A DNA stretch of 64,000 bases, from assembly GCA_951406725.2 (NCBI GenBank), contig OX597831.1, forward strand, positions 67,332,001-67,396,000. The letters are read 5' to 3'. The notes under the pieces were generated by a model. That model was not told the origin of the DNA. It worked only from the letters and a program-made list of their open reading frames with translations, and searched no databases. Source of the DNA: Octopus vulgaris. Its lineage: Eukaryota. A program made the position numbers and the translations under genes. Below are positions 1 through 64,000 of this stretch, piece by piece (the first letter of the stretch is position 1; the number at the start of each line of letters is the position of its first letter).

Positions 1-17
1 ATATATGTGTATATGTG

Positions 18-49
<32 letters not shown>

Positions 50-110
50 TGTATATATTTATGTAGTTATGTATGCACGCATACATGCATGTATGCATGT
101 ATGTTTTTAT

Positions 111-445
111 TCTTTATCTTTTATTTGTTTCAGTCATTAGACTGCGGCCATGCTGGGGCAGCGCATTCAAGAAATTTTAGTTGAATGAATGGAACCCCAG
201 TAATTATTGTTTTTTTTTGTTGCTTTTTGTTTTTTTAAGCCAGGTCTCTTTTGTTGAACAGCTAAGTTACGGGGACGTAAACACACCAACACTTGTTTTC
301 AAAAGGCGGCGGTGGTGGTGGTGATGGTGGTGGTGGTGGTGGTGGTGGTGGTGGTGGTGGTGGTGGTGGACAAACAGAGAGAGGCAAGCACAAAAACACA
401 CGCGCACGCACGCACGCACGCACACACATACATTTATTTATCTAT

Positions 446-484
<39 letters not shown>

Positions 485-1275
485 TACAGGTACGACGGGA
501 TTTTATTCAGTTTCCTTCTACTAAACTCACACACAAACCGAGGCTACGGTAGAAGACACTTGCCCAAGGTGCCACGCAATGACTGGGCCTGAACCCTGTA
601 CTATCGGGTTGGGAAGCAAACTTCTTATCACACAACCCACGCCTGCGCCTTCCTATTCTCTTTCTCTTTTCTCTTTTTACTTGTTTCAGTCATTTTGACT
701 GCTGCCATGCTGGAGCACCGCCTTTAGTCGAGCAACTCGACCCCGGGACTTATTCTTTATAAGCCTAGTACTTATTCTTTCGGTCTCTTTTTCCGAACCG
801 CTAAGTTATGGAGGACATAAACACACCAGCATCGGTTGTCAAGCAATGCTAGGGGGACAAACACAGACACACAAACATACACGCACATACATATATATAC
901 ATATATACGACGGGCTTCTATCAGTTTCCGTCTACCAAATCCACTCACAAGGCATTGGTCGGCCCGAAGCTATAGTACAAGTCACTTGCCCAAGGTGCCA
1001 CGCAGTGGGACTGAACCCGGAACCATGTGGTTGGTAAACAAGCTACTTACCACACAGCCACGCCCATCTTTTATTTTTTACTTTTTTCAGTCATAGGCAT
1101 GCGGTCATGCTGGAGCACGACCATAAAGGGTTCAGTCGAATAAATGGACTTCATTACATTAATTTCTAAATCTGGTACTTATTCTATCGATCACTTTTAC
1201 CGAACTGCTAAGTTACGAAGAAGTAAACAAACCAACACCGATTGCAAAGCGGTAGGGGGGGACAAATAAAAGCAC
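111..1275 (-). mobile_element. Three head-to-tail SINE A copies
   Basis: 111-650, 670-1064 and 1072-1275 (partial) all match the reverse complement of 47204-47696. Confidence 0.88.
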
Positions 1276-1453
1276 ACACTCATATATACACACATATCTA
1301 GTTATCTGTCTATCTATCTATATGTACGTATGTATGTACATATATATATATATATAAATTTATATTTAGTAGTGTACGTATTGTGAAAAATTATATGGTT
1401 CAATTTCTGCATATTTGGCATAAGAAATTTTTTCGTGTGCCCTTATTTATAAG

Positions 1454-1550
<97 letters not shown>

Positions 1551-1561
1551 ATGTATGTATA

Positions 1562-1814
1562 TATTTCGTTTTGGGATTTGATTTGCAAGATTCTTTATAT
1601 GAGTTTGTGTGTTGAAGCATATTCTGTTGTGTCTGGGGAGAGTCATTCTCTTTTAGTGCCTTATTAGTGCCTTATTATTTTCAATAGTCTTGAGAGTCAA
1701 GACTATTGAAAAGGTTGCAAGACGCAACGAAAATTTTAGAAAATAAAAATAAGAAATAAGTGGAAATTTTACCGGTGGGTGTGTTAAATAATAAGGCACT
1801 AAAAGAGAATGACT
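1562..1814. repeat. Foldback repeat (related copy at 46398-46620)
   Basis: agtcattctcttttagtgccttatt (1641-1665) is inverted at 1790-1814; hairpin ttttcaatagtcttga-gag-tcaagactattgaaaa at about 1678-1712. The 46.4-kb copy folds back at the same ggttgcaa..cgaaaattt motif. Confidence 0.6.
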
Positions 1815-2190
1815 GTGATAACAATGATTATCTGAATATTTGGAAAATCAAGTGCTTCCCATGGTCCAGACAGTATTCCCTGATGGTGAGTGCAGCTTCC
1901 AAGATGACACTGCTCCAATACACACCTCCCATGTGGTTAAGAATTAGCACGAAGAGCATAGTAGTGAGCTACAACACATGAAGTGGCCCCCTCAATCTTC
2001 AGATCTTAATGTTATTGAGCATCTGTGGTGCATCTTGGAGCGACAATTTAGAAGTCGTTACTTTGCACCGTTGTGTCTACAACAGCTGGAGCAGGTTCTG
2101 CGGGAAGAATGGCTCAAGATTCCTCTCAATGAAGTCAAGAAGTTGTATGAATCAATTTCTAGACGCATCGAAGCTGTTCAGAAAGCTGAA
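1815..2190 (+). mobile_element. Tc1 transposase C-terminal fragment
   Basis: FQDDTAP and WPPQSSDLNVIEHLW...ESISRRIEAV. Confidence 0.8.
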
Positions 2191-2297
2191 TTTAATACGT
2201 GTTCCATTTATTTTGTCCAACTCCTGTTAGACAAAATAAAGAAAACAGAAAATGGAGAAATATTGAGGAACATAGTATAATGGGTACTTCTATCCCT

Positions 2298-2486
2298 TAG
2301 TCATTTGACTGCAGCCATGCTGGAGCACCGCCTTTAGTCGAACAAATCAACTCCAGGACTTATTCTTTGTAAGCCTAGTACTCATTTCATCCGTCTCTTT
2401 TGCCGAACCACTAAGGTTACGGGGACATAAACATGCCAACATCGGTTGTCAAGCGATAGTAGGTGGTCAAACACAGACACACAAAT

Positions 2487-2523
<37 letters not shown>

Positions 2524-3008
2524 CCACGGGCTTCTTTCAGTTTCCGTCTACCAAATCCACTCACAAGGCTTTGGTCGGCCCGAGGCAACAGTAGAAGACA
2601 CTTGTCCAAGGTGCCATGCAGTGGGACTGAACCCGGAACCATGTGGTTGGGAAGGAAGCTTTTACCATATAGCAACTCCTGCGCCTATATTTTTTTTTGT
2701 TGCTGTCATTTGACCGCGGCCATGTTGGAGCACCGCCTTTAGTCGAACAAATCAATCCCAGGACTTATTCTCTGTAAACCTAGTACTCATTACACCAGTC
2801 ACTTTTGCCGTACTGCTAAGTTACGGAGACATAAACACTAACATCGGTTGTCAAGCGATGGTGTGGGGGCAAACACGATGTGCTTCTTTCAATTTCCGTC
2901 TACCAAATCTATTCACAAGTCTTTGGTCAGCCAAAGGCTATAGTAGAAGTGGGCTGAACCCGAAATCATGTGGTTGGTAAGCAAGCTACTTACCACACAG
3001 CCACTCCT
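2298..3008 (-). mobile_element. Two head-to-tail SINE A copies
   Basis: 2298-2687 and 2703-3008 match family A. Confidence 0.88.
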
Positions 3009-3066
3009 TATTTGCACCTTATTTGTTTATGTATATACATATATAAATGCATGTATACACACACTT

Positions 3067-3105
<39 letters not shown>

Positions 3106-3189
3106 ATAACAAAATAATAAATAAAACATATGCATATATACATACATATATGTACGTACCTACATCTATATCTATATATACACGCATAT

Positions 3190-3705
3190 ATGGGTACAGG
3201 ACACCAAAAAAACGTCGAACACAATGAGAAACGAAAACATAAACACAAAACCAAGGAAATGGACATTTTTCTTAAACAACGAAAAAAAAAACCGAAAAAA
3301 TAGAGTACAAGACATACAACACAAGGAAAATTCCCCTTCTTCAGTCGCCTCTATTTCGCTTTGATACATATAGACCCAAAAACTTTTCAGAAACTGAAAA
3401 TATAAATAATATAGCCGAACCTAGGAACAAGAGAAAAAAACATGCCTAACCGAACGCCACAACCAAAATACAAAACTCACCAGAGAAAAGATGTTAAGAA
3501 CAGAAGAAATAATAGACAAAAAAAAAAAGAATCTATTTTTTGGGGTCAGGACAGTAAACACCGGAGAAAGAAAAAGTCCAAGAAGAAACACCTGTGGAAC
3601 AACTGATAGGATGGACCCTAAAATTATTAATCAGTCAAAAAGAAATATAGACAGTGACGAACTTCGGTTATTGATGAAAGGAGTGAAATTCACACCTACA
3701 CCTTA
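3190..3705 (+). mobile_element. Penelope-like relic (N-terminal ORF piece)
   Basis: KIINQSKRNIDSDELRLLMKGVKFTPTP matches the Penelope pre-RT motif INLS...E..LL.KGL.F.PTP. Confidence 0.6.
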
Positions 3706-3994
3706 TCCATTGGTCCCGTTCTCATAACATACATTTAAGTATCTGGACTCACGTGGACCGGTTTCTGCACTGGCAAAATAAGCGTTAGCTTCTTCGGCAC
3801 GCGTTACCATGATTAGAGATTCCCAAGCCATCGTTTTGAAGTCTGTGCCACAACTGATTCGTTTTGCGCCGAAATCACAGCAGCCACCAGTGTAAAATAA
3901 TCTCGATACATTTTACGAGAAAAATAATTATTTTATACTGTCGCAGTATATTTATATTTATTTATGACAGTCGCAGGAAATTTTGTATGCATAA

Positions 3995-4466
3995 CACTTT
4001 TAAACTTCAGAAGGGTATGCACATAACCATCTGTCATTTCTTCGGTTAACTTTGTGATCTTGGTCGAAATTTTTCTCGTTTGAGAAAAACCACATCAAAT
4101 CTTCTGATAGATTTTTCAGCTTGGAGATCGTTTGTTGAACTTGCCGGATAAATTTAAGTGTTCTGATGATTTCAGAGCGTTTAGAATGCTTTTTATGCTT
4201 TGATACTTGTGATACATTTCCATCTTTAGTCTCTAACTCCTTACAAACTTTATAGACGAAAGATAGGGCAATTTTTAAAAATCGAGATATTTCTAAATCG
4301 CTATGCTCAGCCTTTATAACCACAATAACAGCATGCCTCTTCGTTTCTTGAGTAAGCTGAGGGTTTGCCATTATTATTTTCTGAAACGAAGATTATACAG
4401 AGTTAACAAAAAAAGGAGCAATTAGCCAAAAAATGCATGTCCTCAAATACCTTACGCACCCTGTAT
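3995..4466 (-). mobile_element. Tc1/mariner 5' fragment
   Basis: HTH-like N-terminus, WFFSNEKNF..RRNDRW, terminus TACAGGGTGCG next to (TA)n. Confidence 0.7.
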
Positions 4467-4736
4467 ATATATAGTAAAATTTCTTTGTGTATTGTATTGG
4501 CAGTAGTTTGAAGTGCTCAGATAAAAAATGTTAAGGAGAGTTCAAATAGGATCAATAATTTATATAAACATATATTACGCCATGGATCGATGTATATCAG
4601 TTTTTAAATATACAAATGTGTCAATCATTAAAATATTAAAACATTAAAAATCTATGAATACATAAATAAGTATTCATCGATCTATGGAAACATATGCTTG
4701 TATAAATTGTTGAACCTTATTTCAATTCTCCTTCAC

Positions 4737-4821
<85 letters not shown>

Positions 4822-5254
4822 TTCTCTTATTCTTTTATTTGTTTCAGCCTTTAGTCCAACAAATCGATCCCAGGACTTATTCCTTGTAAGCCTATCAGAC
4901 TCTTTTGCCGAACATCAGTTGTCAAGTGATGGTGGGGACAAATACAGACACAAAAATACACACATATACGACGGGCTTCTTTCAGTTTCTGTCTATCAAA
5001 TCCACTTACAAGGCTTTTGTTCACAAAACTAACTGACTGTGACATACTTCTTCATGCAGTTATAGAGAGGTTATACGTTTCCGGCATTTATGTCTAGTGA
5101 GTCGCCTACATGGCTAAGCGTTTTATAGGTGTTAAACCAATGGTCACTCTATGACCGGCCATAACAATCAACTTCCTAAAATATATAATATTGCTCTAAT
5201 GTTTTAGATGTGCTTCTTTTTCAGATACATGAGCTAGTGACGATACATGTGTAT

Positions 5255-5265
5255 GAATATATATA

Positions 5266-5301
<36 letters not shown>

Positions 5302-5401
5302 TGTATGTATGTATGTATGTATGTATGTATGTATGTATGTATGTATGCATGTATGTATGTATGTATGTATGTATGTATGTATGTATGTATGTATGTATGT
5401 A

Positions 5402-5442
<41 letters not shown>

Positions 5443-5848
5443 TGGTAAAAACGGTAAGATAACAAAAGAAAGAAAGAGACCTCAATATTATGTAAATAGA
5501 GGAAATTTATCTGTAAAATAATATGTGACAATTATTCGGTAGCCAAGATAAAACTCTGAGTTTCGGATGCCGAGGTGGAAATCCACAACACCACCTCTTC
5601 GGTTATATATATACATATATATGTATGTATATATATATATATGTACGTATGTATGTATGTACGTATGTATGTATGTATGTATGTATGTATGTATGTATGT
5701 ATGTATGTATGTATGCATGCATGCATGTATGTATGTATGTATGTATGTATGCATGCATGCATGCATGCATGCATGCATGTATGTATGTATGTATGTATGT
5801 ATGTATGTATGTATGTATGTATGTATGTATGTATGTATGTATGTATAT
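5255..5848. repeat. (TATG)n/(CATG)n/(TA)n tracts; similar at 20560-20995
   Basis: Read directly. Confidence 0.95.
5548..5606 (-). ncRNA. Degenerate hammerhead-like motif in a Penelope pseudo-LTR relic (5440-5606)
   Basis: Minus strand reads AUAA-CCGAAGA-gg...caucc-GAAA-CUCAGAG-UU-UUAU, with a core U>C change. The relic sits between (TA)n tracts. Confidence 0.45.
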
Positions 5849-6116
5849 TAAATTCAACTTACGTTTGCTTTAGAAGCGTTGAGATGTATTGAAAGATACA
5901 GATAAGGAAATAAGTTTATTCTCAAACGCAGGATATTCCTAATAATATAGCATGAACAAGAAAAATATCCATATTTTTCAGAAAAATCTGTCGGCAGCCA
6001 AGATTGTGAGGTCGAGTCTCATAGCTGGCCACCGACAGTTGTTTCTGCAAAATATGGATAGTTTATCTTGTTCATGTATTATCCTGCGTTTGAGAATAAA
6101 ATGATTTCTTTATCTG

Positions 6117-7444
<1,328 letters not shown>

Positions 7445-7866
7445 TGTGTGTATTATATATATATACTCTATGTGTGTGTGTATTACATATATATACTCTA
7501 TGTGTGCGTGTGCGCGCGCGCGTGTGAGTGTGTCTTTATGTCTGTGCCCATCACCACTTGAAAACCGGTGTTGGTGTGCTTACGTAATTTAGCAAAAGAA
7601 ACCGATAGAATAAGTACCAGGCTTAAAAAGAAAAGCACTGAGGTCAATTCATTCAACTGAAATTCTTCAAGACGGTACTCCAACATGGTCGCAGTCTAAT
7701 GCCATAAACAAGTAAAAGGTAAAAGATGAAAAATATTTTGTGATTCGCCTGAAAGTTCGCACCGTGGGGCAATAAAAATTCGGTTTATAATAAGCAATAC
7801 GCTTTACCCTATTTATTGATTTCAAATTTTGGTACAAGGCCAGCAATTTCGTGGGATGGGATAAAT

Positions 7867-8170
7867 GTTTGTTCCTTCTCGAGTCCTGCCTAGCTCATAA
7901 GGGCCGGTTTCCCGGTTTCTTGGCGTATAGGATCCCCACCTGGACGGGACGCCGGTCCGTCGCAGGTGAGCGGCAAGATGCAGGAGGAAAGAGTGAGAGA
8001 AAGTTGTGGTGAAAGAGTCAGCAGAAGTTTCACCATTACCTTCTGCCGGAGCCGCGTGGAGCTTAGGTGTTTTCGCTCATAAACACACACATCACCCGGT
8101 CTGAGATTCGAACCTGCGATCCCTCGACCGCGAGTCCGCTGCCCTAACCACTAGGCCATGTGCTTCCACA
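7867..8170 (-). mobile_element. SINE family C, tail type 2, TSD GGGATGGGATAAAT
   Basis: Family C head with a different 3' half; TSD at 7853-7866 and 8172-8185. Sister copies at 26432-26727 (+) and 41636-41939 (-), both with TSDs. Confidence 0.88.
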
Positions 8171-8683
8171 AGGGATGGGATAAATCCATTACATTGACCG
8201 CAGTGATCAGCTGGTACTTATTTTATTGTCCCCGAAGGAATGAAAAGCAAATTCGATCTCGGCAGAATTTGAACTCAGAACGTAAAGGCGTACGAAGAGC
8301 CGCGGAGTATTTTGCCCGGCCAGCTAACAATTCTTCCAGCTAACCACCTTAATACTGATTTCAAATTTTGACACAAGGCGAGAAATTTGGGGGAAAGGAC
8401 AAGTCAATTGTATCGACCTCAGTGTTCAACTGGTACTTATTTCATCGACCCCGAGAGGATGGAAGGCAAAGTCGACCACGGTGGAATTTGAAATCAACGT
8501 GAAGACGGATTAAAAACCGCTGGGTATGTTGTCCGGCATGTAAACGACTCTGTCAGCTCACCATCTTTAGCTGCCTTAATATTGAGTACTGTTTCCCTCC
8601 TTCGCAATCCAATTATAACGTTTGTCTACGTATCTTTATATATAACTTATATATCTATAACTTATGTAAGTATATCGTATGTT

Positions 8684-8737
<54 letters not shown>

Positions 8738-8758
8738 ATTTATGTGCTATCTGAGTAT

Positions 8759-8817
8759 ATTCCACTGAAGAAGGCAGAGCATTTCTTATGCAGAGTCAGA
8801 AATCCGGGATCTGGAAT
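8759..8817 (+). ncRNA. Hammerhead ribozyme-like motif (decayed stem II)
   Basis: AUUCCA-CUGAAGA-aggc...gcau uucuu augc...guca-GAAA-UCCGGGA-UC-UGGAAU. Lies beside (TA)n. Confidence 0.55.
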
Positions 8818-9135
8818 TATCCTTTTTTTTTTTTTTGCTAGTTTATTTTGTCGCTTTGTTTTCTCTCCTGGTGCTGTATGAACATTTAATGTGGCTTTAG
8901 AGACAAGTTTTGGCTGCTATTTCCAGCGTGGTGGTACCTCTTAGATAACCCTAAATTATAGTTTTAATAATAATTATTACGTTTGAAGGTTTTTATTCCC
9001 ATGCTCCCCACCTGATAAGATGGGTATTTAAATAACGATCTTATCCTTATTTATTTATATAAATTTACATATATGTGTGTGTGTGTGTGTATACACACAC
9101 ACACATATATATGTATATATATATATATATATACA

Positions 9136-9224
<89 letters not shown>

Positions 9225-9225
<1 letters not shown>

Positions 9226-9984
9226 CTCTCTATATATAAACGGCAGTTTGTCTGTCTGTCAGGTTGTACCCTCACCCTGACCACGGCTTTCAACCGATTC
9301 TGATGAAACTTGACACACACATAGCCCAATGTCATAATTCAAAACTAACGCAGCGAAAATTTTGAAAAGTTCCCCCAGTTCTGAAAAAAAATCGATAAAT
9401 TCGACATGGGTCGAGAATCTAAGCTTTTTATATGCAACACATTTTCTACAGACTGTCTAGGGAACGCAACTCGACCTTTTTAACTCTCGGAACACGTGGG
9501 GTAAGTATCCCAAAATGTATAAAAATGTACAAAAATGGCAAAAAAAGCGGGCAGCAATGTGAGTGACAACAACGAAAAAGTCAAAAGTGACCAAACTGAA
9601 CAAACGAATGGAAAAGGTTTTTTGATGCACACGACAAAGGCGGTTTATGATAAACCAAGAGTTTGCAAGTAGCATCCGAGGACCCTTAGGGTACGTCAAA
9701 AATTTAAGGTAAAACGTTCGGGGTGGTAGTTATAAAGAAAGTGTAAACAAAAAAAGTATTCGAATAACTTGCGGCTGTTGGGGGTAAAGTCTCGAATGTA
9801 ATTTCTTCCTGGTAGGAATTGGTTGGGTTGAATTATCGATAGCTGTTTGATAGTTATTTGGGAGTGAAGAGAAGACATTGCAACCTACACATGCGCCTTC
9901 GTTCCCTAGAGGGAAAGGACTAGATTGGGATTAGTCGTTGCCTACTAGGGGCTTTTACATACCCGGGCAACGCCGGGGTATGCT

Positions 9985-9986
<2 letters not shown>
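9225..9986 (+). mobile_element. Non-autonomous Helitron
   Basis: 5' A|TCTCTCTATATATAAA followed by (GTCT)n; 3' hairpin CCCGGGCAACGCCGGG then CTGG|T. Confidence 0.75.
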
Positions 9987-10043
<57 letters not shown>

Positions 10044-10191
10044 GGTTAAGTGATTGAGATTCAAGTGAATTCTAAAGAATCCACATGAATATGGTCCTTA
10101 ACTAGGATGCACCGGAAATCTATATGGTGTTAACCATACGACAAGTGAGGTGATTACAAATAGGAAAAAAGCAACAAGAATGGATTAAAAT

Positions 10192-10277
10192 CTCGGTACG
10201 ATCGTTTCGTACGAGGACATCTTTAATAAGCTACAAAAAATACAGTGAATACAGATGGCTCGTACTCGTCAGCCGAA
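10192..10277 (-). ncRNA. Type I hammerhead ribozyme (Penelope pseudo-LTR, left arm)
   Basis: Minus strand reads UUCGG-CUGACGA-GUACGAG...CUCGUAC-GAAA-CGAUCG-UA-CCGAG: complete core, stems I and II, palindromic mini stem III, GUA cleavage triplet. Confidence 0.85.
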
Positions 10278-11581
10278 AAAACATCAGAGAATTCCCAAAC
10301 ATCAAAAGGGGTAGATACAAAAGAGGTTGTAAGATTAACTGCATTGAGGAAAGTTCCATTCATGGAGATCCGATGAAAGGTTTTAAACTTACAGAATTTG
10401 TGCATGTCTACATATAGCTCATATTAAATTGCTAATCAAGTTGTGTGAAGAAATTTTCGGATACAGTCATGCAAAATTTCTGAAAATCCGAGTAAGAAGC
10501 AAAATGACTGTCATATCGTGTAGAGGAAAGTCTGAGTAAAAAGCAAAGTGACTGTCATAACGTGTAGAGGAACAGATTGATATTGAAATTTACAAGAATC
10601 GCAGATAAGTTCGATTCTTGGAGATCCGATGAAAAGTCTTGAACTTACAGAATATGTGCATGTCCTTATAGTTCATAATCCAGTTTTGTGAAGAGATTTA
10701 GGGTACAATCATGCGAAAATATCAGGGAATCCGAATGAGAAGCAAAGTGACAGTCTTATACTGTAGAGGTGCAGGTTGTTAATGAATTTTACAAGAATCA
10801 CAGAGAGAGGAGGAAGGAAGTAGAATTTAATCAGTTACTGCTATTAAAGCTATCAAAGAGAAAGGGAAGGGGAAGCTAAGGGGATGGGCACAAATTGATA
10901 CTACCAGAAAATCTAAGCTTGTTTAGTGCAAAATTCGAACTGAGGTCAACAATTTATTTCTTTATTTATAAATGTTACTATTAATAGATTGTCAGGTTAC
11001 AATGAGAGGTCATTAGAAAGGAAAGAAAAATGGGGTTGTTTTTTAATGAAACCAAACAATTATATTATTATTATACTATACTATAATACACTACACTATA
11101 TTATATTATATTATTTTATATTATATTATATCACATCACAATACACTACGATAGGTTTGGGATTAGCAGAATTAATAATTAGTGTAAAAGAAACCTAAGA
11201 GATTTAACTAACTAATTCTTATATATGGGTTAAAGTGAAATAGACTAAGAAATGGAGATAAAAATAGAGCAAAAATTTAAATTATTAATATGGTCCAATA
11301 GAAATAAATCAAATAATTTAAATCAATAAGTATTAAATAGTACAATCAGAGAGAGAATATAATCATAGCTAGTTAGATCTTATCTTTCTAGTTAAATATA
11401 TAATATACTATGTAGGAGTGATATATAAGTCAAAGTGAAATTTATACAAAGTAATTCCAGTATACAGTTATCAATTGAAATATCATTTAAAGTATTTAAG
11501 AGTCTTAACTCGAGCATGTATACAAGAATTCCAAGTTCAATTCTGCTGTTTAATGGAATTTCTCTATTATTTCATTTCATT

Positions 11582-12945
11582 TCATTTGGGTTTGAGTCCA
11601 TGCTCAGGCCAAGTCGATGCTTCCATGGAGCAAAGTTGGCAACCTACTCTGCTATTTTTATAGGGTTTTGCTCTTCTGACTAATTCCCAATTAAGGTTAT
11701 ATTTGATATTATTGATTTTTAGTTCCCAAATTTTACTAGAAAGAGTGGTGCTATCAGCTTTATGACGTAATTTGAAGGATGAGAGATGGTTATTCAATAT
11801 CTGTTTAAAATTTACAGTACATCCAACATAAGAGAACTTATTATTATCTGTGGTTACGGAGCATTTGTAGATTATGTTAGTTAACCCGCATAAACCAGGG
11901 GCCGGGCATTTTGATTTAATTCTGCAATTACATCTAGGAGCATTATAATTAGAGGTGGAATAACTTGAGGATAGAAGTCTCATATTACTGTTGTTCGAAG
12001 CAGAGCGGGTAAATTTATCATAATTTTGATTATTGTTATTATCTAAAAAAACTCTATCATTATTGTAGTTAATATTATTATCTAAAATAGTATTATCATT
12101 TATTGGTATTCTTACATTTTCATTTGGTTCTAAAGTACCACTTTCATTATTAATATTATTGGTGCTGCTATCTAAAATAATGTTATCATTATTGTAGTTA
12201 ATGTTATCTCCTAAAGTAGTATTATCATTTGTCGGTATTCTTACACTATCGTTTGGTTCTATAACCCTACTATCATTATTGATATTGTTGATGCTATTAG
12301 TATTGCTGTCGGTATTGTTTTCCAAATGTGTAGTGTTGTTGCTGATAATATTGTTACCCTCATTCACTGTACTTACATTCCTGGTATTATTCAAATTATT
12401 AACATAATCATTCCTATTTATGTTATTATTGTTGTTAATAATTCCATAGCTATTGGTTATATTTATTATATGACATTCCTTATTATTATTATTGTTGCAA
12501 TTATTACTTTCCGTACTGTTATTACAATTTTCCATTGTATTTTTATTTTTATTGATTAAATTTTTTCTGGCTAGTTTTATGTTATTATTATTGATCTTAG
12601 CTATTAAAGTGGACATATTTGGGAGAGTTGAATAAGAAATTCTGACTGTCTTTTTAGAAATAATTTTATGATATCTATGAGAGGATGGGAAATTTTTTTC
12701 TAGAATTGTTTTGAATCTACTCTGAATATCTGATGAAACCGCACAGTTAAAATGGATGTTTAGCCATATTATGTCTTTCTTATTAAATTTCTTAGAATTT
12801 GAGTTAGGGCTGCTAGAATTTTTCCCACTAGAGTTAGGGTTGTTAGAATTAATCCTACCATCATCAGATTCTTTGTATTTATTAATGTTCCTGTTAGCAT
12901 GTTTGCTAGTTTTATCCAAGTTTATTTTATCCTTATTATACTTAT
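11582..12945 (-). pseudogene. Penelope-like ORF fragment: RT thumb, Asn-rich insert, CNC..CP..C linker, GIY-YIG endonuclease
   Basis: IIWLN...NFPSSH...ISYSTLPNM; RCNCRIKSKCPAPGLC; IIYKC...YVGCT..FKQILNNH; CQLCSMEA. The intact C-terminus (CQLC...LNSRIELGKSCIH..KYFK*) survives in the right arm at 12967-13101 (+). The TTG start in the track is artificial. Confidence 0.85.
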
Positions 12946-14282
12946 TATAATATCCTTATTATACTTTGCCAACTTTGCTCCATGGAAGCATTTGAAATAC
13001 TAATGTATAGAAATAATAGAGAAATTCCATTAAACAGCAGAATTGAACTTGGAAAATCTTGTATACATGCTCGAGTTAAGACTCTTAAATACTTTAAATG
13101 ATATTTCAATTGATAACTGTATACTGGAATTACTTTGTATAAATTTCACTTTGACTTATATATCACTCCTACATAGTATATTATATATTTAACTAGAAAG
13201 ATAAGATCTAACTAGCTATGATTATATTCTCTCTCTGATTGTACTATTTAATACTTATTGATTTAAATTATTTGATTTATTTTTATTGGACCATATTAAT
13301 AATTTAAATTTTTGCTCTATTTTTATCTCCATTTCTTAGTCTATTTCACTTTAACCCATATATAAAAATTAGTTAGTTAAATCTCTTAGGTTTCTTTTAC
13401 ACTAATTATTAATTCTGCTAATCCCAAACCTATCGTAGTGTATTGTGATGTGATATAATATAATATAAAATAATATAATATAATATAGTGTAGTGTATTA
13501 TAGTATAGTATAATAATAATATAATTGTTTGGTTTCATTAAAAAACAACCCCATTTTTCTTTCCTTTCTAATGACCTCTCATTGTAACCTGACAATCTAT
13601 TAATAGTAACATTTATAAATAAAGAAATAAATTGTTGACCTCAGTTCGAATTTTGCACTAAACAAGCTTAGATTTTCTGGTAGTATCAATTTGTGCCCAT
13701 CCCCTTAGCTTCCCCTTCCCTTTCTCTTTGATAGCTTTAATAGCAGTAACTGATTAAATTCTACTTCCTTCCTCCTCTCTCTGTGATTCTTGTAAAATTC
13801 ATTAACAACCTGCACCTCTACAGTATAAGACTGTCACTTTGCTTCTCATTCGGATTCCCTGATATTTTCGCATGATTGTACCCTAAATCTCTTCACAAAA
13901 CTGGATTATGAACTATAAGGACATGCACATATTCTGTAAGTTCAAGACTTTTCATCGGATCTCCAAGAATCGAACTTATCTGCGATTCTTGTAAATTTCA
14001 ATATCAATCTGTTCCTCTACACGTTATGACAGTCACTTTGCTTTTTACTCAGACTTTCCTCTACACGATATGACAGTCATTTTGCTTCTTACTCGGATTT
14101 TCAGAAATTTTGCATGACTGTATCCGAAAATTTCTTCACACAACTTGATTAGACATGCACAAATTCTGTAAGTTTAAAACCTTTCATTGGATCTCCATGA
14201 ATCGAACTTTCCTCAATGCAGTTAATCTTACAACCTCTTTTGTATCTACCCCTTTTGATGTTTGGGAATTCTCTGATGTTTT

Positions 14283-14368
14283 TTCGGCTGACGAGTACGA
14301 GCCATCTGTATTCACTGCATTTTTTGTAGCTTATTAAAGATGTCCTCGTACGAAATGATCGTACCGAG
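14283..14368 (+). ncRNA. Type I hammerhead ribozyme (right arm copy)
   Basis: Same as the left copy except GAAAUGAUCGUA (C>U in stem III, a U-G wobble) and one change in the stem II loop. Confidence 0.75.
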
Positions 14369-14395
14369 ATTTTAATCCATTCTTGTTGCTTTTTT

Positions 14396-14429
<34 letters not shown>

Positions 14430-15248
14430 TCATACGTAATGAGAGAGTTTTGAGCAAAATAGAAAATGAAAGCTAATATAGTCGACTGAATGGATATAGA
14501 ATGGTATAACCGAGTGTGTGTGCATTTTGGTGAGTTGTAGACGAGTAAAACCGACTTTTCACGGTTTTGAACCTTGGACAATGTAATCTCATTATCATTG
14601 CATTACCGTGATGTTGCTACTCTGTTATGAACATGCGCGCGTGTGAGTTTAATCCCCGCCTTTGCAAGTAATGCCGCTCCGCCTATCACCCAAGTGACTA
14701 ACATTTAAAAAAATATATTATCTTAGAAGTATTACCCAACCAATCAATGTTGTACCTCTGGCTTATCTGTTGCTAATGCAGAAGACAGGGAATAATAAGA
14801 GAGAAATGAAGAAGAAGATTTGGGAATATGTTAAATCTGACAACTTGACTCCTCAACTACCGTCTATGTGCTTTTATCTATCTTACAAACAATCAGTCCT
14901 CGAAACGGAAAATAAGGCTGGAGAAGAAATGCCTGTCGCAAAGTGTGTTTCGTAAAAGATGGAAGTATATAGCAAGTATGTTGCGAGTGAAAGAACCTGT
15001 TTAAACGAGAATGTAAAAAAAAGGAGAAATCAAAGTCTTCAGTGTGAGTATGTGGTTTGTGGGGTCAACCGCGTCCTCCGCTTCATTTTTTGTTATTCAC
15101 TCATTCTCATTTAATTGTATATATTTTAATTGTTTATTCATACGTTTCGTCTCATTCGATACCTTGAACCCAATGTTCGTGTTACCTCTCCTCGTATCGT
15201 CCCCTCTTTTTCTCAACCTTATGGTGAATAAAGAAGAAATACTCTCTT

Positions 15249-15290
<42 letters not shown>

Positions 15291-15394
15291 GTCATTTATT
15301 TTCTCTCATATATTGTGTTGAATCAAACTTTTTGCAATATTTTGGTAACTTACTAGTTTCGTTCATCAATTAACAACAAAGGCAGTCCAGCATT

Positions 15395-15600
15395 CAAAGT
15401 AGAGGCTATCATGTTGCACTGTCTTATGCCATCTTTCTGCCAGTTCTTTCCTTCCATGCTGATACCAGTTCTGTCCTTCGAGGCGAGTAACCCCTCCACT
15501 GAAGGTTCCACCTCCTCTTGACTGATGAAGCGTCGCGAGTGCAGAAGTGAATCATAGGTCGGAACGAGTAATAATCCGAGGGAGCTTGGTTACGAAAATA
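15395..15600 (-). mobile_element. Mariner C-terminal relic
   Basis: QAPSDYYSFRPM resembles the mariner DLAPSDYxLF motif. Confidence 0.5.
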
Positions 15601-15688
15601 TTGCAAAACTATTGACTCAATACAATATTTATCAACATTATACAATATGCTATATCCTATTATATCATATCACATTATCATTGCATTA

Positions 15689-16479
15689 TCTCTATATATA
15701 TAAAACTGAGAATGTGTGCCTGTCTGTTTGTCTGTCTGTGTGTTTCCCTAAAACTTGAGAACTACACGACCAATTTCATTCAAATTTTACACATGCCTTA
15801 CTTAGGGTCCAGGGAGTGTAATCGGCAAAAAATGTTTTTGCCTAGGGCGAGCCCACAGCAATATCATATCTTCTCCACTATGATTCCCTAAAACTTGAGA
15901 ACTACACAACCAATTTCATTCAAATTTTACACCTGCCTTACTTAGGGTCCATGTAGTTTTATGGGAAAAAAATGTTCAACTTCTTGCCTAGGGCGAGCCC
16001 ATAGCAATATCATATCTTCTCCACTATTTCAGTATTACGTGTTAAAAGTGAAACAAAAACATTTCTCTATTTTATGTCAGATACTTTCACTTTAACAATA
16101 AAAATAATAATAACAATTGAATTATATGTAGTAAGTAATAATTAAAATCAAACTAAAGTATTATATAATCGTAACATAACAAAAGTAAAAATAGCAATTG
16201 GTATAAAATTGCATCGATGACATGAACTTGAATAAGTGGTTTCACATGAATGGGAATAAATTAAAATTAAAATTAGCGTGCAGAAATGGACTAGTCCTAC
16301 AATTCCAGTCTGTTATATATTTTGAGTATTGTTATCACTCGCGATATTAAGATATAACTTTGTATTTTGTATTTTATGTGTAGATGTATATATAGATGTA
16401 CATGTAATATGTACACATATAATACACATATATACATGCACTAGCACTATGACCCGACAAAGACGGGCCACAATGCTAG
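15689..16479 (+). mobile_element. Non-autonomous Helitron with an internal ~140-bp tandem duplication
   Basis: A|TC start; 3' hairpin CCCG..ACGGG plus CTAG|T; 15746-15880 is repeated at 15885-16028. Confidence 0.8.
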
Positions 16480-18079
16480 TATTACACTATAACTTAGAAT
16501 GAAGTTCCGTATTGATTTTACGATTATTAGGACATGCATTCGATTATCAGATCGGGTAGTACCTTGCATCCTTAAAAAAGGTACTTCGTTTCATGTTGCT
16601 CCAATACTCTCATTTAAAAGTCAGTAACAGTGACACCTGGGGGTTAGCTAAGTCTAAACTCCAAACAAAATCCGGATAAGTTCCGGTTTCATGAGCTTCT
16701 AGTGCAAAAAGAAGATATATTAAAAATCAATATAATACTGTATTAAAAACCGGCGAGCTAGCAGAATCGTTACCATGCCGGTCAAAATGCTTAGCGGCAT
16801 TTCTTCTGTCTTTACGTTCTGAGTTCAAACTTCACCAAAGTTTATTATGCCTTTCATCCTTTCGGAGTTGATAAAATAAAAACCTGTTGAGCATTGGGGT
16901 CGATGTAATCCACTTACTCCATCTCCCGAAATAGCTGGATCTGTACGAAAATTTGAAGTCAATATCATAGTGCTTAAAGATATATTATACAAAATGTTCA
17001 CCTTTGCTGAAGCAAAATTTGACACTTTACGTTGTACGTAAATATAATAACCAGTATTGGCAGGGATGCGATGATCCACTACAGCAAGAAAAAGAATGAA
17101 AATAGGAACTATAGTTTGGGGTGGGGGACACATTATCTATCAGTCTTTCCGTGTGTCTGTAAAAGAAACCTCTTACAAGAGCTTAGTGGATTTTATTTCA
17201 AAGTAAATTTTGGCCTATATACTGAGGCCAAATTATGTTTATTCCATGAAACGATCTCCATTGCGTATTAGAAGTCATCAACGAAATCGCTGGTATCCTG
17301 TCAACAACTCCTGCAATACCGTGATCTACATAGCACTTTTCAGCGGGCCTGAAACCTTTGAAAATTTACGCGCAGTGCAATGAATCAAACGTGCCCAGAC
17401 AATATGATATACTTGGGCAAAAATAAAGCAACTTGTCTGTTAGCAAAAATACAGACAAAAGAATTATTTTTGCAACTAAGAAAGACAGAAAACAAGATTT
17501 CTTTTAAGATGCCTATTTTATGCTCACGGTATATTTTATGGGAAAAAGTTGGAAATTTTTTAGTTTTAATGTACAAAATTCTGACCAAGTCAAAATCTTC
17601 TTACCCCTTTAATCAAAGAATCCACGAACCTCTGCACTATACAGTCACCATCCGATGCTAGCACAAAGCTCACGCTGAAATTCCTCTACACTATATCCTT
17701 TTGATAGCATACCACGGTATACCTAGCTCATACTCAACATAATCACCAACCCCTCTCAACTGTAGATACCATAACCTACTTTATACTATCGGTGTACGAT
17801 TAAATGAAAGCTCGCTGCAAGCGCAAGTTAATACGATGATAATAAACTGGTTTATCAATGTACAAACAAAGAATAATTGAACTTTAGCATAACTCCAGAT
17901 ACCGGATAGCAACAAACACAGAGCAGCACATATTCAGCACTGTATATATGCATATATGTATATATGCATGTCTGCCTGTCTTTGTATGAACATTTGTATG
18001 TATGTATGTATGTATGTATGTATGTATGTATGTATGTATGTATGTATGTATGTATGTATGTATGTATGTATGTATGTAT

Positions 18080-18687
18080 AGAGTTAGCTAAAGGAGAACG
18101 ACCTCCACATAAACCAAAAAAGAGGTATAAGGACTTGCTGAAGGCTTCCTTAAGAGATGCTTGCATCTCTCCTGACACATGGGAAGGCACAGCTATTGAT
18201 CGTAGCAGGTGGAGAAGGATTGTGCATGAGGGGACAGCCACTTTTGAGAAATCTCGAGTTACACATGAGAAAGTAAGGAGGGATGTCAGGAACGGCATCG
18301 CTATTACACTTCCAGATGGGAAGGGTCTTCCTATGATGCTGATATGCAGTGTCTGTGCAAGACCCTGCCTCAGTAAAGCTGGACTCAAGAGTCATCTTCG
18401 TAGTCATAAAGCGAGACAGATGAGTGACAACCTGGCTACTAGTGGTGGTGTTAGACACCATACTAATCATATCTGTCAGACATGTGAAAGAGAGTGTAAT
18501 TCGGCAGGAGGACTTAAACGACATGCAAAGGTACATGAAGCCCAGTTACAACTACAGCCGCTATTACCGGTAAAGGTTTTAGCTGCCAATTCTGTACAAG
18601 ACATTGTAGATCTTTAGCTGGGCTAAAAAGTCACATTCGATCACAGCACCAATAACAGTTAACGATAACGAGGGGGCAGCCATAATA
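18080..18687 (+). mobile_element. RTE-clade LINE 3' end with three C2H2 fingers
   Basis: ELAKGERP..PKKRYKD...WE..AIDRSRWR, then CSVC..HLRSH, CQTC..HAKVH and, after a frameshift, CQFC..HIRSQH*. Flanked by (TATG)n. Confidence 0.85.
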
Positions 18688-18931
18688 ATGTATGTATGTA
18701 CGTATGTATGTATGTATGTATGTATGTATGTATGTATGTATGTATGTATGTATGTATGTATGTATGCATGTTTGTTCTGGTATGATTTTAAGCTGTATCT
18801 TGTGGGGTTTTGCGTCAGAAGTTTTAGGGATTTGAGGAGTGGTGAACCACCTCTTAGCCACTACTGTTCCCAGGTCTTCTCTATTCTGTCTTTTGCATGT
18901 GTGTGTGTGTGCGCGCGCGTGTGTGTGTGTG

Positions 18932-18962
<31 letters not shown>

Positions 18963-19657
18963 TTATTAGATAATAAAACGTATGGTATATACCTTGTAAC
19001 TTAACGGTAAAGCACGGCCGCTTTCACAGTGTTCGTTGTGTATTTGGTTAATGAGAGAGACAGAAGCTGGAAAATACGAAAATTTGTATTAATCACTACA
19101 ATTGTTGCAACCCATCTGGCATCGTTCCCTCACAGATATCCGTCGATGTAGACGTGCCCTTTCGGGTGATAATTAGACATAACTCGTTAAAATAACGATA
19201 GTTCTGCAAGGTTTCCTCTCAGTTCATGTAAAGAAAAGCAGAAAATTAAAGGATATAGCTTCACTTATATTATTGCGTCCCCAAAGTCCATCCCCTCCTC
19301 ACCGTGGTGGGGATGCTGGCAAAGGGTAGTGTCAGAGCTATGCCGTCAGGAACTTCGGTTCCTGGTAGGGCCACCCAAGGCGGATTGGTCTGACACCGAG
19401 TGGTATTAGGGCCACAACCCGGCAGAAAATCCTCGGAGTGTCTGTTTCAGCAACCTGCGGCTCCTCGGTCGTTCTTTCACTGCGTCTACGGACAATCTGC
19501 AGCAAACAGGATGTCTCTACATGCAGGATTGTTGGGAACCGCTTGTGAAATCCACATATTCCCACGAAACTTCTTCCATGAGAATACAATGGCAACATCG
19601 GCCTGCGCCGATGGAACCGTGACTGGCTCGCTATCTCTCTCTCTTTCGCTCTTTCTC

Positions 19658-19693
<36 letters not shown>

Positions 19694-19801
19694 TCTCTCT
19701 CTCTCTTTCACACACACATCCATTGCATATACACGTACATGCTTCTTTCATTTTCTCCTCTCCTTCACTTTAAAACAAATGTAAATATTAAATTTTCTAT
19801 A

Positions 19802-19840
<39 letters not shown>

Positions 19841-19981
19841 GTATACGTACATAGATACAGATCTGCGCGCGCGTGTGTAAATGTGTTGGGCACACCTGAT
19901 GACATGGTATAATTGAATTTTTCAATATTGAATTGATGAACGGTGTTTTTTTCTAATTTATATTATATATATATATATATA

Positions 19982-20064
<83 letters not shown>

Positions 20065-20552
20065 ACATATATACGACGGGTTTCTTTCAGTTTCCGTCTA
20101 CCAAATCCACTCACAAGGCTCTGGTCGGCCCAAGGCTATAGTAGAAAATACTTGTCCAGGGTGCCACGCAGTGGGACTGAAACCCCGAACCATGTGGTTG
20201 GTAAGCAAACTACTTACCACACAGCTACTTGTGGATTATTAAAAATGCATTAATAATACGTACTTATTTTGGTAAGGAAACAAACACCACTAAATATTTT
20301 ATGCTTTATATTTTTATCGGTTTGAATAGTTGTTGTCTCCGTAAGAATATATGTTTGGTGTAAACACACGTTATGTTTTCTGTTTGCCAAGAAATGGAAT
20401 CGTATTGTTACGAATTCAATTTCTACAGTTCTGCTGTGTTGAGTATGTTTTTGTTTTCTAGCTTTTTCTTTAGTTCCTCTACGTCATCAGGTGTGCCAAA
20501 CACATTCACACACGCGCGCACAGATCTGTATCAATGTATGTATACGTGTGTG

Positions 20553-20592
<40 letters not shown>

Positions 20593-21295
20593 CACGTATA
20601 CATATATAGATACAGATCTAAGCGCGTACTTACACGCTTACATGTATACATACATACATACTCACACACACACATACAAACATACATACATACTCACACA
20701 CACACATACACATACATACATACATACCATACATACATACTTACATACATACATATATGCATACATACATGCATACATACATACGTACATACATACATAC
20801 ATACATACATACATGCATGCATGCATACATACATACATGCATACATACATACATACATACATGTATACAGACATACGTACATACATACATATTACATACA
20901 TACATGCATACATACATACATACATACATACATACATACATACATACATACATACATACATACATAAATACATACATACATACACACATACATATAAGTT
21001 CCTTAAAAAATTTAGTCGATGGTAGATCTAACTGTGAATCATGTTTATTAATGTATCACTGTAAAATCTATTAGTAATTCTTCTATTCGACGCACAAATT
21101 TGTGTCAGAGAGGAGATGAAAAGCAAAAGTGTTTTGACAGGGGAATCTCAAAAATTCAACCCTCTCATCTTTTCCCCTTAACTTCTTTACCAAAAGCTTC
21201 TAATACCAATGTTATTAAGAGTAATTACAGGCGATATCGTTCATCAAAATGTTTAATTACATTGCTACTTAAATGACTGTTGTTAAACTTAATTC

Positions 21296-21709
21296 GGATC
21301 TTTTCGGTTTGAACGGCAGTTTTTAACATAATTTCTAGGTAACTAAAAAATTTTTAACTTCGTATACTGGTAGAGTGTGTTTATAAAACATCTTTTTCTC
21401 TTGGCTTTATTGAGAAAATTCTATAGTTTGTAAGATATTTGTTGTTTTTTTTTTCTTCAATTTCTGCAATTTCAACCAATCAGTGACGTCTATTGAGGTA
21501 AAAAAACATTCTGTGCCGTATGAATATGTCCCTCGTTTAAGAAACAGATTGGGTTTATTTACATTTGTGAAGGAAAAAAAATACCCTTCCTCCCACCCCT
21601 AACCCTAAAACAGATTGAAATGCAATAGATCGATACTAAGGTCATAATTATGGGTGAAAATTTCATATGACATCGCTAGAAAAAACTGCCGTTCAAACCG
21701 AAAAGATCC
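21296..21709. mobile_element. MITE, about 410 bp, with ~29-bp TIRs and 8-bp TSD CTTAATTC
   Basis: GGATCTTTTCGGTTTGAACGGCAGTTTTT at both ends in inverted orientation; TSD at 21288-21295 and 21710-21717. Confidence 0.92.
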
Positions 21710-22027
21710 CTTAATTCAATTAATGTAGATGCTATTGTTTTAATTGCCGCGTATTCGAGAGTCAGCCCTTGGGATGTCACATAAACATCAACAACAGGTT
21801 TTTAGACGGTTATAAACATATAGATGGACATGAACGCAGACACCTCCCGTCTTTATTAGATTTGAAACGCCCGTAGCGGGAACTTTTGTTTGCAGATTGA
21901 TCGGATTAACTCCCTTGATCGAAGTTTTTCAACTCACAAAGGAGAGACACTATCATATTTATTTTTAGTAGGCAAAGCGATTTCTTAAGGTGTTTTTTTT
22001 TCTCAGTGGTATAGGTAGTATATAAAA

Positions 22028-22260
22028 GGCGGCGAGCTGGCAGAAACGTTAGCAAGCCGAGCAAAATGCGTAGCCGTATTTCGTCTGCAGTTACGTTCTG
22101 AGTTCAAATTCCGCCGAGGTCGACTTTGCCTTTCATCCTTTCGGGGTCGATAAATTAAGTACCAGTTATGCACTGGGGTCGATGTAATCGACTTAATCCG
22201 TTGTCTGTCCTTGTTTGTCCTCTCTGTGTTTAGCCCCTTGTGTGTAGTAAAGAAATAGGT
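22028..22260 (+). mobile_element. SINE family B (about 230 bp), full copy
   Basis: GGCGGCGAGCTGGCAGAAACG...GAGTTCAAATTCC (B box)...gcctttcatcctttcggggtcgataaattaagtacc. Other copies at 8185-8570 (-), 16750-16960, 33880-34102, 34938-35152, 35515-35737, 58435-58612. Confidence 0.9.
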
Positions 22261-23519
22261 ATAAGTAGTATTCAAAATTTGTTACTACAATCCCTCTATT
22301 TCGGGGCGGGGGAGTAAAAATTCCTCCAAAGTTTTTTTTTCTACCTTCATCTTCATTATTGGTATTCAAAATTAATGTCAGTGCCTTATATGAAGTACTT
22401 TAGGAAACATTCAGCTACTAAAGCCTTTGGCATCAACTTCGAATGAGGGTTAAAATAAAACCCACAGCATTGAGGTTTAAAAAATCGAAGAAAATCAAAA
22501 CGATAGAATCGTTTCAACCAAATTCCACGTAAAAAGTTATAAAGCATTCAACTTGTAAAAAAGATCATGGCGACGACATTTTGGGGTAAACTCATTCCTT
22601 GAATTTAACAAAATTAGAAAAGATGTTAAAGAGGACATTTTTTTCATTGGTGCAAAAGCAGTATGGTCCGGGCCGTTCAGAATATGATTGGGAAAATTTT
22701 CTCATTAATCATTGTGTTTTAGTCCCCGTGCAGGTTGCAAAAGGAGGATAGTGCTTCTCTCTGAGCGTCTAAACTAAAATACTTGCTTTGAGTTGACTCT
22801 CTCGAAGGTACATCCTGATAAACCAAAGTAGGTGCGTTTGTTCCGGTCAACCAGTTTCAACCTGACACTGTATGCCAACTCATTGATAAAATATATACCG
22901 CCGAAACGATGTAATATAATAGTATAATGATATTGTTGGAACAATAGTAGTTTCTTTTGCTATTGTCGAAAATCAAATTCGTGATATTCCTCGTACTTTT
23001 AGTGTACATTTAGGGGAGTATGTCAACCTCAACACTCTCTGTGTCACGCTGAATATCCCCGAGAACTACGTTAAGGGTACACGTGTCTGTGGAGTGCTCA
23101 GCCATTTACACGTTAATTTCACGAGCAGGCTGTTCCGTTGATCGGATCAACCGGAACCCTCATCGTCGTAACCGACGGAGTGCTTCCATCCCATCCACTA
23201 AGGTATTTATCATTTTACCATAACGCTTTACTTTTAAACATTGCATCAGCAACCGAGATGCTTGTTTTGCATGGACTAATATTACTCGATAGTCTCTTGA
23301 AATTTTACTCGAGATAAACTATTATTACTGCTGCCTCGTAACAAGACATCCCATCCTATTTTGATGAATTATTCTTTTAGTCTTTTACTGATTCCAGTGC
23401 TTCAACTAAGGCTATAACGGGACACTGGACACTGCCTTCAACTTTGATTATTCATACTATTTGGACATAACTTTTGAAAACCTGGCAAGCGAGGGGGATT
23501 GTGCAAATGCATATGCATT

Positions 23520-23556
<37 letters not shown>

Positions 23557-23769
23557 CTCTTTACTCTTTTCTCTTTTACTTGTTTCAGTCATTTGACTGT
23601 GGCCATACTAGAGCACCGCCTTTAGTCGAGCAAATCGACCCCAGGACTTATTCTTAGGAAGCCTAGTACTTATTTTATCGGTCTCTTTTGCCGAACCGCT
23701 AAGTGACGGGGACGTAAACACACCAGCATCGGTTGTCAAGCGATGTTGGGGAGACAAACACAGACACAT

Positions 23770-23831
<62 letters not shown>

Positions 23832-24999
23832 TTATATATATATATACATATGCTCTCACACATATATGTGTGTGAGTGTACCTATATTTACATATATTTA
23901 CAAACAAATGCATACATACATACGCACAAAAAAGTGACAGAATACTAGAATCAGTCGTGCAAGTATAAGACAGACAGACAGACGGATGGATGGATACTCG
24001 TATGGATGGATGGATGTTTCCACAATACATCAGCATTTTATTTAAAACTCATATGATTTAGAAACATATTTCCCATATTTGTATAGAAATACTTAATACC
24101 TTTCACACAAGCTATTTCTCATCTACAAAATAGATGTAATTGGGATGTTGAAAATTCACAGGCAAACGTGTTTCGACTCGTGCTCTGTATAAAATAAGTA
24201 GGAGCCAACAGTGAGAAAAGCCCATTTGACCCACATTTTATTGGGTGTTAACGCCGCCCAAGTAGAAAACAAATAAACAACGATTAAAAGAAGGTAAAAC
24301 AATCCGCCACATGTTATAAACATAAAAGCATAAACAAGATGCTACTGCTGAATTCGTCTCTTTCAATGTTCTACCCTGCACCAACTCCATTTCATCATCA
24401 TCATCACCCTCCTCATCCTCCTCCTCATCATCATCATCATCAGCAGCAGCATCATAAAAAAATAGAAGATTCGAAATATTCAAACGATATATGAATCTAA
24501 TTTATTATAAACACACATGCACACTGTAAACACTTGCAAATATAATCGACATTTTAAAGCGTTAGCTCACGTGTACAAAATTGAAATTAATGATTGAGCA
24601 AATATAATTAGTAATTTTACTGGTAGATAATTACAATGTTACAAACTAATAAATATGAAATTTGTAGTTTCAGTTTCACTGAAAAAACTTCTGTGAGAAT
24701 TTGGAGAAAATGCAGGATGCTTAGACTTAACTTTTTCCTGGCAGTTGAAGACTGTTTTCTCTGGGAACTTTTATATCTGATTATTTGGTTCTCGTTACAA
24801 AATCTGTCAAAGTTACAGGAAGAGCCCCAATTATGGCAGCAACATAATATCTGGTCTATGTTTAATATTTCTACTGCACTGATTTAGAAACCAATATAGC
24901 AGAGACCAAAGTGCTAGTTAGCAGCAGCACAAAATCAATGTAGTTAGTCTTGTTTGATATGTAGAAAGAAAGCTTAGTATTGTCTGCAATGCAAACATA

Positions 25000-26268
25000 C
25001 ACACGTATGGCTAGTTCTGTAGCGTGCCAACATATGGCAGGACACGGCTGTGTGCGCGGTGAGAGCTGGCAGTAACCTTCATGAGTAAGAGTGTCAACTG
25101 TCATTGCTGTATTTACTTTGCATGTTGTGAAATTTGTTTTTGTGATCACATGTATTCTGTAGTCTGCGATTTTGTCTTGGACGGGAACAAAGAACCAACG
25201 TGAAGTCTTGCGTTAAACGTGGGAAGTCTTCTACAGAGACATTGAGCATGCTTCGGCAAGCTCACAGCGACGAGGCAATACGTTGTACGCATATTTCGAG
25301 TGGCACAGGCGCTTCAAAAGCGGGAGAACGCCCCTGGAAGACAATGAACGATCTGGAAGAACCTCCGCATGTATCACCTCCGGAAATGTGGTATTGTGCA
25401 ACGAGAATTTGTCCCCATGGGCCAGACCGTCAATCAAGAGTTCTACTGCGACGTTTTGAAGCGTTTGAGAGAGGAATTCGACGAAAGCCACCGGATCTGT
25501 AGAGCGCGAAAAATTGGATTCTTCACGATGACAATGCACTCTGCCACGGAGCTCTCACTCGGTTCTCGCCAAAAGCAACACGGTTTCGCTTCCACAGCCG
25601 CCCTATTCGCCAGATTTAACACCTGCGGACTTTTATCACTTCCGCAAGACGAAAATATAGCTCAGAGGTTGCCGTTTTAACACCATTGTCGAGATCCAGA
25701 GTGAATCACAGAAGGTCCTCGACTCGCTTACAGAACACGACTCCCAGGCCGGATTCCAAAAATGGCAGGAACGGTGGAATCGGTGTATTGCTGTGCAAAG
25801 TGACTATTTTGAAGGTGGTGATGTTAAAACTTATTCTTTTATTTCTTTCAGTTATTTGACTGCGGCCATGCTGGAGCACTGCCTTTAATCGAGCAAATCG
25901 AGACCAGGACTTATTCTTTGTAAGCCTAGTACTTATTCTATCGTTCCCATTTGCCGAACCGCTAAGTTAGGGGACGCAAACGCACCAGCGTCGGTTGTCA
26001 AGCGATGTTGGTGGGGAGGACAAACACAGACACACAAACATATACACACACACTAACACACACACAAACACACACACACACACACACACACATACATATA
26101 TATGACGCGCTTCTTTCAGCTTCCGTCTACCAAATCCACTTACAAGGCTTTGGTTGGTCCGAGACTATAGTAGAAGACACTTGCTCAGATTGAACCCGGA
26201 ACCATGTGGTTGATAAACAAGCTACTTACCACACAGCCAAGTCCGGGAACTTTTGATACACCTCGTAC
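25000..26268 (+). mobile_element. Mariner relic interrupted by a SINE (25830-26238)
   Basis: GKSSTETLSMLRQA, EFVPMGQTVNQEFYCDVLKRLRE, HDDNA and YSPDL-like segments; 3' end ...acacctcgTA. Confidence 0.8.
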
Positions 26269-26929
26269 ACACGTACCCACACACGCGTATACTCAGACAT
26301 GTGCGCGTCTGGGAGAGAAAGTAAGTAGCGAGTGAAGACCATTGTTATTGTTGTTGTTCAACCCTAAGTTCGGTCCTGATCGAACTGAACTATGGTGAAT
26401 GCTATTCTAACCATAGCCATCCAAGAATAATGTGGAGGCACATGGTCTAGTGGTTAGAGCAGCGGACTCGCGGTCGAGGGATCGCGGGTTAGAATCTCAG
26501 ACCGAGCGATTTGTGTGTTTATGAGCGAAACACCTAAGCTCCACGCGGCTCCGGCAGAAGGTAATGGTGAAACTTCTGCTGACTCTTTCGCCACAACTTT
26601 CTCTCACTCTTTCCTCCTGCATCTTGCAGCTTACCTGCGACGGAACGGCGTCTCGTCCAGGTGGGGAACCTATACGCCAAGGAAACCGGGAAACTGGCCC
26701 TTATGAGCCAGGCATGGCTCGAGAAGGATCCAAGAATAATGTATTTCACACCTCATTATCCCATCTGTTCCTTTCAATATGGTCGGGTATGATGCGATGG
26801 ATATCTGACTGCTATGTATAGCAATTCAAGGGATAGAGTAGCAGTTCCTTCAAAAAAAATGTGGACTGAATTTGTGAATGAAATATTTATAAGCAACTAA
26901 AATAATAACAATAACTACTAACCAAATGT

Positions 26930-27197
26930 GATGAAAAATGAAGCAGATCCAAAGTACACACACAACCATCAGAGCTAATAATCCGGATATTGTCGTATGA
27001 GTATCCCTTATGATTGTACTATTGTGATAAAAGAATTTGATATGCTCAGAAAATATAAAGATTTGCTCGCTGAGATCGAAAAAATGTGGCATCTCAAGGC
27101 GGGTACAATACTTGGAATGATCAAAAAAGCTGAAAATTATTTGAGAATGATGTCTGGCTTACAATCCTTGCAATTTGGTTACTCAAATTCTTGTTAA
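26930..27197 (+). mobile_element. R4/Dong-like RLE endonuclease relic
   Basis: TIRANNPDIVV...KYKDLLAEIEKMWHLK...LGMIKK, with stops and deletions. Confidence 0.6.
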
Positions 27198-28252
27198 AAA
27201 CTCACCAAGCGATACTAACTTTAACCTACTGTGTTGAATAACAGCGTCCATTATGCGAAATGTATTGTTCTCAGTGTATTCCCGACTTGTTTGACGCCGA
27301 TTTGAAAATAGTAACAAAGAATTTTTCTGATATTCAAATACAATCTACCGAATTTCTCATACACTACCTATGCAACATATTGTTTATCCATCATACCAAA
27401 ATCAATCATTGTATTTTATCTACCAGTTTTTTCAGATGTATATTTTATGATAGCTTAAATTTACCCGTATTACAAGAGCTAAGCACACAACAGATAACAA
27501 CACCATATTTGCACAGGGTGGCTGAGCGGTTGCTATACTTGCCAAAGGGCAACCGTTCAGCTACCCTGCCAGGGATATGGTGGATTGTGAAGCTGTAGTG
27601 GAAGAGCTCAACTGAGACAATAGTGCTTCTTACATTGATGCTGAGCAGAGGAATCTTAGAAGATCAACGGTCAGGATCAAGAGAGTAACTGTCATATATC
27701 CATAGGGGTAGGTCCATGGTTGTGAAATCAGCTAATGGAAGTTCAAATGCCTAATCCCTAGATTGGCTCGTAGGATTCTGGTCCTTTTTCTCTAGCATAC
27801 ACATGTGAATTAATCATTGGAAACTCTCCAGAAAAGCTTTTATTCGACCCGTCCAAAATGTGAACCTATTTCAATGACTTCTCGAATAAAAGTTCACTGC
27901 AAATTTTGTCATGTAATAGGTTTCATGTTCTAAGTAAAGAATTTCAACAAAAATCAAAAGATTGCCTGAAATACCTTGGAAGTAATACTGCGGAAACACT
28001 TGTCCAAGAAAATCTATCACGTTAGAAAATAAGTCTATCATAAATGTATATGTTCTATATATAACTCTTACCAGATGATGTCTCTATCTTAGGTCATGGA
28101 CTGAGTTTCTGTTCAAGCATAAAACAATTTTGACAAAAACGAACTAACTTAAGAATTATTTACGTTTGAATGATGTCACAAGCTTAACTAATATTATTAT
28201 TGTTTTTTTTTGAAAAATGGTAACGAAGAGTCGAAAAATCCTGTTTGTTCAA

Positions 28253-28417
<165 letters not shown>

Positions 28418-30566
28418 ATAATCTGGCATAATTGCATCTTCAAAATTCCAAACTGCTGTCCAGAAGTTCAATGGGGATGCTTAGGGTTTGGGAGCTAGGG
28501 TTAGAGCTAGACTTGATGATATGGTCAGTCTGGGCTTGAGTTTAGATTTGGTTTGGAGGTACGGTTAGGATTTGGAATTAGTAACAAGTTCAACTCAACT
28601 GAAAATGAATGCTACGTAAAGTACAGTTCAGTCGGTTGGAGTTGTACATCTAAAAGGGTTTCCGCATTAAAGAAACCCTTTTGGTTTCATAATTGTACTG
28701 CGTTTGTGTGGATTGTGTTAGTTTTGAGAGATGATTCTGTGGATAGTGTGAAGCGAGAAATAAACTCCAACCTCTATTTTTCTTTCAAACACTAAATTTA
28801 ATTGAAGATAAAATCTTTGGTATCCAACGACCCAATAATATTATACTTATATCTTAATCAAAAATGTTCTTTGATGAGCATTGTGCAGTTGGTGTCGAGT
28901 AAACAATGTCGTTATTTTTATCCTAAAACACCTCGATAATGTGATTAGATACTGAACTTACAAACTTGCATACAAAGGCCATTATTCTCAGCAAGTATGT
29001 CAGCATGTTCAACCTTTGTAATTTCTTTCGATAAAATCTATACCAATTTTATCTCTATAATTTATCATCGAAATAATAATAACTATGTTAAAAGCAAAAA
29101 ACAAAAGCTAAGAACAAACATCGTGTCTACCACTTCAGTGTTTATTTTGACGAGAAACAATACACCCGAATTTTAGAGACATGAATGCCTTTTCCAAGGT
29201 CATTAATGGTGTATGGAGAAGGTTTTCATTTGTGAATCAGGACCATATTGAGATCTCCGCTTGCTATACAGAGGAGAGTATATGTTGCGATGTTTACGAT
29301 TTCTCCAGAGACATTGGCTGCGATGCAATAGGAACAGAACTAGGAATCCTACCCGGAAATGTAAGCGGCTTAGCTATACGGCACTTGTCACAGATCTATT
29401 AATTTTTGTTAAATATAGTAAATATTCATTCAAAAAAAAGAGAAAAATGGCGTTCTGAATTGAGACAAACTTGACATTTTTCTATATTTGAACATTTATA
29501 CTCTATACTCTCTAGCGATCTTGCTAGGGGAGCAATGATTGTAATAATTGCTATTAATAAGCAATGCTTGCGAAGATTGCTATTGATGAGCAAGCAATTA
29601 GAAATATAGAAGGTGGAAATCTATGCATAGCATAGATTGATTACTGATAACAATTATATTCTAGTAATATTTATCAAGACATAAATATGCTAACTTCCCG
29701 TCAGCTCTAGCAATATTAAAATCATCTCAGCTGAGATATGTATTTAAAATTCTAAATGAAAGTAAATTAAATATGTATAAAATTACTATGAACATATACT
29801 GCAGGTATTTATAGATATAGATATCTATAAATTTGATATTTGTTCCTCTTAAAATATCATCGCATTTCTCAATAAATCAAATTTCTCAGAAAGATCCAGA
29901 TGTAACATATTTGTGACACTACAAACAAACAATAAACAGAACAAACAGAAAAAATGCAGTATCAGATTCAATCCATTCTTTAGCTTAAACATTGCGACAA
30001 ATATAATACCTAGCACTAATTAGTAAACCAACAAAACAAAATATCACTAGCTGTTCAACAGAAACAATACAAAAGTTAGCTACAGGTGTACAAAACTTAA
30101 AGCATAACAGACAATTTTTAAACAACCACATATCAAGCAACACGCAACACACAGACACAAACTGATACAACTACACAAAAACAAAAACACACACACGGAA
30201 AAACATAGTTTACAAAGCATCAGAATAATGGGAACCCATTAGACTCCATCTATTTGGCAAAATTTCCTCAAGGTAGGCATTTACATTACTATGGTAGTAT
30301 AGGGGTTTCCCAATTTCATGGAGTAATGAAACTCCTCGTCCTCAACGTCCCCTTGAATGCTTGGCATGAGAGAGTGTAGGAGTAATTTAAGTATAGTTAC
30401 AGTACCGCAACATAGTACTGGTAAATTTTTCTTCGTAAAAATGTGAGTTTTCAGGTCCAATAGGTTGTTTTTTGATGCTTAATAGAAGCATTTAACTTAA
30501 AAGTGGAATCATTACGCCAAACAATATTTGCTGGAAACTGTTCATCTTCTACACACTTTGGCAAGT

Positions 30567-30951
30567 GGAAGCACTCCGTCGGTTACGACGACGAGGGTTC
30601 CGGTTGATCCGAATCAACGGAACAGCCTGCTCGTGAAATTAACGTGTAAGTGGCTGAGCACTCCACAGACACGTGTACCCTTAACGTAGTTCTCGGGGAT
30701 ATTCAGCGTGACACAGAGAGTGACAAGGCCGGCCCTTTGAAATACAGGTACAACAGAAACAGGAAGTAAGAGTGAGAGAAAGTTGTGGTGAAAGAGTACA
30801 GCAGGGATCACCACCATCCCCTGCCGGAGCCTCGTGGAGCTTTAGGTGTTTGCGCTCAATAAACACTCACAACGCCCGGTCTGGGAATCGAAACCGCGAT
30901 CCTACGACCGCGAGTCCGCTGCCCTAACCACTGGGCCATTGTGCCTCCACT
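30567..30951 (-). mobile_element. SINE family C, tail type 1, TSD ACTTTGGCAAGT
   Basis: tRNA-like head TGGCCCAGTGG...GTTTCGATTCC; TSD at 30555-30566 and 30952-30963. 3' fragment also at 23033-23187. Confidence 0.9.
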
Positions 30952-31404
30952 ACTTTGGCAAGTACAACTCGCATAACTCCACATTTCGGTTCAGATCATC
31001 TTTAAGAGCATGAACTATTCTTGGAATGTAATTTTTCAAAAACAGCACTTCACAATGCGATGGGCTCCTGATTTTAAAACTCTCATCTCATTCTTGTCTA
31101 ATTTCCTATCCAATTTTTCCTTTCTTTTCATGGTCCTCGATCTTCTGGAATATCACTTGTGGATATTCTGAACAGTTTCGTATGCTTCAAACTTATTTCT
31201 AATTTGAACGTGGATCTATTTAAAACTCCTTATTCAACTGTCTTTGCACTTAGATTGCGTTTTCAAACTTTGAGTTCCACTTTAGGACAAATATCCTTTC
31301 TTCAAAGCAATCTGGCTTCCGTCATCGTTTCTAAAAAGAAATGAAAATTTCAGCTGTTAAATACTTATCAGGTGTTAAAGTGTTTATACATTTCTGGACA
31401 CGCA

Positions 31405-31470
<66 letters not shown>

Positions 31471-31513
31471 GAGAGAGAAAGAGAGAAAGAGAGATAGGTA
31501 GAGAGAGAGAGAG

Positions 31514-31618
<105 letters not shown>

Positions 31619-31619
31619 T

Positions 31620-32899
31620 CCCAGACTGCTGAAACTCATCACCTCCTTTCACGACGGTATGCAGGGAACAGTGCAGTTTGACGGATCGCCCTCGGAGTCG
31701 TTCCCCATCCAGAGTGGAGTGAAACAGGGTTGCGTTCTGACGCCGACGCTCTTCGGAATTTTCTTCTCTCTTGTCCTGTCCTATGCCTTCAGAACGTCCG
31801 ACAACGGAGTGTTCCTCCACACCAGGGCTGATGGTGGATTGTTCAATCTTGCGCGCCTCAGAGCTAAGACCAAAGTCCGTCAGGTGCTGATCAGAGAGAT
31901 CCTCTTTGCTGACGATGCCGCCCTAACATCATACAACCAGCCGGGTCTCCAGAGGCTGGTCAGCTCCCTGGCGGATGCCTGCCAAGAGTTCGGCCTTACC
32001 ATCGGCCTGAAAAAGACAGAGATCATGGGCCAGGACGTCGGAGGGGTCCCCAGCATCAGTGTCGGTGACCACAGCTTGCGGGTGGTGAACGAGTTCACTT
32101 ACCTGGGATCGACGGTCTCCAGCAGCCTGTCCCTCGAGCCGGAGCTGAACAGACGGATTGGGAAGGCTGCTGCTGCCATGGCTAAGCTCTCCAGGAGAGT
32201 GTGGGAAAACAACATGCTCACAATAACCACCAAGATCGCAGTGTACCGAGCCTGCGTGCTGAGCACCCTACTCTGCGGCAGCGAGAGCTGGACAACATAC
32301 ACCCGGCAAGAATGCCGCCTCAGCGGCTTCCACATGCGGTGTCTTCGACGGATCCTTGGCATCTCCTGGAAGGACCGAGTACCAAACGGAGTCATCCTAG
32401 AACAGACTAATATGCCAAGCATGCATGCCCTCCTCGTGCGGAGACGACTGCGCTGGCTCGGACACGTCTGCCGCATGCAGGACGGTCGCATGCCTAAAGA
32501 CATCCTGTACAGCGAACTCACCACGGGATCCCGACCCAAGGGACGTCCACAGCTACGATACAGGGATGTGTGCAAGCGCGACCTGAGGACTGCCAACATC
32601 TGTGTGGACACGTGGGAGGTAACAGCTGCTGACCGCTCTGCCTGGCGTCGGACAGTGAGGAAAGGCGTTTCCATGGCTGAGGAAAGGAGAGCACAGCTGT
32701 GGTCGGACAGGCGGGACAGGAGGAGGACAACTGCAGCAACACCCCACACGTACCCATCGATGTTCGTGTGCAGCAACTGTACCAGGGACTGCCACTCTAG
32801 AATTGGACTGTTCAGTCACAGCAGACGCTGCTCATCATCAAAGTAGGCCCCACCCTTGGCGCGACCCATTGTCTATCAAGACAGACGGGGGAGAAGAGA

Positions 32900-32900
<1 letters not shown>
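31620..32900 (+). mobile_element. 5'-truncated RTE-clade LINE with an uninterrupted RT C-terminal frame
   Basis: GVKQGCVL, LFADDAAL, FTYLGS, RRLRWLGHVCRM and C-terminal CSNC..HSRIGLFSHSRRC; stop at 32846; short 3' UTR; embedded in (TAGA)n. Confidence 0.93.
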
Positions 32901-32969
<69 letters not shown>

Positions 32970-33012
32970 TATATATATATATATATAGATAGATAAATAT
33001 ATATATATATAT

Positions 33013-33164
<152 letters not shown>

Positions 33165-33260
33165 GCAGACAGATAGGTAGATAGACAAACATACACATAT
33201 ACCAAATTATATACCTACATTTATACATATATTTGTGTGTGTTGTGTGTGCGTGCGTCTA

Positions 33261-33298
<38 letters not shown>

Positions 33299-33633
33299 AG
33301 CATTTATGCATCTGCTCATTTATTCAAGATATGCACATATATAACAACACATATTTATTGCATACTGTGCTTTACAGATACATATTTACAGGGAGAAAGA
33401 GAATGACACTAATGCATGAGCAAAAATGCATGAAACAGCAAAATCTTAAGTGGCTCCATGATAACAGAAGTCATATGACTCTATTTTGATTAGTTCTTAC
33501 ACACATCTCCTCTCCACCCATCTCACATCGCCATATATTACACAATACGAATTCCTAAATAATTTTCACTCCTTCAATATACACACACATTTGATTGTAT
33601 TTTGATACTCAACAGTATTCGCACCAAGCAATA

Positions 33634-64000
<30,367 letters not shown>

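Follow-up and report, generated by a model that had tools for sequence, protein, structure and literature searches.

How do two nearly identical copies of one retroelement end come to face each other, head to head, inside a single TA repeat, and does such an inverted repeat have a role as a source of double-stranded RNA? The question is raised by a locus in a window of 64,000 nucleotides of the Octopus vulgaris genome (the whole stretch of DNA analysed here). We identify the element as a dead, 5′-truncated copy of a high-copy Penelope-like element (PLE) family, and we consider it probable that its two head-to-head arms arose when the two strands of a (TA)n target, once cut, acted as coupled primers. 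An arrangement of inverted copies head to head, tailed at one end, is itself the published layout of PLEs, and the one-sided tail has already been described in words in the accessible parts of PMC8557442 (Figure 2 legend) and PMC3846280. The window locus itself is transposon debris.

The window copy and its family

The features of the locus are collected in Table 1. The arms share 1,422 matching positions in a local alignment and are 0.5% apart, a near-perfect inverted repeat as the original prediction had it. Small differences amount to six isolated substitutions and a 1-nt indel beside a mismatch at 11528; the larger ones are 24 nt missing from the right arm and 43 foreign nucleotides that stand in the left arm in place of 18. 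Both outer ends adjoin TA runs, which agrees with the predicted insertion in (TA)n and makes a target-site duplication unreadable. To the left of the TA run and outside the PLE, a GC-rich hairpin at 9963–9987 resembles a Helitron-type 3′ end.

Table 1. Features of the inverted Penelope-like element in the window
Feature	Position	Strand
(TA)27.5 target microsatellite, left part	9987..10041	
Tail, 117 nt, left arm only	10043..10159	minus
Left arm: endonuclease C-terminus and 3′ UTR/pLTR	10160..11642	minus
Hammerhead motif, type I, intact core, palindromic stem III, 44-nt stem II extension	10191..10278	minus
24 nt kept in left arm, deleted from right arm at 3-nt microhomology	10408..10431	minus
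43-nt 3′ tip of unrelated LINE with (GAAAT)n tail, replacing 18 nt of endonuclease coding	11574..11616	minus
ORF remnant: end of Asn-rich insert 1, thumb, Asn-rich insert 2, CxCx5C linker, GIY-YIG-type endonuclease	11582..12955	minus
Unpaired spacer: element body, in longer tailed arm only; ends at 12940	11643..12940	minus
Junction filler, 25 nt: successive re-copies of the long arm's last 9–13 nt	12941..12965	plus
Right arm: last 44 ORF codons and 3′ UTR/pLTR; ends at the family's untailed terminus	12966..14400	plus
Second hammerhead motif	14282..14369	plus
(TA)14.5 target microsatellite, right part	14398..14426	

The enclosed 1.3-kb ORF fragment that had been predicted corresponds to a 457-aa stop-to-stop frame (12955 to 11582, minus strand), 92% identical to residues 590–1035 of an intact copy. 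The reverse transcriptase (RT) core is absent, the C-terminus is broken by the foreign insert, and a conserved Arg of the endonuclease, presumably a catalytic residue, has become Ile.

A search of the 2.8-Gb genome (227 contigs) with the pseudo-LTR (pLTR) as query gave 1,004 candidates; of the 40 that were scored, the best are 97–99% identical. Full-length copies, the search for which had been suggested as a check, do exist: uninterrupted ORFs of 1,071–1,072 aa are carried by two of the 20 long loci retrieved. These are L036 (G000:C9:84175500-84185400, 1,072-aa open frame) and L038 (G000:C11:54126500-54136400, 1,071-aa open frame). Since the arms of L036 differ at only 1 of 1,399 sites, the family moved very recently. 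Both intact ORFs have YRDD and a C-terminal endonuclease-like block. Pfam returned no family for the window ORF, the two intact ORFs or two homologues, and a PDB sequence search with the alignment returned 0 matches; the GIY-YIG label is based on alignment with homologues and on the Hydra alignments in the accessible part of PMC8557442. The one named protein match comes from Octopus sinensis.

Judged by its motifs, the family falls in Hydra, a clade of C-terminal EN+ PLEs; the family is new, the clade is known and the layout published. The available text of Craig et al. 2021 (PMC8557442) defines Hydra by RWK, DKT, a CxCx5C linker, no CCHH, CxxC plus CxH, hammerheads and (TA)n targets. In the octopus family we find RIRWR at residues 35–39 (a conservative K>R for RWK), DKT at 124, CNCRIKSKC at 931 (CxCx5C), CQLC at 1028 and CIH at 1059; the endonuclease aligns without CCHH, with CxxC and CxH surrounding a conserved E and N, and insertion prefers (TA)n as in Hydra. 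The same motifs are shared by 14 homologues at 34–41% identity. The Hydra tendency to stay below 3 kb, which the same source states as a tendency and not as a rule in the part available, is not followed: the family is ~4.7 kb long because of its Asn-rich inserts and a 1.3-kb 3′ UTR.

The clades named in the original prediction (Naiad, Neptune and Poseidon) thus give way to Hydra. Naiad has an N-terminal endonuclease, DKA and no canonical hammerhead, whereas here the endonuclease is C-terminal, the motif is DKT and a hammerhead is present; Neptune has a CX2-5CxxC linker and CCHH, whereas here the linker is CxCx5C and CCHH is absent; Penelope/Poseidon has CCHH, DKG and no linker zinc finger, whereas this family has CxCx5C and DKT without CCHH. 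The identification as a PLE with inverted pseudo-LTRs, on the other hand, is supported by family layout and ORF features alike: pLTRs, partial tandems, an inverted 5′-truncated copy, a one-sided tail, and a single ORF with RT and GIY-YIG-type endonuclease, as in EN+ PLEs generally. The two Asn-rich inserts, about 155 and 213 aa long, are absent from ten homologues. Shared indels within them keep the frame in 8 of 9 cases, compared with 7 of 42 in the UTR and 2 of 4 in the ORF core, a pattern that triplet slippage alone could favour.

Termini, junctions and the origin of the arms

The left arm extends 117 nt past the end of the right arm, a tail that the original prediction did not mention. In full-length copies this stretch separates the pLTR end from the 5′ body/ORF, and it stops ~57 nt upstream of the first ATG. 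Copies across the family have two fixed 3′ termini, the tail end or the pLTR end, both at (TA)n; we infer that the former is an RT start site (site A) and that the latter, where the right arm of the window copy ends, is another (site B). Three tail-only arms end 11–13 nt beyond site B. The tail is almost invariant across subfamilies whose bodies diverge by ~10%, which makes it a candidate RT-binding element. The tail of a sister copy folds with a z-score of −3.5, and covariation analysis of 12 sequences gave 0 compensatory pairs among 36. A hairpin with an 8-bp inner stem stands near the tail end, at 10060–10085 (minus) in the window and in family tails.

Exact terminus patterns, which miss mutated ends, gave 94 and 176 forward-strand matches in the genome and point to a few hundred family ends. 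Both terminus lists are complete for chromosomes C1 and C2 up to 204 Mb, and they comprise 34 tailed and 53 untailed ends there, with 14 tail-out pairs within 12 kb. All 14 inverted pairs are mixed, one tailed end with one untailed (P = 3.1e-5 if the choice were independent), and a mixed partner is present for 14 of the 34 tailed ends, far above chance. The pairing extends to 33 simple junctions picked from search hits, which include these 14 pairs and omit the complex loci L052, L068, L069 and L078: one end of each kind occurs in 32, the exception being L036, with both outer ends untailed and the tail internal. The tailed arm is the longer one in 16 of the 32 pairs, and the untailed arm is longer or equal in the other 16. 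By class, 19 of the 33 junctions show microhomology (1–5 nt in 16 of these), 4 are blunt and 10 contain filler.

At the window junction, the element match stops at 12940; the filler then re-copies the last 9–13 nt twice and starts a third time before a 1–2-nt overlap with the right arm. The predicted 15-nt duplication is found at 12929 and 12952 and turns out to be one piece of this iterated filler, which also includes a 10-nt palindrome (12943–12952). Between the arms there is neither TA nor any other target sequence. Contigs from five public runs placed on the spacer and junction cover family sequence and depart from the window at 12940; in four public runs, 12945–12964 of the filler lies in a coverage gap, which says nothing on its presence in other animals.

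Under coupled priming, the element's endonuclease would cut both strands of the TA repeat. Reverse transcription would then be primed at site A by one DNA end and at site B by its partner, the template being either a single uncut RNA or two RNAs from one source, and the cDNAs would stop at about 2.9 kb and 1.4 kb. The end of the long cDNA would slip, re-copy its last 9–13 nt and join the other end at the short microhomology. By their sequence, the window arms come from one source, as they are 0.5% apart and 2.0% from the nearest of 8 comparable copies, although gene conversion could account for their identity instead. Of the 6 pairs whose arms exceed 680 nt, 5 have arms closer to each other than to other copies; for L069 and for pairs with arms shorter than 400 nt this is not clearly the case. 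We lean towards a version in which one complex assigns each start site to one target strand on a single RNA. The filler could have been written by the RT, and could as well come from host end-joining; that such a single-RNA complex operated and that the element's telomerase-related RT also wrote the filler by repeated slippage is, as a combination, doubtful.

Twin priming of L1 offers a likeness, with both target strands priming on the element RNA and microhomology at the point of inversion. In L1 the inversion leaves a single 3′ end, whereas both arms of the octopus family carry it, and therefore strand displacement or two RNAs would be needed here.

A second likeness is to PAc, a Poseidon element of Anolis carolinensis (Frangieh et al. 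2024, PMC11167929). According to the accessible text, this anole PLE cuts and extends both strands of an AT-rich target in vitro, starts at two internal RT sites that bound a tail, uses uncut RNA and inserts independently of the hammerhead, features that the octopus family would share. It differs in clade and in its tail, which is 30–40 nt long and lies inside the ORF start, whereas that of the octopus family is 117 nt and upstream of the ATG. In the same available text, the start site is not different between the strands, a point against coupled priming, and coupling within one molecule is not addressed.

The best-surviving alternative is a fold-back or self-priming template switch, in which one cDNA or antisense template snaps back and is re-copied into the second arm. 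Such copying would account for arms 99.5% alike and for the palindrome in the window filler. Among the 33 junctions, four are palindromes or close to it, with truncation points no more than 15 nt apart (a perfect palindrome in L062), as self-priming predicts, and this counts against coupled priming. Junction palindromes in Adineta vaga Penelopes were indeed read as self-priming on an antisense template in the accessible part of Arkhipova et al. 2013 (PMC3846280). However, the other 29 junctions are not palindromic, and the right arm in the window ends exactly at the family's untailed terminus. Moreover, a fold-back can neither add a tail nor exceed the 5′ extent of its template, and one or the other would be required in the 16 of 32 pairs with the tailed arm shorter, since there the untailed arm has no tail to be copied and the tailed arm does not reach as far 5′. 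Coupled priming is favoured over fold-back because all 14 pairs on C1 and C2 are mixed and because either arm can be the longer. Template switching, which the original prediction had put forward, therefore stands at most for the final joining step and not as a fold-back origin. Taken by itself, the window locus would formally allow its long arm to have been copied by fold-back; as the general explanation we regard fold-back as unlikely.

Hammerheads, read-through RNA and later changes

A hammerhead near each outer end had been predicted, and both are present, with cores starting at −10272 and +14288 and predicted cuts between 10197 and 10196 and between 14363 and 14364, respectively. Stem I has 6 bp, stem II has 7 bp plus the structured extension, and stem III is palindromic; in the plus-strand motif, a private C>T makes one stem III pair a U-G wobble. 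The identification rests on core letters, a constrained fold and family conservation: in 87 copies, 41 hammerheads have the same sequence and 66 fit a strict pattern for the young-type core, and an older subfamily retains the palindromic stem III through a two-sided change. An Rfam scan with a cut-off of E<=1 picked up microsatellite noise but no hammerhead; the z-scores of the folds, −1.4 and −2.7, are modest, and the most stable fold of the monomer is 4–6 kcal/mol lower in energy than the active one. Four further loose core-pattern matches occur in the window, at +9300-9359, +59707-59774, -62185-62129 and -57196-57152.

A palindromic stem III implies dimer activity, as stated in the available part of PMC4209133, which suggests that the ribozyme needs a second sense copy. 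As had been predicted, a sense hammerhead does lie near the 3′ end whichever strand is read, which is true geometrically. In a read-through RNA, however, the stem would likely trap the ribozyme and cleavage would be unlikely, because there is one sense copy facing an antisense partner of −161 kcal/mol, compared with −18 to −21 kcal/mol for the ribozyme fold. Both arms keep sequence downstream of the cut site, so the RNA templates would have been uncut. As passengers of the pLTR, the hammerheads would likely be inactive in the window copy.

It has also to be asked whether the locus is a functional dsRNA source (an ADAR substrate or a supply of endo-siRNA) with ribozyme-defined ends, a reading compatible with an origin by coupled priming. 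Any read-through RNA would form a 1.4-kb stem of 99.5% identity, and rotifer Penelopes yield small RNAs (PMC3846280, accessible part). Against this, the ribozyme would be sequestered, the arm mutations look neutral, A>G and T>C are not in excess among the rare variants of the window copy, and among 135 frames between 0.7 and 42 kb, a scan that short or untranslated exons escape, there was no host-gene exon but only transposon debris. These frames gave transposon domains, one LINE-end-like zinc-finger frame and one weak DUF match. We therefore consider a functional dsRNA source quite improbable. Among 157 aligned family pieces tested for hyper-editing, an A>G cluster was seen in no copy. The strongest skew, in L070 (573-915), is T>C in 5 of 9 rare variants and in 6 of 13 arm-to-arm differences; it is weak and possibly a trace of antisense-strand editing. 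One putative RNA run gave a single contig, which belongs to an older subfamily and not to the window copy.

As to the surroundings, the first host exon found, near 42.2 kb, encodes a CBM_14 chitin-binding domain and a likely signal peptide; it is followed on the plus strand by exons for a hexosaminidase/chitobiase-like GH20 enzyme (CHB_HEX, Glyco_hydro_20), all within 41967–60440. A LINE fragment with a 412-aa RT frame (RVT_1) lies at 31608–32846 (plus), and a zinc-finger end related to the LINE of that frame lies at 17910–18617.

The predicted young age of the insertion is borne out by the 0.5% between its arms and by three private substitutions per arm (about 0.2%); at all 6 substituted positions the family letter is present in one arm. 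The 24-nt deletion is absent from other retrieved copies. The LINE tip contains a 28-mer with 108 exact genomic matches and shares GAAAT with its insertion site; its donor, which we take to be CR1-like, has an ORF matching RVT_1 (E 2.6e-30). The tip was probably inserted after the element, but it may instead have been captured during reverse transcription. This young, (GAAAT)n-tailed LINE family often leaves a 45–50-nt tip only, and 2 of the 6 donors retrieved (L056-L061) break within a few bases of the window copy, where a 3′ hairpin is predicted.

A history in which one TA repeat was hit twice, independently, and the copies were later homogenised by gene conversion is very unlikely. The (TA)n preference would allow repeat hits, and the arms of L069 and L070 are 1.4% and 3.9% apart, but target sequence is missing between the window arms, and the strict tailed/untailed pairing (14 of 14), with partners for 14 of 34 tailed ends, is not what independent hits would give. 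Although long-read assembly is known to fail at inverted repeats, an assembly artefact or long-read fold-back chimera is the least credible reading, because the arms differ by the LINE tip, the microhomology deletion and a one-sided tail at the family terminus, arm-specific differences of the kind already invoked in the original prediction, and because the layout recurs across the family with varied junctions.

Relation to known elements and significance

The accessible parts of PMC8557442 show how closely the family follows the Hydra clade, including Hydra-1_Obim of Octopus bimaculoides: DKT, CxCx5C, no CCHH, CxxC/CxH and RWR for RWK are shared, as are the (TA)n target and a type I hammerhead with palindromic stem III, and an inverted 5′-truncated copy is listed there for Penelope-13_HM. 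At about 4.7 kb and 1,072 aa, the family departs from a clade generally below 3 kb (2,507 bp in Hydra-1_Obim), and its 44-nt stem II extension contrasts with loops of about 3–10 nt in the Hydra rows. The 117-nt tail is a further difference, tails of 30–40 nt being usual. Hydra-1_Obim, the only octopus Hydra family in those parts, has another hammerhead sequence and is without long inserts. The A. vaga elements Pen2a, Pen3 and Pen4, as described in the available text of PMC3846280, likewise have inverted pLTRs with a tail on one, and Asn-rich stretches that keep the frame are inserted in A. vaga Penelopes at two places, one separating the RT core from the thumb and the other the RT from the endonuclease; the A. 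vaga families differ from the octopus family in clade, host, low copy number and target-site duplications.

The origin of PLE inverted repeats is named as an open question in the accessible portion of PMC8557442. The literature covered, mostly outside subscription papers and supplementary figures, contained no count of tail asymmetry and no argument for twin or coupled priming in PLEs, and the available part of a 2026 preprint on PLE-derived retrozymes (10.64898/2026.07.22.740005) does not cover octopus.

The window locus is ordinary and its mechanistic value modest. The long and easily scored tail of the family, on the other hand, provides a rule that can be counted: each inverted insertion has one tailed and one untailed end. 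This rule tells twin priming from self-priming and is testable in the existing in vitro PLE system. Long Asn-rich inserts are now shown in a second PLE clade. The family has seeded the octopus genome with many near-perfect hairpin templates, which are relevant to RNA editing only where they are transcribed.
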